From: a virus
Taxonomy: Duplodnaviria > Heunggongvirae > Uroviricota > Caudoviricetes
Strand: one strand, 5' to 3'
Length of the DNA: 13,144 nucleotides
IMG/VR virus record: IMGVR_UViG_2537561709_000009
This document shows positions 1 through 13,144 of this stretch, piece by piece. Made by a program: the position numbers and the translations under genes. The number at the start of each line of letters is the position of its first letter. The stretch's first letter is position 1. The notes beneath the pieces are model-generated. The model was not told where the DNA came from. It made no database searches and was given only the letters and a program-made list of their open reading frames with translations.

Positions 1-236
1 GCCCTACACTGGTGAAATTCATGATAAACGCTGTCAGCAGCACCACCGTAATCATGGCGATCAGCGAGCAGACGTGTGTAGTTATCCAGCGTAAAGACCA
101 TTTTGACAAAACTGGCGTCGTCGCGGGCCAAAAAGCTGGTGCCAATGATCATCAGGTTGGGCAGAAAGACAAACAACACAAGCCAACCGACAATAGTGAC
201 AATCACTACATTCTGGAACTTACTTGTGTTCTTCAT
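1..236 (-). CDS. potB: Spermidine/putrescine ABC transporter permease PotB, N-terminal fragment (gene continues beyond the window start)
   Basis: Reverse-strand ATG at 236-234 translates to [53 protein letters not shown] with no stop before position 1; matches PotB N-terminus as I recall it. Start overlaps the potA stop (operon coupling). The ORF track missed it because the stop lies outside the window. Confidence 0.9.
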
Positions 237-1356
237 CAGCCAGTACGACCTCCCAGCTTTCTACCCAATTAATGGCCATTTTTTGGTCGAGAGAGTGGTC
301 AAAGTCAGGATCGTCTTCATTGAAGAATTCGCTGACCATCACCATCTTGCCATTTTCCAGTTCAACAACCGACTCCAGCGTCATGCCTTTGTAGTTACGC
401 TCGCGAACGTAACCAATCAGCCCTTCAGCGTGGTTGTCGTCGTTAATCTCTTCAACACGTAAGTCTTCCGGGCGCAGCAGAACATGCAGTTTTTGCCCCG
501 GTTCAACGGCGAAGTTAACGTAGATATTACATTCGCGGCCTTCAACGTTGGCGCGTACGCGCTGCTCGTCGAGACGTTCGATGACAGTGGCGTTAAACAT
601 ATTGATTTCGCCAATGAACCCGGCAACAAACAGGTTTTTCGGCTCTTCGTAGATTTCACGCGGCGTGCCGTCTTGCTCAATGCGACCATCGCGCATCACC
701 ACAATCCTGTCTGACATGGTGAGTGCTTCTTCCTGATCGTGAGTCACGAAGACGAATGTAATGCCAAGCTTACGCTGTAACGCTTTCAGCTCGTTCTGCA
801 TTTGCTTACGCAGTTTGTAATCCAGCGCTGAGAGCGACTCATCCAGCAACAACAGACGAGGCTTGTTAACCACCGCGCGAGCAATGGCGACGCGTTGCTG
901 TTGACCACCAGAGAGCTGATGCGGTTTACGTTGAGCGAAGGTTTCCAGCTGCACCATCCGCAGGGCTTCCATCACGCGGGGCGTAATTTCAGCAGCGGGG
1001 GTTTTTTGCATGCGCAACCCAAAGGCCACATTTTCGAACACGGTCATGTGGGGGAAAAGTGCGTAGCTTTGGAAAACAGTGTTCACATAGCGGTTTTCCG
1101 CCGGAACGTGGGTGATGTCCTCGTTATCCAACATGATGCGTCCGGAATCAACAGTTTCCAGACCTGCAATCAGGCGAAGAACGGTTGTTTTACCGCAGCC
1201 AGAAGGGCCAAGCAGCGTGAGGAACTCGCCATTGTTGATAGTCAGATCCAGCTGGGGAATGACCTCTTTACCATCAAAGCATTTGCGAATTCCCGCCAAT
1301 TGCACCAGCGGTGAAAGCGAACTCGGTTGTTTATTCAATTTTTTACTCTGTCCCAT
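220..1356 (-). CDS. potA: Spermidine/putrescine ABC transporter ATP-binding protein PotA
   Basis: 378-aa ORF with Walker [13 protein letters not shown] signature LSGGQQQR and Walker B LLLLDE; full-length match to E. coli PotA as I recall it. Confidence 0.97.
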
Positions 1357-1605
1357 GTAAACGCAACGGATGGCTTACCGATGCGGGGTTTGTGGTTAAC
1401 CACCTTGGTGACTCTTAATGAGGGCGGTAATTCTACGGCAAACCGCTTGAATCGCCAATCTTTGTTGTGAATTACTGGCTTAGCTTTATATTCATTAAGG
1501 TAATGCTGATAAATATTCCCGCTTGCAGGGGTAAAAGTGACCTGACGCAATATTTGTCTTTTCTTGCTTCTTAATAATGTTGTCACAAAAAGTGAGGGTG
1601 ACTAC

Positions 1606-2832
1606 ATGGATAAACTACTTGAGCGATTTTTGAACTACGTGTCTCTGGATACCCAATCAAAAGCAGGGGTGAGACAGGTTCCCAGCACGGAAGGCCAATG
1701 GAAGTTATTGCATCTGCTGAAAGAGCAGCTCGAAGAGATGGGGCTTATCAATGTGACCTTAAGTGAGAAGGGCACTTTGATGGCGACGTTACCGGCTAAC
1801 GTCCCTGGCGATATCCCGGCGATTGGCTTTATTTCTCATGTGGATACCTCACCGGATTGCAGCGGCAAAAATGTGAATCCGCAAATTGTTGAAAACTATC
1901 GCGGTGGCGATATTGCGCTGGGTATCGGCGATGAAGTTTTATCACCGGTTATGTTCCCGGTGCTGCATCAGCTACTGGGTCAGACGCTGATTACCACCGA
2001 TGGTAAAACCTTGTTAGGTGCCGATGACAAAGCAGGTATTGCAGAAATCATGACCGCGCTGGCGGTATTGCAACAGAAAAACATTCCGCATGGTGATATT
2101 CGCGTCGCCTTTACCCCGGATGAAGAAGTGGGCAAAGGGGCGAAACATTTTGATGTTGATGCCTTCGATGCCCGCTGGGCTTACACTGTTGATGGTGGTG
2201 GCGTAGGCGAACTGGAGTTTGAAAACTTCAACGCCGCATCGGTCAATATCAAAATTGTCGGTAACAATGTTCATCCGGGCACGGCGAAAGGAGTGATGGT
2301 AAATGCGCTGTCGCTGGCGGCACGTATTCATGCGGAAGTTCCGGCGGATGAAAGCCCGGAAATGACAGAAGGCTATGAAGGTTTCTATCACCTGGCGAGC
2401 ATGAAAGGCACCGTTGAACGGGCCGATATGCACTACATCATCCGTGATTTCGACCGTAAACAGTTTGAAGCGCGTAAACGTAAAATGATGGAGATCGCCA
2501 AAAAAGTGGGCAAAGGGTTACATCCTGATTGCTACATTGAATTGGTGATTGAAGACAGTTACTACAATATGCGCGAGAAAGTGGTTGAGCATCCGCATAT
2601 TCTCGATATCGCCCAGCAGGCGATGCGTGACTGCGATATTGAACCGGAACTGAAACCGATCCGCGGCGGTACCGACGGCGCGCAGTTGTCGTTTATGGGA
2701 TTACCGTGCCCGAACCTGTTCACTGGCGGTTACAACTATCATGGTAAGCATGAGTTTGTGACTCTGGAAGGTATGGAAAAAGCGGTGCAGGTGATCGTCC
2801 GTATTGCCGAGTTAACGGCGCAACGGAAGTAA
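1606..2832 (+). CDS. pepT: Peptidase T (tripeptide aminopeptidase, M20 family)
   Basis: ORF track gives 1564-2832; I prefer the internal ATG at 1606 ([17 protein letters not shown]...), which has a GAGGGTG Shine-Dalgarno at 1594-1600 and gives the 408-aa length I recall for PepT. Confidence 0.95.
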
Positions 2833-2840
2833 GCGAAAAG

Positions 2841-2865
2841 GGATGCGGCATGTGATGCCGCATCC
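2841..2865. terminator. Palindromic hairpin between convergent pepT and roxA (bidirectional terminator, REP-like)
   Basis: GGATGCGGCAT / GTG / ATGCCGCATCC: 11-bp perfect stem with 3-nt loop, 9 nt after the pepT stop and 16 nt after the roxA stop. No clean U-run on either side, so it may act as a REP-like stabiliser rather than a classical intrinsic terminator. Confidence 0.55.
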
Positions 2866-2880
2866 GGCTTAAATCCAAAC

Positions 2881-4002
2881 TTACCCTTCGAAGAACCAAT
2901 ACCCGCTATTGACCAGCGCCGCGAGCATCGCGAGGAATGACGGATCTTCCAGCGCATCGCCAAAATTCTCCGCAGTCAGCGCAATGTTGCTGGCGAGTGC
3001 ATCCAGTGCCGGACGGTGCGGGGAATCGATCTTCTCACCATTGGTATACACGTCGTCGCCAATGCGCAATACGCGCAGACCACCCAGGCGCACCAGCACA
3101 TCACCTTGTTTCAGCGCATCGTAGATTTCATCTGGCTGATAAGGCGGCTCCGGCGGCGCGATATCCAGTTCATGACGTGACTGGGATATAAACTCGCCAA
3201 ACCATTGCTTAAAGTGTTCCGGCTGGTTGATCAATTCGAGCATCATCTCACGCAGTTTATCCATCTCTTGCGGCAGAACGTCCGCAGGATGAGCGCGAGG
3301 TGGAACATCAGGATCGCTGTAGTAGTTGCCGCCCAGTTCGCGTTGCAGCACATAATCGGCAAATCCGCTAATTAATTCCCGCGTATTTGGCGCGCGAAAA
3401 CCCACGGAATAGTTCATCGCATTTTCCAGCGCGTAGCCTTCATGCGGGAATCCTGGCGGAATATAAAGAATATCGCCAGGCTCCAGCTCTTCATCGATGA
3501 TGGCTTCGAACGGATCGACCTGTAACAGATCCGGATGTGGGCAGTGCTGTTTCATTTGCAGCTTCTCGCCCACTCGCCAGCGACGACGTCCGGTACCCTG
3601 AATGATAAACACGTCGTACTGATCGAGATGCGGGCCGACGCCGCCGCCAGGTACAGAAAAAGAGATCATCAGATCATCAATACGCCAGTCCGGTAGTTCA
3701 CGGAACGGTCGCATCAGCGCGGCGGTCGGCTCATGCCAGTGGTTCACTGCTTGCACTAACAATGACCAGTTAGTTTCACCGAGATGATCGTAGCTTTCGA
3801 ACGGACCGTGGCTGACCTGCCATTTTCCATCCTGGTGACTGACCAGTCGACTGTCGACTTCGCTTTCCATCGCCAGACCCGCCAACTCGTCTGGAGAGAT
3901 CGGGTCAATAAAATTATTAAAGCCGCGTTTTAACACCACCGGGCGTTTCTGCCAGTGACGTTCAAGAAAATCGGGCCAGTTAAGAGTGAGTTGGTATTCC
4001 AT
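2881..4002 (-). CDS. roxA: Ribosomal protein uL16 arginine hydroxylase RoxA/YcfD (JmjC/cupin 2-oxoglutarate oxygenase)
   Basis: ORF track gives 2881-4011 (MLNMEYQ...); start at 4002 (MEYQLTLNWPDFLERHWQKRP...) gives the 373-aa product I recall. Contains the cupin/JmjC-like region (YIPPGFPHEGYALENAMNYSVGFRAP). Start choice 4002 versus 4011 is unresolved. Confidence 0.93.
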   Translation of the reverse strand: MEYQLTLNWPDFLERHWQKRPVVLKRGFNNFIDPISPDELAGLAMESEVDSRLVSHQDGKWQVSHGPFESYDHLGETNWSLLVQAVNHWHEPTAALMRPFRELPDWRIDDLMISFSVPGGGVGPHLDQYDVFIIQGTGRRRWRVGEKLQMKQHCPHPDLLQVDPFEAIIDEELEPGDILYIPPGFPHEGYALENAMNYSVGFRAPNTRELISGFADYVLQRELGGNYYSDPDVPPRAHPADVLPQEMDKLREMMLELINQPEHFKQWFGEFISQSRHELDIAPPEPPYQPDEIYDALKQGDVLVRLGGLRVLRIGDDVYTNGEKIDSPHRPALDALASNIALTAENFGDALEDPSFLAMLAALVNSGYWFFEG

Positions 4003-4204
4003 GTTAAGCATCCACAGGCTGGTATCTGCAACCGATTATAACGGATGCTTAACGTAATGCGTGAAGTATGGACATATTTTATCAATTAGTGTTTTTTGCC
4101 GTTTCATAATGTTTCAGATTGTTCATTATATTTTTGATTATAAACAGATTTGTGATTTTCCTTGTTCCAGCTTGTTTCACGTTGTAGCCCTTTGTGCAAC
4201 GATC

Positions 4205-4228
4205 GGTGTAGTTAATGGTGTAGTTAAT
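4205..4228 (+). repeat. Perfect tandem direct repeat GGTGTAGTTAAT x2 abutting the integrase start
   Basis: Units at 4205-4216 and 4217-4228 are identical; a related GTTGTAG lies at about 4181-4187. The repeat ends 1-2 nt before the int GTG/ATG. Confidence 0.6.
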
Positions 4229-4229
4229 T

Positions 4230-5480
4230 GTGATGACCGGAATCAAAATTATGAGCAGAGCACTTAACAAACTGAGCGATACACAGCTGAGGAAAATCAA
4301 CGGCACACCCGCCCAAAAAACAGCCTTTCTTAATGACGGTGGAAACCTGAGCGTCAGGCATTCAACCAGTGGCCTTTTAACCTGGTATTTCACTTACAGG
4401 GCCGGAACGGGAAGGGGGGCACCACCGGAACGCATTAAGCTGGGAAATTATCCTGATCTGAGCCTGAAATCAGCCAGGGAAAAAGCCGCCCAGTGTCGCG
4501 CATGGCTGGCAGAGGGGAAAAATCCACGTCATGAGCTTAATTACACCGTACAGGAAGCGTTAAAGCCGGTAACGGTTGGCGATGCGCTCACCTACTGGCT
4601 TGAGTCGTACGCAAAGGAAAACCGCGTGGATTATGCCGCCCTGAAAAAGCGCCTTAATAATCACGTAATACAGCACATTGGTGCTATGCCGCTGGATAAA
4701 TGCGAGCTACGGCACTGGCTGGCCTGTTTTGACCAGGTGGCAAAGCGAACGCCTGTTACTGCCGGATTCTTGCTACAGACGTGCAAACAGGCGCTTAAGT
4801 TCTGCCGGAGGCGGCGCTATGCAATCAGCAACGTTCTTGATGATATGAGTGTGGCGGACGTTGGGAAAAAACCGGATATAAGCGAGCGTGTCTTAAGCAC
4901 CAAAGAACTGGGCGAATTATTGCAGGCACTGGACAAAAAAATATTCTCCCCCTACTACATCGCGTTAATCCGCCTCCTGATTGTGTTCGGATGCCGGACG
5001 GTAGAACTGAGGTTATCGGAGATCAGCGAGTGGGATTTTACCGAAATGCTCTGGACCGTTCCGAAGGAGCACAGCAAAACGAAGGTAGCCATATTCCGGC
5101 CTATACCGGAAGCAATACTGCCGTTCATCACGCAGCTGGTGGAGCAGAACAGGCACACGGGCTTATTGCTGGGGGAAGTGAAACAGGAGGCCAGCGTATC
5201 GCAGTATGGAAGATTAGCGCACAGGAGGCTTAATCACCCTCACTGGTCACTGCATGACATCCGGCGCACCTTTACAACCATGCTGAACGATTTAGGCGTT
5301 GATCCGCATGTCGTGGAGCAGCTTACAGGCCACCAGATGCCAGGAATGCAGCGAGTTTATAATCATTCCCGTTATCTGGATGCGAAACGCAATGCGCTGG
5401 ATATGTGGACGGAGCGGTTAGGGATACTGGCGGGAACACATGAAAACGTAACCACGCTACCAGTAGCCAGAAGAAAATAA
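4230..5480 (+). CDS. int: Tyrosine recombinase / phage integrase (P4/CP4-57-like, with N-terminal arm-DNA-binding-type domain)
   Basis: 416-aa ORF. N-terminus has the LSDTQLRK...GGNLSVR...WYFTYR pattern typical of the arm-binding domain of P4-like integrases. C-terminal catalytic region has R...HxxRxT (HDIRRT) and a terminal tyrosine region (RVYNHSRY). Start is ambiguous: GTG 4230, ATG 4233 or ATG 4251; none has a strong Shine-Dalgarno. Confidence 0.9.
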   Translation: MMTGIKIMSRALNKLSDTQLRKINGTPAQKTAFLNDGGNLSVRHSTSGLLTWYFTYRAGTGRGAPPERIKLGNYPDLSLKSAREKAAQCRAWLAEGKNPRHELNYTVQEALKPVTVGDALTYWLESYAKENRVDYAALKKRLNNHVIQHIGAMPLDKCELRHWLACFDQVAKRTPVTAGFLLQTCKQALKFCRRRRYAISNVLDDMSVADVGKKPDISERVLSTKELGELLQALDKKIFSPYYIALIRLLIVFGCRTVELRLSEISEWDFTEMLWTVPKEHSKTKVAIFRPIPEAILPFITQLVEQNRHTGLLLGEVKQEASVSQYGRLAHRRLNHPHWSLHDIRRTFTTMLNDLGVDPHVVEQLTGHQMPGMQRVYNHSRYLDAKRNALDMWTERLGILAGTHENVTTLPVARRK

Positions 5481-5497
5481 TTTTTTTCGTGTTTTTT

Positions 5498-5513
5498 CAG
5501 TATGCGCATACTG
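5498..5513. repeat. 16-bp perfect palindrome CAGTATGCGCATACTG downstream of int
   Basis: Verified self-complementary; lies 18 nt after the int stop, following a T-rich tract. Likely a dimeric protein-binding site or stem-loop. Confidence 0.6.
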
Positions 5514-5526
5514 GATATGCGAACAG

Positions 5527-5575
5527 ATACAACGTGCAACAATGAGCAACAATGTGGAACAACTACGAACAAGAG
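5527..5575 (+). repeat. Helically phased tandem decamers (consensus GCAACAATG-like), about five units
   Basis: GCAACAATGA (5536-5545), GCAACAATGT (5546-5555), GGAACAACTA (5556-5565), CGAACAAGAG (5566-5575), plus a degenerate unit at 5527-5536; AACA recurs with an exact 10-bp period. Confidence 0.55.
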
Positions 5576-5844
5576 GCGAAAAAGCGTACGGATTTATAAG
5601 TAGCTGATTTTTAATGTGTTACTGGTTTTTTATACACTAGCGAATCACTCTTTAAAGAGCGAGAAAAAAGGCATGGAACAATATTTTATGCCTTTGTATT
5701 AACATGAATTTAAAAGATTTTATTCTTACTTTTTCATTTTCTGTAAATCATACATCCTCAGTATTTGCCATTCATCACTCTAGCGGGAACAATACGACAC
5801 AATAAGACACCTGATGACTCTTTAAGAAACGAAAGGGGGCAATA

Positions 5845-6033
5845 GTGTTAAGCACTGATCGGTTTATACGTGAAAAAGAATGCGAAAAACTAACCGGCCT
5901 TAGCCGTACGTGTCGCTACCGCCTGGAAAAGGCCGGACAATTCCCATCACGTCGTAAACTTGGCGGTCGTTCCGTTGGCTGGTCTTTATCCGAGGTTCTG
6001 GCCTGGAAGGATAGCTGCAAGGCAGTTCATTAA
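5845..6033 (+). CDS. alpA: AlpA-family phage transcriptional regulator (excisionase-like HTH)
   Basis: 62-aa ORF from GTG 5845 with AAGGGGG Shine-Dalgarno at 5833-5839. Helix-turn-helix segment LTGLSRTCRYRLEKAGQFP and C-terminal GWSLSEVLAW resemble AlpA of CP4-57 as recalled. Same orientation as int and downstream of it, as in CP4-57-type elements. Confidence 0.8.
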   Translation: MLSTDRFIREKECEKLTGLSRTCRYRLEKAGQFPSRRKLGGRSVGWSLSEVLAWKDSCKAVH

Positions 6034-6179
6034 TCACGCTGGCGGCACACAGCCGCCACACATCAATCATCTGAACACAGAGCTATAACCATGAAGATTG
6101 AATATACGCCAGAACGTGGGCGGGGATTCGTTCGCCCTGGTGAGACTGGAAAACCACAAAATTGGGGTTTTTCAGGCAT

Positions 6180-6207
6180 AAAAAAAGCGGCCCCGAAATG
6201 GAGCCGC
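6180..6207 (-). terminator. Candidate intrinsic terminator for a minus-strand transcript (Arc-like operon)
   Basis: On the minus strand GCGGC / 11-nt loop / GCCGC is followed by seven U (plus-strand A-run 6180-6186). The stem is only 5 bp, so this is weak. Confidence 0.35.
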
Positions 6208-6302
6208 CTTTCTGAACAGATAACCCGCTGCGCCTTATGTGTATATGATCCCAAACATAAGCACGGGGATGATAGCCGCTATCAGGCTGGTGGGCAATGC
6301 TA

Positions 6303-6491
6303 TCAGTCTGGTTCAGTTCGTTGCCATACCTGCAATGGGCGCGTTTCCCTGTACTCTTTAAGGAATTGCTCAAGGGCAAAAGCACATGGCGCGAATCTTT
6401 CTGATTCATGCTCTATCTTTCTGCGCCGTCTTTTCCGTGCCGGTGATAATGTTTTGGTCAATTCTTTATCGGTCATTGTGTTGTCCTGCAT
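6303..6491 (-). CDS. Hypothetical small basic protein downstream of the Arc-like gene (coding status uncertain)
   Basis: 62-aa ORF (MQDNTMTDKELTKTLSPARKRRRRKIEHESERFAPCAFALEQFLKEYRETRPLQVWQRTEPD). An internal ATG at 6476 has an AGGA 7 nt upstream. Lies between the Arc-like stop and the candidate minus-strand terminator. No recognisable family. Confidence 0.25.
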   Translation of the reverse strand: MQDNTMTDKELTKTLSPARKRRRRKIEHESERFAPCAFALEQFLKEYRETRPLQVWQRTEPD

Positions 6492-6533
6492 AGCAATGCG
6501 CCGTAATACCTCACACCACGGCGCTGATAGTTT

Positions 6534-6707
6534 TTATCCTTTGGGTTCTATGCCGCGTTGCTGTAATTCTTTGCGGAGAACGCGTTTAATCCAAGTGGCT
6601 AAAGATGTGTCGCCATCGGCCTTAGCAGCTTCTTCTAGCTGCGCTCTGAAGTCTTCCGGTAATCGCATTTGGTATGGAGGCGAACGTTTTTCTAATGGTG
6701 TTGACAT
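6534..6707 (-). CDS. Arc/MetJ-type ribbon-helix-helix DNA-binding protein (putative element repressor); not in the ORF track
   Basis: Hand-translated 57 aa: MSTPLEKRSPPYQMRLPEDFRAQLEEAAKADGDTSLATWIKRVLRKELQQRGIEPKG. N-terminal beta-strand (YQMRLPEDF) followed by two helices matches the Arc-like ribbon-helix-helix pattern. AAGGG Shine-Dalgarno 8 nt upstream of the ATG. Divergent from the downstream plus-strand operon. Confidence 0.7.
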   Translation of the reverse strand: MSTPLEKRSPPYQMRLPEDFRAQLEEAAKADGDTSLATWIKRVLRKELQQRGIEPKG

Positions 6708-6775
6708 GGTAATTACCCTTTATTGCTATACCTACATGGTAATTACCATTGTACTTGCTATTACACAAAAATCAA
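6704..6775 (-). promoter_or_regulatory. Promoter of the Arc-like gene with two palindromic operator candidates (GGTAATTACC)
   Basis: Minus strand: -35 TTGATT (6775-6770), 16-nt spacer, -10 TACAAT (6753-6748). Perfect palindrome GGTAATTACC at 6738-6747 (directly after the -10) and at 6708-6717 (overlapping the Shine-Dalgarno, abutting the ATG). Each sits in a 14-bp direct repeat ACATGGTAATTACC, 30 bp apart. Confidence 0.5.
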
Positions 6776-6837
6776 CGCCCCGCAGTGCTGGGAACACATA
6801 CGGGGCGTCTAACCAACAACGTAAACTAGGAGCCGTT

Positions 6838-7035
6838 ATGGTTGCCGTAAATCATATACCACACCTTGTACACACACAAACGGCCTTTGTGTGGCGTTTT
6901 CTGGCACTGAGTGCCGGAGAATCTCAAATCATCCACGTAACCGCCTGGACGGAACGCGAAGCGCGTAACCGTTGCCCGTCCGGTTGTGTTGCTGTATTTG
7001 CCGCCCGTATTCGTCAGGAGGTGCGCCATGATTAA
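6838..7035 (+). CDS. Small protein, Icd-like (P4 host-cell-division-inhibitor-like) by recalled motif
   Basis: 65 aa, MVAVNHIPHLVHTQTAFVWRFLALSAGESQIIHVTAWTEREARNRCPSGCVAVFAARIRQEVRHD; AGGAG Shine-Dalgarno at 6828-6832. This is the only credibly coding part of the 314-aa track ORF 6091-7035. Family assignment rests on memory of the FxWRF...EREAR...FAARI pattern and is unverified. Confidence 0.6.
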   Translation: MVAVNHIPHLVHTQTAFVWRFLALSAGESQIIHVTAWTEREARNRCPSGCVAVFAARIRQEVRHD

Positions 7036-7240
7036 TCTGTCACTTACTGACCTTAACCGCATTCAGTTTCGTGAGAAATTCACAGGGCAGCTACTGGTCA
7101 ATGTGGATAAAGGTCGCGTGGTGTGTAATTACCACTTACCAGATGAAGCAATTGTCGCCACAAGGGAATCATTACAGGAAATCACAAAACGTGCCGGAAT
7201 GATTAACACGAATATTCAGGGGATGCTTTATGCACAATAA
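7028..7240 (+). CDS. Hypothetical protein (70 aa)
   Basis: ATG 7028 with AGGAGG 5 nt upstream; start overlaps the upstream stop (7033-7035). Track ORF 6986-7240 trimmed to this start. Confidence 0.65.
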   Translation: MINLSLTDLNRIQFREKFTGQLLVNVDKGRVVCNYHLPDEAIVATRESLQEITKRAGMINTNIQGMLYAQ

Positions 7241-7694
7241 AACCACACCGGACGCAGCCGCCGAAGCCATCAAAACGCTGATGCACGCGCTGATTGATAT
7301 TTCTGTTATCGCGGACAGGGCACATAAGCACGCCACCAGCGAAACAGAATATGCCGGTGCTTTCGTTCCTCACTCACTGGCTGTCATGCAATTTAGTGCT
7401 GATACGGCGCTGAATGAGGCCAAAGCTATCCTGATTGCTGATTGTGAAAATGGGGGGGTTATGCGTGATGATCGTTTTAATTCCCTGAAACAGGAATTTT
7501 CCGGCGTTCCTGATGATGCGGCTGATGCGCTTTCGTCAATGCCAGAACTTATTAGAGCGGCTTTTTTCTTACTTTCCACGAGAGAATATAAATCAACGGG
7601 GCTTGATGTACTGAATATCGCCGCCGATTATGCGGAATATGTGGCAGAGGCGCGTTATAGAAGAAAATTTCCTGAGGATGTAAGCCATGCGTGA
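7230..7694 (+). CDS. Hypothetical protein (154 aa), predicted helical
   Basis: ATG 7230 overlaps the upstream stop (7238-7240); GGGG-type Shine-Dalgarno upstream. No recognisable motif. Confidence 0.75.
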   Translation: MHNKTTPDAAAEAIKTLMHALIDISVIADRAHKHATSETEYAGAFVPHSLAVMQFSADTALNEAKAILIADCENGGVMRDDRFNSLKQEFSGVPDDAADALSSMPELIRAAFFLLSTREYKSTGLDVLNIAADYAEYVAEARYRRKFPEDVSHA

Positions 7695-7920
7695 TATTTA
7701 CCACCAAACAATAGACCGCGCATTTCTTGCACTTTCTCACAGTGAAAACATGATGGAAATATTGCGCATATGGCTTGAAACACTTGGCGACAATGAACGC
7801 GACAAACAAAAATCAAGAATTGCCACGGCATTAATAACGCTTCTTGAGCCTGTAATAATGGAACTGCAAGAAATAGATCTATTGCACGACAGATATAAAG
7901 AACAGCACACCGGAGAATAA
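7687..7920 (+). CDS. Hypothetical protein (77 aa)
   Basis: ATG 7687 overlaps the upstream stop (ATGCGTGA); GAGGA Shine-Dalgarno 8 nt upstream. Confidence 0.65.
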   Translation: MRDIYHQTIDRAFLALSHSENMMEILRIWLETLGDNERDKQKSRIATALITLLEPVIMELQEIDLLHDRYKEQHTGE

Positions 7921-7925
7921 AAATA

Positions 7926-13144: not shown

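What the first reader, a model, noticed from the sequence alone, without database searches (positions are those of the whole stretch)
6180..6533. Possible second gene or RNA downstream of the Arc-like gene in a two-gene minus-strand unit
Between the Arc-like stop (6534) and a minus-strand hairpin with a seven-U tail (6180-6207) lies about 330 nt holding a 57-62-aa ORF with an arginine-rich stretch (ARKRRRRK) and a hairpin at 6498-6524. A small repressor followed by a small basic protein resembles an antitoxin-toxin or repressor-antirepressor pair, or an arginine-rich RNA-binding protein. The overlapping plus-strand 314-aa ORF looks non-coding, so the real content of this region is unresolved.
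Basis: inference. Interest (0 to 1): 0.5.

Follow-up and report, generated by a model that had tools for sequence, protein, structure and literature searches.

The report
Small gene behind satellite's hidden repressor
The stretch holds a real, conserved 57-amino-acid protein gene that follows a small DNA-binding repressor on the minus strand of a phage satellite, and both genes lie antisense inside a long plus-strand reading frame that evolution keeps free of stop codons.

Summary
Window 6707-6180 (minus) is a two-gene unit in the phage satellite EcCIEDL933 (OI-51/CP-933C). It has a sigma-70 promoter, a ribbon-helix-helix (RHH) repressor gene, a fixed 57-nt spacer with a conserved hairpin, a 57-aa ORF (start 6476) and a strong terminator.

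The small ORF is protein-coding. It is intact in 172 loci, with in-frame indels, the lowest dN/dS of six frames (0.34) and synonymous-only codon changes in its core.

It is probably not a toxin or a cognate antirepressor. The same small protein (at least 93% identical) follows 10 unrelated RHH types, and the RHH occurs alone in other genera. Each RHH type has its own repeated operators, so the RHH looks like an immunity repressor, which the papers read here do not describe for Gram-negative satellites of this kind (PICIs).

That frame stays open for 136-805 codons in about 140 distinct relatives (15 diverged RHH variants: 14.5 stops expected, 0 seen). It starts at the alpA stop and ends in an Icd/Kil-like domain, like the nested eta/kil genes of satellite P4.

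The small protein's function is unknown. It has one confident helix and a variable basic arm.

The parts
6303..6476 (-). Small protein gene: 57 aa plus stop, MTDKELTKTLSPARKRRRRKIEHESERFAPCAFALEQFLKEYRETRPLQVWQRTEPD. An alternative upstream ATG at 6491 is not conserved.
   Evidence: Intact in 172 loci. In-frame indels and a conserved ATG. dN/dS is 0.34, the lowest of six frames. The core shows synonymous-only variation: Pro with 4 codons, Leu CTT/TTA/CTA, Arg AGA/CGA. phrog_21027, E = 3e-16. AlphaFold2 gives one helix at residues 24-45 with block-mean pLDDT up to 93.
6477..6533 (-). 57-nt intercistronic spacer. It carries a conserved hairpin (stem 6514-6524 with 6498-6508, loop 6509-6513) and a weak AGGA Shine-Dalgarno-like motif before the ATG.
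   Evidence: The spacer is exactly 57 nt in 163 of 166 loci. Its sequence is nearly invariant even where the flanking genes have diverged. Fold -17.7 kcal/mol. Covariation is not significant, apart from one compensatory C-G to U-A pair in a distant copy.
6534..6707 (-). Ribbon-helix-helix (Arc-like; NCBI 'YlcI/YnfO family') repressor gene, 57 aa. First cistron of the leftward unit.
   Evidence: phrog_228 Arc-like, E = 1.5e-6; NCBIfam YlcI_YnfO_N, 1.4e-3; Pfam Arc, 0.038. dN/dS 0.26. AlphaFold2 helices at 18-31 and 36-50; all 44 Foldseek PDB matches are RHH proteins. Operator repeats co-vary with RHH type.
6748..6775 (-). Leftward sigma-70-type promoter: TTGATT (6775-6770), 16-nt spacer, TACAAT (6753-6748).
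   Evidence: Promoter scan, 9 of 12 matches. The position relative to the RHH start and the operators was read from the sequence.
6704..6749 (.). Two copies of the operator-like repeat GGTAATTACCATGT (6734-6747 and 6704-6717). The first is part of the perfect 14-bp palindrome ATGGTAATTACCAT (6736-6749), just downstream of the -10 hexamer. The second covers the RHH start codon and lies beside a plus-strand TTGACA (6701-6706).
   Evidence: Repeat and palindrome search. Every other RHH type has its own repeats at equivalent positions.
6180..6213 (-). Intrinsic terminator of the leftward unit: GC-rich stem and a U7 tail.
   Evidence: -21.7 kcal/mol, z = -4.1 on the minus strand versus -13 kcal/mol on the plus strand. 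57 of 76 distinct downstream regions in relatives have a hairpin plus T-run, with at least three different stem sequences.
6034..7035 (+). Eta-like open frame of 333 codons, first ATG at 6091. It runs antisense through the terminator, small gene, spacer, RHH gene and promoter region. It contains the nested in-frame icd/kil-like gene 6838-7035, which has its own AGGAG Shine-Dalgarno sequence.
   Evidence: The frame is open for 136-607 codons in 143 distinct sequences of the 172-locus set and for 422-805 codons in three further loci. Simulations. Icd-like domain NF033153, E = 5e-18. The P4 eta/kil frame has the same domain and the same start position relative to vis/alpA; P4 biology is quoted in PMC10111431.
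5845..6033 (+). alpA (satellite activator/excisionase family). Its stop codon is the stop that opens the eta-like frame.
   Evidence: Pfam Phage_AlpA, E = 5e-17; PGAP annotation; frame relation.
6771..6809 (-). Strong hairpin followed by UUGAUUUUU on the minus strand (terminator-like). It lies between the icd/kil ribosome-binding site and the leftward promoter, whose -35 hexamer sits in its U-run.
   Evidence: -24.9 kcal/mol, z = -4.3 on the minus strand versus -18.4 kcal/mol, z = -1.4 on the plus strand.

Best explanation
The region is the distal half of a leftward (minus-strand) two-gene operon in the regulatory 'switch' zone of the capsid-forming phage satellite EcCIEDL933 (OI-51/CP-933C).

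Shown by comparison:
(1) 6476-6303 encodes a real 57-aa protein.
(2) Its gene always follows, at 57 nt, the gene for a small ribbon-helix-helix (RHH) protein, and the unit ends at an intrinsic terminator.
(3) RHH variants are highly diverse. Each comes with its own repeated operator sequences around the leftward promoter and around a divergent or overlapping rightward promoter-like site in front of the icd/kil-replication genes.
(4) The small protein is not matched to the RHH type.
(5) The whole cassette lies antisense inside a long plus-strand frame that starts at the end of alpA, ends in an Icd/Kil-like domain, and is kept stop-free by selection.

Inferred mechanism. In the quiescent satellite the RHH dimer binds its operators. 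It represses the rightward icd/kil-replication operon and its own promoter, acting as a protein immunity repressor in the place where P4 uses the cI RNA. The small protein is co-made as an accessory factor. After helper-phage induction, AlpA-dependent rightward transcription enters from upstream. Ribosomes translating the eta-like frame, coupled to alpA, keep this transcript from terminating inside the antisense cassette and deliver ribosomes to icd/kil, as shown for P4 eta. The convergent transcription also silences the leftward operon.

Role of the small protein (least certain step, about 0.35). It is a generic, RHH-independent modulator. It would act through its conserved amphipathic helix (E-R-F-A-P-C-x-F-x-L-E-x-F-L-K-x-Y) on a partner common to all these satellites or to the host, for example AlpA, Icd/Kil or a host protease. 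The variable basic N-terminal arm would give a non-specific nucleic-acid tether. The conserved spacer hairpin most likely sets the expression or stability ratio of the two cistrons.
For: Coding:
- The ORF is intact in 172 of 172 loci.
- It has in-frame 6-nt indels and an invariant ATG.
- dN/dS is 0.34, versus 0.45 for the plus shadow frame and 0.8-1.2 for the other frames.
- First-position synonymous changes that are silent only in the minus frame: Leu CTT/TTA/CTA, Arg AGA/CGA; Pro uses 4 codons.
- phrog_21027, E = 3e-16.
- A confident helix in AlphaFold2.

Operon:
- Spacer of 57 nt in 163 of 166 loci.
- Promoter and terminator.

RHH repressor:
- Family hits; fold matches are exclusively RHH proteins; dN/dS 0.26-0.27.
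- Type-specific operator repeats at fixed positions in 13 of 16 representative loci.
- Same divergent position in satellites of other genera.

Independence of the small protein: at least 93% identical copies follow 10 RHH clusters, and the mosaic block boundaries coincide with the gene boundaries.

Eta-like frame:
- Open for 136-805 codons, and also in Pasteurella and Xenorhabdus.
- Window simulation: P = 0.06 for the coding parts under synonymous recoding, P = 0.0008 for the non-coding parts under shuffling, and 0 of 5000 for both together.
- 15 RHH variants: 14.5 stops expected, 0 seen, joint P = 3.5e-8.
- The first ATG lies within -83 to +94 nt of the stop codon of an upstream ORF in 118 of 136 loci.
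- In about one third of loci the frame stops shortly before the icd ATG instead of being fused to icd.
- The P4 eta frame is Icd-like at its C-terminus (E = 1.4e-20) and starts inside the vis 3' end.
- The role of P4 eta translation is as summarised in PMC10111431.
Against: - No transcript, ribosome-profiling or proteomic data were available, so every expression claim is inferred.
- dN/dS separates the minus frame from the plus shadow frame only modestly, because their third codon positions coincide.
- Pfam Arc and NCBIfam YlcI_YnfO_N hits for the RHH are below their curated cut-offs, and the Foldseek E-values are all at or above 1.
- The rightward promoter of the window's RHH type has a perfect -35 hexamer but only a weak -10. 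It was read by eye and not reported by the scan.
- Hairpin covariation is not significant.
- The small protein has no homolog of known function, so its role is a guess.
- The eta-like frame is broken in some loci (136-250 codons) and in the Yersinia satellite (77 codons).
- The loci are related, recombining E. coli sequences, so the joint probabilities overstate their independence.
Confidence: 0.7

Rival explanations
1. Type II toxin-antitoxin pair. The RHH would be an autoregulating antitoxin and the small basic protein its toxin, stabilising the island.
For: The gene order (RHH first, small ORF second), palindromic operators over the promoter and tight fixed spacing resemble toxin-antitoxin operons. 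Some databases label RHH homologs 'HicB family antitoxin'.
Against: - The 57-aa RHH is only the DNA-binding fold and has no toxin-binding tail.
- The small protein is a single helix with no match to any toxin family or PADLOC model.
- The same small protein follows 10 unrelated RHH clusters, so there is no cognate co-evolution.
- The RHH stands alone at the same position in other genera.
- The operators overlap the promoter-like site of the neighbouring icd/replication operon, which suits an immunity repressor.
Confidence: 0.05
2. Arginine-rich-motif RNA-binding protein, like lambda N or HK022 Nun. It would bind the conserved hairpin just upstream of its own gene, or a helper phage boxB, to control termination or translation.
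For: The window protein carries ARKRRRRK in a disordered N-terminal arm. The hairpin travels in the same mosaic block as the small ORF and is better conserved than the ORF. The cf-PICI paper shows lysogens of EcCIEDL933 being induced; that the helper phages are lambdoid is from my own recollection and was not checked.
Against: - The arginine-rich arm is not conserved. The L003/L007a-type protein has QKTNREHEN there yet keeps an identical or near-identical hairpin, and P0042 has its basic cluster at the C-terminus.
- There is no homology to N or Nun families.
- Hairpin covariation is not significant.
- The loop is not a GNRA-like boxB pentaloop.
Confidence: 0.15
3. Repressor-antirepressor pair of the P22 immI (arc-ant) kind. 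The small protein would inactivate a repressor, either the satellite's own or the helper prophage's.
For: An Arc-like first cistron followed by a second gene mirrors P22 Pant-arc-ant. Related loci carry AntA/AntB and BRO-N genes nearby. P4 encodes a small antirepressor (epsilon, 95 aa).
Against: - There is no ANT, P22_AR or other antirepressor domain.
- Co-expression with the repressor in the quiescent state would work against repression if the target were its own RHH.
- Independence from RHH type rules out a cognate antirepressor of the RHH.
- An anti-helper-repressor role remains untested.
Confidence: 0.1
4. The small ORF is not translated. The 330 nt would be a 3' UTR or regulatory RNA of the RHH transcript, or merely the shadow of the plus-strand eta-like ORF.
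For: The region lies antisense to a frame under selection, so an open minus frame of 57 codons is not improbable in itself. The Shine-Dalgarno-like motif is weak (AGGA). The C-terminus is variable and frameshifted in some relatives. PGAP does not call the gene in this genome.
Against: - Minus-frame dN/dS is lower than plus-frame dN/dS in all three gene sets.
- Changes silent only in the minus frame occur at first codon positions.
- The ATG is invariant, the spacing is fixed and indels are in-frame.
- No Rfam family matches other than weak terminator look-alikes.
- PGAP calls the gene in many other genomes.
Confidence: 0.05
5. Only the plus strand is a real gene (a 'Bro-network'/Icd-like protein, as annotated in older maps), and the minus-strand RHH and small ORFs are artefacts.
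For: A long open frame is conserved. In some relatives it begins with a genuine BRO-N or Phage_ASH domain. The published view is that Gram-negative PICIs are transcribed in one direction only (PMC6092414).
Against: - The plus-frame amino-acid sequence over the cassette is Cys/Ser/Arg-rich, has no family hit outside the Icd-like end, and evolves faster than the minus frames.
- The RHH fold, type-specific operators, promoter and terminators all point to minus-strand genes.
Confidence: 0.03

Closest known systems
Satellite phage P4 immunity region with the nested genes eta and kil (Forti et al. 1999, as summarised in PMC10111431)
   Same: A long ORF starts at or inside the 3' end of the alpA homolog (vis). 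It spans the immunity determinant and an internal promoter, and ends in a short nested in-frame gene with an Icd/Kil-like domain (window NF033153 E = 5e-18; P4 frame E = 1.4e-20). In P4, translation of eta prevents immunity-specific termination. That function would explain the no-stop selection seen here.
   Different: P4's immunity factor is a same-strand RNA (cI). Here no C4/isrK-type RNA is detected, and the nested determinant is an antisense protein cassette (RHH plus small protein) with its own promoter, operators and terminator. Anti-termination by translation has not been tested for this element.
Phage P22 immI region (Pant-arc-ant, Mnt) and Arc/MetJ ribbon-helix-helix repressors generally
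   Same: A repressor of about 55 aa with the RHH fold is the first cistron of a short autoregulated operon, with repeated or palindromic operators over the promoter.
   Different: The second cistron is a 57-aa single-helix protein, not a roughly 300-aa Ant. The Pfam Arc score is below threshold. The RHH controls a satellite replication operon rather than an antirepressor gene.
Master repressors of Gram-positive PICIs (Stl/Rpr), encoded divergently from the replication genes
   Same: A divergently transcribed repressor gene lies between the integrase side and the replication side of the island, and exists in many specificity types.
   Different: The fold is different (RHH rather than HTH). It co-exists with the AlpA activator. 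Gram-negative PICIs were described as unidirectional, with the existence of a repressor 'unclear' (PMC6092414). Derepression by a helper protein is not shown.
phrog_21027 and the 'hypothetical protein' clusters of E. coli/Shigella (e.g. WP_000182305/6)
   Same: The small protein is a member (E = 3e-16; homologs; PGAP gene calls).
   Different: No member has any described function. The family is very narrow: 9 clusters among 1.8 billion representative proteins.

Membership tests
phrog_21027 (small protein) | Significant match to the family profile | tested here: met
   E = 3e-16, 60 bits, residues 6-51 of the 62-aa form.
Ribbon-helix-helix (Arc/MetJ/CopG) repressors - upstream gene 6534-6707 | Sequence match to curated RHH family models at their thresholds | tested here: inconclusive
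   Pfam Arc 14.3 bits against a cut-off of 20.4. NCBIfam YlcI_YnfO_N 18.7 against a cut-off of 30. phrog_228 Arc-like E = 1.5e-6.
Ribbon-helix-helix (Arc/MetJ/CopG) repressors - upstream gene 6534-6707 | Strand-helix-helix fold of about 45 residues | tested here: met
   AlphaFold2 gives helices at 18-31 and 36-50 after an extended N-terminal segment, pLDDT 77.5. All 44 Foldseek PDB matches are RHH proteins (AmrZ, Arc, CopG, NikR, RHH antitoxins), with rmsd of 0.7-1.6 A over 33-38 columns in many of them; every E-value is at or above 1 because the query is short.
Ribbon-helix-helix (Arc/MetJ/CopG) repressors - upstream gene 6534-6707 | Cognate repeated or palindromic operator at the regulated promoter | tested here: met
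   Window: ATGGTAATTACCAT and GGTAATTACCATGT. Other RHH types have their own repeats at equivalent positions, e.g. AGGTGTCAGCCAC, TGTGCGCACA, ACTGGATTCCAGTA. Binding itself was not tested.
Type II toxin-antitoxin module | Antitoxin carries a toxin-neutralising extension beyond the DNA-binding fold | tested here: not met
   The RHH is 57 aa, and the fold occupies about residues 9-50.
Type II toxin-antitoxin module | Second gene belongs to a known toxin family or fold | tested here: not met
   No Pfam, NCBIfam, PADLOC or PDB match; a single helix.
Type II toxin-antitoxin module | The two partners are inherited and evolve as a cognate pair | tested here: not met
   Small proteins at least 93% identical follow 10 RHH clusters. 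The RHH occurs alone in other genera.
Type II toxin-antitoxin module | Toxicity of the second product, relieved by the first | not testable with these tools
   Needs expression experiments.
P4-type nested eta/kil genes (plus-strand ORF 6034/6091-7035) | C-terminal Icd/Kil-like domain forming a nested in-frame short gene | tested here: met
   NF033153 matches window residues 266-309 of the long ORF (E = 9e-17), the short gene (E = 5e-18) and the P4 eta frame residues 164-211 (E = 1.4e-20).
P4-type nested eta/kil genes (plus-strand ORF 6034/6091-7035) | Long frame begins at or inside the 3' end of the alpA/vis gene (translational coupling) | tested here: met
   In the window the frame opens at the alpA stop, with the first ATG 57 nt later. 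In 118 of 136 loci an upstream ORF ends within -83 to +94 nt of the first ATG. The P4 frame opens at 8821, inside vis (8764-9030). Coupling itself was not tested.
P4-type nested eta/kil genes (plus-strand ORF 6034/6091-7035) | Immunity RNA (cI/C4/isrK type) encoded inside the long ORF | tested here: not met
   No Rfam hit at gathering threshold in the whole window, and none for C4/isrK at E up to 10 in 5700-7300.
P4-type nested eta/kil genes (plus-strand ORF 6034/6091-7035) | Translation of the long ORF suppresses transcription termination | not testable with these tools
   Only indirect evidence: the frame is kept stop-free.
Lambda N / HK022 Nun arginine-rich-motif proteins | Conserved arginine-rich motif plus a cognate boxB-type hairpin | tested here: not met
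   The motif is present in the window protein but lost in the L003/L007a-type relatives, which keep the hairpin. There is no family homology, and the loop is not boxB-like.

The most novel reading that the evidence does not exclude
Both DNA strands of roughly 6300-6710 are translated, at different times. In the quiescent satellite the minus strand yields the RHH repressor and the 57-aa protein. After induction the plus strand is read by ribosomes as part of an eta-like anti-termination ORF. Selection acts on synonymous sites of the minus genes to keep the antisense frame open.

The RHH would be the immunity repressor whose existence the 2018 paper called 'unclear' for Gram-negative PICIs. The small protein would be a young, lineage-restricted gene (E. 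coli/Shigella only) that arose on the antisense strand of the eta-like ORF.
Probability: 0.45. Interest if true: 0.75.

Novelty: new variant of a known kind. Interest (0 to 1): 0.55.

Why it matters
Gram-negative phage-inducible islands, including this prototype capsid-forming one, are described as transcribed in one direction, switched on by AlpA, and without a clear repressor (PMC6092414). A hidden leftward operon is present in about 30% of complete E. coli genomes. It carries a diverse RHH repressor, type-specific operators and an unstudied small protein.

If real, it would add an immunity layer to the model of how these satellites stay silent and sense helpers. It would also explain the inconsistent annotation of this zone ('Icd-like pseudogene', 'BRO-N pseudogene', 'hypothetical').

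The stop-free antisense frame over real genes is a clean comparative case of selection on an antisense overlapping frame, with a testable mechanistic reason: P4-like anti-termination by translation. The element also affects EHEC virulence regulation (RgdR, PMC3378721), so its on/off logic has practical interest.

Tried and rejected
- Rfam at gathering threshold on the whole window and at E up to 10 on 5700-7300: only weak terminator look-alikes, no C4/isrK/cI-type RNA.
- Megablast of 5800-7100, and tblastn of the small protein and of Icd, against 50,697 phage records: nothing, or one weak Icd hit.
- PADLOC defence models for the small protein, RHH, Icd-like and AlpA: none.
- PDB sequence and fold searches for the small protein: none.
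- Profile search of 1.8 billion representatives: 9 hits at E up to 0.001, one of them a spurious repeat protein.
- Species-representative genomes: one locus only, in Shigella.
- Covariation test of the spacer hairpin: not significant (88.4% of cells paired against 87.2% in shuffles).
- dN/dS in the region left of the small ORF: too few substitutions to decide whether the plus frame is constrained at the amino-acid level.
- The terminator scan tool did not list the 6180-6207 hairpin, so it was verified by folding.
- The Forti 1999 paper on P4 could not be read, so P4 biology is cited second-hand from PMC10111431.
- A possible pairing between the hairpin loop and the icd 5' coding region was noticed by eye and not pursued, as it is probably chance.
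- The toxin-antitoxin, antirepressor and N/Nun-like readings were considered and down-weighted, as explained under the rival explanations.
Full report
CONTEXT. The window is an E. coli O157-type chromosome segment (100% identical to many O157:H7 genomes). It holds potA, pepT and roxA, followed by a satellite: integrase 4230-5480, alpA 5845-6033, an Icd-like gene 6838-7035, a RepA-family helicase, SSB, PerC, capsid, decoration protein and small terminase. This is the capsid-forming PICI EcCIEDL933, also known as O-island 51, CP-933C or Sp7. In this genome PGAP annotates no minus-strand gene between alpA and icd. It calls 6091-6684 (+) an 'Icd-like pseudogene'.

OBSERVATION.
- the 62-aa ORF 6303-6491 (minus) with ARKRRRRK;
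- the Arc-like ORF 6534-6707;
- the hairpin at 6498-6524;
- a strong terminator (stem 6187-6207, U7 tail 6180-6186; -21.7 kcal/mol, z = -4.1, far weaker on the plus strand).

IS THE SMALL ORF A GENE? A protein search found 38 homologs, all from E. coli or Shigella and down to 63% identity. Most start at the second Met, and indels are in-frame.

I collected 172 loci from complete E. coli genomes, a Shigella genome, IMG/VR and metagenomes. The ORF is intact in all of them. In 166 loci an RHH ORF lies upstream, and the distance from its stop codon to the small-ORF ATG is exactly 57 nt in 163 of them.

Nei-Gojobori dN/dS over seven diverged representatives is 0.34 in the ORF frame. It is 0.45 in the plus-strand frame that shares its third codon positions, and 0.8-1.2 in the other four frames. 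Because the two low frames share third positions, I looked for changes that discriminate between them. In the conserved core, Leu is encoded by CTT, TTA and CTA, and Arg by AGA and CGA. These are first-position changes that are silent only in the minus frame. Pro uses all four of its codons and Cys both of its codons.

The protein matches phrog_21027 (E = 3e-16). AlphaFold2 predicts a disordered basic N-terminus, one confident helix (residues 24-45, block-mean pLDDT up to 93) and a disordered tail. I conclude that it is a protein-coding gene of 57 aa starting at 6476.

The family is very narrow: 9 clusters among 1.8 billion representative proteins. It is nevertheless common, with the module present in 1604 of 5426 complete E. 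coli genomes.

THE UPSTREAM GENE AND THE UNIT. The 57-aa product of 6534-6707 gives sub-threshold Arc/YlcI-YnfO hits and a phrog_228 'Arc-like repressor' hit. Its AlphaFold2 model has two helices after an extended N-terminal segment, and all 44 Foldseek PDB matches are ribbon-helix-helix (RHH) proteins.

A sigma-70 promoter (TTGATT, 16 nt, TACAAT; 6775-6748) lies upstream. It is followed by two copies of GGTAATTACCATGT. One is part of a perfect 14-bp palindrome just after the -10 hexamer. The other covers the RHH start codon, beside a plus-strand TTGACA.

Across the loci the RHH genes are extremely diverse, with at least 13-15 types in two architectures. Each type comes with its own repeated sequence at equivalent positions around the leftward -10 hexamer and next to a plus-strand TTGAC. 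This repressor-operator co-variation is the signature of an immunity repressor controlling divergent promoters.

Homologs of the window's RHH type occur widely in Gammaproteobacteria. In the Pasteurella, Xenorhabdus and Yersinia satellites examined, the RHH gene is the only gene on its strand, divergent from the replication genes, and it has no small ORF after it.

WHAT THE SMALL PROTEIN IS NOT. Copies at least 93% identical to the window protein follow 10 different RHH clusters. The BLAST mosaic blocks break exactly at the gene borders. The small protein is therefore not matched to the RHH. Together with the minimal size of the RHH and the absence of any toxin or defence family hit, this argues against a toxin-antitoxin pair or a cognate antirepressor.

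The arginine-rich arm is not conserved. The L003/L007a-type lacks it and P0042 has its basic cluster at the C-terminus, yet the spacer hairpin is nearly identical in those loci. This weakens the N/Nun-like reading.

The hairpin itself is highly conserved, more so than the flanking genes, but shows no significant covariation. There is one compensatory pair in a distant copy. Its role is inferred only: setting the ratio or stability of the two cistrons, or serving as a binding or recombination site.

THE PLUS STRAND. Its translation does look like junk, and only its last 65 residues hit a family, the Icd-like one. But the frame is open from the alpA stop codon (6034) to the icd stop (7035).

The same frame is open for 136-607 codons in 143 distinct sequences of the 172-locus set, whereas the other two plus frames were open for only 13-174 codons in the 12 loci first examined. 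It reaches 799-805 codons where cassettes are duplicated. It is also open for 200 and 363-377 codons in the Pasteurella and Xenorhabdus satellites, but only 77 codons in Yersinia. In about two thirds of the sequences it runs into icd in frame. In the rest it stops shortly before the icd ATG.

Simulations for the window:
- synonymous recoding of the two minus genes keeps the frame open in 6% of trials;
- dinucleotide shuffling of the non-genic parts keeps it open in 0.08% of trials;
- both together keep it open in 0 of 5000 trials.

For 15 RHH variants less than 80% alike, 14.5 plus-frame stops are expected from codon usage and none is seen (joint P = 3.5e-8, an over-estimate of independence). 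So the frame is under selection to stay open, while its amino-acid sequence over the cassette is not conserved for its own sake.

A paper on Gram-negative PICIs summarises the P4 precedent. [quoted passage not shown]

I checked P4 directly. The frame ending at the old 'cI ORF' is open for 218 codons from inside the vis 3' end, and its C-terminus matches the Icd-like model with E = 1.4e-20. The window's long ORF with its nested icd-like gene is therefore the eta/kil counterpart. In 118 of 136 distinct loci its first ATG lies within -83 to +94 nt of the stop codon of an upstream ORF, often with a Shine-Dalgarno sequence.

What differs from P4 is the immunity determinant. There is no cI/C4-type RNA. 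Instead there is an antisense protein cassette.

MODEL. The steps marked shown or inferred are listed under the best explanation.
- Quiescent state: the leftward operon makes the RHH, which represses the icd/kil-replication promoter and itself, together with the small protein.
- Induced state: AlpA-driven rightward transcription, translated as the eta-like ORF, crosses the cassette. It avoids termination there, collides with and silences the leftward unit, and feeds ribosomes into icd/kil.

The small protein's partner is unknown. My best guess (about 0.35) is a generic protein-protein modulator acting through its conserved helix.

KNOWN OR NEW. The RHH ('YlcI/YnfO family') and the small ORF ('hypothetical protein', phrog_21027) are called in many genomes but are uncharacterised. 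The PICI literature I could read describes these islands as unidirectional, with no clear repressor (PMC6092414), and treats this zone as 'Bro-network' genes and immunity RNAs. I found no description of an antisense RHH cassette inside an eta-like ORF, or of the no-stop selection. The literature search is limited to open-access text. I rate it a new variant of a known kind (P4-type switch, RHH immunity repressor).

LIMITS. There are no expression data. The loci are related and recombining. Promoter assignments on the plus strand were made by eye. The function of the small protein is a guess.

Noticed in passing
window 6034-7035 (+); L004 2418-4241; L181 3963-1546; L182 3945-1546; L174 3254-2652; L176 3812-2679: The plus-strand frame antisense to the RHH/small-gene cassette is stop-free for 136-805 codons across about 140 distinct relatives, including Pasteurella and Xenorhabdus satellites. 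It behaves like P4 eta with a nested kil/icd gene. Synonymous sites of the minus genes appear selected to avoid antisense stops.
   Followed up: yes
window 6700-6780 and equivalent regions of L002-L168: Each RHH type has its own operator repeats at fixed positions, e.g. ATGGTAATTACCAT, AGGTGTCAGCCAC, TGTGCGCACA, ACTGGATTCCAGTA. This is an immunity-group-like diversity of at least 13 types within E. coli satellites.
   Followed up: partly
window 6771-6809: A very stable hairpin (-24.9 kcal/mol) followed by a U-run on the minus strand sits between the icd ribosome-binding site and the leftward promoter, whose -35 hexamer is in the U-run. It could insulate the promoter from leftward read-in, or structure the icd leader on the plus strand. 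Unexplained.
   Followed up: partly
window 6091-6684 (+); L006 2499-2754: RefSeq annotation of this zone is inconsistent between genomes. Labels include 'Icd-like pseudogene', 'BRO-N domain pseudogene', 'ash family pseudogene', 'YlcI/YnfO family protein' plus 'hypothetical protein', or nothing. The cause is probably that long eta-like ORFs were once deposited as proteins.
   Followed up: partly
L007 2206-3387; L182 2501-3625; L003 2739-3865: Some satellites carry two RHH(+small) cassettes in tandem, or an extra RHH gene, all inside one uninterrupted antisense frame.
   Followed up: partly
window 7926-8225 (+): The 99-aa DUF4222 ORF upstream of the helicase gene has the length and position expected of RgdR (ECs1581), the LEE/motility regulator described for OI-51 (PMC3378721). 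Sequence identity was not checked.
   Followed up: no
window 6091-6180 (+); L030, L033 left regions: The N-terminus of the window's eta-like ORF (MKIEYTPERGRGFVRP...) aligns with the start of longer versions in relatives that contain a real or decayed BRO-N domain. The window copy looks like a deletion derivative of a BRO-N-headed eta-like gene.
   Followed up: partly
window 6187-6207: The leftward terminator hairpin can also form on the plus-strand RNA (-13 kcal/mol, followed by CUUUCUG), about 96 nt into the eta-like ORF. It could be a translation-sensitive terminator for alpA read-through transcripts.
   Followed up: no

What the first reader, a model, noticed from the sequence alone, without database searches (positions are those of the whole stretch)
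6534..6775. Unannotated 57-aa Arc-like repressor with two perfect GGTAATTACC operators overlapping its own promoter and ribosome-binding site
The ORF track misses this gene. Its promoter region carries two copies of a perfect 10-bp palindrome, each inside a 14-bp direct repeat, spaced 30 bp apart. One copy sits directly after the -10 and the other overlaps the Shine-Dalgarno and abuts the ATG. That is the architecture of an autoregulated switch, facing away from the replication operon. Int-alpA satellites of Gram-negative bacteria are usually described as AlpA-controlled, so a dedicated ribbon-helix-helix repressor here is worth a look as the element's immunity or derepression target.
Basis: partly seen in the sequence, partly recalled or inferred. 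Interest (0 to 1): 0.65.

Follow-up and report, generated by a model that had tools for sequence, protein, structure and literature searches.

The report
Arc-like repressor switch in phage satellite
A real but often unannotated 57-residue ribbon-helix-helix repressor sits in an E. coli phage satellite. Its two palindromic binding sites cover both its own promoter and the promoter of the satellite's replication genes, so it is a candidate for the repressor that Gram-negative satellites were thought to lack.

Summary
The ORF at 6534-6707 (- strand) is a real gene. It is conserved at 57 aa across Enterobacterales, Pasteurellales, Aeromonadales and Orbales, and its substitutions follow a coding pattern. 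Its predicted fold matches only ribbon-helix-helix proteins, and it hits PHROG 228 'Arc-like repressor'.

GGTAATTACC occurs exactly twice in the window, at 6708-6717 and 6738-6747, each inside a 14-bp direct repeat. One copy abuts the ATG and the other abuts the -10 of the gene's own promoter.

On the other strand a consensus sigma-70 promoter for the icd-like/replication operon is conserved in most related loci. Its -35 (TTGACA) overlaps the repressor's start codon. One operator fills its spacer and the other covers its start site. The protein therefore most likely shuts off the replication operon as well as itself.

Operator sequences change between lineages together with the DNA-reading beta-strand.

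A structured antisense RNA against the ribosome-binding site of the first replication-operon gene lies next to the switch. It is absent from Rfam.

The model PICI EcCICFT073 has a different RHH protein (YlcI/YnfO family) in the same geometry. Nothing here has been tested experimentally.

The mechanism is a known kind. The context is apparently undescribed.

The parts
6534..6707 (-). 57-aa ribbon-helix-helix (Arc-like) repressor gene
6708..6717 (.). Operator O2: perfect palindrome GGTAATTACC. It abuts the repressor ATG, overlaps its SD by 2 nt, and lies in the -35/-10 spacer of the rightward promoter P_rep.
   Evidence: exact copies; a palindrome abuts the ATG in most related loci; position within P_rep
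6738..6747 (.). Operator O1: perfect palindrome GGTAATTACC. It lies directly downstream of the -10 of P_arc and at about +1 to +11 of P_rep.
6748..6775 (-). P_arc, the repressor's own promoter: -35 TTGATT 6775-6770, 16-bp spacer, -10 TACAAT 6753-6748. The -35 overlaps the U-tail of the antisense-RNA terminator.
   Evidence: The same arrangement (TTGnTT in the terminator tail, TAnAAT touching O1) is readable in loci.
6701..6729 (+). P_rep, promoter of the icd-like/replication operon: -35 TTGACA 6701-6706 (overlaps the repressor start codon on the other strand), 17-bp spacer containing O2, -10 TGCTAT 6724-6729 (degenerate here; TACTAT in sibling elements).
   Evidence: TTGACA or a close variant, a 16-18 bp spacer and a -10 that ends 21-23 bp from the repressor ATG, in 25 of 30 representative loci (score 9-11 of 12). 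Ser codon 2 is TCA in 42 of 42 sequences, and Ser at codon 3 is AGY in 9 of 9.: -10 variants.
6766..6845 (-). Predicted cis-antisense RNA of about 77 nt. Hairpin 1 (6843-6811) has a loop carrying the anti-SD of the icd-like gene. A GGUUAGA linker follows, then hairpin 2 (6809-6774) and a U-tail (6775-6766).
   Evidence: 94.7% of cells paired, 13 pairs with changes on both sides, 0 of 500 shuffles as high. G-U pairs number 79 on this strand against 5 on the other.: -33.6 kcal/mol with z=-5.0 on the - strand, z=-1.9 on the + strand. No Rfam match.
6851..6879 (-). Putative promoter of the antisense RNA, inside codons 5-14 of the icd-like gene: -35 TTGTGT 6879-6874, 17-bp spacer, -10 TATGAT 6856-6851.
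   Evidence: Read from the sequence. A TAnnnT hexamer sits at a nearly constant distance (6-8 nt) from the start codon in most loci, although the encoded N-termini differ.
6838..7035 (+). Icd-like gene (65 aa), first gene of the operon that runs on to DUF4222 (7926-8225), RepA helicase (8222-9622) and SSB (10071-10493).
   Evidence: NCBIfam NF033153 E=5e-18; Pfam hits for the downstream genes; RefSeq annotation
6303..6476 (-). Second small gene downstream of the repressor on the same strand (57 aa, basic, MTDKEL...HESERFAPCAF...). It is optional in the family.
   Evidence: phrog_21027 E=2e-16. Annotated as hypothetical in CFT073. Absent from the Pasteurella, Aeromonas and NCTC11121 loci.
5845..6033 (+). 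alpA (activator/excisionase family), convergent with the repressor gene and co-directional with the replication operon.
   Evidence: Pfam Phage_AlpA E=5e-17

Best explanation
The window carries a capsid-encoding phage satellite of the PICI/cf-PICI type, integrated next to roxA in E. coli. The genes run int, alpA, then the switch, then an icd-like gene followed by replication genes and a capsid gene. The 57-aa protein is a ribbon-helix-helix repressor.

Inferred mechanism:

- Dimers insert their paired N-terminal beta-strands (residues about 10-16, PPYQMRL) into the major groove of each 10-bp palindrome. O1 and O2 are three helical turns apart.
- Two promoters face each other across these sites, with predicted start points about 5 bp apart.
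- P_rep reads rightwards. Its -35 overlaps the repressor's start codon, O2 fills its spacer and O1 covers its start site. It drives the icd-like/replication operon.
- P_arc reads leftwards. O1 lies just after its -10 and O2 lies on the RBS. It drives the repressor.
- Bound repressor therefore silences the replication operon and limits its own synthesis. RNA polymerase at one promoter would exclude polymerase at the other.
- A cis-antisense RNA that ends in a terminator right at the -35 of P_arc adds a second lock by pairing with the ribosome-binding site of the icd-like gene.
- The published activator AlpA lies upstream and points the same way as the replication operon. It presumably overrides the lock, either by read-through from its own promoter across the antisense-oriented repressor gene or by acting at P_rep.

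What is shown here: the gene, the fold class, the sites, the promoter geometry and their conservation and co-variation. What is inferred: binding, repression, the RNA's existence and target, and the link to AlpA and the helper phage.
For: - Real gene under purifying selection.
- Sequence support: phrog_228 'Arc-like repressor' E=1.5e-6. hhalign against P22 Arc aligns the strand and helix A in register, E=8e-4. 20 of 52 relatives hit Pfam Arc at E<0.1.
- Sites: two exact palindromes in 14-bp repeats, none expected by chance.
- Conserved layout: one site abuts the ATG and a second lies 27-50 bp upstream (30-31 bp in most) in 57 loci from several orders. Half-sites track the strand: GGTAATTACC with SP(Q/P)(Y/F)QMRL, TGTAATTACA with TDQYQ(I/L)RL, GGTATATACC with SPQFPMRL, GTGTCATTACAC with PPFQFRL.
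- P_rep: a -35 of TTGACA or TTGGCA, 16-18 bp spacer and a -10 at the same position in 25 of 30 representative loci.
- Dual constraint at the start codon: Ser codon 2 is TCA in 42 of 42 sequences against 27% elsewhere in these genes. Ser at codon 3 is always AGY. This keeps ATGTCAA, the complement of TTGACAT.
- Conserved position: between alpA and a primase/helicase operon in Pasteurella, Gilliamella, Aeromonas and E. coli.
- Same geometry with a different RHH protein and different repeats in EcCICFT073 and strain 14EC020.
- Literature: PMC6092414 states that a global repressor in Gram-negative PICIs is 'unclear' and that AlpA is an activator. No held paper describes an RHH repressor there.
Against: - There is no experimental evidence of binding or repression.
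- This protein alone is below the curated cut-offs of Pfam Arc (14.3 against 20.4 bits) and NCBIfam YlcI_YnfO_N (18.7 against 30).
- In this window the -10 of P_rep is TGCTAT and lacks the critical -11 A. P_rep may be weak here and the repressor's main effect may be on itself.
- Published work shows that AlpA overexpression alone induces EcCICFT073 (PMC6092414). Any repressor can therefore be bypassed and is not the only control.
- The co-variation counts come from related sequences, so independent events are few.
Confidence: 0.72

Rival explanations
1. The RHH protein is the antitoxin of a type II toxin-antitoxin pair. The 57-aa basic protein encoded just downstream (6303-6476, - strand) would be the toxin, and the palindromes would serve only conditional autoregulation of that two-gene operon.
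Against: The downstream gene is missing in most loci, where the RHH gene is followed directly by convergent alpA. It has no toxin-family hit and matches only phrog_21027 of unknown function. The RHH protein has no C-terminal toxin-binding extension. What is conserved with it is the promoter of the replication operon.
Confidence: 0.08
2. The protein is a pure autoregulator whose real job is to supply a transcriptional roadblock or interference module against read-through from the alpA promoter. The rightward promoter P_rep would not be used in this element.
For: alpA is upstream and co-directional with the replication operon, and the repressor gene lies antisense between them. In this window P_rep has a defective -10, TGCTAT. 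AlpA is required for induction of EcCIEDL933 and EcCICFT073 (10.1101/2022.09.08.507074; PMC6092414).
Against: In nearly all relatives P_rep is close to consensus (up to 11 of 12) and held in place by synonymous-site constraint. That constraint is hard to explain if the promoter is unused. Siblings with the identical protein have TACTAT.
Confidence: 0.15
3. The ORF is a chance reading frame. The palindromes would be sites for another factor (AlpA, a host protein or a replication initiator), and the long + strand ORF 6091-7035 would be the true gene, as the RefSeq 'Icd-like' pseudogene call suggests.
For: RefSeq annotates the + strand here. A 314-aa + strand ORF spans the region.
Against: Third-position variation and synonymous changes fit the - strand frame. 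The antisense frames are interrupted by stops in 19-47 of 47 relatives. The + strand translation of 6091-6684 matches no family. Only 6838-7035 matches Icd-like. Operator changes follow the RHH beta-strand.
Confidence: 0.02

Closest known systems
Phage P22 immunity I region (Arc and Mnt repressors plus sar antisense RNA controlling ant)
   Same: Small RHH repressor with autogenous control, operators inside a compact promoter region, and a short antisense RNA aimed at the ribosome-binding site of the regulated gene (P22 components as listed in PMC2629481). The beta-strand and helix A align in register with Arc: PQFNLRWPREV against PQYQMRLPEDF.
   Different: One RHH protein instead of two. The target is a replication operon led by an icd-like gene, not an antirepressor. 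The repressor is transcribed opposite to its target, whereas arc lies in the ant operon. Each operator is a 10-bp perfect palindrome and the two are 30 bp apart. This protein is below the Pfam Arc threshold.
Plasmid pMV158 copy-number control (CopG RHH repressor plus antisense RNA II acting on repB); from general knowledge, not checked in the held papers
   Different: CopG is co-transcribed with repB, whereas here the repressor is on the opposite strand with face-to-face promoters. The element is an integrated phage satellite, not a plasmid.
YlcI/YnfO family proteins (NCBIfam NF041551), including the 59-aa protein of the model PICI EcCICFT073
   Same: They occupy the same slot between alpA and the icd-like gene, on the same strand, followed by an antisense-RNA-type hairpin region (97% identical to the window's module in strain 14EC020). 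Two repeats bracket the -10 of a TTGACG-type rightward promoter. The sequence relation is weak: E=0.0014 to the model and hhalign E=0.009.
   Different: Different operator (GTGGGCCACACCT in CFT073). The rightward promoter lies in the intergenic region and not over the start codon. Some members carry a C-terminal extension (101 aa). The window protein is below the family cut-off. No function is reported in the held literature.
Stl/Rpr master repressors of Gram-positive PICIs (SaPIs)
   Same: Position and logic: a repressor gene between int and the replication module, transcribed opposite to the replication operon, holding the island quiescent (description in PMC6092414).
   Different: Stl/Rpr are much larger proteins that are inactivated by binding a helper-phage protein (PMC6092414). 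This one is a 57-aa RHH with no obvious sensor domain. No helper-phage partner is known, and AlpA activation is the documented trigger in Gram-negative islands.

Membership tests
Ribbon-helix-helix (Arc/MetJ/CopG) superfamily | N-terminal beta-strand followed by two alpha-helices in about 45 residues | tested here: met
Ribbon-helix-helix (Arc/MetJ/CopG) superfamily | Obligate dimer whose paired strands read the major groove of palindromic or repeated sites | not testable with these tools
   No multimer or DNA-complex prediction was available. Indirect support comes from 10-bp palindromes whose sequence changes together with beta-strand residues across lineages.
Pfam Arc (PF03869) | Score at or above the gathering threshold (20.4 bits) | tested here: not met
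   14.3 bits, E=0.038, residues 9-32 only. 20 of 52 relatives hit at E<0.1, best 1.5e-4.
PHROG 228 'Arc-like repressor' | Significant profile match over the domain | tested here: met
   E=1.5e-6, 29.2 bits, residues 6-55. PHROGs have no curated cut-off.
YlcI/YnfO family (NCBIfam NF041551) | Score at or above the curated cut-off (30 bits) | tested here: not met
   18.7 bits, E=0.0014. hhalign to three members gives E=0.009, probability 4.5%.
Type II toxin-antitoxin RHH antitoxin | Conserved adjacent toxin gene in the same operon | tested here: not met
   The downstream small gene is present in some E. coli elements only. It is absent in Pasteurella, Aeromonas and E. coli NCTC11121 loci. It has no toxin-family hit.
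PICI master repressor (functional class: Stl/Rpr) | Gene lies between int and the replication module and its binding sites lie in the replication-operon promoter | tested here: met
   Gene order is conserved. The operators sit in the spacer and at the start site of conserved P_rep. Binding itself was not tested.
PICI master repressor (functional class: Stl/Rpr) | Loss of the repressor induces the island, and repression is lifted by a helper-phage product | not testable with these tools
   Needs genetics. Published data show AlpA-dependent induction (PMC6092414; 10.1101/2022.09.08.507074).

The most novel reading that the evidence does not exclude
This RHH protein and the interchangeable YlcI/YnfO-type proteins that occupy the same slot in EcCICFT073 would be the missing master repressors of Gram-negative PICIs and cf-PICIs. 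Together with an undescribed antisense RNA they would form the immunity module that keeps the replication operon silent. Helper-phage induction through AlpA would work by overriding or transcribing through this module. The repressor slot would define exchangeable immunity types among satellites.
Probability: 0.35. Interest if true: 0.8.

Novelty: new member of a known kind. Interest (0 to 1): 0.6.

Why it matters
The founding paper on Gram-negative PICIs says it is unclear whether these islands have a global repressor. It calls the difference from Gram-positive islands a mystery (PMC6092414).

A conserved small repressor whose operators sit in the replication-operon promoter, paired with an antisense RNA, gives a concrete and testable answer to how these satellites stay silent without a helper. 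It also indicates where AlpA must act.

The finding explains a systematic annotation error as well. RefSeq O157 genomes call a pseudogene on the wrong strand across this gene. The exact protein is listed in 6226 blocks of the public collection, so the module is common in E. coli. It also occurs in Shigella, Salmonella, Yersinia, Pectobacterium, Photorhabdus, Xenorhabdus, Pasteurellaceae and Gilliamella.

Tried and rejected
- The sequence search of solved structures with the family profile gave only designed helical-repeat proteins and other spurious hits.
- Rfam found nothing in the switch region. The whole window at E<=1 gave no hit there, and 6690-6900 at E<=10 gave only chance hits. The antisense RNA is therefore not C4, isrK or a known ctRNA.
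- No tRNA gene lies at the integration site.
- I looked for further operator copies in the window. The only near copy is a one-mismatch site at 7124-7133 inside a gene, about what chance gives. There is no evidence that the repressor acts at alpA or int.
- The + strand 314-aa ORF and the RefSeq 'Icd-like' pseudogene were rejected as a shadow of the - strand genes.
- The toxin-antitoxin reading was rejected because the downstream gene is not conserved.
- In the cluster look-up, 101-aa YlcI/YnfO proteins appeared in the same cluster as the downstream 57-aa protein. Their sequences are unrelated, so I treat this as a clustering oddity.
- Literature searches for an RHH or Arc-type repressor in PICIs, and for YlcI/YnfO function, found nothing relevant.
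- A dimer model could not be made because only sequences from the window or from the homologue search may be submitted.

Full report
**Setting.** The window is an E. coli chromosome segment. It holds potA (220-1356, -), pepT (1564-2832, +) and roxA (2881-4011, -), followed by an integrated phage satellite. The satellite genes are:
- integrase, 4230-5480 (+)
- alpA, 5845-6033 (+)
- the gene in question, 6534-6707 (-)
- an icd-like gene, 6838-7035 (+)
- several small ORFs
- DUF4222, 7926-8225
- a RepA-family helicase, 8222-9622
- SSB, 10071-10493
- a protease-capsid fusion, 11151-13040

The stretch 5800-7300 is 100% identical to the roxA-adjacent island of E. coli O157:H7 genomes. This island sits at the same chromosomal site as EcCICFT073 in strain CFT073. 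Its gene content matches the published cf-PICI prototype EcCIEDL933, although I did not compare it with strain EDL933 itself. That element is described as a 15.4-kb island in O157 strain EDL933 carrying int, alpA and rep plus capsid genes, with alpA-dependent induction by helper phages HK106 and HK446 (10.1101/2022.09.08.507074). The right part of the window differs from the O157 record after SSB.

**Check of the observation.**
- The ORF runs 6534-6707 on the - strand and encodes 57 aa.
- GGTAATTACC occurs exactly twice in the window, at 6708-6717 and 6738-6747.
- Each copy lies in the 14-bp repeat ACATGGTAATTACC. Two copies were found and none in 200 shuffles.
- The - strand promoter is TTGATT (6775-6770), a 16-bp spacer, then TACAAT (6753-6748).
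- The -10 touches O1. O2 ends against the ATG and shares two G's with the AAGGG Shine-Dalgarno.

**Is it a gene?** Yes.
- A search of 5.8 billion proteins returned 93 clusters at 54-98% identity, mostly exactly 57 aa. They come from Escherichia, Shigella, Salmonella, Enterobacter, Yersinia, Serratia, Pantoea, Pectobacterium, Xenorhabdus, Photorhabdus, Pasteurella, Aeromonas, Oceanimonas and Gilliamella.
- In 47 distinct coding sequences the entropy by codon position is 0.60, 0.34 and 1.37, and 59% of differing codons are synonymous.
- The three antisense frames carry stop codons in 45, 19 and 47 of the 47 sequences.
- The 314-aa + strand ORF 6091-7035 is therefore a shadow ORF. So is the RefSeq pseudogene 'Icd-like protein' drawn over window 6091-6684. 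Only 6838-7035 matches the Icd-like model.
- The gene is missing from RefSeq O157 annotation. The identical protein is nevertheless deposited as 'hypothetical protein' from at least 1000 contigs and is listed in 6226 blocks of the collection.

**Fold and family.**
- With the 52-sequence alignment, AlphaFold2 gives pLDDT 76, an extended N-terminus and helices at 18-31 and 36-50.
- PHROG 228 'Arc-like repressor' matches residues 6-55 at E=1.5e-6.
- hhalign places the strand and helix A in register with P22 Arc at E=8e-4.
- The curated thresholds are not reached. Pfam Arc scores 14.3 against 20.4 bits, and NCBIfam YlcI_YnfO_N scores 18.7 against 30.
- The family is compact. Only 36 clusters at 50% identity reach E<=0.001 among 1.84 billion representatives.
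- I file it in the RHH superfamily as Arc-like, but not as a member of Pfam Arc in the strict sense.

**Operators in related elements.** I collected 72 related loci. In 57 of them the gene start and upstream region could be read.
- A palindrome abuts the ATG or lies a few bases from it, and a second copy lies 27-50 bp upstream (30-31 bp in most) next to a -10 hexamer.
- The half-site differs between lineages and follows the beta-strand:
  - GGTAATTACC, or GGTnnTTACC, with SP(Q/P)(Y/F)QMRL
  - TGTAATTACA with TDQYQ(I/L)RL
  - (A/T)GTAATTACA with SQQYQIRL and STQYQLRL
  - a mixed GGTAATTACA/TGTAATTACA pair with SKQYQMRL
  - GGTATATACC with SPQFPMRL
  - GTGTCATTACAC with PPFQFRL
- These sequences are related, so the number of independent changes is small. 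The pattern is still what a strand-reads-operator relation predicts.
- In most loci with the GGTAATTACC site at the ATG, the ATG-proximal site is the perfect palindrome and the upstream one deviates by one or two bases.

On the + strand, most representative loci have a near-consensus sigma-70 promoter at one fixed place.
- The -35 is TTGACA, and the base after it completes the complement of the repressor's ATG (TTGACAT).
- The spacer is 16-18 bp (17 in most) and contains O2.
- The -10 (TATGAT, CATAAT, TATTAT or TATATT) lies between O2 and O1.
- In 25 of 30 representative loci the predicted -10 ends 21-23 bp from the repressor ATG, with scores of 9-11 of 12.
- The overlap leaves a mark in the coding sequence. 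Ser at codon 2 is TCA in 42 of 42 sequences, against 27% TCA among Ser codons elsewhere in these genes. Ser at codon 3 is AGY in 9 of 9. ATGTCAA is thus held constant.
- The predicted rightward start is near 6736 and the leftward start of P_arc near 6741. The two promoters face each other and their polymerase footprints overlap.
- O2 lies in the spacer of P_rep. O1 lies over the start region of both promoters.
- This places the repressor's sites in the core of the promoter that leads into the icd-like gene and on to the helicase/primase genes. The direct prediction is repression of the replication operon plus negative autoregulation.
- The asymmetry between the sites (perfect site in P_rep only, imperfect site shared) would let P_rep be shut at lower repressor levels than P_arc. 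This is inference.

**A peculiarity of this window.** The -10 of P_rep here is TGCTAT (6724-6729), without the -11 A. Elements encoding the identical protein at another integration site, and one at the roxA site, have TACTAT. The O157-type elements share the G. P_rep may therefore be weak in this element and its replication operon may depend more on AlpA.

**A neighbouring RNA.** Between P_arc and the icd-like start codon the loci share a module on the repressor's strand. Its parts, in order, are:
- a TAnnnT hexamer inside the first codons of the rightward gene, kept although the encoded N-termini differ
- a hairpin whose loop is the anti-Shine-Dalgarno
- a GGTYAGA linker
- a GC-rich hairpin with a conserved inner GTG/CAC helix
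- a U-run that doubles as the -35 of P_arc

On an alignment of 35 sequences:
- The consensus structure has 94.7% of cells paired.
- 13 of 18 pairs show changes on both sides.
- No shuffle out of 500 reaches any of the five measures.
- G-U pairs number 79 on this strand against 5 that would be G-U on the other strand.

In the window the - strand RNA (6845 to 6766) folds at -33.6 kcal/mol with z=-5.0. The + strand gives z=-1.9. Rfam has no match.

The likely reading is a cis-antisense RNA of about 77 nt that blocks translation of the icd-like gene. The RNA itself has not been observed.

**Other satellites.**
- In EcCICFT073 the same slot holds a 59-aa YlcI/YnfO-family protein with an RHH-like pattern. 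It is followed by the same small downstream gene as in the window.
- The rightward promoter there is TTGACG, an 18-bp spacer, then TATAGT, with two GTGGGCCACACCT repeats bracketing the -10.
- In strain 14EC020 a 101-aa YlcI/YnfO protein with yet another inverted repeat sits next to an antisense-RNA module 97% identical to the window's.
- The repressor-operator cassette thus appears to be exchanged as a unit, as immunity regions are in phages.

**Literature.**
[quoted passage not shown] It reports that AlpA is an activator that stimulates its own expression, that AlpA overexpression induces the island, and that the contrast with Gram-positive islands is a mystery (PMC6092414).
- The cf-PICI paper does not mention a repressor.
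- PMC10111431 places 'immunity repressor RNAs' (C4/isrK type) in the zone between alpA and replication genes but mentions no RHH protein.
- Searches for RHH with PICI, for EcCICFT073 with repressor, and for YlcI/YnfO found nothing relevant.
- The held library does not cover subscription journals, so prior description elsewhere cannot be excluded.

**Comparison with known systems.**
- The closest are P22 immunity I (Arc, Mnt and sar RNA; PMC2629481) and, from general knowledge, pMV158 CopG with RNA II.
- In both, a small RHH repressor and a countertranscript jointly control one operon.
- The differences here are the opposite orientation of the repressor gene, the face-to-face promoters with the -35 inside the start codon, the pair of 10-bp palindromes three turns apart, and the satellite context.
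- Functionally it occupies the place of Stl/Rpr in Gram-positive islands. It is structurally unrelated to them and has no visible sensor domain.

**Rivals.**
- The toxin-antitoxin reading fails because the downstream gene is optional.
- A role restricted to autoregulation and interference with alpA read-through is possible for this particular element because of its weak -10, but it does not explain the strong conservation of P_rep elsewhere.
- The chance-ORF reading is excluded.

**Verdict.** The mechanism is of a known kind. Its presence as a conserved, largely overlooked control module in Gram-negative phage satellites appears new and is directly testable.

Noticed in passing
window 6766-6879, - strand: Conserved structured antisense RNA module with its own TAnnnT promoter inside the icd-like gene. 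It has an anti-SD hairpin, a GGTYAGA linker and a terminator hairpin whose U-tail is the -35 of the repressor promoter. There is strong co-variation and a G-U strand bias, and no Rfam family.
   Followed up: yes
window 6724-6729, + strand: The -10 of the replication-operon promoter reads TGCTAT here and in O157-type elements. Sibling elements with the identical repressor read TACTAT. This single A-to-G change at the critical -11 position probably weakens the promoter.
   Followed up: partly
window 6091-7035, + strand (RefSeq pseudogene over 6091-6684): A 314-aa open frame runs antisense to two real small genes. RefSeq O157 records annotate part of it as an incomplete 'Icd-like' pseudogene and omit the repressor gene. 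This looks like a recurrent annotation error.
   Followed up: yes
window 6303-6476, - strand: Conserved 57-aa basic protein (MTDKEL...KRRRRK...HESERFAPCAF) downstream of the repressor. It also lies downstream of the unrelated YlcI/YnfO-type repressor in EcCICFT073. It matches phrog_21027 of unknown function and is absent from many related satellites.
   Followed up: partly
L077 7474-7860 (E. coli CFT073, EcCICFT073) and L075 2078-2580: The model PICI has a YlcI/YnfO-family RHH-like protein in the same slot, with two GTGGGCCACACCT repeats bracketing the -10 of a TTGACG promoter. Another element combines a 101-aa YlcI/YnfO protein with an antisense-RNA module 97% identical to the window's. The repressor cassette appears to be swapped between satellites.
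   Followed up: partly
window 6873-6893, + strand: Terminator-like hairpin CACACAAACGGCCTTTGTGTG followed by GCGTTTTCTG, inside codons 12-22 of the icd-like gene and overlapping the -35 of the putative antisense-RNA promoter. It could be a translation-sensitive attenuator.
   Followed up: no
window 7124-7133: One-mismatch copy of the operator (TGTAATTACC) inside the 70-aa gene 7028-7240. This is about what chance predicts.
   Followed up: no
window 10480-13144: Downstream of SSB the window departs from the O157 record used for comparison. It encodes a 629-aa ClpP-type protease fused to an HK97-like capsid protein, instead of the separate capsid and decoration genes of the O157 and CFT073 islands.
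   Followed up: no
L028/L031 (Gilliamella), L006 (Aeromonas), L007, L019-L023: Some relatives carry three or four operator copies. The extra ones overlap the -35 or form the -10 (TGTAATTACAAT) of the repressor promoter.
   Followed up: no
window 6838-7035: The icd-like protein also matches PHROG families labelled 'transcriptional repressor' (phrog_1743 E=5e-23, phrog_6196 E=7e-18). Its role as a cell-division inhibitor is therefore not certain.
   Followed up: no
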